A stretch of 46,395 nt of DNA from Spirochaetales bacterium. Its GTDB lineage: Bacteria; Spirochaetota; Spirochaetia; JABEVK01. The notes under the pieces are model-generated. The model was not told where the DNA came from. It did no database searches and saw only the letters and a list, made by a program, of their open reading frames with translations. The stretch lies in NCBI GenBank assembly GCA_027451385.1, contig DAIDJJ010000002.1, positions 1 to 46,395 on the forward strand. Reading direction: 5' to 3'. The position numbers and the translations under genes are program-made. This document shows positions 1-46,395 of the stretch, one piece after another (within the stretch, counting starts at the first letter, position 1; each line of letters begins with the position of its first letter).

Positions 1-404
1 AAATCAGGATCAAGGCCGCTTGCAGAAGCTGTGACCAGGGCTTCAGGGACAGGGGCCGTCTCCCCTACCCGTGCGGCTTGGACGGCCCAAGAATCGCGTA
101 ACTTTTCAACACCTTGACGAAAAGCTTGGCCGTCAATCGTCAAGTTCGAACCTCCAGAGGCCAAGGCATTATAAGGGTGGTCACCAGTTGCCGAGGGCCG
201 ACCCACAAAGTAGCCTGGCTTTGTAGAAAAGTCTTGGCCGATGAGGCTTGAGCCTACGACGTTTCCCTGAACCGTGATCAACGATCCATTGGCTTGTCTC
301 GGGAACAATTCCTGCGATACTACCATCACGAGAAGCGGGTAACCCATTCCCAGAAGGAGTGTGGCCCATACCACTAAACGCAAACTGACGAAGATTGATT
401 TCAT
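1..404 (-). CDS. kdpC: K+-transporting ATPase subunit C (KdpC); C-terminal end cut by the window edge; not in the supplied ORF track
   Basis: ATG at 404-402 lies 2 nt after the kdpB stop (406-408). My minus-strand translation is open to position 1: MKSIFVSLRLVVWATLLLGMGYPLLVMVVSQELFPRQANGSLI...GRPSATGDHPYNALASGGSNL...EALVTASASGLDPD. It has an N-terminal TM helix plus the conserved KdpC blocks GRPSAT, ASGGSNL and LVTASASGLD. Confidence 0.9.
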   Translation of the reverse strand, partial: MKSIFVSLRLVVWATLLLGMGYPLLVMVVSQELFPRQANGSLITVQGNVVGSSLIGQDFSTKPGYFVGRPSATGDHPYNALASGGSNLTIDGQAFRQGVEKLRDSWAVQAARVGETAPVPEALVTASASGLDPD

Positions 405-405
405 T

Positions 406-2466
406 TCACCACCTTCCCGTTAAAAGAATATCAATAAGCTTGATCCCCAAAAAAGGTAACGTGAGACCACCCAAACCATAAATGAGCAGATTTTTCCGCA
501 GTAACTGAATTGCTGACTCGGCCTTGTACGCCACACCCTTTAACGCGAGTGGAATCAGGGCTGGGATGATGAGGGCGTTGAAAATCACCGCCGACAAAAT
601 CGCTGAGGAGGGTGAAGATAAATGCATGATATTGAGGGCCGCTAAGCCAGGATAGGTAACAAGAAACATAGCAGGAAGAATCGCAAAATACTTGGCAATA
701 TCATTGGCAATACTAAAGGTTGTTAAAGAACCTCGCGTCATCAACATCTGTTTTCCGACTAGAACGACCTCGGTCAACTTTGTCGGATTTGAATCCAGGT
801 CAACCATGTTTCCGGCTTCTTTTGCTGCTTGCGTGCCTGAATTCATCGCGACGGCAACGTCAGCTTGGGCTAAAGCCGGAGCATCATTCGTACCATCCCC
901 TGTCATAGCCACCATGTGGCCCTCAGCCTGATATTTTCGAATTAAAGCTAGCTTGTCTTCGGGTTTGGCTTCTGCCAAGAAATCATCGACTCCGGCTTCG
1001 GCGGCAATTGTTGCGGCTGTCATCGGGTTGTCACCGGTAATCATGACGGTCTTGATCCCCATTTGCCGTAATGTTGCGAAACGATTCTTTATGCCTTCCT
1101 TGACAATATCTTTGAGGACAACCAGTCCGAGGACTAACTCATCCTTGGTCACGACTAAAGGGGTAGCTCCAGTGCGGGACGCCGCTTCGGCTTGTTTTTT
1201 GACCGGGTCAGGGAAGTAACCTCCCTGAGATTCGATCCACTGCAACATTGCACTGACGGAACCCTTTCGGTACGAATTGCCGTTCCAATCGAGGCCGCTC
1301 ATACGAGTTTGTGCTGAGAAGGGAATCGAACAATGATCATTATCATTAAACGAAGGGGAAGTAATTTTAAATTTTTGCTTAGCCAAGATGAGGATAGAAC
1401 GGCCCTCAGGCGTTTCATCTGCCCACGATGATAGGTAGGCACTATTTGCGAGTTCCTCAGGATCCACGTGTGGGGCGGGAATCAATTCGCTAGCCATACG
1501 GTTACCAAGTGTTATCGTTCCTGTTTTATCCAAGAGAAGGATGTCGACATCCCCAGCAGCTTCGACGGCACGCCCCGATGTAGCCAAGACGTTTACACCC
1601 GAAAGACGATTCATTCCAGCTATTCCGATAGTGGAAAGAAGAGCGCCGATTGTGGTTGGTGCCAGGCATACAAAAAGGGCTACGAGAGAAGTAATACTGA
1701 CAACCTTACCTGTACCCGACTGTGAAACGGCAAATTGGCTGAACGGTAACAGTGTAGCTGTTACCACAAGGAAAATCAGTGTTAGTGCTACCAAAAGAAT
1801 TGTCAAAGCAATTTCATTAGGGGTTTTCTTTCTTGTGGCACCTTCAACGAGAGCAATCATACGGTCTAAAAAACCTTGGCCAGGTTCAGTGCTTACTTGA
1901 ATAATCAATCGATCTGACAGCACCTTAGTGCCACCAGTTACAGAACTACGGTCACCACCGGCTTCACGGATGACTGGTGCACTTTCACCAGTCACGGCAC
2001 TTTCATCCACACTGGCCGCTCCTAACAGTATTTCACCGTCAATCGGAATCAGAGCTCCAGATTCTACAAGAATAAGATCCCCTTTATGTAAACTGGAAGA
2101 CCCTATGTCTTCAACAGGACATTCCCAGTCCAGAGTTTTAAGTCGCCGAGCTAAAACTTCACTCCGAGTTTTGCGTAACTCAGCAGCCTGGGCTTTTCCG
2201 CGCCCCTCGGCCAAAGCTTCCGCAAAGTTAGAGAATATCACTGTAAACCACAGCCAAGCGGCAACAGTGAAAGTAAAGCCGCTTCCAACACCAGCATCCT
2301 TCACACCGAACCACGAACAAATTCCCAGAAACGTTGTTAAAATTGAACCGATCCATACCATGAACATCACTGGATTTTTCACTTGGAGTTGGGGTTTCAA
2401 CTTGACAACCGATTGGATCAACGCTTCTTTGAATAGCTTTTTTGTAAAAATCGCGTTGGTTTTCAT
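406..2466 (-). CDS. kdpB: K+-transporting P-type ATPase subunit B (KdpB)
   Basis: P-type ATPase motifs [13 protein letters not shown] and [21 protein letters not shown] moved the start to the internal ATG ([10 protein letters not shown]...) at 2466, which forms an ATGA overlap with the kdpA stop (2463-2465). The 81 extra codons in the track ORF lie inside kdpA. Confidence 0.95.
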
Positions 2467-4166
2467 ATTCTTGTCTCCTGAAAAAATTCCGCAATTGGAC
2501 CAAGAGCAAGACACGGTATAAAATTCAAGGCAGCAACAAGTAAAACAAAAAAGGTCAGGAGAATACCGAAGGTTATTCCGTACGTCGGCATAGTTCCCAA
2601 GCTCGAAGCTGAAACCTTTTTTTTCCCAAGATTTCCTGCCAATACAAGAATAGGTACGATTACCCCAAAGCGACCAATCAACATGGTGATCAAACCGGTA
2701 ATGTTCCAAAAGAATGTATTGCTGTTTAACCCAGCAAACGCACTGCCATTGTTGTTCGCCATGGATGAAAACGCATATAAAATTTCTGTAAAACCGTGCG
2801 GGACAGGGTTGTTCATGTCTGCGGGCACCCCTTTCACCATAGTGGCGAAAGCCGTACCACCAAGTATTAAAAAGGGTGTGATCGTCACGACAATAACGAT
2901 CAGGACCACAGAGAAACTATCGATTTTTTTGCCCAAGTATTCGGGGGTTCTGCCAACCATAAGCCCCCCAACAAAAACAGTTAAAAGAATCAAGGCTAAC
3001 ATGCCATACATGCCGCTACCCACACCACCGAATACGACTTCTCCAACTTGCATGGCCAACAAAGGCATCATGCCACCTAAAGGTGAAAAACTATCCAACG
3101 TGGCGTCTGTGGCTCCGCAAGACGTCGACGTCGTAGCAAGACTGAAAAGTACGGAAGGGCCAATCCCAAAACGAGTTTCTTTGCCTTCCCAATTTCCCGA
3201 ACTCCAATCAACACCCGTTACGGCATTCGATGGTGATGAAAATTCAGAAAAAAATGTTGGGATAAAAAAAGCTGTGAACAAGGCAAGCATGACGCCGTAG
3301 ATAGCCCAACTTTGCCTTTGATCGCGAACCATTCGCCCGAAAGTGAAAACAAACGCTACAGGTAGCAATAGCATCGAAAAAGTTTGTAAGAAATTGGTAA
3401 AGGCTGTGGGATTTTCAAACGGATGCGCCGAGTTAGCATTGAAAAACCCTCCCCCGTTTGTCCCCATTATTTTGATCCATTCTTGGCTTGCCACTGGCCC
3501 TAAAGGGAGGAACTCTTTGCTACCATTCCCTACTGAAAAGACTTTGTATGGCGCCAAGTTTTGAATCACACCTTGTGATACCAAAAAAACTGCTCCCAAA
3601 ATCGACAACGGGAGCAGTATGTACAAATTGATTCTGATTAGGTCACTCCAAAAATTGCCTAATTGGTGAGTTTCACGACGAGACAGGCCTCTGAACAATG
3701 CGGCCATGATGGCTATACCAACTGCGGCCGAAAGGAAATTCTGGACTGTCAAGACAGCCATTTGTGAAAAATAGCTCATGGTCGTTTCCCCTGCATAGTT
3801 CTGCCAGTTCGTGTTGGTAACAAAACTCACAGCAGTATTCAGGGCAAGGGTCCAGGGAACTCCGGGATATTGTTGCGGGTTGATAATGTTCTGAAAAGGA
3901 ATCCTATCCTGAAAAATCAAAAGAAAGAAAACAACGGCAATTTTGACAATCGAAAAGATTAACACGGCCCAGATCCATTGTTTTGAGTCCATCTCTTCGC
4001 CGGGATGGACCCCCGTACAACGGAATAAAAAACGTTCAATTGGCCCCAGTAACTTAGTCACTCCCTCTGGTCCTGCCTCGAGGACTCGGGCAACCCAGTG
4101 CCCCAGGGGCCAAGCAACAGCCGTCAGCACAATAAAAAAAACTAGATAATACAGGATTTCGTTCAT
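2463..4166 (-). CDS. kdpA: K+-transporting ATPase subunit A (KdpA)
   Basis: Polytopic membrane ORF of about 567 aa, directly upstream of and coupled to kdpB. Size, hydrophobicity and position are typical of KdpA. I prefer the ATG at 4166 ([11 protein letters not shown]...), preceded by GGGGAG, over the TTG at 4184. Confidence 0.9.
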
Positions 4167-4213
4167 TAGTCTCCCCAAAGCCAAGGCTTCTGAGAAAACT
4201 TATGTCAAAAGTT

Positions 4214-4263
4214 CGTAAAAAGGGGGTAAAAGTCTTTCGTTGTTCGGTAAAAAAGCGGTAAAA
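4214..4263 (-). promoter_or_regulatory. Four phased heptamers (TTTTACC/TTTTACG on the kdp sense strand) upstream of kdpA; candidate OmpR/KdpE-type response-regulator boxes
   Basis: Plus-strand copies: CGTAAAA at 4214-4220, and GGTAAAA at 4225-4231, 4246-4252 and 4257-4263. Start-to-start spacing is 11, 21 and 11 bp, so all copies fall on one helical face. Confidence 0.35.
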
Positions 4264-4294
4264 TCTCAGGCTAAAAGCGAAGCAATCTTCTTAG

Positions 4295-4876
4295 CTAAAA
4301 CCAAAAGCCAACAAAGGCTTGAATCGGGGTAAATTGAATCAACAAGCGGTTAAAGCTCAAAGGGTCATAGTTCAAGGGGGAATAAAGGACTTCTTGAACT
4401 GCCAAAGAACTATAAACCCCAAAGCTCAAATAATTCGTTGGGGCTAGGGAAATTCCCCCAGGAATATAGAGGGAAGTTACAAACTGCGAGGAAGAATTAT
4501 TCAACCATCCAGTGACACCAACCCCCACACCCGCAAAAGGCCGAACAAATTGATGTCCCAAGTACATGACTTCTTCGGCATTCAGCCCCCAAGTAATCAG
4601 CCCGCTGTTCGGGCTGTTGTAAGAATCTGAACTAAAACTCAAGCCCATTCTCAATTCTTGTTGAGGGGAGAATTTATGAGCAAAATCCACTTGCCCCAAA
4701 AGGGACCCTGGGATTTGCAAATTGCTCAAATAAGCTTTATAACTATAACTCGAAGACAGTACCGAAATGTACACACCGTTGGTGAGGTCCTCAGCAGGCA
4801 CTAGCTGTGGTAAAAGAAAAAGACCAAGCACGAAGAATGTGGCAAGAATAGGAGACGATTTCTGTAAAACTTTCAT
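4295..4876 (-). CDS. Small outer-membrane beta-barrel protein (OmpW / OMP_b-brl-like); function unknown
   Basis: Signal peptide MKVLQKSSPILATFFVLGLFLLPQLVPA, alternating beta-strand-like pattern rich in Y/G/S, and a C-terminal aromatic signature ...AFVGFWF ending in Phe. Confidence 0.6.
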   Translation of the reverse strand: MKVLQKSSPILATFFVLGLFLLPQLVPAEDLTNGVYISVLSSSYSYKAYLSNLQIPGSLLGQVDFAHKFSPQQELRMGLSFSSDSYNSPNSGLITWGLNAEEVMYLGHQFVRPFAGVGVGVTGWLNNSSSQFVTSLYIPGGISLAPTNYLSFGVYSSLAVQEVLYSPLNYDPLSFNRLLIQFTPIQAFVGFWF

Positions 4877-4890
4877 AATTAATCGGAACT

Positions 4891-4917
4891 TTAATATTTT
4901 TTTTAAAACCCTGTCAA
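4891..4917 (-). promoter_or_regulatory. Candidate promoter of the barrel gene, containing an A8 tract in the spacer
   Basis: The reverse complement of 4891-4917 reads TTGACA GGGTTTTAAAAAAAA TATTAA. The spacer is 15-17 nt depending on which -10 hexamer is chosen. The ATG lies 14 nt downstream with no SD. Confidence 0.3.
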
Positions 4918-5318
4918 GTCAGTTAGAATATGCGTGTTCATAAGGAAGGTAAGTGGAACAATACTCCCTCAAATTATTGTTGAACACCATTACCAGTACC
5001 TACCGAAGAACCACCTCCCTTACTATAAAGAATATTAACTTTTACTTGCCCCATCGGTACACCAGTCCTAAAAGGTTGGCCGCCGTAACGTATAATTAGG
5101 TTCCGCCCGAGGTCGAGGACAATCGGCCACCACCGTGTTACCGTTGAACCCTTCAACGGCAAAAGTAAAAGAACCCAAATCCTCCCCATTAAGATTTCTT
5201 TAAGCTCTTAGAAGCGTTTTTGTGACATAGTAGTGACATAGTCATGACAAGAATTTGAAACCTCCCTCGTATCGGAGGAGACAAAGGAATAGATACTGTT
5301 GCCAGCAGGAGGTCCCCC

Positions 5319-6760
5319 ATCAAAGTCGCCGTCGTCAATACCAGTGATATCAAAGGTGGAGCCGCGAAAGCTGACTACCGCCTGCATCAAGGCTTTTTGA
5401 ACTTAGGACTCGAATCACGAATGCTGGTACAAGATAAAAAGACGGACGACCCGACGGTTTGGGCCCACAGAACATTCGAGAGAAGGCAACCGTCCGCCTA
5501 CAAACCTTCCTCGATCAACTCCCCCTCACTCTTTACCCAAACCGAAGTTCTGCGATGTTTTCTCCAGCTTGGGTGCCCTTTAGTCCTGTAATAAAGCAAC
5601 TCAAAAATTTTGAACCCGACCTTGTTCACTTGCACTGGGTTCAAAAAGGAATGCTGAGCATCAAGGATTGGAAAAAACTTCCCGGTCCCATCGTCTGGAC
5701 ACTCCATGACATGTGGGCCTTTACCGGCGGGGATCACTACGATTGTGAACAAAGGTGTTATACCCGGCAGTGCGGTCATTGTACCAACCTAGGCTCCAGC
5801 CGGGAACACGACCTCTCCCACCGTATTTGGAAGCAAAAGAAAGCCGCATGGAAAAACGTTCCCCTAACCATAGTCACCCCGAGCCACTGGCTGGGGGAAC
5901 AGGTTCGACAGAGTTCGCTGTTAGGGGAACGTCCGCTTCATATCATTCCCAATGGCCTGGATACTGAGTTCTATCGTCCTCTCCCTAAAGCCCAAGCCCG
6001 TTCACTTTTGAACCTTGAGGCAGAACGGCCCTGGATACTCCTCAGCGGACTTGACCTCAACGAGGACCCTCGAAAGGGCTTCGATCTTTTAACTGAGATG
6101 TTACAATTCCTGGCGTCAAAGCATTCCCGCCTCGGCGTTCTGATTGCCGGAGCTTCTTGGTCTCCCCGGCAACTACCTGCGGGCCTAGACTACAAGTTTT
6201 TAGGCAAACTTGAGGATGAGTTAAGCCTCGTCCTCGCTTACAATGCCGCTGATGTGGTCGTGCTTCCCTCCCGGCAAGAGAACTTTTCGAATGCCATGGT
6301 CGAAGCCATGGCCTGCGGGGTTCCTGTAGCTGGCTTTGACATCGGGGGGAATCCTGATATGATCGTCCCTGGTGAAACAGGGGTTTTAGCACCCCCCTTT
6401 GATACCAAAGCCCTCGCGGGGGAGGTCGATAAGCTTTTGAGCCACCCCGAGGCGCTTAGGCGGCTGTCTTCTCAAGCCCGAGAACGAGCGGTTGCCATGT
6501 GCTCTCTTCCCAAGGTAGCCCAACGCTACCATGAGGTTTTTGCTGCGGTGGAGGATTCGTATGTTCCTGGGCAACTCCAGAAGTTTTCTCGTGTTACCCC
6601 TGGTACTTCTCGGCACTCTGAGTTGTTCTCCGAGGCAGCCCCTGACAGCTCAACAGGTGTTTCAGCTCTGGGTACCCGGGACTGCCCTCAAACCTCTTGT
6701 CCAGAGCTTACAAAATCGGAACATTCCTTACACTCCAACTCAACCCAACACTCCAACTAA
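5319..6760 (+). pseudogene. Family-4 (GT-B) glycosyltransferase, disrupted by a non-canonical ATC at the SD-spaced start position and a 1-nt frameshift near 5459-5461
   Basis: The frame starting at 5319 reads IKVAVVNTSDIKGGAAKADYRLHQGFLNLGLESRMLVQDKKTDDPTV, a typical GT4 N-terminus. It then stops making sense. The track ORF (frame of 5459) continues with GPQNIREKATVRLQTFLDQLPLTLYPNR...VWTLHDMWAFTGG...VVLPSRQENFSNAMVEAMACGVPVAGFDIGGNPDMI. AGGAGG at 5307-5312 sits 6 nt before ATC 5319. There is no ATG/GTG/TTG in frame after the TGA at 5256-5258. Confidence 0.7.
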
Positions 6761-7085
6761 ACCCACTCAACAGGGGTTCCTGGTATTCTCGACTCCAGAG
6801 GTCGACGTCAAAAATGCTTGGATGGACACAGTTTTTGCCCAGGACACACTCGTCAGCCTCAGTTTAATGTTTAACGCTAGCCAAACCGAAGCGGACCAGC
6901 TATTTACCCTGTTGGCCCCGCGCTTGATTAACGCCAAAACCATAGAGAAAAATCACTTTTGGTACCTTCCGGCCACGAAGACTTCCCGCGCTCAATACCT
7001 GTACTTTGGGCCCTTCGACCACGGCTGGCGTTACCGTGACTGGCTGGCCCCTGAAAACAAGGTTTCCTCAAGGAGTTCCCCATGA
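6561..7085 (+). CDS. Putative lipoprotein, unknown function
   Basis: GGAGGA at 6550-6555 sits 5 nt before ATG 6561. The signal peptide with lipobox is MFLGNSRSFLVLPLVLLGTLSC. The stop overlaps the start of the next gene (ATGA at 7082-7085). Confidence 0.6.
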   Translation: MFLGNSRSFLVLPLVLLGTLSCSPRQPLTAQQVFQLWVPGTALKPLVQSLQNRNIPYTPTQPNTPTKPTQQGFLVFSTPEVDVKNAWMDTVFAQDTLVSLSLMFNASQTEADQLFTLLAPRLINAKTIEKNHFWYLPATKTSRAQYLYFGPFDHGWRYRDWLAPENKVSSRSSP

Positions 7086-8308
7086 CCGCGCCCGACAAGA
7101 CGGCCCCCAGCTACCGCCGAGCCCTTGTGCTGATTGTTATGTTTGGGGTCATCAGCTTTTTTAGCGACCTGACCTACCAGGCCGGGCGAAGTCTGAACGG
7201 GCCCTTCTTAGCCCTTTTAGGGGCAGACGCCGCTCTGGTGGGGTTGGTTGCGGGTTTGGCAGAATTCTTGGGTTACGCGGTACGGCTTCTGACAGGCCGT
7301 TTGGTCGACAAAAGCAAAGCTTACTGGGCTTTCACCTTGGGCGGCTACGCCATGGTGGCCTCAGTGCCTTTGCTCGCTTTAAGCGGAACTTGGCAGGTGG
7401 CGGCCCTTTTTATTGTCCTAGAACGACTTTCGAAAGCCGTCCGCGCTCCCGCCAAGGACACCATCTTGTCGATGGCAGCCCGCCGCGTCGGCACTGGCTA
7501 CGGTTTTGCCTTACATAAAATCATGGACCAAGCAGGAGCCATTCTGGGACCGCTTCTGATGAGCTTTCTGCTCGCCGGGTCGCTGGGTTCAGCTCTTCAG
7601 AGTGCCCAAAGCTACCGCCAAGCTTTTACTTGGTTGTGGATTCCCTTTGTCGTCATGATTGCGGCCGTGCTCTTTGGTCAAGCCAAAGCTCCCAACCCCC
7701 AAGCTTTAGAGGTTGAGCTAGCGGGTCCCCCGGCCCCCACCCCAGAAAAACTCTCCCGAACCTTTTGGATCTATAGCCTTTTTACCCTTTTAGCTGGGAT
7801 GGGCTTTATCAACTTTGCCCTTCTCGCCTTCCATGCCAAGACCACAGGTTTGTTATCTGACGCCGCCATCCCCTTTTGGTATGCCGCCGCGATGGCCGCC
7901 AATGGGATTGCCGCCTTTTTAGTCGGTCGTTGGTACGACAAAAAGGGGTTAAAAGTTCTGTACGCGGTGCCGCTGTTGTCACTCCCCTTACCCTTTTTAG
8001 GGTTTCTAGGGACCAACCCCAACCTTTTAATCGCCGCCATTCTTTTGTTTGGCTTTAGTCTGGGCATCCAAGAGACCGTCATCAAGGCAGGTATTGCGGA
8101 CCTCACCCCCCTGAACAAGCGCGGGACAGGTTACGGCATTTTCAATACGATGAACGGCTTGGGGCTTTTAGTCTCGGGAGGCGTCATGGGGCTGTTGTAT
8201 GACGTATCCCCACTTGCGGTCTGCGCTTTTTCGGCTACTGCGGAAATCGCGGGTCTGATCGTTCTGGTGGTCCTTCTGGGTGGTAAAAAAGTGGAACCGC
8301 GAACGTAA
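7082..8308 (+). CDS. MFS-type transporter
   Basis: 408 aa with about 12 hydrophobic segments arranged as two halves split by a central loop. A basic loop motif (GRLVDK) follows TM2, as in MFS proteins. Translationally coupled to the upstream lipoprotein gene. Confidence 0.8.
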   Translation: MTAPDKTAPSYRRALVLIVMFGVISFFSDLTYQAGRSLNGPFLALLGADAALVGLVAGLAEFLGYAVRLLTGRLVDKSKAYWAFTLGGYAMVASVPLLALSGTWQVAALFIVLERLSKAVRAPAKDTILSMAARRVGTGYGFALHKIMDQAGAILGPLLMSFLLAGSLGSALQSAQSYRQAFTWLWIPFVVMIAAVLFGQAKAPNPQALEVELAGPPAPTPEKLSRTFWIYSLFTLLAGMGFINFALLAFHAKTTGLLSDAAIPFWYAAAMAANGIAAFLVGRWYDKKGLKVLYAVPLLSLPLPFLGFLGTNPNLLIAAILLFGFSLGIQETVIKAGIADLTPLNKRGTGYGIFNTMNGLGLLVSGGVMGLLYDVSPLAVCAFSATAEIAGLIVLVVLLGGKKVEPRT

Positions 8309-8408
8309 AATTCCCAGCGTGGAATTTTTTCGTTTCCCGAGTAGGAATTTTTCATTTCTCGAGTGGAATTTTTTCATTTCTCGAGCAGGAATTTTTTGTT
8401 TCGGGTGC
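8307..8408. repeat. Palindrome AAAATTCC-N6-GGAATTTT followed by four tandem 21-23-bp units (consensus GGAATTTTTTcaTTTCtCGAGya)
   Basis: Palindrome arms at 8307-8314 and 8321-8328, overlapping the MFS stop codon. Units at 8321-8343, 8344-8364, 8365-8387 and 8388-8408, read directly from the sequence. An A/T-rich tract follows at 8409-8440. Confidence 0.85.
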
Positions 8409-8516
8409 GAAAAAAATTTGAACGAAATTTAAAAAAAAATTGAAGCAAAGTCTCTTTTCCTTCTGTTCTCTGCGGTATGGGCTTCGTTGAAGGCCCTCAG
8501 CAAACAGGAGGTACGT

Positions 8517-9197
8517 ATGCTGCAAGTCTCATTTCAGGAAGACCCCTTCCGAAAAAACGGGAAAACGATATCCCGTGTCGTCCAAAGGGAAACAGTACCC
8601 TTTAGTGACGTCGTTTCGTATATGTCCCGAGGCACCTCGGCGACCGTCAATGACATGACTTCGGTCATGAACCATTTCAAGGACGCCTTGGTGTACTTCA
8701 TCTCGGCGGGGCGGAACGTTCAAACGCCCTGGGGAACGTATAATCTGTCTCCCCGGCGCAATGACACCAGTGTCCGCAACGTCGACAAAACCAACTTTGT
8801 GATTCGTCTGCGGCCCAACACGGAAGTGGCAGATGAAATTCGGAACCAACTTCAGGTCGAAGTCGTGGACACACCGCCCTTACGAATCCCCTTGATCTAT
8901 AGTGTTCATAATGCCGATACCGGCGAAGACAGCAGTACCGGTAAATCCGGCGACCTAATCCTACTTTCAGGTAGCCGTCTTAGCTTTAAAAGCTCCAACC
9001 TAGATGAGGGAGTTTTTTGGGTCAACGAAGCTGGGGAAGCGTTACGAAGTAGTATCTATGGAAAGCTGGGAGGGACGTCCGTAATCTGCAAAATTCCGGA
9101 AATTCCTCCCGGTTCTTATCAGCTGGCCGTGCGAACTAAGCCAAGTAAGACAAGCCGTGAAGGCGTGTGGGAAACCCCCTTTCTGATCCAAGCTTAA
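8517..9197 (+). CDS. HU-like DNA-binding domain protein with a C-terminal DUF4469-type Ig-like domain (family call from memory of the architecture)
   Basis: AGGAGG at 8506-8511 sits 5 nt before ATG 8517. The N-terminal part (ISRVVQRETVPFSDVVSYMSRGTSATVNDMTSVMNHFKDALVYFISAGRNVQTPWGTY) looks HU/IHF-like. The C-terminal part (LSGSRLSF...EGVFWVNEAGE...ICKIPEIPPGSYQLAVRT) resembles the DUF4469 pattern. Confidence 0.55.
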   Translation: MLQVSFQEDPFRKNGKTISRVVQRETVPFSDVVSYMSRGTSATVNDMTSVMNHFKDALVYFISAGRNVQTPWGTYNLSPRRNDTSVRNVDKTNFVIRLRPNTEVADEIRNQLQVEVVDTPPLRIPLIYSVHNADTGEDSSTGKSGDLILLSGSRLSFKSSNLDEGVFWVNEAGEALRSSIYGKLGGTSVICKIPEIPPGSYQLAVRTKPSKTSREGVWETPFLIQA

Positions 9198-9214
9198 CCG
9201 CAAAGAATTCTTCT

Positions 9215-9239
9215 AGGGCCCTACGGGGCCCTTTTTTTT
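9215..9239 (+). terminator. Rho-independent terminator
   Basis: GGGCCC (9216-9221), loop TACG, GGGCCC (9226-9231), then T8 (9232-9239). Confidence 0.8.
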
Positions 9240-9268
9240 GTCATTTTTGACGAAATTCTTACAACACC

Positions 9269-9297
9269 TTGACGGGAAATTCGCCATAACCGAGAAT
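9269..9297 (+). promoter_or_regulatory. Candidate sigma70-type promoter for the HMA-nqr transcript
   Basis: TTGACG (9269-9274), N17, GAGAAT (9292-9297). A second TTGACGAAATTC copy lies 22 bp upstream (9247-9258, compared with TTGACGGGAAATTC at 9269-9282). Confidence 0.4.
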
Positions 9298-9369
9298 AAT
9301 GAACGGAGGGTGCCGTATATTTAATCCTGACTGCTTTACACAGACTTAACACGGCATTACATTGACACT

Positions 9370-9618
9370 ATGAAAACTGAAGATGACGAAAACAAAGGGG
9401 TCGCTTTTATGCTTCTGGATATGGACGGGGCCACCTGCACCAACTGTGTCCGAGCTGTGGAACATGTGGGCCGCAAGCTGAAAGGCGTACGCGACATCTC
9501 GGTGAATCGGGACAACTCACAAATCAACCTGACCTATGACCCAGAGTCAACAGCGGTTGAGTCCGTAGTCAACCTGGTCTCCAAACTCGGCTACACGGCC
9601 GTGCCCCATCGGGAGTAA
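9370..9618 (+). CDS. Heavy-metal-associated (HMA) domain protein, CopZ-like metallochaperone fold
   Basis: MLLDMDGATCTNCVRAVEHVGRKLKGVRDISVNRDNSQINLTYDP...LVSKLGYTAV matches the HMA ferredoxin-like fold, with a CxxC metal site (GATCTNC in place of the usual GMTCxxC). Confidence 0.7.
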   Translation: MKTEDDENKGVAFMLLDMDGATCTNCVRAVEHVGRKLKGVRDISVNRDNSQINLTYDPESTAVESVVNLVSKLGYTAVPHRE

Positions 9619-9661
9619 ATCCCTCGTCAAACGTTCAAGCCACACCAAGCGAGGAGGAGCT

Positions 9662-10939
9662 GTGCCAAAAATTTCTAGCTTTTTTATCAAACAGGACCCG
9701 ATGCGGCGGGTTTTGTATGCCCTAATCCCGATTTTTCTTTGGTCCACCTATTTATACGGCTGGCGCGTGCCTCTCCTAACTGCTTTTGTCCTCCTCTTAG
9801 CCAGCGCGGCAGAGTTTGTTTTTGAGAAAAGCCGTGGAAAAAAGGTCACCGAAGCGGTATGGGTTACCGGAGGACTTTTTGCCCTCTCCCTCCCCCCGGC
9901 AGTGCCGTTTTGGGTAGCTGGCGTGGGGATTTTCTTTGCCGTCATCATTGGTAAAGAGGTCTTTGGCGGCTTTGGACGCAACCTTTATAACCCTGCCATC
10001 ACGGGACGAACCTTTGTCTATATCTCGTTCCCCTTGATGATGCAGACGACGTGGATGATTCCTGGGAATTTTGCTATCGGAGGTTCCATGAACCTTCTGG
10101 TTCAAGGCTCCACCTTCCCCGAAGCTGTGTTTATGACATTATTGGCCGCAGGGTTATACTGGTGGTTTGTTCGAAGTGACGGAAAAACTGGCCCCATCCT
10201 TCGAGGTTCCATCGTCGTTGTTGCGCTCACAATCGCCTACTATGTCATTACAGCTTATGTATTTCCGTATACCAAGGGACACGCTAACGCCCTCAGCGAC
10301 TTAGACGCTGTGGCGATGGCCACCCCGCTGGAAGTCTACCGGGGGCTGGCTCAAGCCCATGACTGGCACCGCACGGTTTCCCTCTTTGGCATGACCTTCT
10401 CGCTGGATACCAACAATCCCCTCGCCCTCTTTTTGGGGTTACGGGTTGGTTCCATCGGCGAAGGCCCCATCTTCTTAATCATTTTGGCTGGTTTGTACTT
10501 GATGATCACGAAAACGGCGAACTGGCGCCCCCTCATCTGGACTTTAGTCAGTGCCATTGGCTTCACCTTGCTCTTTTATTTAACCGGAATGATGGATGCT
10601 CGGTTTCCTGTTTTTGCCGCCCATCGAAGCGGGGGAGGTCTTGCCCAACTGGGCGACATCGCAGGCTTCTTAATGTCTGGCTCTTTGCTCTTTGCCGCTG
10701 TGTTTATGGCGACGGACCCTGTTTCAGCCCCTAAGAAGCCACTTTCCCAAGCCATTTACGGCATCATCATTGGTAGCCTCACCATTACCATTCGAGTTTT
10801 CGCCGGCTTCCCGGAAGGGGTGAGCTTTGCCATCCTGACGGCCAATACCTTTGCGATGCTCCTCGATGAAATTCTCCCCCCCAAAAAGAAAGAAGCCCCA
10901 GCTTCCAAAACAGCCGCTAAGGCGGGAGGTGAAGCATGA
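9662..10939 (+). CDS. nqrB: Na+-translocating NADH:quinone oxidoreductase subunit B (NqrB/RnfD family)
   Basis: Polytopic membrane ORF of 425 aa with GKEVFGGFGRNLYNPA and FMATDPVSAPKK blocks. GTG 9662 follows GAGGAGGAG. ATGA overlap with nqrC. Confidence 0.85.
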   Translation: MPKISSFFIKQDPMRRVLYALIPIFLWSTYLYGWRVPLLTAFVLLLASAAEFVFEKSRGKKVTEAVWVTGGLFALSLPPAVPFWVAGVGIFFAVIIGKEVFGGFGRNLYNPAITGRTFVYISFPLMMQTTWMIPGNFAIGGSMNLLVQGSTFPEAVFMTLLAAGLYWWFVRSDGKTGPILRGSIVVVALTIAYYVITAYVFPYTKGHANALSDLDAVAMATPLEVYRGLAQAHDWHRTVSLFGMTFSLDTNNPLALFLGLRVGSIGEGPIFLIILAGLYLMITKTANWRPLIWTLVSAIGFTLLFYLTGMMDARFPVFAAHRSGGGLAQLGDIAGFLMSGSLLFAAVFMATDPVSAPKKPLSQAIYGIIIGSLTITIRVFAGFPEGVSFAILTANTFAMLLDEILPPKKKEAPASKTAAKAGGEA

Positions 10940-11664
10940 GATTCAATAAAGACAGCCACGTCTTTACTATCCTATTTACTTTTGCGGTGACCTTGATCTT
11001 GGTGTTTCCCTTAACCCTCGCCTTTGTTACCACCAAACCCATCGCCGACAACTATTGGCGGTTACAGCACTGGGTCAAAACTTTACGTTCCTTGGGTTTA
11101 CCTGCGGATCCGGCACATCCCCACCAGGCGGAACTGGCCTACAAGGCCCTGAAAAAGTACACCGTCAAGGGATCTGTGGATTATGACGCCGTCAAAGCTA
11201 ATCCCCAGTCTCTTCATATTACCAGGGTTAACGACGAAGTCATCAACAAAGCCCTACAGGATACCAGTTATACTGGGAACCTCCCCATTTTCTTTTATTC
11301 CACGGTCGTAGATGGACAACCCCGCTGGGCAGGCGACTTTACTGGTCCTGGCCTCTGGGGCAACGTTTCGTTAGCTGTGGGGGTGAATGCCGATGGGTCT
11401 AAAATGACCGGAGTTCAGGTTTTGTTTAATGTTGAGACGCCTGGGTTAGGTGGACGCATCGGAGAGCCCTGGTTTACCAACCAGTTTACAGGTGTTGAGA
11501 CGGGCCAAGGTGTGATCTTCAACCCCAGTGGTCAAAAACTCCCCAACGGTATGGATGCCATTGCCGGCGCTACCATTACAAGTACTGCAGTCCGGGATAT
11601 CTTGAATAACCGGGCTCTGATTCTCCTCAAAGCCTTTATTGCCCAGAAAGGGGGCCGTTCATGA
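10936..11664 (+). CDS. nqrC: Nqr subunit C (FMN-binding)
   Basis: N-terminal TM anchor and an FMN_bind-type domain with the flavinylation motif MDAIAGATITSTAV. ATGA overlaps on both sides. Confidence 0.85.
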   Translation: MRFNKDSHVFTILFTFAVTLILVFPLTLAFVTTKPIADNYWRLQHWVKTLRSLGLPADPAHPHQAELAYKALKKYTVKGSVDYDAVKANPQSLHITRVNDEVINKALQDTSYTGNLPIFFYSTVVDGQPRWAGDFTGPGLWGNVSLAVGVNADGSKMTGVQVLFNVETPGLGGRIGEPWFTNQFTGVETGQGVIFNPSGQKLPNGMDAIAGATITSTAVRDILNNRALILLKAFIAQKGGRS

Positions 11665-12314
11665 GCACACCGACCTTCCGCCAGGTCACTAAAGAAAATC
11701 TCAGCGTAAATAACCCGGTCATTGTTCAAGTTCTGGGTATTTGTTCGACGCTGGCTGTCACCAATAAAGTGGTGAACACTTTAATCATGACTGTCGGGGT
11801 TTCTTTAGTGACAGCCTTTGCCAGCTTTACCTTAAGTTGGATACGACATTTGATAGCCCGCCGGGTCCGCATGATTTTTCAAGTCCTCGCGATAACCTTT
11901 TATGTTGTTCTGTTTCAGCTGATTCTCAACGCCTTTGCACCTGAGGTTGCCCGCTCCTTGGGGCCCTACGTCGGCTTAATCATTACCAACTGCATCGTCA
12001 TGGGGCGGACAGAAACCTTTGCCCCCGCCAACCCCCCCCTCATCTCATGGTGGGATGGTTTTACCAGCGGTATCGGTTACATGGCAGTTCTGGTACTTTT
12101 ATCGGTGGTTCGTGAACCGCTGGCCTTTGGAACAATAGCCGATTTTCCCATTTTCCCCCCGCAGTACGTTTCTGACGGCTACAACTGGACCATTGCCATC
12201 ATGGCACCCAGTGCCTTCTTCCTTGTCGCCATCATTATGTGGGTATTTAAGACGAATAGCCTCAAGAAAGAGGCGGCGGCTAAGGCCGCTCATGCTACAG
12301 GAGGGGCTGTATGA
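11661..12314 (+). CDS. nqrD: Nqr subunit D (NqrD/RnfE family)
   Basis: 217-aa six-TM protein with the QVLGICSTLAVT block typical of NqrD/RnfE. Position between nqrC and nqrE. Confidence 0.85.
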   Translation: MSTPTFRQVTKENLSVNNPVIVQVLGICSTLAVTNKVVNTLIMTVGVSLVTAFASFTLSWIRHLIARRVRMIFQVLAITFYVVLFQLILNAFAPEVARSLGPYVGLIITNCIVMGRTETFAPANPPLISWWDGFTSGIGYMAVLVLLSVVREPLAFGTIADFPIFPPQYVSDGYNWTIAIMAPSAFFLVAIIMWVFKTNSLKKEAAAKAAHATGGAV

Positions 12315-12901
12315 GCTACGTCGATCCGATTACGTTATTGTTTGCTTCGATTTTTACTTCCAACATTATTTTGGCAAACTTTTTAGGAACTTGCTCGTTT
12401 ATTGCGATTTCAAAAGATCTGAGTTCTTCTAATGGTTTAGGTATCGCGGTCATTGTCGTGCTGGTTCTTTCCAGTGCCATCAGCTGGCCCATTCTTCACT
12501 ATATTTTGATCCCGTGGAACATGATTTACCTCGACCTTTTTGCCTATATCATTGTTGTTGCGGCTGTGGTACAGGCCCTCGAGATGATCATCGAACGGGT
12601 CAGTCCGGCTCTCTACATGAGCTTGGGGATCTACCTCCCCCTCATCGTGGCCAACTGTGCTATCTTGGGCGTGGTTCTGTTTATGGAAATTCGCAACTAC
12701 GATTACATGCAAGCCCTGATTTTCGGGCTGGGCTCAGGAATCGGCTGGTGGCTAGCGATCATTTTAGCGGCGGCCATGCGAAAGAAAATCGACAAGTCCA
12801 ACGTTCCCGCCGGACTCAAGGGTCCAGGAATTACCCTGATCACCATGGGTCTGATGGCCATGGCTTTCGTCGGCTTCTCTGGAATTTTACGAGTGCAATA
12901 A
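12311..12901 (+). CDS. nqrE: Nqr subunit E (NqrE/RnfA family)
   Basis: 196-aa six-TM protein with NIILANFLGTCSF and LPLIVANCAILG blocks typical of NqrE/RnfA. Confidence 0.85.
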   Translation: MSYVDPITLLFASIFTSNIILANFLGTCSFIAISKDLSSSNGLGIAVIVVLVLSSAISWPILHYILIPWNMIYLDLFAYIIVVAAVVQALEMIIERVSPALYMSLGIYLPLIVANCAILGVVLFMEIRNYDYMQALIFGLGSGIGWWLAIILAAAMRKKIDKSNVPAGLKGPGITLITMGLMAMAFVGFSGILRVQ

Positions 12902-12914
12902 GGAGAGTCTGCAC

Positions 12915-14042
12915 ATGTTTTCTCTATCGACTTTAGCAACGCAGGCCCTACTGATCGGCGGCGTCAGCGTGCTCATGGCCGTCATGATTTCGGTCATTGA
13001 CAGCATCGTCAACAACTACGGTGATGTGCAATTGGACATCAATGGAAAAAAACAAGTCACCGTCAAAGGAGGGTCAAAACTTCTGGGGACTCTGGCCGAC
13101 CAGGGAATATTTCTCCCTTCTGCTTGCGGTGGCCGTGGGTCCTGCGGGGCCTGCAAGTGTCAGGTCAAATCGGATGTCGGCCCTCACCTCCCCACCGAAA
13201 CCCCCTACCTCAGTAAACAAGAGCTTCAGGAAAATGTTCGGCTTGCCTGCCAAATCAAAGTGAAAGCCGACATTGGCATCGAGATTCCCGAAGAGCTATT
13301 CAACATTCGCAAACTAAGCTGTACCGTAGAAGCGATTAACAACCTCACCTACGATATCAAAGAAGTTCGACTGAAACTTCCCGAAGGTACCGACTTGAAC
13401 TATACCGCCGGTCAGTACGGACAGCTCGAGGTTCCTCCCTATGGGGGCATCCGCGAGCCTTCCGCTCGGGCCTATTCCTTTGCCAGCGCTCCCCAAGAAA
13501 AGAACAACCTAGAATTCCTCATCCGCTTGGTTCCTGGGGGAACGGTTACGACCTACGTTCACAAGTTCCTTAAAGTCGGCGATAAAATCAATGTGGTAGT
13601 TCCCGTCGGAGATTTCCGCGTTCATGATACCGAAGCCGCCATGATCTGTGTCGGGGGCGGGTCAGGTATGGCTCCTTTCCGCTCGATCTTTCGAGATATG
13701 GAAGCTCGTGGGGTCTTGGATAAACGGGATATTTGGTACTTCTTTGGCGGTCACTCGGTAAAAGACCTCTATTTTATGGATTGGCTTAAAGAATTGGATG
13801 CCAAATATGAACGTTTTCACTTTGTGCCTGCTGTTTCAGAGCCAGCCCCCGGCGAAGTCTGGGAAGGCAAACCGGCCCGCTTAATTGATGTTCTGGCTCA
13901 GAAGTTTAAAACGGAAATTCCGGCCAGCCTCCCCAAGGAAGGTTACCTTTGCGGATCACCGGGAATGTTGGACGCCTGTATGGAAATCATGCGGAAAAAC
14001 GGCATGACAGATGATAAGATATACTTCGACAAATTTGCCTAA
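12915..14042 (+). CDS. nqrF: Nqr subunit F (2Fe-2S ferredoxin plus FAD/NADH reductase)
   Basis: N-terminal TM helix, plant-type 2Fe-2S motif CGGRGSCGACKC...LACQ, FAD motif RAYSFAS, and NAD motif GGGSGMAPF. Confidence 0.9.
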   Translation: MFSLSTLATQALLIGGVSVLMAVMISVIDSIVNNYGDVQLDINGKKQVTVKGGSKLLGTLADQGIFLPSACGGRGSCGACKCQVKSDVGPHLPTETPYLSKQELQENVRLACQIKVKADIGIEIPEELFNIRKLSCTVEAINNLTYDIKEVRLKLPEGTDLNYTAGQYGQLEVPPYGGIREPSARAYSFASAPQEKNNLEFLIRLVPGGTVTTYVHKFLKVGDKINVVVPVGDFRVHDTEAAMICVGGGSGMAPFRSIFRDMEARGVLDKRDIWYFFGGHSVKDLYFMDWLKELDAKYERFHFVPAVSEPAPGEVWEGKPARLIDVLAQKFKTEIPASLPKEGYLCGSPGMLDACMEIMRKNGMTDDKIYFDKFA

Positions 14043-14054
14043 GGAGGGTCTGCC

Positions 14055-14519
14055 ATGAAGATGACGGAAGAGCTCAAAAAGGCCCAGTCCAACTTGGTAC
14101 CTGGTGCGATTGTAGAAGAAGGGTTTTTGGGGCACGATAAAAGGTCGCTGGCGGATATCATCCAGCACGATGAGGAAGCCTTTGCCGAACACGGTCTGTC
14201 CTGGGATACCGTGGCTGAACGCCTCAAGTACCTTCTCACAGAGGGGGAAAAGGGGCTGGGAGAACCCGTGACCGTAGACGGAAAGTGGCGGGTTTTTGTC
14301 TATGAAGCTCGCGGTCAATTTGCCTGCCCCTGGGAAGACGGCCTGTATCATAAAGATTCTGTAACCGTTCAAAGGTTAGAGGGGGGTCATCCTGTCGGAG
14401 ACCGCCTGGTCTTTAACCAGTTATGTATTCATATGCTAGAAAAACATCACTTTCTCGAGGGCCTTGGGTCTTCATTTCGTTTGCATCCTGCGGCACTTCG
14501 CAACGTTTTAAACCTCTAA
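14055..14519 (+). CDS. Hypothetical 154-aa soluble protein co-transcribed with nqrF
   Basis: TAAGGAGGGTCTGCCATG junction 12 nt after the nqrF stop. The terminator comes only after this gene. I recognise no family. Confidence 0.6.
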   Translation: MKMTEELKKAQSNLVPGAIVEEGFLGHDKRSLADIIQHDEEAFAEHGLSWDTVAERLKYLLTEGEKGLGEPVTVDGKWRVFVYEARGQFACPWEDGLYHKDSVTVQRLEGGHPVGDRLVFNQLCIHMLEKHHFLEGLGSSFRLHPAALRNVLNL

Positions 14520-14542
14520 GAACGACTTTTCCTAATAAATTG

Positions 14543-14564
14543 GGGGGCTTTGGCCCCCTTTTTT
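14543..14564 (+). terminator. Rho-independent terminator ending the nqr transcript
   Basis: GGGGGC (14543-14548), loop TTTG, GCCCCC (14553-14558), then T6 (14559-14564). Confidence 0.75.
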
Positions 14565-14780
14565 GGTTTTCTAGGTTTCAACCTTAACATTTTTTAACAC
14601 GTAATTTACTTGTAACATGACAAAAATTTTAGATGCGTGATATTCAACCTGGGTCTACTGTAAATCATCTAGCCAGGGCCTTACATCTTCTAGTCACATT
14701 TTGCAAACGTGTGATTTTCAAAAGCTATGTATCAAAGTTGAGGGGAACGTTTCTTCTCATATTCTTTTCAGGAGGTCTCT

Positions 14781-14990
14781 ATGACTATCCTCCCTACTGG
14801 GCTTCTTAAGAAGAGCCTAAGCCTCGCGGCTTTTGCAGGACTTCTTGTTTTCAGTTCCTGCCAGAATCCCACGGCCCTGACATCTCAAAATCAGGTTCCC
14901 GCCTCGCGAAATGTGGCCCCCACAGGGACCACCATTGGGTATTCTCATCCTTCGTCTGGGGCTTTTTCTCCGGTCAATCCCTCCAGCTGA
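14781..14990 (+). CDS. Lipoprotein signal peptide plus linker; apparently the N-terminal segment of the downstream GH13 gene, cut off by one in-frame TGA
   Basis: AGGAGG sits before ATG 14781. The lipobox is LLVFSSC. This ORF is in the same frame as 15045..17702, with only the TGA at 14988-14990 between them. Confidence 0.5.
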   Translation: MTILPTGLLKKSLSLAAFAGLLVFSSCQNPTALTSQNQVPASRNVAPTGTTIGYSHPSSGAFSPVNPSS

Positions 14991-15044
14991 GCCACCTCCT
15001 CGTGGGGGCTTGGCGCGAGCTTCCCCAACGGCGCCGGCGGAACC

Positions 15045-17702
15045 ATGGATGTAGGTGTCTATTCAGCTGACGCCACCCAAATCCTGTTAGAAATCTACAC
15101 TCAGGACACCGGGGCTTCGGCAACCTACGATTACTGGATGTCTCAGGGCTCTGACAACGTCTGGCGTGCGGCCATCGCTTCTGTTCCCAATGGCACCCTA
15201 TATGCCTTCCGAGCTTGGGGCCCCAACTGGCCCTTTAATACGGCTTGGACACGAGGCAATAGCTCGGCGGGGTACATCACCGATTGCGATACCAACGGAA
15301 ACCGTTTTAACCCCAATAAAGTGCTGTACGACCCTTACGCCAAAGAAATCAGTCATGATGTCGACAGCCCTGCTTTGGTCGCTTCGGGCAACTCTGACGT
15401 CATTTTTGCCTCTGGCGGTGCCAATGTCAGCTCGACGCAAACTTACAGCGGCCCAATCACAGGCAATGTCACCATGGACCTGAGAAATATCGATACTGGG
15501 GCTTATGCTCCTAAAGCCGTCGCCTTAGTCGACAGTACCTCAACAGGAACCAAACCGAATATTCCCGAGGCCGACACCATTGTTTATGAAACTCACCTGA
15601 AGGGATTAACGGCCCATTCCTCGAGTGTCAATCTGACTACTTTATTGTCACCTTACTCGGGTTTTGCTGATGCGGCCAATGTTCCCTCCAACTTAGTAGG
15701 CACGTACGCTGGTGCCGCCTACATGGCTGGCTACCTCAAAGATTTGGGCATCAACACCGTCGAATTCTTACCCGTCATGGAAACAAACAACCAAGAAAAC
15801 CCCTCGACACACTCCGGGGGAAATTACTGGGGTTACATGACCTACGGGTTCTTTGCACCTGACCGCCAATATGCCCATGATCAGAGCTTTGGTGGGCCTA
15901 CAAAAGAATTCAAGCAAATGGTAGCGGCCTTCCACAAAGCCGGTATTCAGGTGTACTTGGATGTCGTCTATAACCACACGGGCGAAGGCGGCACCTGGGA
16001 CGGCACTGGTATGGAAGCCCAGCTAGTGAGCTTCCGGGGCCTGGATAACCGTGCCTACTACACCTTGGCCGGAACCAACAACAATTTTTACTGGGATTCT
16101 ACCGGCTGTGGCAACAACTTTAACGCCGGTTCAACTCCCGAAGAGAATCTTGTGCTCTCCTCTTTGAACTACTGGTCTCAGACCATGGGCGTAGACGGCT
16201 TCCGCTTTGACTTGGCCGTCGAATTGGGACGCAACGGTAGTTCGGCCTTTTCAAGCACAGCTCCTTTGCTGACGAATATCGCTTCTTTGGCTTCCACCGA
16301 CGGCTTTAAGATCATTGCCGAGCCCTGGGATACCCAAGACGGCGGCGAAATTGGAAACTTCCCTGCTGGGTGGGCCAACTGGAATGGGAATTACCGTGAC
16401 GCGATACGTGAGTTCATGACCGGCAATCTTGCGGGTGAAAATAATCTGGGCTGGGCCGACGCTTTCTACGGCGACTACAGCAAGTTCTCTGGTGAAGGCG
16501 GACCTCAGAAATCTGTCAATATGATTGATGTTCATGACGGCTTTACCCTAACCGACTTAGTCAGTTACGGTTCGCAAACCAATTCTAGCCTTTCCTGGCC
16601 CTTTGGACCCTCAGACGGCGGTACTAGCAACAACCTCAGTTCGGCTTGGGGCGGAAACCAAACCATGCGTCGGCAGGTGATCCGTGACTTCTGGACCTTC
16701 CAAGTTTTAAGTCGAGGCATCCCCATGGTGGAATGGGGTGACGAATTCGGCCGCACCGTGGATGGCAACAACAATGCCTACAATGTAGATTCTGTGGCCA
16801 CCTGGAATAACTACAACATGATTGGCAGTGCTTCACCCGACACGGTTGCCACTGGGGATACTACCGGGGGAACAGCAACCTACAACAACAACCTTGGCAC
16901 TTTTGCGGCGGCTTCGAGCGGTGGTCCGAATACCAACTTTGCCTTCCTACAAGCTCTTTTGAAACTCCGTGCGGCTCACCCGGCCTTTAACCAAGCTAAC
17001 TACAATGAAGCCATTTCTTTCCTGACCCCTGCCGGTTCCAGTTCTGGCTTTAATGAATGGACCCAGGCTGATGGCGAAGTGTATGTCTCGGGTAGCCAAG
17101 TCGGTGACAATGACTTCTTGATCCTTGTCAACATGACGGGAAGCAATGTCGGCTTTACGGTTCCGACAGCCCCCTCAGGAACAGCGTGGGTTCGCCGCAT
17201 TGATACCAACAACTGGGCCGAGTCAGTCGATAATAACTGGAGTCAAACCGCCGGAGCGCAAATCAGCGGCAACTATACAGTGGACAACCAGTCTATCGTG
17301 GTTCTGCAAGCTGTGCCGCAATCCACCGGGAAGTTCACGATTAAGTTTATCAATAACGGCTCGTCACAAAACGTCACCTTCCCCGGTGATGACAACAGTT
17401 GGAGTTTGACGGCAAATACGCTTTCAGCAGCCCCCAACACAACTTATACGATCACGGGTCCCAACCCCATCACCAGTGCCGTGTTGGCTCAGGGCAACAA
17501 CTCTTCGACCCTTGAGCTTCAGGTTTGCAACACCTCGTCTGGTTGGAATGGAGCCTGGGGTTTTGCCTCGTGGAGCCGGTCAAGCAACATTAGTTTTTCA
17601 AACTCGGCCGACACTCAACTGAGTATTACGTGTAACCCAGGTCAAAATGTGACCCTGACGATTGACGTGGCGACAACCTCGTTGTCAGCAACGGTTCAAT
17701 AA
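15045..17702 (+). CDS. GH13 glycogen-debranching / isoamylase-type enzyme (GlgX/TreX-like) with an extra C-terminal beta-rich domain
   Basis: GH13 regions: YLDVVYNHT, GVDGFRFDLAVELG, KIIAEPWD and MIDVHDGFTL. The N-terminal CBM48-like VGVYSADATQILLEIY block has conservation continuing upstream of the ATG (WGLGASF). Confidence 0.85.
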   Translation: MDVGVYSADATQILLEIYTQDTGASATYDYWMSQGSDNVWRAAIASVPNGTLYAFRAWGPNWPFNTAWTRGNSSAGYITDCDTNGNRFNPNKVLYDPYAKEISHDVDSPALVASGNSDVIFASGGANVSSTQTYSGPITGNVTMDLRNIDTGAYAPKAVALVDSTSTGTKPNIPEADTIVYETHLKGLTAHSSSVNLTTLLSPYSGFADAANVPSNLVGTYAGAAYMAGYLKDLGINTVEFLPVMETNNQENPSTHSGGNYWGYMTYGFFAPDRQYAHDQSFGGPTKEFKQMVAAFHKAGIQVYLDVVYNHTGEGGTWDGTGMEAQLVSFRGLDNRAYYTLAGTNNNFYWDSTGCGNNFNAGSTPEENLVLSSLNYWSQTMGVDGFRFDLAVELGRNGSSAFSSTAPLLTNIASLASTDGFKIIAEPWDTQDGGEIGNFPAGWANWNGNYRDAIREFMTGNLAGENNLGWADAFYGDYSKFSGEGGPQKSVNMIDVHDGFTLTDLVSYGSQTNSSLSWPFGPSDGGTSNNLSSAWGGNQTMRRQVIRDFWTFQVLSRGIPMVEWGDEFGRTVDGNNNAYNVDSVATWNNYNMIGSASPDTVATGDTTGGTATYNNNLGTFAAASSGGPNTNFAFLQALLKLRAAHPAFNQANYNEAISFLTPAGSSSGFNEWTQADGEVYVSGSQVGDNDFLILVNMTGSNVGFTVPTAPSGTAWVRRIDTNNWAESVDNNWSQTAGAQISGNYTVDNQSIVVLQAVPQSTGKFTIKFINNGSSQNVTFPGDDNSWSLTANTLSAAPNTTYTITGPNPITSAVLAQGNNSSTLELQVCNTSSGWNGAWGFASWSRSSNISFSNSADTQLSITCNPGQNVTLTIDVATTSLSATVQ

Positions 17703-17730
17703 TCCAGCCTCTCTTCTAACGCCTCACTTC

Positions 17731-17768
17731 AAAGACAAGGCCCGTTTAGACGGGCCTTGTCTTTTTTT
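17731..17768. terminator. Perfect 15-bp hairpin plus T7; terminator for the GH13 gene, overlapping the 3' end of the convergent gene
   Basis: Positions 17731-17745 pair with 17750-17764. The loop is TTAG (17746-17749). The T run is at 17762-17768. Confidence 0.8.
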
Positions 17769-18618
17769 CGGAAAAGACAGCGGCCAAGGCACGGAGTTCT
17801 TCTTGCGGGGCCGAAGTTTCCCACAGAAGATGACCACTCGGCCACGACAAAACCAGTTCCCCTTTATCGTTTTTCACAGGCCGCCACTCCAAGTTTTGGA
17901 TATGCTTTATTGGGGCAAAAGAAAAAATCCCGCCATACAGTCCCTGGCGTCCGCGACGAAAGTGTTCTGGGTCGCGTATGATGAGGATTTCCCATTCTGT
18001 TAAAATGACTAAAAACGGTGTCGCCGTTTTACGCCAACCCACTCGGCGTTCTGGCTGGTAGGCCACGGCTTGGACAGGATCGCCGCGTCTTAAAAGCCGG
18101 CGACCGTAGCTCATAAACTTAAAATGAAGCGGGCCAACACGATCTAGACTATCACGGGAAAGTTCCCAGCGAGCTTCGTCGTTTTCATCAGGAGGAGTCA
18201 CCGCATTTCGTAAGCGCAAAAGAAAGGGGTCCATCAAAATTTCGTTCACGCTCGCAAAGGGCAGACGCACACTATGCGTCGCCGAGGAAACTTCTAACCA
18301 CGAAGAAAGCAACACCACGCCGCGTTGGATCCAGCGTATTTCAGAGAACGGAAAAACGATCTTATCGATGCGGTTCCCGACCTCCTCCCAAACAGTAAGA
18401 CGATCTGACTCTAAACTCAGTAAGCGGGAGCGATAGGCACTTTCTTGGGGGCGTAGAGCCTTATCTCCCGGTAAAAACACAGCATCAGCAGGAAAATCCG
18501 CAGGGAAAAGCGCCGCAAAAGGTTCCGGAAGATCACTCGCAGCTTCGGGGCGCTTGGCCCAGGTCTTCATCGTCTGAACTGAAGAGGTCTTGGCGTACCA
18601 ATCATTATTATCCTGCAT
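17746..18618 (-). CDS. Hypothetical protein, 290 aa, downstream of bioB
   Basis: Long ORF on the same strand as bioB, 37 nt downstream of it. I recognise no motif. It looks like two similar halves, each with a buried beta-rich segment (possibly PH-like). The start codon is uncertain because no SD is visible. Confidence 0.55.
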   Translation of the reverse strand: MQDNNDWYAKTSSVQTMKTWAKRPEAASDLPEPFAALFPADFPADAVFLPGDKALRPQESAYRSRLLSLESDRLTVWEEVGNRIDKIVFPFSEIRWIQRGVVLLSSWLEVSSATHSVRLPFASVNEILMDPFLLRLRNAVTPPDENDEARWELSRDSLDRVGPLHFKFMSYGRRLLRRGDPVQAVAYQPERRVGWRKTATPFLVILTEWEILIIRDPEHFRRGRQGLYGGIFSFAPIKHIQNLEWRPVKNDKGELVLSWPSGHLLWETSAPQEELRALAAVFSEKKTRPV

Positions 18619-18655
18619 AAGTTCAGACTAACGTATCTCCACCGGCTTGAATAGA

Positions 18656-19645
18656 TTAATGCCCCGCAATGACTTCCATTTCCAAGTCCTGAATCATCGC
18701 CAAATCTTTTTCGGCCCCTTGACCCGGTTGAGTTAAGTAACCATCCAAAAAGAGGCTATTTGCCGGAAAAAGCGCTAGGTTTTGCAGACTTCTCAAGTGA
18801 AGTTCGCGGCCGGCACTGGCGCGAATTTCTGCTGAAGGGTTGGCCAGACGAAACAGACAAAGGTACCGAAGAGCCTTCCAGGGACGAAGTTCTGTCTGGA
18901 GCCGCTGTGCCAACTTGGTTCCTTCTACGGCAATCAAAAAGTTCACGGGGATGCTGTCCACTTTTTCCCGGCGAAAGGTTAAGGCTAATTCGGCAATTTG
19001 CTCATCAGACTCGCCCATGCCTATGATCAAACCCGAACACAGCGAAAACCCCGCTTGCTGGGCATTGTGCAAGGTTTCCATACGGTCCTGATAGGTGTGC
19101 GTAGAACAGATTTGGGGGTAGATCTCTTCGTGCGTATTCAGGTTGTGGTTGTAGGCGTCCACACCGGCGTCTTTCAAGAATTTGAGCTTGGCTCGCCCCG
19201 TATCGCCCGTCATCAAGCCCATACAGGCACAAACTTCCATACCTAAGTCGGATTTGATCTGCTTTGTGGCTTCTGCCAAAGTTTCTACCGCACTCCAACT
19301 GGCCGAGCGCACCGCCATAGTCACGCAAAACCGGCTTCCTCCGGTTTCTTTGGCTTCTTTAGCCTGATTCACCAGCTCTTCTTTGCTTAAAAAACCGTGC
19401 TTCGCCGACACATCTTGGGCATGCTGTGACTGACCGCAGTAATGGCAATCTTCTGAACAGAGTCCTCTTTTCGCATTGGATAAGACATTTGCTTTGACGA
19501 GATTGCCAAAGTAATGCCGTCGTATCGTCCAGGCCGCATCCAGGATTTGTAAATGTTCGGATTCCGGGGCCCGTAAAACAGCAAGAGCGTCCTCTTGAGT
19601 GAGTTGGTAACCGTTAAGAATACGCTGAGCAAGCTCTTTCCACAT
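18656..19645 (-). CDS. bioB: Biotin synthase
   Basis: Radical-SAM motif CSEDCHYCGQS. AAGGAG sits 7 nt before ATG 19645. Size and context (divergent from bioAFGCD) fit bioB. Confidence 0.93.
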   Translation of the reverse strand: MWKELAQRILNGYQLTQEDALAVLRAPESEHLQILDAAWTIRRHYFGNLVKANVLSNAKRGLCSEDCHYCGQSQHAQDVSAKHGFLSKEELVNQAKEAKETGGSRFCVTMAVRSASWSAVETLAEATKQIKSDLGMEVCACMGLMTGDTGRAKLKFLKDAGVDAYNHNLNTHEEIYPQICSTHTYQDRMETLHNAQQAGFSLCSGLIIGMGESDEQIAELALTFRREKVDSIPVNFLIAVEGTKLAQRLQTELRPWKALRYLCLFRLANPSAEIRASAGRELHLRSLQNLALFPANSLFLDGYLTQPGQGAEKDLAMIQDLEMEVIAGH

Positions 19646-19668
19646 AGGGTCACTCCTTGTGCAGGGAA

Positions 19669-19697
19669 TTGACGTCGGCCAATGAGCGACGTATGAT
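19669..19697 (+). promoter_or_regulatory. bioA promoter TTGACG-N17-TATGAT with an embedded inverted repeat (candidate biotin operator)
   Basis: TTGACG at 19669-19674 and TATGAT at 19692-19697. The inverted repeat is ACGTCG (19672-19677), N9, CGACGT (19687-19692). Confidence 0.5.
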
Positions 19698-19720
19698 CGC
19701 CGTACTCCTATCTTTTTCAG

Positions 19721-21169
19721 GTGGATTGGTCAAGGTTGAAGCACGATAAACTGAAGAAAATTGATCAGAAACAACTTTGGCACCCCTTTACCCAGCGCCA
19801 AGGCTTGGCAGAACCGCCCCTCATTGTCCGAGGCCGAGGCGTGAAATTGTACGACGATAAGGGGCAGGCCTACTACGACACGATCAGTTCTTGGTGGACA
19901 AACCTGCACGGACATGGTCATCCCGCCTTGGTGCGAGCCCTTCGACGACAGGCGAAACAACTCGACCACGTCAATTTCTCTGGCTTTACCCACCCGGCGG
20001 CACTCGAACTGACTTCAGCCCTGGCAGAACGGCTTCCTCGGTCCCTCAATCGCTTTTTTTATTCGGATGACGGGTCAACCGCCGTGGAAGCGGCCCTCAA
20101 GATGGCCTATCAGTACCACCTCAACCGAGGGTTCCCAGAAAAAACTCACTTTGCGTATTTGGATCAAGGCTACCATGGCGATACCTTAGGGGCGGTGGGT
20201 GTCAGTGGGGTCGATGACTTTCACGGGGCGTTCAAGCCCCTGCGGTTCCCGTCCCTCCGCTTACCAGCCCCCCGGGCCCAGGCTTTGGGCACCAAAACCG
20301 GAAACCCCGTTCAACTTTCTTGCCCGGAATCGACCTGGCAAACTACCGAAGCCTTACTTCGGCAAAAGGCCGCCCAGACAGCAGCGGTCATAGTGGAGCC
20401 CCTCATTCAATGTGTCGCAGGGATGCAGCCCTACCCGGCCGAATACTTAAGGCGCCTTCAGCACTTGTGCCATGAACTCGATATCCTGGTGATTTATGAC
20501 GAAGTCGCCACGGGCTTTGGCCGAACCGGCTCCTTTTTTGCGCTGGATCAAGCCGGAACCGTGCCAGACTTTTTATGTTTAGCCAAAGGTCTGTCTGGAG
20601 GTATTCTCCCCTTAGCGTTGACGGTGACCACCGAAGAAGTGGAACACGCCTTTGAAGGTCCCGGTAAAACGTTTTTGCATGGACATAGTTTTACCGCCAA
20701 CCCGATTGCCTGCGCCTCGGCCTTGGCCAGCCTCAAGCTTTTTGAGCGAACCTTCTGGCGACCTGGCGCCTTGGAACGGGCCGCCCCCGTCAGCCAGGCT
20801 TTTCACGAGCACTTAACGACCTGGACCACGCGGCCTGAAGTGGGCGACCTGAGGTTCTTAGGCCATATCGGCGCGGTCGACTTGGTTAACCCCGAAACCG
20901 GCACCCCCTGGCCAGCGGCACTCAAAGCTGGCCAACAAGCCTACCGGTTATCCCTCACCAAAGGCTTAGTTCTTCGCCCCTTGGGGGATACCTTGTACTG
21001 GTTTTTGCCCCTGAGCCTCACCGAACGTCAGCTGAAGACCATCCTGAAACGAAGTGGGGAAGTTCTTCAGGAAACCACCCAAAACCTCCTCCACCAAAGG
21101 TCTCAGGAGCTTCGCCAAGATTTTCTACAAGTTCCCCCTGGATCTGACCCTGCCCCGAGGGACGTATGA
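19721..21169 (+). CDS. bioA: Adenosylmethionine-8-amino-7-oxononanoate aminotransferase
   Basis: Class-III aminotransferase blocks LWHPFTQ, YHGDTLGA, VIYDEVATGFGRTG and HGHSFTANP. GTG start. ATGA overlap with bioF. Confidence 0.9.
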   Translation: MDWSRLKHDKLKKIDQKQLWHPFTQRQGLAEPPLIVRGRGVKLYDDKGQAYYDTISSWWTNLHGHGHPALVRALRRQAKQLDHVNFSGFTHPAALELTSALAERLPRSLNRFFYSDDGSTAVEAALKMAYQYHLNRGFPEKTHFAYLDQGYHGDTLGAVGVSGVDDFHGAFKPLRFPSLRLPAPRAQALGTKTGNPVQLSCPESTWQTTEALLRQKAAQTAAVIVEPLIQCVAGMQPYPAEYLRRLQHLCHELDILVIYDEVATGFGRTGSFFALDQAGTVPDFLCLAKGLSGGILPLALTVTTEEVEHAFEGPGKTFLHGHSFTANPIACASALASLKLFERTFWRPGALERAAPVSQAFHEHLTTWTTRPEVGDLRFLGHIGAVDLVNPETGTPWPAALKAGQQAYRLSLTKGLVLRPLGDTLYWFLPLSLTERQLKTILKRSGEVLQETTQNLLHQRSQELRQDFLQVPPGSDPAPRDV

Positions 21170-22368
21170 TGGAAGAACACTTTACCGTCCAAGCGGCCCT
21201 GGAGTCCTGGCAAGCCGAACTTTCTCAGTTGGCTCAAGACTCCCGAAAACGGCAAATCCGTACCCCACAGGCCACCAAAGGTCCGTATTTGTGGCAAGAC
21301 GGCCAACGCTTGGTGAATTTCTCTGGAAATGACTACCTTGGTTTGGCGGGAGACCCCCAAATCGCTCAAGGCGTTTTGGCCCGTTTCCAGGAGCTGGTAC
21401 AAACGGGACAACTCCCGCTTTGGGGGTCAACGGCCAGCCGTTTGATGGCGGGAGCCTCCCCGTGGCACGCCCAACTTGAGGCGGAGCTGGCCAGCTTTTA
21501 CCCGGGCCGCCAAGCTTTGCTGTTCAACAGCGGCTGGCACGCCAATACGGCCGTCCTTTCTGCACTAGCGGGGGCTTCGGATGCCATCTTTGCCGACCGC
21601 TGGATACATGCCAGCCTGATTGACGGTTGGCGCTTATCCGGGGCTCGGCTGTACCGTTACCACCACAACGAGATGGCTCACCTCGAAGAGCTCCTCAAAC
21701 GCCACCGAGGTCAGCATAAGAGGGCCTTTATCGTCACCGAAGCGCTGTTTTCGATGGAGGGTGACGAAGCTGACTTGGCATCCCTGATCGCTCTCAAAGC
21801 CCGCTACGAAGCCTTTTTGGTCTGGGATGAGGCTCATGCCTTTGGCGTACTTGGACCCAAAGGGGCCGGTGTCGCGGCCCGTGACGGCCTCAGTGGTCAG
21901 GTTGACCTCACCGTGGGGACCTTTGGCAAGGCACTGGCGTCGAGTGGAGCTTTCGTAGCGGCTTCAAAGCTTATCCTTGAGGTTTTGATTCAAAAAAGCC
22001 GTCCGTTGATTTTTAGCACAGCCCTCCCCCCGGCCAGTGCCATCGTCACGTTGTTTCACTTGGCGTGCGAACCCGAGCTGGTCAACCGCCGTGAAAAGCT
22101 ACTCCATCTAGCACGGGAATTTCATGCCCAAGCCCACCAGCAAGGCTGGAGCGTTCCAGGACAGAGCTGGATTGCCCCTCTGATTTTAGGAAGCGACGCC
22201 AAAGCCGTACAGGCCGCTGAACAATGTCGACAAGCTGGTTTAAGCCTTTTGCCGGTGCGGCCGCCCACCGTACCCGAGGGGAGCTCTAGGTTGCGCTTAT
22301 CCCTGCGTTCAGATATGACCCCAGACCAGTGGGAGCCCTTATGGCCGGTTCTCGAGGCTTTTCGATGA
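21166..22368 (+). CDS. bioF: 8-amino-7-oxononanoate synthase
   Basis: Alpha-oxoamine synthase blocks NDYLGL, DEAHAFGVLG and the PLP-lysine motif GTFGKALASSGAF. Confidence 0.9.
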   Translation: MMEEHFTVQAALESWQAELSQLAQDSRKRQIRTPQATKGPYLWQDGQRLVNFSGNDYLGLAGDPQIAQGVLARFQELVQTGQLPLWGSTASRLMAGASPWHAQLEAELASFYPGRQALLFNSGWHANTAVLSALAGASDAIFADRWIHASLIDGWRLSGARLYRYHHNEMAHLEELLKRHRGQHKRAFIVTEALFSMEGDEADLASLIALKARYEAFLVWDEAHAFGVLGPKGAGVAARDGLSGQVDLTVGTFGKALASSGAFVAASKLILEVLIQKSRPLIFSTALPPASAIVTLFHLACEPELVNRREKLLHLAREFHAQAHQQGWSVPGQSWIAPLILGSDAKAVQAAEQCRQAGLSLLPVRPPTVPEGSSRLRLSLRSDMTPDQWEPLWPVLEAFR

Positions 22369-23075
22369 CGCTCCATTGGGCTAAGCCCGGCGAGCCTGGG
22401 GATCGTTTGATCCTTGTCTTTAACGGCTTTGCCATGGACGAAAATCCGTGGCGGCTTTGGTCCCAGCCCCTGAACAGCACCTTGGCCTTCGTGCGGGGGT
22501 ATCACGAACTCGAGGTCCCCTTGCCCTCCACAGAGCTAGCAAGAATCCGCTCCTTTAGCCGGGTAGACGTGGTGGCTTGGTCCTTAGGAGTTTGGGTCTA
22601 CGGTACGGTGGCCGACACCTGGGCGTTACCCCCAGGAAAAAGGCTGGCCGTCAATGGGACGCTCACCCCTCTCCACCCCGACTGGGGGATTCCCCCAGCT
22701 ATCTTTGCGCTGACCAGAAGAACCTTCAGCGAAGCCACGCGAGAAATCTTTTATCGCCGGGTATGCGGTTCGGACGAGGTGTGGAAGCTGTTCCAACCTT
22801 TGGTCCCCCAGCGTTCGGCTGATGAGCAGGCCCAGGAATTAGCCGTGTTTTACGAGGCTCTGCAAGCTTCGGCTCACCTTACCACACGCCCCGAAACCGC
22901 CCAGCTTTTTTCGACCATCCTTATCAGTTCGCACGACCAAATCATGCCCCCCGCCGCCCAACGCCGCTTTTGGCAAAGGGGCCATGAACTAGCGGCCGGA
23001 CACTACCCGTTTCACCTCTGGCCGAGCTGGGAAGCTTTTCTATCCCTACCTGCGGAGGACGTCCATGCCGTTTGA
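22365..23075 (+). CDS. bioG: Pimeloyl-ACP methyl ester esterase, BioG (DUF452) type
   Basis: LILVFNGFAMDE...VDVVAWSLGVWV nucleophile-elbow pattern typical of DUF452/BioG. Position between bioF and bioC. ATGA overlap with the bioF stop. Confidence 0.65.
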   Translation: MTLHWAKPGEPGDRLILVFNGFAMDENPWRLWSQPLNSTLAFVRGYHELEVPLPSTELARIRSFSRVDVVAWSLGVWVYGTVADTWALPPGKRLAVNGTLTPLHPDWGIPPAIFALTRRTFSEATREIFYRRVCGSDEVWKLFQPLVPQRSADEQAQELAVFYEALQASAHLTTRPETAQLFSTILISSHDQIMPPAAQRRFWQRGHELAAGHYPFHLWPSWEAFLSLPAEDVHAV

Positions 23076-23811
23076 CGCGGCCTGGCACTTTCAACGGGCC
23101 CAAGGCAGTTATGATCAAGCCGCAACCATTCAAAGGTCAATGGCCGAACACCTGGTGAGTGTCCTTGGGCCCCTGGCTCCCCCCAGAGGTTGGTCCAAGG
23201 TTTTTGAACTCGGGTGTGGGGCCTTGACCCTGACCCAGCGCCTATGTGCTATATTTTCAGAACAGGACTTATGGTTGAACGATCTTTGGTCCCCTCCCCC
23301 CGAACGTTTACAAAAGCTTCCTTGCCGCCAACTCCACTTTCTTGAAGGCGACGCCGAACATATCGACTGGCCTAGGAACTGCTCCCTGATCGTCGCGAAC
23401 GCTGTGCTTCAGTGGTTTCAACAACCTTTGTCGGTATTCTCGAAAGCCTACGAGGCCTTAGAGCCGGACGGATTTCTGGCGCTGGGCTTGTTTTTACCCG
23501 GGACATTTGCAGAGTTTCAAAAAGCCAGCGGACGCGGCTTAGACTACCCTTCAGAACAAGCTTGGACTCAAGCCGCTGAATCTCAGCGTTGGCGGGAGGT
23601 CTTTCGACATACCGCGACCACAACCCTGAATTTTCCTAGTGCCCGCGCTCTGATGCAACACCTTCGGGACACGGGGGTCAACGGTACGGCACGCGAGGTA
23701 TGGACGCGTTCACGCTGGGAACATTTTTTAGCCAACTATCCCCGTAGTTCAGACGGTTCATGGCCGCTGACTTACCATTCTTGGCTTTGGATCCTGAGGA
23801 GACCGTCATGA
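23065..23811 (+). CDS. bioC: Malonyl-ACP O-methyltransferase
   Basis: SAM-binding motif VFELGCGALTLTQRL, NAVLQWF block, and bio operon context. Confidence 0.8.
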   Translation: MPFDAAWHFQRAQGSYDQAATIQRSMAEHLVSVLGPLAPPRGWSKVFELGCGALTLTQRLCAIFSEQDLWLNDLWSPPPERLQKLPCRQLHFLEGDAEHIDWPRNCSLIVANAVLQWFQQPLSVFSKAYEALEPDGFLALGLFLPGTFAEFQKASGRGLDYPSEQAWTQAAESQRWREVFRHTATTTLNFPSARALMQHLRDTGVNGTAREVWTRSRWEHFLANYPRSSDGSWPLTYHSWLWILRRPS

Positions 23812-24515
23812 CAGTTTTTGTGACAGGAATCGACACCGATATCGGCAAAACCTGGGTCACCGGTCAGCTTTTGGGCGTCCTACGCCAGCAGGTGGCGGCC
23901 ATCTCGATGAAGTTGGTGCAAACGGGGCAAGAACCGCTCCCGGGGCTCGCGGGGGTGTCCCAAGACCTCCGGGAACACCGCCGTTTAGCAGGAATGCCGT
24001 TACTCCCTGAGGATCTTCAAGGACTAACTTGTCCGTGGATTTTTCGAGAACCAGCGTCACCCCACTGGGCGGCCCAAAAGGAAGGGAAAACCCTACAAGA
24101 AGCTGCACTCGCCTCTGCCGTCTCCAAACTTGAACACAGCTTTCCTTGGGTACTTTGTGAAGGTGCCGGCGGCGTCTTGGTTCCTTTGGCACCGGGGCTC
24201 ACCACCCTCGATTTTGTGGGACGGCGCGGGTGGCCGGTCATTCTGGTCACCACCCCTCGCCTCGGTAGTATCAACCATACCTGGCTGACAATTGAAGCCG
24301 TACTGAGCCGCGGGCTCACCCTGGCGGCCGTCGTCGTGAACCGCAGTGACGCTTGGGGCGAAAGTCTGAGGCTGAGCCTTTTAAGTACCTTGCAGGAGTT
24401 TGAAGCTCAAGGCAAAGTCCTTGAGCTTTTCGATGACCCTCAAAAAAATCCCAAGGGCTTTTCAAAATTAGCCCAAATCGTTCTGAGCCTTCGTGAAAAT
24501 CAGACCCAAAATTAA
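23808..24515 (+). CDS. bioD: Dethiobiotin synthetase
   Basis: P-loop VFVTGIDTDIGKTWVT and CEGAGGVLVP block. ATGA overlap with the bioC stop. Confidence 0.88.
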   Translation: MTVFVTGIDTDIGKTWVTGQLLGVLRQQVAAISMKLVQTGQEPLPGLAGVSQDLREHRRLAGMPLLPEDLQGLTCPWIFREPASPHWAAQKEGKTLQEAALASAVSKLEHSFPWVLCEGAGGVLVPLAPGLTTLDFVGRRGWPVILVTTPRLGSINHTWLTIEAVLSRGLTLAAVVVNRSDAWGESLRLSLLSTLQEFEAQGKVLELFDDPQKNPKGFSKLAQIVLSLRENQTQN

Positions 24516-24976
24516 GACCAAGCGGCCTTCAAACGCTTTGAAAACGCCTCTTTGAGGGCCTTCAGTTGAGTCTTTTCAGTAGCCGAGGGGATAGTAAGGT
24601 TCCCCTCCAGCTGACCTTGAACCAACGATAACCCGTTTGCGGTCATGACGCGGTAAACCAAGCTGACTAAGGTCAGGTCCTTGTCCCCAGCTTTCCAAAT
24701 TAAATGAAACCAAACGACCCGATCGGCTCCATAATTTTTTGCCAAGCCTTTCAAGCGGAGGGTATCACCTTGGGCATCCGTCGTTTCATCCTGCAGGTCA
24801 AAAGCCACCTGACCTTGATCAAAGAGCTGATCAAAAACGGTTTCTACCAAAGCACTCTCGACCTGAGGTTGGATATCGGTGGCCGGAAGCTCTTGGGAGT
24901 GACAAACCAGTACCGTTTCTGCCGAGACAGCACAGACGGACATGCCCCAGAATAGTAAAACTGCCAAAAATCGCAT
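24512..24976 (-). CDS. Secreted hypothetical protein
   Basis: GGAGGG sits 4 nt before ATG 24976. The signal peptide is MRFLAVLLFWGMSVCAVSA. No family recognised. Confidence 0.55.
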   Translation of the reverse strand: MRFLAVLLFWGMSVCAVSAETVLVCHSQELPATDIQPQVESALVETVFDQLFDQGQVAFDLQDETTDAQGDTLRLKGLAKNYGADRVVWFHLIWKAGDKDLTLVSLVYRVMTANGLSLVQGQLEGNLTIPSATEKTQLKALKEAFSKRLKAAWS

Positions 24977-25067
24977 AAATCCCTCCGCTTTCAGTTTCGG
25001 CACTAAGTCCAACTAAACTAAATTTTCCTTGATTGAAGAGCCTTTGGAATCATGGTAAACTGGGGGG

Positions 25068-25652
25068 GTGAACTTTTATGTAATCAGGGTCAAACCCCGT
25101 GGTGAAAAATCCTTTGCCCAACTTTGTCAAAAGCTGATTCCCGAGGAGCTGAAGGTTCACTTTCCTCGGCGGCGCTTAACAGAACGAAAACAAGGTGTGA
25201 CCAAAAAAGTCGAGTCTCCGCTTTTCCCCGGCTATGTTTTTCTGGAAATCCCTGAGACGATGACTCCAGAACTTTATCACCGGTTAAGGAAGGTTCCGGG
25301 ATACTTCCACATTTTGAAACCCAGCGGTGAGCTAAAAGAACTCAAAGGACACGATCTGGAACTTGTGAAACACTTCCTTCAGTTCGGTCAAGTGATGGAA
25401 GCCTCTAAGGTTGTTTTTGATGAAAACCAACGAATCCGAGTTCTCAGTGGACCGATGTCTGGTCTTGAAGGCAAGATTGTTTCCGTCGACCGGCGCAAGG
25501 GCCGTGCTAAGATCATCCTAGATTTTGACCGCAACCAGTTTACGATTAACCTCGCCTTTGAAGTGTTAGAGGCTGCCCCAACTGAACCAGGAGTTTCTCA
25601 ACCACCAGGACATTCTCAGCAAGAGGCTCCGCCCCAGGGAAATGCCTCATGA
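25068..25652 (+). CDS. Specialised NusG paralog (UpxY/RfaH/LoaP-like transcription antiterminator)
   Basis: NGN-like N-terminus (FYVIRVKPRGEKS...LFPGYVFLEI) and a KOW motif (IRVLSGPMSGLEGKIVSVDRRKGRAKI). It is the first gene of a polysaccharide-type operon. It has a GTG start. Confidence 0.75.
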   Translation: MNFYVIRVKPRGEKSFAQLCQKLIPEELKVHFPRRRLTERKQGVTKKVESPLFPGYVFLEIPETMTPELYHRLRKVPGYFHILKPSGELKELKGHDLELVKHFLQFGQVMEASKVVFDENQRIRVLSGPMSGLEGKIVSVDRRKGRAKIILDFDRNQFTINLAFEVLEAAPTEPGVSQPPGHSQQEAPPQGNAS

Positions 25653-27121
25653 GTTTGCGTCGGCTCGTCATCATCGGTGCCGGTTTTGCCGGAAGAGCTC
25701 TGGCCCGTGAAATCCGTGAGCGGTTTCCCGAGCGCAATCTGGAGGCCTTTTGGGACGACGACCCGGTAAAAATCGGGTCCATTCTCGAGGGTGTCCCTGT
25801 CTTAGGGCCTATCTCTGGTATGCGGGCCCGAGAGACCATACCCGACGAGGCCATTCTGGCCATTCCCAGTGCAACCAAGGGTCAGCTCAAACAAATCTAC
25901 AACATCGTGGTTCAAACAGGGATTCCCCACATCCGCATTTTGCCGGCGATTAGCCAAATCGTCGACGGAGAAGCTCATTTTGTTCTGACGCGCGATATTG
26001 ACCCTCAGGACCTCTTAGGCCGCAATCCGGTGCAGATATCTCTTCGTCAAAGCCTACGGTATCTGCGGGGCAAACGGGTCCTCATCACGGGTGCCGGAGG
26101 GAGTATCGGCAGTGAATTGGCCCGACAGCTTCTCTCAGGCGGGGCAGAACGGCTGTATCTTTTGGGACACGGCGAGAACGCCATCTACCAAATCGATAAA
26201 GAACTCCGCCTCCTTCAAGCCGGCGGAGTCGGAGAAAAAGCCACCATTGTTCCCATCGTGGCCGATTTAAAAGATGCCCAACACCTCCAGTTTCTTTTAT
26301 CCAGACTGAAGGCCGATGTGGTGTTTCATGCGGCGGCGCACAAGCACGTTCCCATGATGGAAGCTAACCCGGTCGAAGCTTGCGCGAACAATGTCTTGGG
26401 AACCAAGAATTTATTGGATGCCTGTCTGGAGCATCACGTTAAGAAATTTGTCCTCATTTCTACCGATAAAGCCGTGTTACCTCATTCCGTGTACGGCGTC
26501 ACCAAGAAGATTAGCGAAGATCTCGTTCGAGAGGCCGGGAATCGGGGCCAAGGGCAATATATGACCGTTCGCTTTGGGAATGTTCTTGGTTCCCGAGGAA
26601 GTATAGTCCCCCTCTTTCGAGAACAAATTCTCTCTGGCGGTCCTGTCACCATCACTGACCCCCAAGCCTCAAGATACTTTATGACGATTCCCGAGGCGGT
26701 TAGCTTAGTCCTCCAAACCGGAGGTATGGGTCAAGCGGGACAGCTGTACCTCTTAGACATGGGGGACCCCATCCTCATCGAGGACCTTGCCTCCCAAATC
26801 ATCCGCTTTTACGGCAAAGAGCCCGGCAAAGATATTGCCATTCAATACATTGGGTTACGTCCCGGAGAACGTATAGAAGAACGGCTTTTTGCTCCCGAAG
26901 AAGAACCAGTTCCCACGTCGTACGCCCGCATTAATCGCTTAGTGCGGGCCCCCGGTTCTGATTTATCCGAACACAGGCTCGAAGACCTGTTGGTCAAACT
27001 CAAGTCGATTTGTGTCTATTCCCCGGAAGCCTCAACCCTTTACCGCAACCGTCGGGCCTTGCGAGAGACCCTTCGTGAGTTTTACCCCACGTTGGAGGCC
27101 AAGAATGAACCCGAATTCTAA
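25649..27121 (+). CDS. CapD/PglF/WbpM-type nucleotide-sugar 4,6-dehydratase (soluble form, no N-terminal TM domain)
   Basis: Two Rossmann motifs (IIGAGFAGRAL and ITGAGGSIGSEL) and the catalytic blocks LISTDKAV and YGVTKK. Confidence 0.85.
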   Translation: MSLRRLVIIGAGFAGRALAREIRERFPERNLEAFWDDDPVKIGSILEGVPVLGPISGMRARETIPDEAILAIPSATKGQLKQIYNIVVQTGIPHIRILPAISQIVDGEAHFVLTRDIDPQDLLGRNPVQISLRQSLRYLRGKRVLITGAGGSIGSELARQLLSGGAERLYLLGHGENAIYQIDKELRLLQAGGVGEKATIVPIVADLKDAQHLQFLLSRLKADVVFHAAAHKHVPMMEANPVEACANNVLGTKNLLDACLEHHVKKFVLISTDKAVLPHSVYGVTKKISEDLVREAGNRGQGQYMTVRFGNVLGSRGSIVPLFREQILSGGPVTITDPQASRYFMTIPEAVSLVLQTGGMGQAGQLYLLDMGDPILIEDLASQIIRFYGKEPGKDIAIQYIGLRPGERIEERLFAPEEEPVPTSYARINRLVRAPGSDLSEHRLEDLLVKLKSICVYSPEASTLYRNRRALRETLREFYPTLEAKNEPEF

Positions 27122-28301
27122 GGTCACGAGCGTTCCTTTCTCGCGTCCGGTTTTGGGTTCCGAAGAAGAAGAAGCTGTTTTGGCGGTTCTCAGGTCGGGA
27201 TGGCTCACGACGGGAGCCCAGGCTCAGGCCTTTGAACAGGAGTTTGCCGCCTACGCGGGGACAAAGTTCGCCCTTGCCGTCAACAGTGCCACGGCCGGGT
27301 TGCACCTCTCGTTAGAAGCCCTCGGTGTCGGGCCCGGAGATCTTTGCGCCGTTCCGGATTACACCTTTACCGCGACAGCCGAGGTCGTTCGTTATCTGGG
27401 AGCCGACCCTGTTTTTTTAGACTGCCTGCCGCAGAGTCCCCAATTTGACCCCCAACGCCTTGAAGATGTTTTAAAAAAACAAAAAATCAAAGCCGTGTTG
27501 CCTGTCCATTTGACGGGTGAACCGTTTGATAGCGAGGCCTTAGCGTTTCTTCAAAACCGCTATGGCTTCTTTGTGGTAGAAGATGCGGCTCACATGATTC
27601 CTTCCCGGCGTCCCGACCACAAACTTTGGGGAGCCGGAAGCGATCTTGGTGTTTTTTCGTTTTATGCCAATAAAAATATGACGACAGGTGAAGGTGGCAT
27701 GATTGTCACCGATCAGGAAGCTTGGGTGCAACGTATCCGTCGCATGCGCCTACATGGGATTGACCGCGACGCCTTTGACCGGTACACCTCGCCCAAGGGA
27801 TCGTGGGCCTATCAAATCATTGCCCCCGGGTTTAAGTACAACATGACAGATATCGCCGCCGCAATTGGCCGAGTCCAGCTCACCAAAGCGGAAGGGTTTT
27901 GGAAGGCTCGCCAACGCTTGGTCCGCCGTTACCTCGAAGTCCTTGAACCTTGTCACCTGATCAAGTTGCCAGTTTGGCGGGATGATCATTCCTGGCATGT
28001 TTTTAGTCCCTTATTAGTTCCCTCGGTTGCAAGATGGCGAGATCGTTTTGTCCAAGAGTTAACTCAACGCGGGGTTGGCGTTTCGGTGCATTATACGCCC
28101 TTGCATCGTATGCCGTATTGGCGCGATACCTACGACCTTCGCCCCGAAGCTTTTCCGAACTCCGCTTTGCGAGGAGAGAGCACCTTTTCCCTCCCCCTTT
28201 ATGCTTCGATGACTGACTCCCAGCAAGATTTTGTTCTGGAAGCGGTTCTTGAGGTTCATCAGCTACTTAGTCAGGAGGCGGACTGTGGCCTCGCGACGTA
28301 A
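27105..28301 (+). CDS. DegT/DnrJ/EryC1/StrS-family sugar aminotransferase
   Basis: FSRPVLGSEEEEAVLAVLRSGWLTTG N-terminus, VEDAAH, and the PLP-lysine block FSFYANKNMTTGEGGMIV. GGAGG precedes ATG 27105. Confidence 0.88.
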   Translation: MNPNSKVTSVPFSRPVLGSEEEEAVLAVLRSGWLTTGAQAQAFEQEFAAYAGTKFALAVNSATAGLHLSLEALGVGPGDLCAVPDYTFTATAEVVRYLGADPVFLDCLPQSPQFDPQRLEDVLKKQKIKAVLPVHLTGEPFDSEALAFLQNRYGFFVVEDAAHMIPSRRPDHKLWGAGSDLGVFSFYANKNMTTGEGGMIVTDQEAWVQRIRRMRLHGIDRDAFDRYTSPKGSWAYQIIAPGFKYNMTDIAAAIGRVQLTKAEGFWKARQRLVRRYLEVLEPCHLIKLPVWRDDHSWHVFSPLLVPSVARWRDRFVQELTQRGVGVSVHYTPLHRMPYWRDTYDLRPEAFPNSALRGESTFSLPLYASMTDSQQDFVLEAVLEVHQLLSQEADCGLAT

Positions 28302-30411
28302 GAATGCTGTAGATCAGGTGCAGGACCCCCTCTTTCATCCCGATCCTCGGCTGTTTGAAGCACCTTCGGAACTGTTATTCGGGTTGACCTTACGTTCTCC
28401 GGTGGCGCACGGAAAGCTTTTGGCCATGATTTATCCGCCCTTGCCGGAGGGGTTTACCCTCTTACGGGCCGAAGACCTTCCTGGTAGTGATGTGTTGCAT
28501 GTGCTAAAAAGCCGGCTTCCCTTATTGAATGGCGAAATGGTCCGCTATATCGGCGAGCCGATAGCCTTGGTAGCCGGCCCCCAGGAAGCGCAAGTCAGAG
28601 CTTGGGCCAAAAAAGTACGATTTACTTTTCAAAAACTTCCGTTGGAGCAGTTCAGCCAAGGCGTGCGTCTTAAATCCAGGTCATTGGCGGGGGGACACTA
28701 CATTCCTGACGATCAACCTGTCAAACTGATTGAAGGCGTTTACTCCACTGGGGCCCAAGATGCAGGAGTTTTTGATGCCTGTGAAGCTTTAGCCGTGGTT
28801 CAAAACGAAGAGGCCTGGTTAAGCGTAAAAAGCCAATGGCCAGGCAACGTCGTTCATAGTGTGGCACGGGCTTTAGGTCTTGAAGCCAGCAAAGTTCGCG
28901 TCAAAGCTCAACCCTCGTCCGCGCACCTCAACAGTCAAGTGTGGTTTCCGACTATCCTTGCGGTACACGCGGCCCTTTTATCACAAGCCAGTGGCCACCC
29001 TGTTCGGATGACGCTGAGTAAGGACGAAGAGTTTTTTTATTCGCCCAAACGGCCGGAATCGCGTATCCTTATACGCTCAACGGTAGACATACAAGGACGT
29101 ATCTTGGATTTCTCTGCTGAGGCCGTCCTCAACATGGGGGCCTACGGTGTGCTCGAAGAAGAACTTCTTGACCGGTGTATTTTAGGACTTTTAACCCCTT
29201 ACCGGTTTGGGGCGTTTCAGGTCAATGCGCACGCGGAACTCAGCCACACCCCTCCTCGAGGCCCTGTGGGAGGCATGGGGGAAAATCTGGGCATTTTTGC
29301 CCTCGAAAGTCACATCCAAGACCTTTGTGAAGCCCTGGAACTTGACCCTATGGTGTGGAGGCAGGCCAATGCCCTCTCGCGAGATCAAATTGCCTTTACA
29401 GGAGAACCGTGGAAAGCCGATGCACCTTTGACGTCGCTGATCTCGGAATTGGGTAAAGCCGCAGACTTTCCTCGTAAATATGCTAGCTTTCTTCAGTTAA
29501 ATTCCCGCACGAAAGAATGGCGGGACGAAGCTCTGCCTTTGCGGGGCATAGGCTTAGCGGCAGGCTTTCAAGGCAATGGTTTTTTAGCGGGCGGAACCTC
29601 GACGGTCAATTTAGAAATTCGTCTCGAAGCTGACTCTAGCCTTAGTGTCTATTCGCCGTTAGTGACGGCCAATGATCACTTGCTGGCTCTTTGGAAACAC
29701 GCGCTGGGCGACCCCCTCGGGATAGCTCCCGAGCTCGTTCGCTTTTGCCCTGTGATAACGGGCGAACACCCCACGGGAGGTCCTTCCTTAGCGTCTCGGG
29801 CCTTCGAGATCATGCCCAAACTTCTTGCCAAAGCAGGCCACACCTTAGCTCAACGTCGTGTCCACCAGCCGCTTCCCCTAAATCTACATACCTTATTTCG
29901 GCGCAAAGCTAACCCTGCCTGGGATCCTGAAAACTTTACAGGCCAACCGTTCTTATCGTTGTCGTGGGTAGGAGCTGTCGCCGAAGTCGAGGTTCTGCCC
30001 TTGCTTTCAGAAATCCGGATCAAAAAAATTACTCTTATGGCGGATGCAGGTCCCCTTCTGGACGAGACAGCCGCCCGAGATGCCCTCACCGAAGGCATCC
30101 TGTCTGCCGTAGGTTGGGTTTTTTCAGAAAATATCTTTTGGGAAAAACTCAGCATCCCCCGTTCGATTTTTCAGAAATACCGCTTACCTAGCGTTCGTGA
30201 AGTTCCCCGGTTAGAAATACTTTTCTATCAAAACCCCAAAGGAAGTCCCCCCCGAGGTTTGGGTTCCTTAGGGAGCAGTGCCGTCGCTCCAGCCCTCTTG
30301 TCGGCTATCCGTCAAGCGTTAGCTCCTAGCTGGCGTCATTTGCCCGTAACGCGTAAAATGTTAGATGAAGCTTTGAGGAAACATGAAGCAGAACTTGATC
30401 CTGAACGGTGA
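28285..30411 (+). CDS. Xanthine dehydrogenase / CO dehydrogenase-family large subunit homolog with divergent cofactor motifs
   Basis: Hammerhead-domain pattern (LRSPVAHGKLL...VRYIGEPIALVAGP), PPRGPVGGMGENLGIFALESHIQDL and C-terminal ...APALLSAIRQAL blocks. GTG 28285 sits 6 nt after AGGAGG (28273-28278). The ATG at 28231 is the alternative start. Confidence 0.7.
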   Translation: MASRRKNAVDQVQDPLFHPDPRLFEAPSELLFGLTLRSPVAHGKLLAMIYPPLPEGFTLLRAEDLPGSDVLHVLKSRLPLLNGEMVRYIGEPIALVAGPQEAQVRAWAKKVRFTFQKLPLEQFSQGVRLKSRSLAGGHYIPDDQPVKLIEGVYSTGAQDAGVFDACEALAVVQNEEAWLSVKSQWPGNVVHSVARALGLEASKVRVKAQPSSAHLNSQVWFPTILAVHAALLSQASGHPVRMTLSKDEEFFYSPKRPESRILIRSTVDIQGRILDFSAEAVLNMGAYGVLEEELLDRCILGLLTPYRFGAFQVNAHAELSHTPPRGPVGGMGENLGIFALESHIQDLCEALELDPMVWRQANALSRDQIAFTGEPWKADAPLTSLISELGKAADFPRKYASFLQLNSRTKEWRDEALPLRGIGLAAGFQGNGFLAGGTSTVNLEIRLEADSSLSVYSPLVTANDHLLALWKHALGDPLGIAPELVRFCPVITGEHPTGGPSLASRAFEIMPKLLAKAGHTLAQRRVHQPLPLNLHTLFRRKANPAWDPENFTGQPFLSLSWVGAVAEVEVLPLLSEIRIKKITLMADAGPLLDETAARDALTEGILSAVGWVFSENIFWEKLSIPRSIFQKYRLPSVREVPRLEILFYQNPKGSPPRGLGSLGSSAVAPALLSAIRQALAPSWRHLPVTRKMLDEALRKHEAELDPER

Positions 30412-30865
30412 AGATGTCACCCTAAATGGGGAAGAAGAAGATTCTCTGTTTGCCGTTCTCAAAGCAGAAACCCCGCTTTTTTCGGGCATCATCTGCTGTC
30501 AGAAAGGCTTTTGCGGTCGTTGTCACGTTTTGCTGGATGGACGTGAAGTCCCTTCATGCCTTGTCCCCTTTTACCAGGCCCGTCAGCGTGAAGTCGTCAC
30601 GCCTGAGGGCTTTGCCGCCACAGAAGACCACCGGCTTTTTCGTCAACTTTTGGCTGAAGAAGGCTTGGTGTACTGCCGGCAATGCACCGAAGCCCAAATC
30701 TTTCACTTAAGTGCCTTTCTGGAACAATTTCCTGCACCCGAGGATGAGGAGTTGCGTACGGCTATATCCGAGATTCCCTGCCGGTGTGGCAGTCGCCCCG
30801 TGTTGGAGCGCGCCGTACGCCGCTTGGTAGGTTTAAAGGAGTCCGACCGTGCCGGACGAAGATAA
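30383..30865 (+). CDS. [2Fe-2S]-binding small subunit of the XDH/CODH-like complex
   Basis: All eight Cys are present: CQKGFCGRC...SC (C-x4-C-x2-C...C) and CRQC-x31-CRC. Confidence 0.75.
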   Translation: MKQNLILNGEDVTLNGEEEDSLFAVLKAETPLFSGIICCQKGFCGRCHVLLDGREVPSCLVPFYQARQREVVTPEGFAATEDHRLFRQLLAEEGLVYCRQCTEAQIFHLSAFLEQFPAPEDEELRTAISEIPCRCGSRPVLERAVRRLVGLKESDRAGRR

Positions 30866-31709
30866 CCTCCCGCCCTTAATCCATACCCCCAAAACGCTAC
30901 AAGAAGCTTTAACTCTTCTGAATGCTTATCCTAAAGCTCAACTGTGGGCTGGGGGAACTGCAAACCCCGAGCAAGACTTTAGTTCGCCCCTTCGCTTGCC
31001 TACCACGTTGGTGTCCTTGCATCTCGTCGAGGAGTTGAAACGAGTCCAATACGGGGACCGTTTTGTAGATTTAGGGTCGGGGATGACCTTGAATCAAGTG
31101 CTTCATGTGTTAAAAGCATTTCTTAACCCCGCCTTTCGGCAAGCGATTTTAGCCACGGGCTACACGGCTTTACGAAACCTGGCAACTCTAGGGGGCAACC
31201 TTTGTCAAAAAGGATTTTATGGGGATCTTTTTCCTGTGCTTCACCTGATCGGTGCCCAATTTGAGTTTCGGGGACTTCGGTCTTCCCGTTGGCTCACGTC
31301 AAATCAGGTGTCTGACGAAGGTCGACTTAGGCCGCTCGCCGGTGAAATCTTGACGCGTGTCCGTGTTCCGCAAGAAGAGTGGCCCCACTTCTTTTATCAA
31401 AAGATCGGAAATTTTCGCACACCATGGGATGAGCGACTCTCGATGACGGCGTTGGCTCGCACCAAGCATGGCCTCGTCGAAGCTTTGCGTCTGATTTATT
31501 ACTTACCTCACACCGGACTATTGCGCCACCGAGGGCTTGAGGCCGAATTGGTGGGGCAACGGGTTCCTTTTGCCCCCAGGCTTCGGCAGGCGGCGTTGAG
31601 TAGCATCAAGGAAGCCATGGAGGGCTTATCTTTGCCCCCGAGTTTGTTTCAAAAAGACCGTGTTCTTCATATGACCCGCTGGGTTTTGTCGCAAATCCAA
31701 GATGATTAA
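30849..31709 (+). CDS. FAD-binding medium subunit of the XDH/CODH-like complex
   Basis: FAD_binding_5 pattern: TPKTLQEALTLL...LWAGGTA and RNLATLGGNLC. AAGGAG sits 7 nt before GTG 30849. Confidence 0.7.
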   Translation: MPDEDNLPPLIHTPKTLQEALTLLNAYPKAQLWAGGTANPEQDFSSPLRLPTTLVSLHLVEELKRVQYGDRFVDLGSGMTLNQVLHVLKAFLNPAFRQAILATGYTALRNLATLGGNLCQKGFYGDLFPVLHLIGAQFEFRGLRSSRWLTSNQVSDEGRLRPLAGEILTRVRVPQEEWPHFFYQKIGNFRTPWDERLSMTALARTKHGLVEALRLIYYLPHTGLLRHRGLEAELVGQRVPFAPRLRQAALSSIKEAMEGLSLPPSLFQKDRVLHMTRWVLSQIQDD

Positions 31710-31717
31710 CCCTCAAC

Positions 31718-32665
31718 TCAGGATCTGCGAGTTCGGTCCTGTCCCATTCGGTCCTGTCCCAGGCGGTTCCGCGCTTCTGTAATAGCCTGCTTCCAAAGCC
31801 GAGAGACCAGAACATTCAGCTTTTCCTGCCGTAGCACCAAAAAGGATAAGGACCGGTGATAGATTCGAAGTGCGGCCAAAACATCTGGTTTAAGGGAATT
31901 TCTAGATGGCCCAAACCCAAAGTTTTCAATGGGACGTAAAAACTTCCAATGACCAGCATTATGCACGATGGGAATCACTTGGCCAGTTTCTTCTTCGAGA
32001 AAAACCCCATTTTCGAGCCTAAAGGCTCGTTCTGAGGACGCTAAGACAAAATTGTACTCAGATGGTAAGGGGTCATACCCTTGTTCATGCGCGTACAAAT
32101 TGACCACAACTTGGTCGGGGCCAAATTTGGCTTTATTCAGAATAAGCTTGTCCATCCAAGCCGCAAGGTCGTGAAAAACCTCGGGGGGACCAGCCAACAC
32201 CCCGGCATTCAGAAGAGGTTTTAGTGCCGTACTTTCGCGTATTCGGCGAAGTGAGGCCCTTGAAAAAAACTCATCCGATAAGAAAAACTCCGACCCGGAT
32301 TTCGCGTCTTCTGCGGCAACCCTCAGTTTGTTCCCTGACTTGAGAAGTTCAGAGAACTCTGACTGAAAAATGATATCACCAGAATCACAAAGAACCACGA
32401 CCTGAGCTTTTTGCTGGTGTAAATCAGCCGACAAATCGCGAAAACGGGCCTGTGTGACATGGATATCTTTTCGGCAAGGAAGCACACTTAGTCCTTTATG
32501 TTCTAAGTAATACCGTTGAGCCAAGGACAGTCCATAATCTAAGACACGTATTTTTAAACCTTCAGGAAGGTGAGCCCACAATGACGGCAACCAATGTTCA
32601 ATAAGAAAATCCCCATACTTGCGGTCTGAAGCTGTGTAAAGCAGACTTTGAATAGGTTCTGGCAC
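31718..32665 (-). CDS. GT8-like (GT-A fold) nucleotide-sugar transferase
   Basis: VVLCDSGDIIF (DxD-like), NAGVLAG and FGPDQVVVN blocks. I prefer GTG 32665, which has GGAG 6 nt upstream and lies just after the NUDIX stop. The track start at 32713 would overlap the NUDIX gene by 46 nt. Confidence 0.6.
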   Translation of the reverse strand: MPEPIQSLLYTASDRKYGDFLIEHWLPSLWAHLPEGLKIRVLDYGLSLAQRYYLEHKGLSVLPCRKDIHVTQARFRDLSADLHQQKAQVVVLCDSGDIIFQSEFSELLKSGNKLRVAAEDAKSGSEFFLSDEFFSRASLRRIRESTALKPLLNAGVLAGPPEVFHDLAAWMDKLILNKAKFGPDQVVVNLYAHEQGYDPLPSEYNFVLASSERAFRLENGVFLEEETGQVIPIVHNAGHWKFLRPIENFGFGPSRNSLKPDVLAALRIYHRSLSFLVLRQEKLNVLVSRLWKQAITEARNRLGQDRMGQDRTRRS

Positions 32666-32667
32666 GA

Positions 32668-33246
32668 TCAGCTCCAAACTTCTTGGGGATAACCATATTT
32701 CTGACGTTCCCACCAGAGTAAGGCTAAACTCATAATTCCATGGCTTTCACTCTCGCTTAAACGTCGTCTGACATCTTGAATGGGTAAAAGTCCGACACTG
32801 AGGTACTCGTGTTGATCAAGTTCGAGTGTAGTTTTCACGCGCTGAGCACCCCGAGCAAGAAATGTCCACACTCGGTTGGTCAGAAAGGCTGGGTTAGAAT
32901 TACAAGAGCCTAAAAGTCGCCACTCGTGGGCCTCAAAGCCAGTTTCTTCGCGAAGTTCACGCTGAGCCGCCTGTTCTGGGGTTTCACCATCGTCGACCAT
33001 ACCACCGGGAAATTCCCAGTAAAGCTGTCCATCTCCATGGCGAAACTGGCGCACCATCAAAAAGCAAGCCTGCTTTTGGTCGTCGACCTCGGCAATGACA
33101 TTGACCCAATCGGGGGCTTTGGCCACGACAAAGGAGGCTTGGTGGCCTTCTGGTGAAATACTTACCCGTTGAACTAAATCAAAAATGGGGGTTTTGAGGA
33201 GGGTTTCTTCTCTTTCGACCCGAAAACGAAGGCTGTCATCCTGCAT
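32668..33246 (-). CDS. NUDIX hydrolase (ADP-ribose/nucleotide-sugar pyrophosphatase-like)
   Basis: NUDIX box GGMVDDGETPEQAAQRELREETGF. The ATG at 33246 lies just downstream of the upstream gene's stop (33254-33256). Confidence 0.85.
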   Translation of the reverse strand: MQDDSLRFRVEREETLLKTPIFDLVQRVSISPEGHQASFVVAKAPDWVNVIAEVDDQKQACFLMVRQFRHGDGQLYWEFPGGMVDDGETPEQAAQRELREETGFEAHEWRLLGSCNSNPAFLTNRVWTFLARGAQRVKTTLELDQHEYLSVGLLPIQDVRRRLSESESHGIMSLALLWWERQKYGYPQEVWS

Positions 33247-33253
33247 TTTATAC

Positions 33254-34276
33254 CTACTTAGGAGCTGTCGCCGAAACCGGGGGAGCGGGTTGTGGCACGA
33301 CACGGACTAGGGGAATATTATCACGATCAGGTAAAGGAGCCGGTGGTCCCTCTTTGGGCTCTTCGAGATATTTGGGAACGCCCCAAAGGATTAAAAGGCG
33401 ACCTTCACGAAGGAGCCGACGATTGGCAGGTAGGGAAAGAATACGGTCCCAGTCAGAATCGGCCAGAATCAAGTCATTGGGGCGTTTACCCCAGACTCCA
33501 CGAGCCACGATTCTGAGGGGATCAAGCCCCACACGGTCTTGAAATCGGCGTTCATTAAAGCGGCTTTCTTGAAAGGCTGCAATTCCCCACTTTTCCAAAA
33601 AACTGGGGTCCATCTGATTCCGAGTAAAGAGGGTCTGCCCTTCTTCATTCATAAAGCGAGGCGAAAGAGAGGGCTCCCAACGAAGTGATGTCCCTGTTCC
33701 GCGCCAGGGCAAGGGACTCATTGCGTAAATCACAATCCCTGAAAAAGGACGGCTGGGGTTCCAGCCCAAAAGATGTTTTAGGGGGTCAGGTTGTTCGATC
33801 GGAGGCAAAAGCTGGGCTAAATCTTTCCAGAGGTTCAACGACCAGCGCATGGTTAAAATTTGTCCCGACGCATCCAGCCGTGAAAACTCAAACTTAAGCT
33901 TTTGGTTCAACTGATCCACAGTAACTCCAAGGTCTGGGTTCTGTCGCAGGGCCTCTGCCACTGAATCTGTCGAGTCCAACTGAACGGTACTTAAACGCCG
34001 CAGAAGTTCCTGCCGACGATGATCTTCAAGATATTGTTCCGCCTGATATTGCTGACGTGGGGCTACCGCTTCTGGGTCTGTCGTGGGAACCACCGATAAG
34101 GGACAACTTAAGGTTAATTCCCACAGACCTTCTCCCCAACGAAACTTCGCCGAAGAGGTCAGTTGTGTTTGAGCATGAGACTGAGTCTGAGCAAACGCCA
34201 AGGAGGCCACACTTACCAGAAGGAGTGCAAACAAGATCGCCAGACTAGCCTGTCCGCGATAAACCTTACCGGGCAA
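33254..34276 (-). CDS. Secreted hypothetical protein, 340 aa, with a Pro-rich C-terminus
   Basis: TTG start and signal peptide MPGKVYRGQASLAILFALLLVSVASLAFA. No family recognised. Confidence 0.55.
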   Translation of the reverse strand: MPGKVYRGQASLAILFALLLVSVASLAFAQTQSHAQTQLTSSAKFRWGEGLWELTLSCPLSVVPTTDPEAVAPRQQYQAEQYLEDHRRQELLRRLSTVQLDSTDSVAEALRQNPDLGVTVDQLNQKLKFEFSRLDASGQILTMRWSLNLWKDLAQLLPPIEQPDPLKHLLGWNPSRPFSGIVIYAMSPLPWRGTGTSLRWEPSLSPRFMNEEGQTLFTRNQMDPSFLEKWGIAAFQESRFNERRFQDRVGLDPLRIVARGVWGKRPNDLILADSDWDRILSLPANRRLLREGRLLILWGVPKYLEEPKEGPPAPLPDRDNIPLVRVVPQPAPPVSATAPK

Positions 34277-35603
34277 CGGAAGCTCCCTCTGGCAACAACA
34301 GGGTCCGACCGATGCTTAAAACATCGTTGGGATTCAACCTGTTAACGGAAGCCAATAATTCCGGTGTTGTTCCATTCCGACGAGCGATGGCGTACAGGGT
34401 GTCTCCCTTGCGAACGGTATATGACGCACCTGGAAGAGGAGACGCTTTCGGAAGGGACGCCACTTCACTGCGGTGGACACCACGGTAAGGACCGACATCT
34501 TTTAGCGCGGGAATAATCAGGGTTTGACCGATTTGAAGGTAGCGTGGGTGCAAATGAGGGTTATTTCGTTCAATCACGGAGTAATCCACGCCATACCATT
34601 GAGCAATTTGAGACAACGTGTCCCCAGCTCGAACTTTGTAAAAATAATAGCGAATTAACTTCAGGCGAGGATCCTCTAAGGCTTTTCGTACCGAATCGGT
34701 CCAGGAGGCAGGAACTTTGAGGCGATAGTCAGGCATTCCGGCAGGAGTGATGGGGTATCGAAGTTCCGGGTTGGCTTCTTCTAGCACCCTCGAAGAAACC
34801 CCCGCTGCATCGGCCAACAACCGCAAGTCGACTGGCCGTGAAACTCGAAGTCGGCTCCAGGGTTCTGAGGGTTCCCAATCTAGGGGAAAGCCATACTTGA
34901 GTTTTTGTGAAAGAATGTTCGCAATAGCCAGAATTTGAGGAACATATGCGGCCGTTTCTTTGGGGAGCCAATGCCGCTCGATAAGCTTCCAATAATTGCG
35001 TTCATGTCCCCGGCGGATAGCCCAATCCACACGGGGGATTCCCGCATTATACGATGCCAAAGCTAAAAGCCAATCGCCGTAATAATCATAACTGCCCCGA
35101 AGGAGCCGAACGGCCCCGATGGTAGCTTTCCAAAAATCTCGTCGCTCATCGATGTAGGGAGTCACTTGAATATTGAACCCGTCTATCGTGTTGAGCATGA
35201 ACTGCCACATTCCCACGGCCCCAGAATTCGAGACAGCATTGTTAGAAAACCCCGATTCTAGCGCGGCCAGCCAGAAAAGCTCGTCGGGAACATGGTATTT
35301 GGTGAGCTGTTCGTGAATAAAATCCCGGTAAGGCAGACTTCGTTTCTGCCAACGGCGTAGGTACGTCAGCCCTTCTTCAGAAGAGTAAAAGGCTAAATCA
35401 CGCCGATACCCTGTACCGTCCTCAGGAGTCAACATCATGGCTGGAGGTGGGACAATGGGATAAATCGGAGGCGCCGCTTGAGGGGTATAAGTCGCGGTCT
35501 TGGGCTCGCCGTAGGACCAAACCGATGGCAAGGGCAAAGAAGTCGAGGCCATTCCAGAGGCGGCAACCCCGAAAACAAGCGCCATTATCAAAAGACTTTT
35601 CAC
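34266..35603 (-). CDS. MltD-like lytic transglycosylase with two LysM domains
   Basis: SLT motif AALESGFSNNAVSNSGAVGMWQFM. LysM repeats YKVRAGDTLSQIAQWYGV... and YTVRKGDTLYAIARRNGT.... GTG 35603 gives the signal peptide (M)KSLLIMALVFGVAASGMA. Confidence 0.85.
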   Translation of the reverse strand: MKSLLIMALVFGVAASGMASTSLPLPSVWSYGEPKTATYTPQAAPPIYPIVPPPAMMLTPEDGTGYRRDLAFYSSEEGLTYLRRWQKRSLPYRDFIHEQLTKYHVPDELFWLAALESGFSNNAVSNSGAVGMWQFMLNTIDGFNIQVTPYIDERRDFWKATIGAVRLLRGSYDYYGDWLLALASYNAGIPRVDWAIRRGHERNYWKLIERHWLPKETAAYVPQILAIANILSQKLKYGFPLDWEPSEPWSRLRVSRPVDLRLLADAAGVSSRVLEEANPELRYPITPAGMPDYRLKVPASWTDSVRKALEDPRLKLIRYYFYKVRAGDTLSQIAQWYGVDYSVIERNNPHLHPRYLQIGQTLIIPALKDVGPYRGVHRSEVASLPKASPLPGASYTVRKGDTLYAIARRNGTTPELLASVNRLNPNDVLSIGRTLLLPEGASVAR

Positions 35604-35616
35604 CTTTTGTCTCCGA

Positions 35617-36696
35617 TCACATTTTGTCTCCGAAAAACACACCAGCCCATTCCCAAGAACCGTTAATTTCAGGATCGGGCGGATAATCAATTCGCTTAAA
35701 GTAGAAGTACCAAGTTGGGATACGATAAGTCCAGCCCGTAGACTTCAAGTAGGCCTCGGAGTCATTGGACGCATCGTCCAATTTCGAAGCGAAGTACACG
35801 GTTCCTCCGCCATAATGGGCTTGGTGAACTAAATCCCGCAAAAATGTCCGAATGTCAAAAGCTTCAGAAAGAGCATCGTTAGGGTCTGTATCATCCCATG
35901 ATAAGGCAAAGAACCCGACTTTGGCTCTTAGCTGTTCCATTTTTGTGGTGTCATTATCCCTGATGGCTTCTTCAAGGTTGGCAATCAAGGTACTGAGACT
36001 CGGAGAAACCCAAGAACGATCAGACTTAGATAGGTCCACCAAAGAGCGGACCCGAGTATAAGCTTGCGGATCACCGGGAACCGTAGGGTCGGGAAACATT
36101 AAAAATGTGTTGTACGCTTTTATAGCCTGCTTCCACAAGCCGAGTTGCTCATAAGCATGGCCCCAATCATAGAACTGGGCTGGTAAAGTTAATTTATAGG
36201 GGAATTGATCCTGCAAATCTTCATAATACTTTCGTTTTAAGGAAGGGGTCGAAACCAAGTGAGTTAATTGACTTAAACAACGATAATGAATCGATTGACC
36301 GTCTTTATATAAATCAGGGTAGTCTTTATAGATCCGTTCATAATAGTACTCCGCTAAGGGGAGAGCCTGCTGTTTTTGGTAGTTTTCCGCGACAGTAAAG
36401 AGATAGTCCGCATCAAAAGGGTCATGGGGATGCTGTTCCACATAGGTTGTCAGAAAGAGGTTGATTTTATCGTAGGACTTTTCGGCCTGCAACCGGCTGG
36501 TGATTAAACGGATCAGGGAATACCGTGACGCTGTGGGCTCTTTACTTTCACCTAATAAGTGAAACAGGCGATGAAGTTCCGTATTGATAGTCCCGGAAGT
36601 TCCGTAGTACACATCTTCGCGCGTCCCGGACTGAACCACAAGGAACGCCGCCGCTACAGCTATCAACGGAAAAATCAGACTCAGGTAGCGTTTCAT
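35617..36696 (-). CDS. Membrane-anchored or secreted TPR-like protein
   Basis: N-terminal hydrophobic segment MKRYLSLIFPLIAVAAAFLVV and helical-repeat-like Y/L/A-rich blocks (AEYYYERIYKDYP, WGHAYEQLGLWKQAIKAYNTF). Confidence 0.55.
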   Translation of the reverse strand: MKRYLSLIFPLIAVAAAFLVVQSGTREDVYYGTSGTINTELHRLFHLLGESKEPTASRYSLIRLITSRLQAEKSYDKINLFLTTYVEQHPHDPFDADYLFTVAENYQKQQALPLAEYYYERIYKDYPDLYKDGQSIHYRCLSQLTHLVSTPSLKRKYYEDLQDQFPYKLTLPAQFYDWGHAYEQLGLWKQAIKAYNTFLMFPDPTVPGDPQAYTRVRSLVDLSKSDRSWVSPSLSTLIANLEEAIRDNDTTKMEQLRAKVGFFALSWDDTDPNDALSEAFDIRTFLRDLVHQAHYGGGTVYFASKLDDASNDSEAYLKSTGWTYRIPTWYFYFKRIDYPPDPEINGSWEWAGVFFGDKM

Positions 36697-36746
36697 GAAT
36701 ACGAAAGTTTAGCACATCGACTCCCACGTTGTCCACGCTCTCACGT

Positions 36747-36807
36747 AAGCTTCATGCTTGCAGAAGAAGTTTCATGCTTGCAGAAGATGGTCGATTTTCC
36801 GTAGAAT
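36747..36807 (+). promoter_or_regulatory. Tandem 20-bp duplication overlapping a candidate icd promoter (TTGCAG-N18-TAGAAT)
   Basis: Unit 1 is AAGCTTCATGCTTGCAGAAG (36747-36766) and unit 2 is AAGTTTCATGCTTGCAGAAG (36767-36786). TTGCAG is at 36778-36783 and TAGAAT at 36802-36807. Confidence 0.45.
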
Positions 36808-36845
36808 AAGCTCATTGCTTTTCCCATCTGTTATGGAGGTCACTC

Positions 36846-38159
36846 ATGTCCAGCCCTTCTGCTCTGAAGAAAACCGCCCAAGGACTCCAGGTTCCCGATC
36901 ATGTCATTATCCCTTTTATTGAAGGAGACGGCACTGGACCGGACATTTGGAAAGCCTCGGTACGCGTGTTTGATGCTGCGGTACGCCAAGCTTATGGGGG
37001 CAAGAGGCAAATTCATTGGAAAGAAGTGCTCGCCGGTGAAAAAGCTTTTCAGCAAACAGGAAACTGGTTACCTGACGAAACGCTCAGCGTATTTAAAGAA
37101 TACCTTGTCGGGATTAAGGGACCTTTAACCACTCCCGTAGGCGGAGGAATTCGCTCGCTGAACGTTGCATTGCGCCAACTCTTAGATCTTTATGTATGTT
37201 TACGACCCGTAAAATACTATGAAGGCGTTCCTAGCCCCGTGAAACGACCGGAACTCGTCGATATGGTCATCTTCCGAGAAAATACAGAAGATATCTATGC
37301 AGGCATAGAATTTGCGGGTGGTACGCCTGAAGCCCAAAAAATCTTAGATTTTTTTGCCCAAAACTTCCCCAAAGAATTTGGAAAAATTCGATTCGGCACT
37401 GAAAAAGCCGCCGCCGACTGGAGAGCGGCACAAAAGTCGGTAGGTCTAACCGTCCCTGTCCCCCAGATTCTCACCGGAGTCGGTCTAAAACCCGTCAGTT
37501 ATCTAGGTACTGAACGACTCGTCAGTGCGGCCATCTCTTATGCCATCGCACAAGGCCGACGCTCTGTTACCCTTGTTCATAAAGGTAACATCATGAAGTT
37601 CACGGAGGGTTCCTTCCGAGATTGGGGTTACAAAGTTGCTAAAGAGCACTTTGGAGCGCAAGAAATCGACAATGGGCCTTGGTGCCGGATACCCGAGGGC
37701 AAACCTGGTGCGGGTTTAATCATTAAGGATTCCATAGCCGACATTACCCTACAACAAGTCTTAACTCGACCCGAAGATTTCGATGTCATCGCAACTTTGA
37801 ATCTCAATGGAGATTATCTTTCAGACGCTCTAGCCGCTCAAGTAGGCGGAATCGGCATAGCCCCAGGGGCCAATATTAATTATGTGACAGGTCATGCCAT
37901 TTTTGAAGCGACTCACGGGACAGCGCCGAAATATGCCAACCTTGACAAGGTAAACCCCTCATCGGTGCTCTTATCGGGCGTGATGATGTTCGAGTATTTG
38001 GGGTGGAACGAAGCGGCCGCACTCGTAGAAAACGGCATTCGCGAGGCCATTGCGGATAAGGTTGTTACCTATGATTTTGCCCGTCTTATGGAAGGGGCGA
38101 CTGAAACCTCCTGTAGCGGATTCGCTGATCATATCATTGCCTCACTGTCCAGAAAGTGA
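36846..38159 (+). CDS. icd: NADP-dependent isocitrate dehydrogenase (homodimeric prokaryotic type)
   Basis: [19 protein letters not shown] and [25 protein letters not shown] blocks. GGAGGT precedes ATG 36846. Confidence 0.93.
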
Positions 38160-38177
38160 GACAATAAAAAGCGAGGC

Positions 38178-38723
38178 ATGATCATGAAAAACTCCAAAGC
38201 AGGCCGCAAAACGCTTATTGCTGGTCTCATTCTCACGGTAACAGGCTTACTCTTACTGTTTTGGACCCAGCATTTTGTTCAACAATTGTTGCGCTGGTGG
38301 CCTTCCGTTTTTATGCTTTGTGGAGGTGTGTTCATTTATCACTATGGTGCACACAAAGCGCGGCCCGTTTTTCTTTTGTTAGGTCTTTTGCTCTTTTTGA
38401 CGGGAACATTCATTCTTTTGCTCAACACAGTTTTGTCAAAATATTTTGAGCTCAAGCAATTATGGCCAGTGTTCATGGGCATTGTTGGGACTTCCATCAT
38501 TCCTTACAGCCGAGGTTTTAAACGAAGCTTGAGAATTTCCTTTGTCATTCCTGGAATTTTTCTGATCGTCTTCATGTTTGTGTTACTGATCTTTACTCTC
38601 CCAGTTGTGCATATCACGTTTACAGATTTTGTTTTGGCTTGGTGGCCGCTTTTGTTAGTCTTGATGGGTCTTACGCTGATTGCCAGCTACTATTTTCGTG
38701 ACAAGGGTCAATCTGAACAGTGA
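38178..38723 (+). CDS. Integral membrane protein, unknown function
   Basis: 181 aa with five or six hydrophobic helices. The stop overlaps the GTG start of the next gene. Confidence 0.6.
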   Translation: MIMKNSKAGRKTLIAGLILTVTGLLLLFWTQHFVQQLLRWWPSVFMLCGGVFIYHYGAHKARPVFLLLGLLLFLTGTFILLLNTVLSKYFELKQLWPVFMGIVGTSIIPYSRGFKRSLRISFVIPGIFLIVFMFVLLIFTLPVVHITFTDFVLAWWPLLLVLMGLTLIASYYFRDKGQSEQ

Positions 38724-39226
38724 AAAAAATTCCTTTTCTCTTCCTCCTCTTCTTAGGGTTACAAATGGGTCCTGCCCTACCGCTTGTTGCCGAATCAACC
38801 CCAGCGGATTCACCAGCCACAGCTACCCCTGACGCCAATTTACCTCAAACCTGGCTGGGCATGAAACCCGAAGAAGCCTACCGCTTGTTGGGTGCCCCAG
38901 CTGAAATCTCAGCTGTAGCGGACAATACGGGTCATCTTCATGTCATTCATTATTATCCCAATTACACCTATCTTTTTTGGTACGATAACCATGTGTGGCA
39001 AGTGCGTTTAGATAAACGATACCAAGGCCAATTCTTGGGTTTAACCATGGGGATGGATCAAGCCAAGGTGACAACCTTGATGGACAAACAATGGGGTCCG
39101 GAACTTGCCACGGGCCCAGATTGGGCAGTTTGGAACTTACCCTACCAAATTTTCTCCCGGAGGCTTAAACTGGTATTTGAAGGCGGAAAGCTTGTAGATG
39201 CCTTTTTCTACCGGGGAGATTTGTAA
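38720..39226 (+). CDS. Secreted hypothetical protein
   Basis: GTG start and signal peptide (M)KKIPFLFLLFLGLQMGPALPLVA. The stop abuts the aroDE ATG. Confidence 0.55.
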   Translation: MKKIPFLFLLFLGLQMGPALPLVAESTPADSPATATPDANLPQTWLGMKPEEAYRLLGAPAEISAVADNTGHLHVIHYYPNYTYLFWYDNHVWQVRLDKRYQGQFLGLTMGMDQAKVTTLMDKQWGPELATGPDWAVWNLPYQIFSRRLKLVFEGGKLVDAFFYRGDL

Positions 39227-40684
39227 ATGAGTCGTCTTTGTCTCGTTCTTACTGGTAAGACCCTTCACGAAAATCGACAGCTGATTTCTCAGTATAGAAA
39301 ATGGATCGATTTAGTCGAACTGCGAGCCGACTTGATTGATCGTAATGAATGGTCAGAGCTGAACTCCTTTTCTTTAGAATTAGATTTGGACATCATACTG
39401 ACTTTGCGTAAAGCCATTGACGGTGGTCAGTGGACCGGAGACGAGCAAGAACGTGAAAGTTTTTTTCGTATGGCGCTTAACGGCCGCTGGGCGTTTTGGG
39501 ATATTGAAGACAATGCCAGGCTACCACTTCTCGAAAGAGAATGGCTTAAAAAAGGTGGCCGGCTCATTGTTTCCTTTCATGATTTTCAAGGCGTTCCGAG
39601 TGATTTAGCGGAACGTTTAAGTCGCGCTCAAGGTCCGGCAACTATTGTGAAGGCTGCTGTTGCGGTTCATGGCTCGGCAGATTTTACTCGATTTTTGCAT
39701 TTGGCTGACCTTCTTTCACCAGGTGACCATGTTATTCTTGCCATGGGACCTTATGGCACCGCCAGCCGTGTCTTAGCTGAAAAGCTTGGTAATCTATGGA
39801 CCTATACTTCTGTGTCTGGACTTTCCCCTTCACTGGGACACTATGACCCCGTAACACTATCAACACTCTACCGCTTTAATCGGTTGACCCCACAAACCAA
39901 ACTGTTGGGGATCATCGGAAACCCTGTGCATCATTCTAAGTCCCCAGCCATTCACAACGCTGGTATGGAAGCCGCAGCCTTTGATGGGGTCTATGTTCCT
40001 TTTCTGACGGATGACCTCGACGCCTTTTTCGAAATCGCCCAAAAACTCGGGATTCAAGGCTTTTCGGTAACGATTCCTTTCAAAGAAAAAATCCTGGCGT
40101 TTTTGGACCACCTTACTCCGGCCGTTCAAGCCATAGGGGCCTGCAATACCGTATGGAAAGAGTCCGACGGTTGGCATGGCGATAACACAGATGCTCAAGG
40201 ATTTCTAGCCCCTCTTGAAGAGCTCTGGGGACCGAACCTTGCCGGAAAACGAGTCACCGTTATCGGCACAGGGGGAGCGGCTCGAAGCATTATTTGGGCT
40301 CTAAAAACTGCTGGGGCAGAAATTTTAGTTCTAGGAAGAAACATCGCCAAGGCAGAAGTACTTGCCACGGAACTTGGCGCGTCATGGGGCCCCCTCGCCG
40401 CAGAAAGTCTCCCCCTGATCAGTACTCATGATGATTTAATTGTTCAAACAACGAATGTCGGTATGGGGGAATTAGAAGGACAGAATCCCTTAGATTGGTA
40501 TGAATTTCATGGTGCTGAAGTCGCGTATGACATCATTTATGTTCCCGAACGAACAGCGTTTCTTCAGGCTGCGGAGGCTTCGGGCTGTCGAATACTGCTA
40601 GGCAAAGACATGCTTCTGCACCAAGCTATAGCCCAGTTTTACCGCTTTACAGGAATTCGTTACCCAGAAGCGCTCCCCTTTTAA
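39227..40684 (+). CDS. aroDE: Bifunctional type I 3-dehydroquinate dehydratase / shikimate 5-dehydrogenase
   Basis: The N-terminal half of about 225 aa is DHQase-I-like (VELRADL..., AMGPYGTASRVL). The C-terminal half has SDH blocks GNPVHHSKSPAIHNAGM and VIGTGGAARS. Confidence 0.85.
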   Translation: MSRLCLVLTGKTLHENRQLISQYRKWIDLVELRADLIDRNEWSELNSFSLELDLDIILTLRKAIDGGQWTGDEQERESFFRMALNGRWAFWDIEDNARLPLLEREWLKKGGRLIVSFHDFQGVPSDLAERLSRAQGPATIVKAAVAVHGSADFTRFLHLADLLSPGDHVILAMGPYGTASRVLAEKLGNLWTYTSVSGLSPSLGHYDPVTLSTLYRFNRLTPQTKLLGIIGNPVHHSKSPAIHNAGMEAAAFDGVYVPFLTDDLDAFFEIAQKLGIQGFSVTIPFKEKILAFLDHLTPAVQAIGACNTVWKESDGWHGDNTDAQGFLAPLEELWGPNLAGKRVTVIGTGGAARSIIWALKTAGAEILVLGRNIAKAEVLATELGASWGPLAAESLPLISTHDDLIVQTTNVGMGELEGQNPLDWYEFHGAEVAYDIIYVPERTAFLQAAEASGCRILLGKDMLLHQAIAQFYRFTGIRYPEALPF

Positions 40685-40748
40685 TCTCTTACCCTGATGA
40701 TCTTGGTTTGCTCTTAAGAGAACTTGTCACGACGCCGATACCGGAAAT

Positions 40749-41138
40749 ATGTTAAGAAGAACTGTTCCGCTTTTGTTGTTGCTGTGGATCATGACGGAAC
40801 CTGTTTCAGGTTCAATTTTTTCTTACACCCCCCGCCAAGATCATCCGCCGCTGGTCGATATTTGGCTTACTGAATACCCTAGTCAAGAAACCTATCATTT
40901 GCCTCGTGAAGCCCAAAAAGTGCAAATCCATGTGGAAAGAACACTTTTCCCTGCTCATGAATTCGTTTTTCTCTGGAAAAGGGACGGGGTTCCCTGGACC
41001 ACAGAAATTAAAAGAATTCCCGCTGATAGTTCACTTCAACAATATTGGGTTGAAGGAGGGCATGACTGGACCCTCGAAATTCAAACTCTCAGCGGGAAAG
41101 TTTACGCTACGGTAGTCTTACTCCGCACTCGGTCGTGA
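40749..41138 (+). CDS. Secreted hypothetical protein
   Basis: Signal peptide MLRRTVPLLLLLWIMTEPVSGS. No family recognised. Confidence 0.5.
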   Translation: MLRRTVPLLLLLWIMTEPVSGSIFSYTPRQDHPPLVDIWLTEYPSQETYHLPREAQKVQIHVERTLFPAHEFVFLWKRDGVPWTTEIKRIPADSSLQQYWVEGGHDWTLEIQTLSGKVYATVVLLRTRS

Positions 41139-41231
41139 AGCTTTCTTGTCTTGCTTCTCTTTGCGCTTTTCCTCCAAAGTCTTCTGCGGTGGCTTTCGCG
41201 TCTCTTTCTTCTGCTTGGATTTCTCGCCCAT
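41118..41231 (-). CDS. Candidate small (37 aa) lysine-rich protein; not in the ORF track
   Basis: GGAGG (rc of 41238-41242) sits 6 nt before ATG 41231. My translation: MGEKSKQKKETRKPPQKTLEEKRKEKQDKKASRPSAE, then TAA at 41118-41120. Confidence 0.35.
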   Translation of the reverse strand: MGEKSKQKKETRKPPQKTLEEKRKEKQDKKASRPSAE

Positions 41232-41261
41232 GGTTGACCTCCTTAATCGGCCCCATCTCTA

Positions 41262-41287
41262 GAAAAACAACACGGGACAACGCCCGT
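41262..41287 (-). terminator. Weak terminator-like hairpin after the 188-aa membrane gene
   Basis: On the minus strand: ACGGG, loop CGTTGT, CCCGT, then GTTGTTTTTCT. The stems are at plus-strand coordinates 41272-41276 and 41283-41287. Confidence 0.35.
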
Positions 41288-41335
41288 TACTTTCATTTTC
41301 ATAGATCACTTACGATTCATGGCCCACTTACGAGT

Positions 41336-41902
41336 TCATTGATGAATAACCCGTCGACCTCTTTGCAGCAAATGCCACCCCAAAAAGTAAAGCAACATTA
41401 CTCCTGAGACAGCCCATAAAACCCAACTGCCCGTTAAGAGTACTACTCCGGGATAATAAAAGACCTCACTTGGGGGCTGAAACAAGGCCAATAATAGTTC
41501 ACTAAGAATTTGCAACAGACTAACCGCCCCAGCAGACAAGGGAAGTAACGGGCTTAAATACCAGCCACTGGACCGAGGATTTATTTTCTTTAAGAAATAT
41601 AAGAAGATCATCATGAACAAACCGGCTGCTGTTAAAGGTAATAAAGCAGACAACCAAAAGCCCGTGGTCATATACCAGTTCACGCCAGACGCTCCCCAAG
41701 AAACAAAAAGTTGACGGGCTTGAAGGGGGGATATCCAGAGATTTTCTTCTAGAAGACCATGTCCCCCTGAAATTTGACGAAGCTGAGCAATCCCCTCAGG
41801 GGAATTGGTTAAAAGACTACCGGCAGCAATAAAAAGTAAAAGAGCAATCAAGATACCCACAAAACGGGCTTTTAAAGCTAGTTTTTGGAAAAAAAGGATC
41901 AT
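41336..41902 (-). CDS. Integral membrane protein, unknown function
   Basis: 188 aa with about five hydrophobic helices. ATGA overlap with the argH stop. Confidence 0.6.
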   Translation of the reverse strand: MILFFQKLALKARFVGILIALLLFIAAGSLLTNSPEGIAQLRQISGGHGLLEENLWISPLQARQLFVSWGASGVNWYMTTGFWLSALLPLTAAGLFMMIFLYFLKKINPRSSGWYLSPLLPLSAGAVSLLQILSELLLALFQPPSEVFYYPGVVLLTGSWVLWAVSGVMLLYFLGWHLLQRGRRVIHQ

Positions 41903-43272
41903 AGGCCCGAAGCCTCCCAGACCGTGGCTCCCACCAAGTCTTTTAACGCCCCCTCGACTTTGTTTCTCAACTGAAGGAAATACTCTGAATGCTCACGATG
42001 CCGACTCCAGGCTTTTTCCAACCCTAGATTACCCGCCGCACCGACATGAGTTCGATTCGCGATGGTTGCCTCAGGATTCCGTGATTTCAAGCGATCTAAG
42101 TTCAAACCCACTTCTCGGTAGGCATCTCGGAAGGTCATCCCGGCCTGGACCAACTCATAGGCCGCATCGGTGGCAAAAATATCCGGTGTAAAGCCTCGGA
42201 GCAAAGCGGCTTCATCTACCTCTAGCTCCTTGACGGTTAACCTCATCACGGCAAGACAATCTCGAGCCAAGCTCAATCCGCGAAAATATGGTTCTTTGGT
42301 CTCTTGAAAGTCACGATTGTAGCCAGAGGGAAGTGATCTTAGGACTCCCTTGACCTGGACTGCCCAAGCCGAAAGACTTGCACTTTTAGCCCTTATTAAT
42401 TCTAAACCGTCTGGATTCTTTTTTTGAGGCATGATGCTCGAGCCCGAACATAAAGCGGGTGGCAAATGAAAATATCCAAACTCTGGTAAGGAAAATAAAA
42501 TCAAATCTTGAGCCATCTTGCTCAAAGAGAGTCCCAAAATATCCAAGGAATCCAAGACTATGGCTTCAATTTTTCCTCTAGAGTTATTCGCTCCAAGGAC
42601 ATTATTTTGCACACGAGAAAAACCGAGAAGCCGTGCTGTATATTCCCGGTCAAGGGGGAGCGGAACTCCATAACTTGCAGCAGAACCCAACGGGCTCTGA
42701 TCTACGAGAAGATATGCGGTTTTTAACAGCTCGAGATCGTCCAGAAGCCCTTCAGCCCACGCACTAGCCCACAACCCTACCGAGGAAGGCATTCCCGTTT
42801 GAAGATGCGTACGACCAGGCATCGGAGTCTGCTGATACTTTTTTGCGAATTCCAGCCAGTCTGCAATAAGCCCTAAGGCTTCTTCGGCAACCCTGTTTAA
42901 AGCTGACCTCGACCAGACTCTTAAGGCCGTCAATACCTGATCATTTCGTGAACGACCTGTATGAATCTTTTTGCCAATCTCACCACAAAGCTGGACTAAA
43001 CGGTTTTCTATCGCGGTATGGCAGTCTTCGTCTTCGCGATTGACTGTTAAGGTTCCAGCTTTCCACTCTAGTATAATCTGACCAATTGCCGTCGAGAGGG
43101 CTTGTTCTTCTGTCTGAGTTAAGAGGCCAATAGCCGACAATTGACGGGCTTGAGCCACCGAGGCCACCGCGTCGGCAGGTAACAAATCCCGGTCGATCAG
43201 ATAATCCTGACCTACTGTAAAGGACTCAATCAATTCATTTAAGGTGTAGTTTTTTTGCCATAGTTTGGCCAA
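41899..43272 (-). CDS. argH: Argininosuccinate lyase
   Basis: Fumarate-lyase signature GSSIMPQKKNPD, plus TGRSRNDQV and MPGRTHLQ blocks. Confidence 0.93.
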   Translation of the reverse strand: MAKLWQKNYTLNELIESFTVGQDYLIDRDLLPADAVASVAQARQLSAIGLLTQTEEQALSTAIGQIILEWKAGTLTVNREDEDCHTAIENRLVQLCGEIGKKIHTGRSRNDQVLTALRVWSRSALNRVAEEALGLIADWLEFAKKYQQTPMPGRTHLQTGMPSSVGLWASAWAEGLLDDLELLKTAYLLVDQSPLGSAASYGVPLPLDREYTARLLGFSRVQNNVLGANNSRGKIEAIVLDSLDILGLSLSKMAQDLILFSLPEFGYFHLPPALCSGSSIMPQKKNPDGLELIRAKSASLSAWAVQVKGVLRSLPSGYNRDFQETKEPYFRGLSLARDCLAVMRLTVKELEVDEAALLRGFTPDIFATDAAYELVQAGMTFRDAYREVGLNLDRLKSRNPEATIANRTHVGAAGNLGLEKAWSRHREHSEYFLQLRNKVEGALKDLVGATVWEASGL

Positions 43273-43289
43273 GATGAACTCCGTGTTTT

Positions 43290-43940
43290 TTAGTTATCGA
43301 TCGAAAGGGGTAAAATCAGTCGGGCCACTGTTTCCTGTTCATGGGTATAGACTCGGAAAAACTCTCCATCAAACCCGACTTTCTTTAACATGAGAACTAA
43401 CACTAAAATGCCCAAACCTGCCCCTTCGGATTCGTCCAACATATCCGAAAACGCGTCTTCAAGGGTATTGTAGCTCATGGCTTTGGTGATTTTGTCACGA
43501 ATGCGCTCTTCTTCAGCCGGCAATAGGGCAACGTTATTGCGGACGGCTACGGAAACCATATCTTTTCGGTACAGAAATTCTACTTTGACATACAACTCTT
43601 TTTCTTTGAGTAGCTTTAAATAGTGCGACTGATTTTGAAGCATATCGGCTTTAAAATCTTTCATCCCCAAACGATATTGTTCCTCATCGATCGGGTTCAA
43701 GGCTTTTTCTTGAAAGTAGAGCCGCTTGGTATTAGCCTTTTTCGCATTAACAACAAGCTCTTTCAAACAATACGAGATTTGCTCCAAAATAAAAGGAACA
43801 CCGATTTCTTCTAAGAACACCTTAAGCAGGGCATCTATATATTGCTGAGCTTTGGGCAAAAACGTGTATGTTTTTATGGTTAAAGGCTTACCTTCTTTGA
43901 GAGCACGTATTACCTTTTTGTGACTAGTTTCATCTGTCAT
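43290..43940 (-). CDS. GHKL/HATPase_c-like protein (anti-sigma-kinase-like fold) with a divergent ATP-lid
   Basis: N-box-like CLKELVVNAKKAN and G2-box-like DESEGAGLGILVLVL. The expected DxGxG (G1) position reads VAVRNNVALL. Confidence 0.5.
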   Translation of the reverse strand: MTDETSHKKVIRALKEGKPLTIKTYTFLPKAQQYIDALLKVFLEEIGVPFILEQISYCLKELVVNAKKANTKRLYFQEKALNPIDEEQYRLGMKDFKADMLQNQSHYLKLLKEKELYVKVEFLYRKDMVSVAVRNNVALLPAEEERIRDKITKAMSYNTLEDAFSDMLDESEGAGLGILVLVLMLKKVGFDGEFFRVYTHEQETVARLILPLSIDN

Positions 43941-44020
43941 AGTTTTTCTCTACACAGTTCCGTACTTATTTTAGGCTAAAGGAAAGCAAAATAGCAAGCG
44001 AAGTTAAACTTTCTGCCCTC

Positions 44021-44049
44021 TTGGAATGCCCCCCCTGCTTTGTTATGAT
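44021..44049 (+). promoter_or_regulatory. Candidate promoter TTGGAA-N17-TATGAT with a C7 tract in the spacer
   Basis: TTGGAA at 44021-44026, C7 at 44029-44035, and TATGAT at 44044-44049. ATG 44056 lies 7 nt after the -10. Confidence 0.45.
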
Positions 44050-44055
44050 GGACCT

Positions 44056-45405
44056 ATGAAACCGAATCTTTCCTTTTACCGAATTCTTCTTCCTTTAACC
44101 TTATTTTTTGGTTTTTTTTCTTCCTGCGGAATGGGAAGCTTGGGGACAGGTGTTGTTCTTTGGTCAGACTCTGAAAATCTTGCCAATGGCTCCATTGTGT
44201 GGATTTGGGACCAAAGTTCTTTGCAAAAAACTTTCACGATTCAAAAAACAGATGGAGGAAGTCGTTTTACCATCGCGAATTGGCGTATTCGTTTCTTTAA
44301 TAACCCAGAAAAAGCTAAAACTTTTGCTACTCAATTTGCCCCGTGGAAAGACATCTGGGGCATTACCCAAAAAACAGGCATGGCCATTATGTCGCAACCG
44401 AATTCGACATCTCCTAAGGTGTATCGCTTAGGTTACAAAGAGGACGTAAAAATTCTTGGTCAGTTGCCACAAGCTACAACTGAAGGCGGTTTTACAGGAC
44501 ATTGGGATGAGGTCATGACCTCTTCTGGGTATACTGGCTGGTGTTTTGATTATTTCTTAAGTCTTTATCGGGTAACAAACAATCAGAAAGTAGTTCTCAA
44601 ACAAGGTGGACCTGAGGACTTTTATCTTCGCACCGTTGAAACGAATTCTTGGTATCCCCAAGAATTTCGCTTCGAAGTCGCTCAGAACAGAATTAACTTG
44701 AATTACTTTCGGCCAGACTATGACTTTCATTTTGACGGAGATAAAACTTTTTCGCTTACCATTCCCCCACCCCTGGGTTCCACCGCCCCTGCTTCATCGT
44801 ATACTTTTACCTTTAGTGATGTTCGAAAAATCGATGCAGGAACTTTTCTCTTCGTTTGTCCTCAAAACCTTATGGTACGCATACTGAACCCTGAGGTCAC
44901 CAAAATTGAAGTTTCTTTCAATGACGGCACACAAGCACACCGTTACCTTTATGTTCGCTTAGATCAAGATATTGGCACCTACATCTCTCAAGAAAACGCT
45001 TCCCGGGTAGATCAACTGAATGCCATCTTGGCCTATGGGACAAAACTTACCAGCTCCATTTACGGCACCATGAACTTAGGCAGTGATGGTTCAATCACCT
45101 GGACCGGTTTCCAAGCGTTGCAACCTCCCCAGGGAATTATTTTTCCTCAAGGTTTAGCAAACACCGCCCATATCTATTTTGACTGGTTTAAAGATTCGCA
45201 ATTTGCGGGAGATTGGAAAGTCTTTCGCCTTCAATTTGACCCGACCGCCCAAGTTCCCGAATTCTCCCAAGTCTTTTTGTACCGTTTTCTCAAGGGAGGA
45301 CTTCAGATGATCCCGGTCTCACGCTCTGATTTAAATCCTGACAAGCAAACTGTCTTACGCGAAAGTCGTGTTGGCTTCACCATATTTATGACGTTTGAGA
45401 AGTAA
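44056..45405 (+). CDS. Lipoprotein, unknown function
   Basis: Signal peptide with lipobox MKPNLSFYRILLPLTLFFGFFSSC, starting at ATG 44056. The track start at 44026 adds MPPLLCYDGP upstream with no SD. Confidence 0.65.
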   Translation: MKPNLSFYRILLPLTLFFGFFSSCGMGSLGTGVVLWSDSENLANGSIVWIWDQSSLQKTFTIQKTDGGSRFTIANWRIRFFNNPEKAKTFATQFAPWKDIWGITQKTGMAIMSQPNSTSPKVYRLGYKEDVKILGQLPQATTEGGFTGHWDEVMTSSGYTGWCFDYFLSLYRVTNNQKVVLKQGGPEDFYLRTVETNSWYPQEFRFEVAQNRINLNYFRPDYDFHFDGDKTFSLTIPPPLGSTAPASSYTFTFSDVRKIDAGTFLFVCPQNLMVRILNPEVTKIEVSFNDGTQAHRYLYVRLDQDIGTYISQENASRVDQLNAILAYGTKLTSSIYGTMNLGSDGSITWTGFQALQPPQGIIFPQGLANTAHIYFDWFKDSQFAGDWKVFRLQFDPTAQVPEFSQVFLYRFLKGGLQMIPVSRSDLNPDKQTVLRESRVGFTIFMTFEK

Positions 45406-46395
45406 ATGTCTTTTGTTCAACTCAACCGAGTCTCCTTGGCTTTCGGAGATCGTGACATCCTCTTAGAAACGAACTTAACACTTCGAGCAGATAAAAAAAC
45501 TGCCCTTGTGGGCATCAATGGTTCAGGAAAGTCGACTTTATTAAAAGTCCTTGCAGGAGAACTTACTCCTGATGGGGGGCAGGTTTATCACCCCGAAGGC
45601 GTTCGCATTGGTTACCTCCCCCAGTCCTGCCTTGTTTCAGGTGGTACAGTGTTCGAAGAAGCCGAACGCGCCTTTGAACACCTTCGGCAGAAAGAACTTG
45701 AAGCCCAGCGGTTAGCAGAAATGGCCGCTGAGGCAGAACCGCAACAAGCCTTTAAACTGCTTGAAAAAAGTCAGGAGATACGTGAATCCCTAGAAGTTTC
45801 TGGTTGGTACCGACGTCAGGAGCTCATTGAACAGACGTTGCGGGGGCTGGGCTTCACCTCAAAGACACTCTGCAGTCAGGTCGCTGTTTTATCGGGAGGT
45901 TGGCAAATGCGGGTGGCTTTAGCTCGTCAATTGCTGGAAGCTCCCGACCTTCTTCTCTTAGATGAACCAACGAACTATCTAGATCTTGAAGCCAAAGAAT
46001 GGCTTGAGACATTCTTGAAACGCCGTGAAAAGGGGTTTTGTTTGGTGTCACACGATAGGGCCTTTCTAGATGAAGTCATTGACCAGGTTATTGAAATTTC
46101 CGGGGGTCAACTCAACAGCTTTCCAGGCAATTTTTCTAGTTTTGAACGTAAACAAGCTGAAGAAAAACTTCGACTTCAAGAGGCTTGGAAGCGTCAACAA
46201 GCAGAACTCGCCAAACAAGAAGCTTACATTCAAAGATTCCGTGCCCAAGCCACAAAAGCAGCGGGAGTTCAAAGTCGAATCAAGCAACTAGACAAAGTGG
46301 AACGCCTTGAGCTGGAAAGTGAAAAACCAACACTGCGCTTTCGTTTCCCTCCTGTTCCGCACTCTGGCCATGATGTTTTGTCGCTACGTGGGTTA
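45406..46395 (+). CDS. ABC-F family ATPase (Uup/EttA-like); 3' end cut by the window edge; not in the ORF track
   Basis: ATG 45406 comes immediately after the upstream TAA. My translation is open to 46395: MSFVQLNRVSLAFGDRDIL...GINGSGKSTLLKVL (Walker A), LSGGWQMRVALARQLL (signature), LLLLDEPTNYLD (Walker B), then the ABC-F linker (RQAEEKLRLQEAWKRQQAELAKQEAYIQRFRAQATKA). Confidence 0.9.
   Translation, partial: MSFVQLNRVSLAFGDRDILLETNLTLRADKKTALVGINGSGKSTLLKVLAGELTPDGGQVYHPEGVRIGYLPQSCLVSGGTVFEEAERAFEHLRQKELEAQRLAEMAAEAEPQQAFKLLEKSQEIRESLEVSGWYRRQELIEQTLRGLGFTSKTLCSQVAVLSGGWQMRVALARQLLEAPDLLLLDEPTNYLDLEAKEWLETFLKRREKGFCLVSHDRAFLDEVIDQVIEISGGQLNSFPGNFSSFERKQAEEKLRLQEAWKRQQAELAKQEAYIQRFRAQATKAAGVQSRIKQLDKVERLELESEKPTLRFRFPPVPHSGHDVLSLRGL

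Follow-up and report, generated by a model that had tools for sequence, protein, structure and literature searches.

A Spirochaetota operon joining predicted amino-sugar genes to an XDH-fold complex without canonical Moco-contact motifs

The window, the whole 46,395-nt stretch of DNA analysed here, comes from an uncultured Spirochaetales bacterium and carries six plus-strand genes at 25068-31709. These run in the order LoaP-type NusG paralog, dehydratase (CapD), aminotransferase (DegT) and the subunits L, S and M of a complex related to xanthine dehydrogenase (XDH):

24512..24976, minus strand: small secreted protein, divergent from the operon, likely start ATG 24976
25053..25061, plus strand: extended -10-like element TGGTAAACT, ending 6 nt upstream of GTG 25068
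25068..25652, plus strand: LoaP-type NusG paralog with NGN and KOW domains, first gene of the operon
25649..25652, plus strand: overlap of NusG paralog and dehydratase, ATGA, 4 nt
25649..27121, plus strand: predicted soluble PglF/CapD-type UDP-HexNAc 4,6-dehydratase, from Pfam and structure-profile matches
27105..27121, plus strand: overlap of dehydratase and aminotransferase, 17 nt
27105..28301, plus strand (open reading frame 27012/27105-28301): predicted DegT/DnrJ/EryC1-family PLP-dependent sugar 4-aminotransferase (PF01041, 347.7 bits), start ATG 27105 with GGAGG upstream
28285..28301, plus strand: overlap of aminotransferase and L, 17 nt
28285..30411, plus strand (open reading frame 28231/28285-30411): XDH-fold large subunit L, 708 residues, without canonical motifs for contact with molybdenum cofactor (Moco), start GTG 28285 with AGGAGG upstream
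30383..30411, plus strand: overlap of L and S, 29 nt
30383..30865, plus strand: small subunit S, eight cysteines as ligands for two [2Fe-2S] clusters, start ATG 30383 with GAGGAAAC upstream
30849..30865, plus strand: overlap of S and M, 17 nt
30849..31709, plus strand: medium subunit M, predicted FAD-binding (PF00941 FAD_binding_5, 96.9 bits), start GTG 30849 with AAGGAG upstream

The first-pass annotation described every junction as overlapping, and the open reading frame calls confirm this for all five (4, 17, 17, 29 and 17 nt); the starts it chose have Shine-Dalgarno-like sequences upstream and agree with the N-termini of the HMM matches. Independent relatives repeat this pattern of overlapping junctions, at 4/17/1/29/17 nt in locus L003, 17/17/17/11/17 nt in L007 and 14/17/8/4/20 nt in L008, and those within aminotransferase-L-S-M overlap in 8/8 gene-called arrangements. 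The overlaps in the window are therefore more than chance, and the six genes, judged by them, form one conserved, translationally coupled unit as had been proposed. The operon ends where that annotation placed it, 8 nt from a convergent gene (M stop at 31709, convergent open reading frame end at 31718). This neighbour encodes a divergent GT8-like glycosyltransferase and accompanies the cassette in its closest relatives only.

L001, L003, L005, L010, L012 and L015 share the arrangement TG-n-TAAA[AC]T, six nucleotides and GTG, while L009 has TAGACT at the position of the -10-like box. The six nucleotides themselves vary, and in L001 and L003 they include no Shine-Dalgarno sequence; a strict consensus promoter scan did not call the element. 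Lying 6 nt short of the GTG, the box puts the predicted start of transcription at the G of GTG 25068, and the mRNA would be leaderless. The protein encoded from this GTG has the Pfam domains NusG and KOW and scores 144.9 bits on the NCBIfam model NF033641 antiterm_LoaP (cutoff 125); orthologues from six further clades reach 124-145 bits on it, such that seven clades lie above or at the cutoff. It is a putative operon-specific elongation/antitermination factor. LoaP has been reported in Spirochaetota adjoining biosynthetic or polysaccharide operons (PMC12691694), and its presence there is also known from PMC7858274. A terminator scan of 24400-32800 on both strands found no convincing intrinsic terminator inside the operon, returning 6 weak matches (four of them on the plus strand within the operon) against 11.5 expected from shuffles.

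HMM annotation upholds all six gene assignments made from the sequence alone. The dehydratase matches Pfam Polysacc_synt_2 with 347 bits over residues 144-430, its best solved-structure match is PglF/WlaL (245 bits) and its translation contains STDKAV and YGVTK motifs; an N-terminal Rossmann-like domain is present and a transmembrane region is not. The aminotransferase scores 319 bits on PseC and 316 bits on ArnB, both under the equivalog cutoffs, with ArnB as its best solved-structure match (265 bits). The catalytic lysine K190, in SFYA[NT]K, is found in 15/15 cassette aminotransferases that cover the site, the sixteenth (L006) being cut off before it, and alignment of the cassette loci revealed no conserved cysteine cluster. 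As the first reading stated, no acetyltransferase, glycosyltransferase or flippase is present in the operon.

Both redox subunits retain their cofactor sites. The S cysteines form the motifs C39-x4-C44-x2-C47-x11-C59 and C97-x2-C100-x31-C132-x-C134, which are conserved in all cassette loci, with CC instead of CxC in L092. The M motifs AGGT and TLGGN are kept in most aligned loci (the window clade and nearer relatives), only a T-x-GGN motif being found in the Treponema loci L091 and L092; Pfam did not detect a CO_deh_flav_C domain at the M C-terminus.

It is in L that the complex departs from its family. The AlphaFold2 model (pLDDT 86.4) has a Foldseek TM-score of 0.84, query-normalised, to R. 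capsulatus XdhB (1jro_B), whereas MoCoBD_1 and MoCoBD_2 score only 111 and 60 bits, against 245-265 and 170-228 in canonical relatives. In place of GGGFGGK, FRGFG, E-x-GQG and GQxEGG it has SSAHLNSQVWFP, PVGGMG, TAND and ARDALTEG, respectively, substitutions also obtained when L is aligned by profile with solved XDH structures; at the catalytic GxGE the window has GLGS. Among 247 aligned sequences the distribution is bimodal: 224, the cassette-linked family, keep none or one of five canonical Moco-contact motifs, 3 keep two, and 20 keep three or more. The last group comprises 14 chosen outgroup sequences and six others, of which three were looked at, two being confirmed as canonical by Pfam and one being fused to a MocA-like domain. 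Loss is nonetheless graded: some family members still have the GxGE catalytic glutamate and a QDHYYPEP segment. All six genes are under strong purifying selection (dN 0.06-0.12, and 0.076-0.082 for L, with dS saturated), and family-specific invariant L residues cluster at the former active site. We infer that L-S-M lacks Moco; motif loss is not proof of this, since the pterin could be held another way. The earlier placing of the trio in the molybdenum-hydroxylase family thus stands for the fold, but as a functional description 'molybdenum-hydroxylase complex' is probably wrong, because L lacks the motifs that define such enzymes. With flavin and iron-sulfur sites kept and Moco signatures lost, its chemistry is probably one not yet described.

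The gene order NusG-(CapD)-DegT-L-S-M is found in every recovered spirochaete locus whose L is at least about 27% identical, including cultured Treponema ruminis, where a GGDEF protein gene takes the place of NusG. The flanking genes are bio in the window, suf in L001-L005 and, in Treponema-like loci, SPOR/MFS or queA/ruv. The first-pass annotation had named a trio lying elsewhere in relatives as grounds for giving up the coupling; aminotransferase-L-S-M instead occurs in all spirochaete loci examined, at L identities as low as 27%, and throughout Spirochaetota the neighbourhood persists while its flanks change. Near L homologues of 26% identity or less (Clostridium, Thermotogae, Bipolaricaulota and others) no CapD, DegT or NusG was found. 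The operon is Spirochaetota-specific and self-contained. Its divergent neighbour has a signal peptide (MRFLAVLL...) and a mature part beginning AETVLVCH..., with homologues of 35-81% identity (tblastn) at the same position in L001, L003, L005, L009, L010, L012 and L015; L008 and L090 have open reading frames in the corresponding place that can be aligned to it, and L091 and L092 have similar-sized genes there. It matches no Pfam family, and its single-sequence AlphaFold2 model (pLDDT 48) is unusable. A gene for a protein with SPOR, a peptidoglycan-binding domain, often adjoins the cassette.

What might such a combination of genes do? The best reading, still tentative, makes L-S-M a redox module of flavin and iron-sulfur centres, free of Moco, that works on or alongside the UDP-amino-sugar from the preceding genes, as a redox tailoring step or an electron-transfer module for envelope biogenesis of the kind that the first reading proposed. 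The window-clade operon would be transcribed as a leaderless mRNA, the LoaP-type protein probably keeping RNA polymerase processive over its own operon, and be translated by coupling through the overlapping junctions. The PglF-like dehydratase most likely converts UDP-GlcNAc or a similar NDP-hexose to a 4-keto-6-deoxy intermediate, from which the lysine-bearing aminotransferase most likely makes a UDP-4-amino-4,6-dideoxy-hexose. L-S-M descends from XDH-family enzymes. It has kept the electron wire of FAD in M and two [2Fe-2S] clusters in S, and it no longer has the L residues and the S sequence context by which the pterin/Mo head of the cofactor is gripped. Its remodelled L pocket would bind the amino-sugar in nucleotide-linked form, or else the aminotransferase that carries this sugar, and electrons would travel between the bound substrate and NAD(P)H or ferredoxin by way of FAD and the iron-sulfur clusters. 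Enzymes encoded elsewhere probably use the product in the cell envelope, a destination suggested by the small secreted protein, a constant neighbour, and the SPOR protein, a frequent one, because the conserved cassette itself holds no glycosyltransferase or exporter. Against this reading, an E1-type electron acceptor would call for a His-for-Lys change and an iron-sulfur site, both of which the aminotransferase lacks, and we know of no sugar-nucleotide reaction that uses an XDH-type iron-sulfur chain directly.

An unlikely alternative is that L-S-M is a genuine Mo (or W) hydroxylase, which holds its cofactor through diverged contacts and acts, by oxidation or reduction, on an amine, aldehyde or heterocycle connected with the amino-sugar pathway. 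As this would have it, the XDH fold is complete and the iron-sulfur/FAD chain intact; a phosphate-loop-like GPSxxSR is kept (SGPTVASR in the closest canonical relatives), the deeper spirochaete clade retains GxGE and Q-D/E-H-Y-Y-x-E, and the PDB matches of L include 6-hydroxypseudooxynicotine dehydrogenase, an amine-cleaving XDH-family member. However, 224/224 family members have other sequence in place of four glycine-rich or polar segments that contact Moco, with the bulky, invariant W185, W220 and W470 at or beside them, the S glutamine/TPGM context next to the pterin is gone, and every cassette locus examined lacks an XdhC- or MocA-type maturation gene.

Retained redox centres beside a lost catalytic glutamate and lost Moco motifs would also suit an inert or sensory scaffold, a pseudoenzyme that, by binding the dehydratase or aminotransferase, adjusts amino-sugar output to the redox state of the cell while leaving the sugar itself untransformed. 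The interchangeable first-position regulators, LoaP in most loci and GGDEF in T. ruminis, suggest that the cassette sits in regulated envelope physiology. We regard this as quite improbable: purifying selection over all 708 L residues and the invariant active-site cluster fit a working pocket better, and three subunits with three cofactors make an expensive sensor.

Very improbable is that the dehydratase and aminotransferase feed no glycan and, in the role of the Moco-maturation genes of canonical XDH operons, build a nucleotide-linked amino-sugar prosthetic group for the old dinucleotide-cofactor pocket of L. The cassette is self-contained, without transferase or exporter, and the constant aminotransferase-L overlap suggests that the two proteins are made in stoichiometric amounts. 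The fusion of at least one near-canonical relative, P0248, to a MocA-like cytidylyltransferase suggests that the ancestral enzyme worked with molybdopterin cytosine dinucleotide (MCD); MCD carries an NDP handle with the topology of an NDP-sugar, and L kept the phosphate-loop-like motif while losing the pterin contacts. Yet the idea is entirely speculative: we know of no such amino-sugar cofactor, L090 lacks the dehydratase, and an amino-deoxy-sugar has no obvious redox function. Least probable of all is mere co-transcription of two functionally unrelated halves, an amino-sugar module and an independent oxidoreductase. In its favour, direct evidence of a chemical link is absent, CapD is lost in L090 and an EamA gene lies between CapD and DegT in L001; against it, DegT-L-S-M stays contiguous and overlapping at 27-89% L identity in at least 8 genomic contexts and a motif-less L was never seen without an adjoining DegT wherever the contig allowed inspection.

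How the proposed redox module relates to known systems can be considered from each of its parts. Like UpxY and many LoaPs, the regulator gene heads its own presumed target operon, and its product passes the LoaP HMM cutoff. In B. velezensis LoaP needs a 5' leader hairpin and a terminator, whereas the window-clade -10-like box leaves no room for either. The short, 6.6-kb operon offers no evident intrinsic terminators to overcome, which counts against antitermination. The front end resembles the PglF/PglE (bacillosamine), PseB/PseC and ArnB systems, its dehydratase being closest to PglF and its aminotransferase nearest to ArnB and PseC; it differs in that the dehydratase has no membrane anchor, every equivalog cutoff is missed and no acetyltransferase, glycosyltransferase or flippase follows.

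With canonical XDH/CODH enzymes (PucCDE/XdhABC, 4-hydroxybenzoyl-CoA reductase, CoxLSM) the trio shares the three-subunit architecture, an XDH-fold L, both [2Fe-2S] cysteine motifs in S and FAD_binding_5 in M. The L-S-M order, which the first reading called uncommon, is not confined to the cassette, since the nearest canonical relatives (Clostridium, P0040) have it too. The cassette nevertheless lacks GGGFGGK, FRGFG, E-x-GQG and GQxEGG in L, the catalytic glutamate in the window clade and, in S, the QCG[FY]CTPG setting, or in full the pterin-contacting context [AV]QCG[FYI]C[TI]PGM / GN[LI]CRC; it falls far under all equivalog HMM cutoffs, has no XdhC/MocA maturation genes nearby, and accompanies sugar-nucleotide genes where canonical trios go with purine, aldehyde or aromatic catabolism.

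No published description of a dehydratase-aminotransferase-L-S-M cassette was found in the literature. The first-pass annotation knew of no described pathway that couples such a sugar pair to such a complex, but there is a precedent in E1/E3 (AscC/AscD; RfbH/RfbI), the C-3 deoxygenation system of 3,6-dideoxyhexose biosynthesis. It unites a DegT-family enzyme with a nucleotide-sugar 4,6-dehydratase and an electron-transfer protein bearing flavin and [2Fe-2S], and is to our knowledge the sole described logic of this kind. The cassette is not a member: in E1 a histidine replaces the PLP lysine and the protein has its own [2Fe-2S] cluster, so that the cassette aminotransferase, with its lysine and no conserved cysteine cluster, is rejected as an E1, and E3 is an FNR-type single polypeptide in contrast to the XDH-type L-S-M complex. 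For L itself the nearest precedent is the 'Orphan molybdoproteins' of Peng et al. 2018, who found homologues of the XO family where the organism has no Moco pathway, raised Mo-independent forms as a possibility and reported no sequence-level feature that would set such forms apart (PMC6147048); the cassette L clade differs in its clear, bimodal loss of Moco-contact motifs.

A three-part reading of the cassette is the best supported by its sequence: an amino-sugar front end, a redox step by an L-S-M trio that would be free of the molybdenum cofactor (Moco), and coupled expression associated with a LoaP-type factor. The six plus-strand genes that the first-pass annotation had claimed (NusG paralog, dehydratase or CapD, aminotransferase or DegT, L, S and M) are all present in the ORF calls as it described them, and Pfam and NCBIfam HMMs uphold its six annotations. 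The overlaps are likewise borne out, with ATGA at 25649 followed by 17, 17, 29 and 17 nt, and the chosen starts, which agree with the HMM N-termini, have Shine-Dalgarno-like sequence upstream (ATG 27105 with GGAGG, GTG 28285 with AGGAGG, ATG 30383 and GTG 30849). The M gene runs to 31709, and the convergent ORF comes to its end at 31718. Gene calls in homologous loci fetched from other genomes give junction overlaps of 4/17/1/29/17 nt (L003), 17/17/17/11/17 nt (L007) and 14/17/8/4/20 nt (L008), and each of the eight arrangements examined has overlapping aminotransferase-L, L-S and S-M junctions. Since the gene calls of these independent relatives have the same habit, the overlaps are not accidental to the window sequence.

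Fundamental to this reading is the L subunit, in which the fold of the xanthine dehydrogenase (XDH) family is kept and the Moco signature is lost. Genes 4-6 are XDH-family L, S and M genes whose equivalog scores all fall far below the cutoffs (pucD, for instance, at 153 versus 784 bits). L matches Pfam MoCoBD_1 (111 bits) and MoCoBD_2 (60 bits), its family profile scores 246 bits against XdhB in the PDB, and its AlphaFold2 model (pLDDT 86.4, pTM 0.89) has a TM-score of 0.84 to Rhodobacter capsulatus XdhB (1jro_B), with confidence dipping at the replaced loops (pLDDT 61 for residues 211-220). Three alignments, namely window L to solved XDH structures, a profile of 24 family members to the same structures, and a MAFFT alignment with 14 canonical homologues, are concordant on the replacement of the motifs. 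All four Moco-contact motifs (GG[GAT]FG.K, [FY]R[GA].G, E.GQG and GQ..GG) are replaced in window L, as is the catalytic one.

Canonical L motifs and the sequences found in their place
GGGFGGK(E): SSAHLNSQVWFP in the window; G-x-HLDGK-LWYP in the deeper clade
FRGFGGPQ: PVGGMGEN in the cassette family
E-[MIV]-GQG: TAND / PGS.. in the cassette family
GQ-x-EGG: AR-x-AL-x-x-G in the cassette family
Catalytic G-x-GE: GLG[STNDH] in the window clade

As a group, the canonical outgroup retains all five motifs. At the position of the catalytic glutamate window L reads GLGS, and S, T, N, D or H occurs there within its clade; the glutamate survives in no more than a part of the deeper spirochaete clades. 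Residues that are invariant and specific to the family (W185, W220, W470, D394, R397 and K398) lie at or near the replaced loops. How widely the loss extends can be judged from a census. For it, 1.84 billion representative proteins were searched in full with an HMM, and the best 150 matches, all at 462 bits or more, were added to the alignment together with a Treponema-centred set. The outcome is bimodal: among 247 aligned L sequences, 224 have 0-1 of the five motifs, three have two, and 20 have at least three. These 20 comprise the 14 chosen outgroup sequences, which all score 3-5 of 5, and six others, two of which (the L homologues P0235 and P0248) are canonical Moco-type proteins by Pfam. 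Of the 150 best matches, no fewer than about 135 clusters at 50% identity belong to the motif-less clade. The leading rival, in which L-S-M is a diverged but genuine molybdenum enzyme, has to be weighed with both the XDH fold and the glutamate kept in some deeper clades on the one side and the replaced contact motifs on the other. The ORFs annotated in the 46-kb window include no gene for Moco biosynthesis or molybdate transport.

The electron-transfer subunits tell of conservation. S keeps, in every clade, the eight cysteines of two [2Fe-2S] motifs (C-x4-C-x2-C-x11-C and C-x2-C-x31-C-x-C), and it has lost the canonical [AV]QCG[FYI]C[TI]PGM / GN[LI]CRC context, which lies against the pterin in known XDH structures. 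M matches FAD_binding_5 (PF00941, 96.9 bits) and retains its TxGGN motif. When compared with the loci L009 and L010, all six genes have dN of 0.06-0.12 with dS saturated, which indicates strong purifying selection. Because the machinery outside the Moco contacts is intact and selection is strong, the six genes are functional and not in decay. A redox-sensing pseudoenzyme is the second rival: the lost catalytic glutamate of L could accommodate it, and strong selection over all of L, with family-specific invariant residues at the former active site, speaks for a working pocket.

The two sugar genes carry the other half of the reading. The dehydratase (gene 2) has a Polysacc_synt_2 short-chain dehydrogenase/reductase domain (Pfam, 347 bits), it comes closest among solved structures to the Campylobacter UDP-GlcNAc 4,6-dehydratase PglF/WlaL (245 bits), and the catalytic STDK and YxxxK motifs are present in the translation as LISTDKAV and YGVTK. 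Its product is 490 aa long, residues 1-140 forming a GxGxxG Rossmann-like domain, and the orthologue in L001 has a weak CoA_binding_3 match; whereas the long PglF/WbpM/CapD forms have an N-terminal transmembrane domain, the gene 2 product has no membrane anchor. Gene 3 belongs to the DegT/DnrJ/EryC1 aminotransferases (PF01041, 347.7 bits), with PseC and ArnB as its closest HMMs and ArnB as its closest solved structure. Acting in turn, the dehydratase and aminotransferase would yield an intermediate of the UDP-4-amino-4,6-dideoxy-hexose type, and L-S-M, as a putative Moco-free descendant of an XDH-family enzyme, could draw on its retained FAD and [2Fe-2S] chain to carry out a redox step that acts on this amino-sugar or on the enzyme carrying it.

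Where might such an intermediate bind? A nucleotide-sugar pocket in L is plausible because the phosphate-loop-like GPSxxSR is kept while the pterin and molybdenum contacts are lost. P0248 (928 aa) is among the canonical XDH-family L proteins that score closest to the motif-less family, and carries an N-terminal fusion to a MobA/MocA-like nucleotidyltransferase domain (a MocA-like cytidylyltransferase). This fusion in a near relative suggests that the ancestral lineage used the dinucleotide form of the cofactor, molybdopterin cytosine dinucleotide, with its nucleotide-diphosphate handle. A search of the long L homologues for Rosetta-stone fusions found, apart from this canonical protein with its MocA-like domain, only L proteins with insertions. 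The amino-sugar might itself be a new prosthetic group, a third rival that would make use of the same retained phosphate loop as the substrate reading. The boldest form of the proposal is that L-S-M is the first Moco-free XDH-family enzyme, that a UDP-amino-sugar occupies the old dinucleotide pocket as substrate or prosthetic group, and that FAD and two [2Fe-2S] clusters drive one-electron chemistry on the nucleotide sugar; we hold this to be unlikely as a whole, and if it is true, both the enzyme class and the route to a modified envelope sugar would be new.

Could the two halves simply be unrelated? One genome per GTDB species was scanned for the closest loci with two peptides typical of the window clade, so that the resulting count of cassette-bearing species is a lower bound; the closest are L009 and L010, from uncultured Spirochaetales MAGs, with 88-89% L identity. 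By tblastn of the window proteins over all fetched loci, the NusG-CapD-DegT-L-S-M cassette is found, complete or as far as the contig reaches, at every spirochaete locus with L identity of at least 30%. Near L homologues of 26% identity or less, from Clostridium, Thermotogae, Bipolaricaulota, Actinomycetota and other groups, the fetched loci contain S and M and never CapD, DegT or NusG. The flanks differ between clades: biotin genes border the cassette in the window, a suf operon does so in L001-L005, and Treponema-like loci have SPOR/MFS genes or queA-ruvAB there, so the cassette itself is the conserved unit. Its front varies: L090 has no dehydratase, L001 has an EamA gene between dehydratase and aminotransferase, and the cultured Treponema ruminis has a GGDEF protein at the usual place of the NusG paralog. 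The aminotransferase-L-S-M block is invariant across the loci examined, and the outcome that the first-pass annotation named as refuting its reading, with the trio elsewhere among catabolic genes in relatives, is not what these loci show. An operon of convenience, with unrelated halves on one transcript, sits poorly with a block that never varies. The preferred three-part reading draws on this invariable union, which points to an undescribed redox step in the nucleotide-sugar or envelope chemistry of spirochaetes.

As a side observation, the GGDEF diguanylate cyclase gene of T. ruminis (L091 5892-7280, GCA_014201975.1) stands at operon position one in place of the LoaP gene, a regulator thus exchanged for a different one, and shares 17 nt with the dehydratase gene that follows. 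At the other end of the cassette an extra gene overlaps the end of M in some loci, encoding a DUF4403 protein in L003 (L003/L004 13430-14854), where a convergent GNAT acetyltransferase gene follows, and a TP_methylase-family protein in L090 (11354-12076).

Every clade has, upstream of the cassette and divergent from it, a gene for a small signal-peptide protein. In four Treponema-like loci, all of them distant, this small secreted ORF is paired with the gene of a SPOR-domain protein of 445-858 aa directly upstream of the cassette.

SPOR-domain gene and small secreted ORF upstream of the cassette
L008 3453-6528
L090 3707-5973
L091 4011-5878
L092 4305-6674, where the SPOR match falls short of the Pfam cutoff

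SPOR domains bind septal peptidoglycan, and these neighbours mildly favour an envelope or cell-wall role. In the window clade the small secreted ORF alone remains, with no SPOR-domain partner, and its single-sequence AlphaFold2 model is unusable (pLDDT 48). At the neighbouring place L001 and L003 have a 449-aa protein with weak HD-domain matches. The cassette flanks in the window are housekeeping genes.

Other features of the contig
406-4184, minus strand, other contig region
9662-14042, plus strand, other contig region
15045-17702, plus strand, other contig region
18656-24515, biotin cluster: bioB on the minus strand; bioA, bioF, a BioG-type pimeloyl-ACP methyl esterase, a BioC-like methyltransferase and bioD on the plus strand
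31718-32713, minus strand, convergent ORF of 331 aa, more likely about 315 aa, 8 nt downstream of the cassette
Downstream on the opposite strand: the 331-aa ORF, a NUDIX hydrolase, an unknown gene and an MltD-like lytic transglycosylase
39227-40684, plus strand, other contig region

The biotin genes overlap, with bioB facing bioA-F-G-C-D, and the cluster end abuts the small secreted ORF upstream of the cassette. The four other contig regions listed include kdpB/kdpA, an Nqr/Rnf-type operon with an NqrB-like subunit, an FMN_bind subunit and an NqrF-like FAD/[2Fe-2S] subunit, a glycogen-debranching-type amylase and a fused aroD-aroE. The convergent 331-aa ORF itself has no Pfam or PDB match; by its homologues alone it is a divergent GT8-like glycosyltransferase, several of them, including proteins of Spirochaeta cellobiosiphila and Gracilinema caldarium, having PF01501 (Glyco_transf_8) and the name glycosyltransferase. 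It adjoins the cassette only in L009 and L010, the closest relatives.

The expression of the cassette has its own peculiarities. Gene 1 encodes NGN and KOW domains (Pfam) and scores 144.9 bits on the LoaP antiterminator model NF033641 (NCBIfam, cutoff 125); with orthologues from six other clades at 124.3-145.2 bits against the same cutoff, the NusG paralog scores as LoaP in seven clades, which fits reports of LoaP in Spirochaetota adjoining biosynthetic or polysaccharide operons (PMC12691694; PMC7858274). In eight loci exactly 6 nt separate the GTG start of the NusG paralog from the end of a conserved extended -10-like box, TG-n-TAAA[AC]T, these loci being the window (25029-25070 region) and seven relatives of 50-89% protein identity (L001, L003, L005, L009, L010, L012 and L015), and the bases of the 6-nt spacer vary between loci. 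Because of this position, transcription is predicted to start on the G of the GTG and the operon mRNA to be leaderless and GTG-initiated; the distant clades L007, L008 and L090 have GC-rich leaders of 30-70 nt instead of this geometry. Internal termination after the aminotransferase gene found little to commend it, there being only weak terminator-like matches, fewer than in shuffled sequence. A riboswitch or other known RNA element, such as the Moco riboswitch, was also set aside, Rfam giving no match at gathering thresholds over the whole window. The LoaP-type factor, together with leaderless and coupled translation, may serve stoichiometric expression.

Annotation routinely labels proteins of the XDH/CODH family molybdoenzymes, and surveys of molybdenum use count them so; the motif-less L corrects one such automatic label, 'xanthine dehydrogenase family protein molybdopterin-binding subunit'. 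Here a clade across Spirochaetota, a phylum with free-living Treponema as well as those of rumen and gut, has lost the cofactor-contact residues and kept the electron wire under strong purifying selection, and the cultured carrier T. ruminis makes experiments possible. Comparative genomics had raised Mo-independent forms of 'orphan' XO-family molybdoproteins and found no sequence feature for them (PMC6147048); the motif-less clade offers a concrete, testable candidate. No published account of the cassette or of Mo-independent XDH-family enzymes was found in the literature searched, the coverage of which is incomplete.

How does the cassette stand beside known systems? All of its parts come from known families; what is new is the motif-less L clade itself and the way it is obligatorily joined to a sugar aminotransferase. 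For LoaP the comparison is with Bacillus velezensis, where the target needs a 5' leader hairpin (UNCG) and a NusA-dependent terminator, whereas the window operon would have no room for either. Since the -10-like box ends 6 nt before the GTG, no leader would be available in the eight loci, and the cassette offers a LoaP-type regulator apparently working without one. For the union of sugar and redox chemistry the classical precedent is the E1/E3 system of 3,6-dideoxyhexose synthesis, a sugar-nucleotide pathway with a flavin/[2Fe-2S] reductase. Its E1-type member of the DegT family (AscC/RfbH/ColD/SpnQ), a PMP-dependent 3-dehydrase, has a histidine in place of the PLP lysine, and E1 and SpnQ have their own [2Fe-2S] cysteine motif. 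In the cassette the PLP-binding lysine (SFYA[NT]K) is found in 15 of the 15 aminotransferases that cover the site, a sixteenth, from L006, being truncated before it; cysteine columns are conserved in 9 of 14 sequences at most, so that there is no conserved cysteine cluster; and gene 3 reaches only 131 bits on the RfbH HMM versus a cutoff of 423. The retained catalytic lysine and the lack of a conserved cysteine cluster rule out an E1/E3-like C-3 deoxygenation, and by its sequence the gene 3 product is a true aminotransferase: where E1 combines a histidine with an Fe-S cluster, the cassette enzyme keeps the lysine and has no cysteine cluster.
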